The notes beneath the pieces are model-generated. The model ran no database searches, was not told the origin of the DNA, and saw only the letters and a list, made by a program, of their open reading frames with translations. The translations under genes were made by a program, and so were the position numbers. A stretch of DNA of 1,217 nt from Naegleria gruberi (lineage: Eukaryota), in NCBI GenBank assembly GCA_000004985.1, contig GG739279.1; one strand, given 5' to 3'. This document shows, piece by piece, positions 1-1,217 of the stretch. How positions within the stretch are numbered: the stretch's first letter is position 1; each line of letters opens with the position of its first letter.

Positions 1-102
1 CGGGCGAATATGGACGTATCTATGATACAATGGATTCATATGTTATATGTCTCATAATCGCTTTTGGCTAATTCGATGCCCGACTAGTGCGACAATCCGA
101 TA

Positions 103-113
103 TTTTTTTTTTT
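103..113. repeat. Homopolymer T11 (A11 on the minus strand)
   Basis: Eleven consecutive T at 103-113, read directly from the sequence ('ccgatattttttttttttgtgcaac'). Confidence 0.9.
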
Positions 114-136
114 GTGCAACCGATGTTACCGTTTAC

Positions 137-143
137 TATATAA
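137..143 (+). promoter_or_regulatory. TATA-box-like heptamer 'tatataa'
   Basis: 'tactatataatttc' at 134-147 matches the eukaryotic TATA consensus TATAWAW. AT-rich DNA yields many such matches by chance and no transcript is apparent downstream. Confidence 0.1.
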
Positions 144-306
144 TTTCTAGTAAGGTATGTTTACACCATCGCTTAATCAAATAGACAATGTAGGGTTTTT
201 TAGGAACTCTTGGTTTGAGATTCTTTAATATCCAGTATAAGTCACACCGAAGTAATGTAGATATTATGTTGTTTTCGCTCGGGGTCCATTCTCGATTTTA
301 CCAGCG

Positions 307-351
307 AAAAAAAAAATCGAAAAAAAATTTTTTACTTTTTGGACCTTTTTT
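307..351. repeat. Compound A/T homopolymer block: A10-tcg-A8T6-ac-T5-ggacc-T6
   Basis: Direct reading: A10 at 307-316, A8 at 320-327 immediately followed by T6 at 328-333 (a self-complementary A8T6 core), T5 at 336-340 and T6 at 346-351. This block produces the low-complexity K/F-rich stretch of the only called ORF. Confidence 0.9.
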
Positions 352-379
352 GAAAAACAAGGGTAACTTAAAGTCACGA

Positions 380-386
380 GGGGGGG
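380..386. repeat. Homopolymer G7
   Basis: 'cacgagggggggtgttgtg': seven consecutive G at 380-386, embedded in otherwise AT-rich sequence. Confidence 0.9.
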
Positions 387-608
387 TGTTGTGTCATATA
401 AAAAAATCATTATTTAAATAACTCGAAGGTGCACTGCAAATTGTCGGACAAAATAATCCACTATAATAAACATTGTTTGATGCCAAACGTTCGGGAGGTA
501 GTCCAAACGGAGCAAGTAGGAAGTAAGGGCATTTTTGGGAAATACGGGGTTTGAGAAAAATTTAAAATAGTTTTCACAGACCGATTATTTCGTCCGACGG
601 GTTTCGTA

Positions 609-739
609 GGGGTGTTTCGGGAAATTTTGTAAAATAAAATTTAAATGTTTATTACAACCGCTACATTATTAAGGCTAGTTATTATCCACCATACTTTGAA
701 AAAGTTGGAAAATTTTTTTCCAAAATTTCCCGAACACCC
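609..739. repeat. Foldback / MITE-like inverted repeat: ~20-bp arms (609-629 and 721-739) around a 91-bp AT-rich loop
   Basis: The left arm 'ggggtgtttcgggaaattttg' (609-629) has reverse complement 'caaaatttcccgaaacacccc'. The right arm 'caaaatttcccgaacaccc' (721-739) matches it with 14 perfect bases, a 1-nt indel, then 5 more matches. The loop 630-720 is very AT-rich. The arms are seen directly. Interpretation as a mobile-element remnant is inference. Confidence 0.75.
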
Positions 740-813
740 AATTTCGGACTTTCTCCCCGACCATATCTTTTAAAAACTTTTATGTGATGATAAACTATGG
801 GCTACTTTCGTCT

Positions 814-824
814 AATTCGCAAGT
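814..824 (+). repeat. Copy 1 of the direct-repeat 11-mer 'aattcgcaagt'
   Basis: Exact match to 1001-1011 and 10/11 match to 1091-1101 ('gaatcgcaagt'). Copy 1 lies 8 nt upstream of the T14 tract. Confidence 0.8.
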
Positions 825-831
825 GAAGCGC

Positions 832-845
832 TTTTTTTTTTTTTT
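832..845. repeat. Homopolymer T14, preceded by the GC-rich 'gaagcgc'
   Basis: 'gtgaagcgcttttttttttttttgacaa': fourteen T at 832-845. A T-run of four or more is the RNA polymerase III termination signal in eukaryotes, and a GC clamp plus U-tract resembles an intrinsic terminator. Only a 3-bp stem (cgc..gcg) is available upstream, so the terminator reading is weak. Confidence 0.9.
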
Positions 846-1000
846 GACAAATCAAAATATCGACTATTTGACTGTGTTTTGATATCTATAATCGCTCCAG
901 GAGTCCTAGAAGCCGTTTTGACCCTGTCCAATCAAAAGTAAGGGTCGGATTGACTATAAACTCGAGGGGCCCAGGAACTAGCAATATTTTATTTTCCCGA

Positions 1001-1011
1001 AATTCGCAAGT
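1001..1011 (+). repeat. Copy 2 of the 11-mer 'aattcgcaagt', directly preceded by the foldback sub-motif 'ttttcccgaaatt' (992-1004)
   Basis: Exact 11-mer match to 814-824. The upstream 'tttcccgaaa' (994-1003) is identical to the core of both foldback arms (726-734 and the reverse complement of 615-624). Confidence 0.8.
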
Positions 1012-1037
1012 AAATTTTTCTAAAATTTTCGATCGAA
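1011..1037. repeat. Tandem 10-mer (taaatttttc / taaaattttc) running into the perfect 10-bp palindrome 'ttcgatcgaa'
   Basis: 1011-1020 'taaatttttc' and 1021-1030 'taaaattttc' are adjacent and share 8 of 10 positions (9 of 10 if read as a single A/T boundary shift). 1028-1037 'ttcgatcgaa' equals its own reverse complement. Confidence 0.8.
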
Positions 1038-1090
1038 GGTTTTGCACTAATATTATTTATTTACAATAAACTGGATTAAGAGAATCCTCT

Positions 1091-1101
1091 GAATCGCAAG
1101 T
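1091..1101 (+). repeat. Copy 3 of the 11-mer, variant 'gaatcgcaagt'
   Basis: 10/11 identity to copies 1 and 2. It is followed by 'cggggttttttgaggagc', which contains the GGGTTTTTTGAGGA motif. Confidence 0.7.
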
Positions 1102-1217
1102 CGGGGTTTTTTGAGGAGCTAAAATTCAAGAAATAATTAAATACGAAATTGTTTGTATGACATTACAATATCATTGTGTCATTTAAATTATTTTTTTCCT
1201 TCATTTTTACTCCCCGA

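Follow-up and report, generated by a model that had tools for sequence, protein, structure and literature searches.

The stretch of DNA analysed here, 1,217 nt long and referred to throughout as the window, looks from its composition and reading frames like eukaryotic non-coding DNA. Its longest ORF is of 68 aa and its longest stop-free run of 75 codons, against a shuffled mean of 74.5. None of the 10 longest stop-free segments scored above the cut-off against Pfam, ARAGORN found no tRNA or tmRNA in the window, two ORFs of the window, looked up by exact match in the assembly gene index, had no record there, and none of the 3131 candidates retrieved when the six-frame stop-free segments (at least 20 aa, concatenated) were searched against 5.8 billion proteins reached E <=0.01, so that no called ORF with a resemblance to the region was found. 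The window is 34.1% GC, with observed/expected ratios of 1.42 for CpG, 0.79 for GpC and 0.78 for TpA, and AA/TT and CC/GG are in excess. Around its middle lies a short inverted repeat with an AT-rich interior, flanked by two copies of the same 5-mer, to which nothing in tandem-repeat, promoter and terminator scans was relevant. The features, none of which is assigned to a strand, are as follows.

602-606: left flanking TTTCG, a candidate 5-bp target-site duplication (exact 5-mer, adjoining 607)
607-609: TAG, the imperfect outermost left terminus in the 607-741 model (direct reading)
610-629: left arm, GGGTGTTTCGGGAAATTTTG (19 pairs and one unpaired T with 721-739)
630-720: AT-rich non-coding interior (loop) of 91 nt, 23% GC, with weak inner pairing
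721-739: right arm, CAAAATTTCCCGAACACCC (the reverse complement of 610-629 less one T)
740-741: AA, the imperfect outermost right terminus in the 607-741 model (direct reading; A741 is complementary to T607)
742-746: right flanking TTTCG, a candidate 5-bp target-site duplication (exact copy of 602-606, adjoining 741)

An earlier note on this DNA had described arms of ~20 bp around a 91-bp AT-rich loop, and this description holds. Direct reading and local alignment give 19 Watson-Crick pairs between 610-629 and 721-739 and a single unpaired T (in a TTT/TT run), with no G-U pair among them; the reverse complement of the right arm reads GGGTGTT-CGGGAAATTTTG, also written GGGTGTTCGGGAAATTTTG. The extent of the arms, previously placed at 609-629 and 721-739, has to be shortened by one base on the left, where G609 is without a pairing partner. 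The arms are 45-47% GC and their boundaries are sharp, neither the interior nor the flanks having complementarity above null. An apparent inward continuation of the arms (630-650 with 700-720) adds only 3 score units and amounts to AT-rich, low-complexity matching of A/T runs, the interior is no more similar to the rest of the window than in the shuffled null, and the 40-nt flanks show further direct or inverted similarity at null level only. Because of these sharp edges, with interior and flanks at null, the structure has the appearance of terminal repeats around unrelated filler.

The claim that an inverted repeat of this size is unlikely to arise by chance in 1.2 kb was well founded. When scored by local alignment (+1/-2/-3, arms at most 260 nt apart), the repeat reaches 19, against 10.3 on average (sd 1.05) and at most 14 in 400 dinucleotide shuffles of the window, and a score of at least 19 was seen in one of 10,000 first-order Markov windows generated with the window's own transition frequencies (p ~1e-4 per 1.2-kb window). 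Within one window, the inverted repeat is thus clearly non-random.

Several lesser repeats share the window. A second inverted repeat, 443-458 / 583-598 (GTCGGACAAAATAATC / GATTATTTCGTCCGAC), is complementary at 15 of 16 positions, has a 124-nt spacer, stops 11 nt short of the main repeat and is without a flanking direct repeat; its score of 13 corresponds to p ~0.05 per window. Segments 387-420 and 1134-1167 form a 34-nt inverted match that is 74% complementary and brackets ~780 bp including the foldback, with a chance-level score, as is also the score of the direct repeat TTGTGTCAT(A/T)TAAA at 389-402 and 1174-1187 (13/14 identical). The 11-mer AATTCGCAAGT occurs exactly at 814-824 and 1001-1011, which is only mildly unusual in 1.2 kb, with a near-copy, GAATCGCAAGT, at about 1091-1101; these copies sit in similar 17-nt blocks (808-824, 995-1011 and 1085-1101), each with a T-run within ~10 nt downstream (T14, T5 and T6, respectively). 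Perfect short palindromes are found at 322-333 (AAAAAATTTTTT), 410-421 (TTATTTAAATAA) and 1028-1037 (TTCGATCGAA), and homopolymer runs at 103-113 (T11), 307-316 (A10), 320-327 (A8), 380-386 (G7) and 832-845 (T14).

The flanking 5-mers are where they had been reported, 3 nt outside the left arm and 2 nt outside the right one, a spacing that had led the earlier note to consider them a degraded target-site duplication that does not cleanly abut. The gap is real with respect to the arms as drawn at 610 and 739, but when the ends are set at 607 and 741 TTTCG adjoins both termini exactly, in the layout TTTCG|TAGGGGTGTTTCGGGAAATTTTG ... CAAAATTTCCCGAACACCCAA|TTTCG. The unit so defined is 135 bp long and 30% GC, and its termini read TAGGGGTGTTTCGGG... 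on the left and, with the right end reverse-complemented, TTGGGTGTTCGGG.... They differ by a mismatch, A608/A740, and by two indels of a single base in homopolymer runs (GGGG/CCC, the run 609-612 lying opposite 737-739, and TTT/AA), while T607 can pair with A741. Exact abutment thus comes at the price of 2-3 imperfect terminal bases, the last 3 containing a mismatch and an indel. A 5-mer common to both arm ends within 3 nt is found at 2.2% of window positions and at 2.0% in shuffles, although the true chance level is possibly above 2% since TTTCG is locally enriched and forms part of an arm: four of its seven + strand copies in the window lie within 588-746 (588, 602, 615 and 742), one of them inside the arm. 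This arrangement is compatible with a MITE-like element of 135 bp that duplicated 5 bp of its target on insertion.

The reading that we tentatively favour, with confidence that stops short of even, is that 607-741 is a decayed single copy of a MITE, i.e. a non-autonomous cut-and-paste DNA transposon, of 135 bp in AT-rich non-coding, probably eukaryotic, DNA. A transposase encoded elsewhere would have bound terminal inverted repeats of roughly 21-23 bp, the element would have integrated where a TTTCG target was cut with a stagger of 5 bp, and gap repair would have duplicated TTTCG on both sides. After insertion, the termini would have changed by a substitution at A608/A740 and by slippage of one base in each of two runs (GGGG/CCC and TTT/AA); both arm indels are in homopolymer runs, where slippage would be expected to place them. 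For this element we infer past mobility, although today the copy is probably immobile and neutral. Were the region transcribed, a hairpin whose stem has 19 perfect bp would be predicted for either strand.

MITEs are described by terminal inverted repeats, target-site duplications, a length below 800 bp and a high AT content (PMC5199201). The terminal repeats of the 607-741 unit, at 19 pairs and a bulge, exceed the generic minimum of ~10 bp, and the unit is short, non-coding and AT-rich both overall and inside. The case for a MITE, which starts from an inverted repeat far beyond chance in one window, is plausible and appears slightly strengthened by the abutting TTTCG (~2% by chance). The earlier suggestion of a MITE remnant is compatible with the structure, somewhat more so than had been thought once the ends are set at 607/741, but no superfamily signature fits. 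A weak argument against a MITE is that no second copy was found in the collections searched, a MITE family in iMITEdb being defined by at least three copies (PMC5199201). If the composition does point to a honeybee-like genome, the scarcity of MITEs in such genomes, just one family having been found in Apis florea (PMC5199201), also speaks against a MITE.

The searches for relatives were as follows. Exact matches to either arm (GGGTGTT[N]CGGGAAATTTTG) were found at 35 loci, 18 in JGI metagenome contigs, 2 in IMG/VR and 15 in GTDB genome contigs, a count that by estimate is roughly what a 19-20-mer should give in some 1e12 bases. Each of these loci has one arm, with nothing beyond 20-25 nt in BLAST comparison with the window and no homologous partner arm. 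The only locus with a partner-like match, metagenome contig Ga0136596_1030008, is unrelated (54% GC) and carries a chance 20-nt arm match; it has an inverted repeat of its own, 288-484 / 565-761, with 197-nt arms that are 85% complementary around an 80-nt spacer, and further related short inverted repeats. The whole window had no match in phage and plasmid collections (blastn, word size 11), and a full-text literature search did not find the arm sequence. These are weak negatives for relatives because the collections are mostly prokaryotic and viral, with little eukaryotic DNA. Inside the window, the arm with at most 3 mismatches matches only itself, its 13-mer core with at most 3 mismatches has 4 matches against 2.3 expected, and alignment of the element with the rest of the window scores within the shuffled null, giving no second copy.

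An origin by replication template switch, in which the polymerase would in one event have copied ~20 nt from the complementary strand ~100 nt away, with the TTTCG pair being coincidental, is unlikely on balance but deserves serious consideration. It would account well for 19 perfect pairs with abrupt edges and for an interior and flanks that are unrelated, and both the solitary state of the repeat in the collections searched and the misfit with every transposon superfamily signature are in line with it. On the other hand, flanking direct repeats are not predicted by a template switch, and yet TTTCG adjoins both 607-741 ends (~2% by chance). Published inverted repeats of this origin moreover mostly have short spacers, whereas the spacer here is of 91 nt. 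The process itself has been documented to generate inverted repeats and hairpins de novo in eukaryotes (PMC5453318, PMC10710096). Under this reading, the repeat would add to the examples of a mutational process already known.

That the inverted repeat is due to chance, is of no particular origin and was singled out since many windows were scanned is improbable, even though scanning may have introduced a selection effect. Extrapolation from ~1e-4 per window puts the number of comparable chance repeats in a genome of a few hundred Mb in the tens, TTTCG, with its seven copies, is frequent in the window, and the neighbouring repeat at 443-458 / 583-598 does not rise beyond p ~0.05. Against this, the repeat (1e-4) and the placed flanking 5-mers (0.02) would, if independent, coincide in ~2e-6 of windows, and mutation and mobile elements are expected to give rise to more such repeats in real genomes than chance does.

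Folding of the 600-750 region, which had been put forward as a check, gave a stable hairpin with z of about -3 to -4 on both strands. The energies are -36.7 kcal/mol (z -2.95) for the + strand as RNA, -37.1 kcal/mol (z -3.81) for the - strand as RNA and -26.1 kcal/mol (z -4.25) for single-stranded DNA, while the 607-741 unit gives -34.8 and -37.1 kcal/mol on its two strands and the RNA duplex of the two arms -27.6 kcal/mol. When a 150-nt frame is slid along the window from end to end, z falls below -3 on both strands only at 601-750. The predicted fold has ~19-20 solid pairs, with probabilities of 0.92-1.0 save for the ambiguous bulged-T position, followed by weak AU pairing (0.3-0.7 further inward) and a branched interior of ~50-90 nt. 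Since both strands fold about equally and there is no G-U pair, no transcribed strand is favoured, and that both strands fold alike through Watson-Crick pairs only argues for an origin at the DNA level rather than for a hairpin selected as RNA.

A transcribed hairpin RNA, i.e. a young miRNA-like or siRNA precursor whose 19-bp stem would be an RNase III substrate, is accordingly hard to credit, although it could be compatible with either a MITE or a template-switch origin. The long hairpin RNA that had been suggested is thermodynamically possible on either strand, but it has no Rfam family and shows no strand asymmetry. In Rfam 15 (E up to 10), no family reaches its gathering score, the best obtaining 23.8 bits against 139.7 and all having E >=0.68. 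The sub-threshold resemblances (16-24 bits against gathering scores of 94-195, E about 0.7-8) are all to long plant MIR hairpins, namely MIR2606 (RF04205), MIR4208 (RF04174), MIR1435 (RF03926), MIR2670 and MIR8007. This has some appeal for a miRNA-like reading, as does the finding that template switching yields hairpins that became miRNA genes (PMC10710096), but scores this low reflect only a generic hairpin shape, and a known miRNA finds no support, all of them being below the gathering thresholds. The architecture of animal pri-miRNAs, which prefer a ~35-bp stem and a small unstructured apical loop (PMC10710096), is far from that seen here, where only 19-20 solid bp are followed by a ~90-nt interior with pair probabilities of 0.3-0.7.

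In an RNAfold model of 430-770, two long hairpins are directly adjacent (434-609 and 610-739), and the repeat might conceivably be half of a young lineage-specific structured ncRNA locus comprising both, which we consider very improbable. Were it so, small RNAs would be processed from the hairpins and the locus would be a de novo hairpin gene derived from a MITE or a template switch. Finally, a functional palindrome at the DNA level (a cruciform-forming site, as had also been suggested, an origin or a paired protein-binding site) is the least credible reading, since in spite of the favourable folding of single-stranded DNA noted above a spacer as long as 91 nt makes extrusion from duplex DNA very unfavourable, and neither conserved relatives nor a recognisable binding-site array was found.

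The 610-739 repeat is real and has solid statistics behind it, yet it is of an ordinary kind and matters little alone, neither a MITE nor a template-switch origin opening a new question. Should it be a MITE copy, it would show what the termini (TAGGGGTGTTTCGGGAAATTTTG) and the 5-bp target duplication are in a family that cannot be assigned to any of the common superfamilies, which could aid repeat annotation of the source genome. This would weigh more if, as the composition hints, the source is poor in transposons, like a honeybee-like insect. If the insertion took place, an empty site would be expected to read ...CGACGGGTTTCGGACTTTC... (likewise ...CCGACGGGTTTCGGACTTTCTCC...), with a single TTTCG.

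How does the locus compare with known systems? Transib is a eukaryotic cut-and-paste superfamily with 5-bp target-site duplications and termini that begin with 5'-CAC. The 607-741 unit resembles MITEs derived from it in having a candidate duplication of that length, but its termini, 5'-TAGGGGTG (TAGGGG) and 5'-TTGGGTG, are without CAC, and a Transib MITE was rejected. Elements of the hAT superfamily have a 5'-YARNG terminus consensus and 8-bp duplications; here, the left terminus TAGGG fits this consensus and the right, TTGGG, fits it at 4/5 positions, but the 8-mers GGGTTTCG (599-606) and TTTCGGAC (742-749) have 0/8 in-register matches, and a hAT MITE was rejected as well. A Tc1/mariner (Stowaway-like) MITE was rejected since the TA at 607-608, separated from the left arm by a single base, has no counterpart after the right arm (739|AATT), and PIF/Harbinger (Tourist-like) and piggyBac MITEs since neither TWA nor TTAA is found on both sides (flanks ...TTTCGTAG|GGGTG and CACCC|AATTTCGG). 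Foldback elements of the FB type consist for the most part of long arms, which are built from tandem subrepeats. FB-type transposons (Drosophila) and Tm1 (root-knot nematodes) are alike in that the whole element can fold back, but the arms here, 20 bp of a 130-bp unit, are without tandem subrepeats (Tandem Repeats Finder detected no array in 600-750) and the candidate duplication is of 5 bp, so that the foldback transposon proposed as an alternative to a MITE has to be given up.

Further afield, long plant MIR hairpins (MIR2606, MIR4208 and MIR1435) are of similar make-up (130-190 nt, a terminal stem, a loose interior), but at 19-24 bits against thresholds of 94-140 the repeat is not a member, and the CpG excess of the window speaks against a plant nuclear origin. 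Template-switch inverted repeats (PMC5453318, PMC8794818, PMC10710096) share the perfect arm pair, the abrupt edges and the solitary copy, but those events leave no flanking direct repeats, and their diagnosis needs ancestral or outgroup sequence. As a compositional hint only, the window is like honeybee non-coding DNA in its low GC and CpG excess, a combination that is striking in the honeybee genome (GC 34%, CpG observed/expected about 1.64-1.7; PMC4406589). A close comparison is with insect or other eukaryotic MITEs that have been assigned to no superfamily, such as the 481 'unknown' families in iMITEdb (PMC5199201). Although the repeat differs from these in being a single copy rather than at least three, in a target-site duplication at the ~2% level and in its imperfect last 2-3 bases, like them it has terminal inverted repeats of ~20 bp, is short (135 bp), is AT-rich and non-coding inside, and has a candidate short target-site duplication adjoining its ends.
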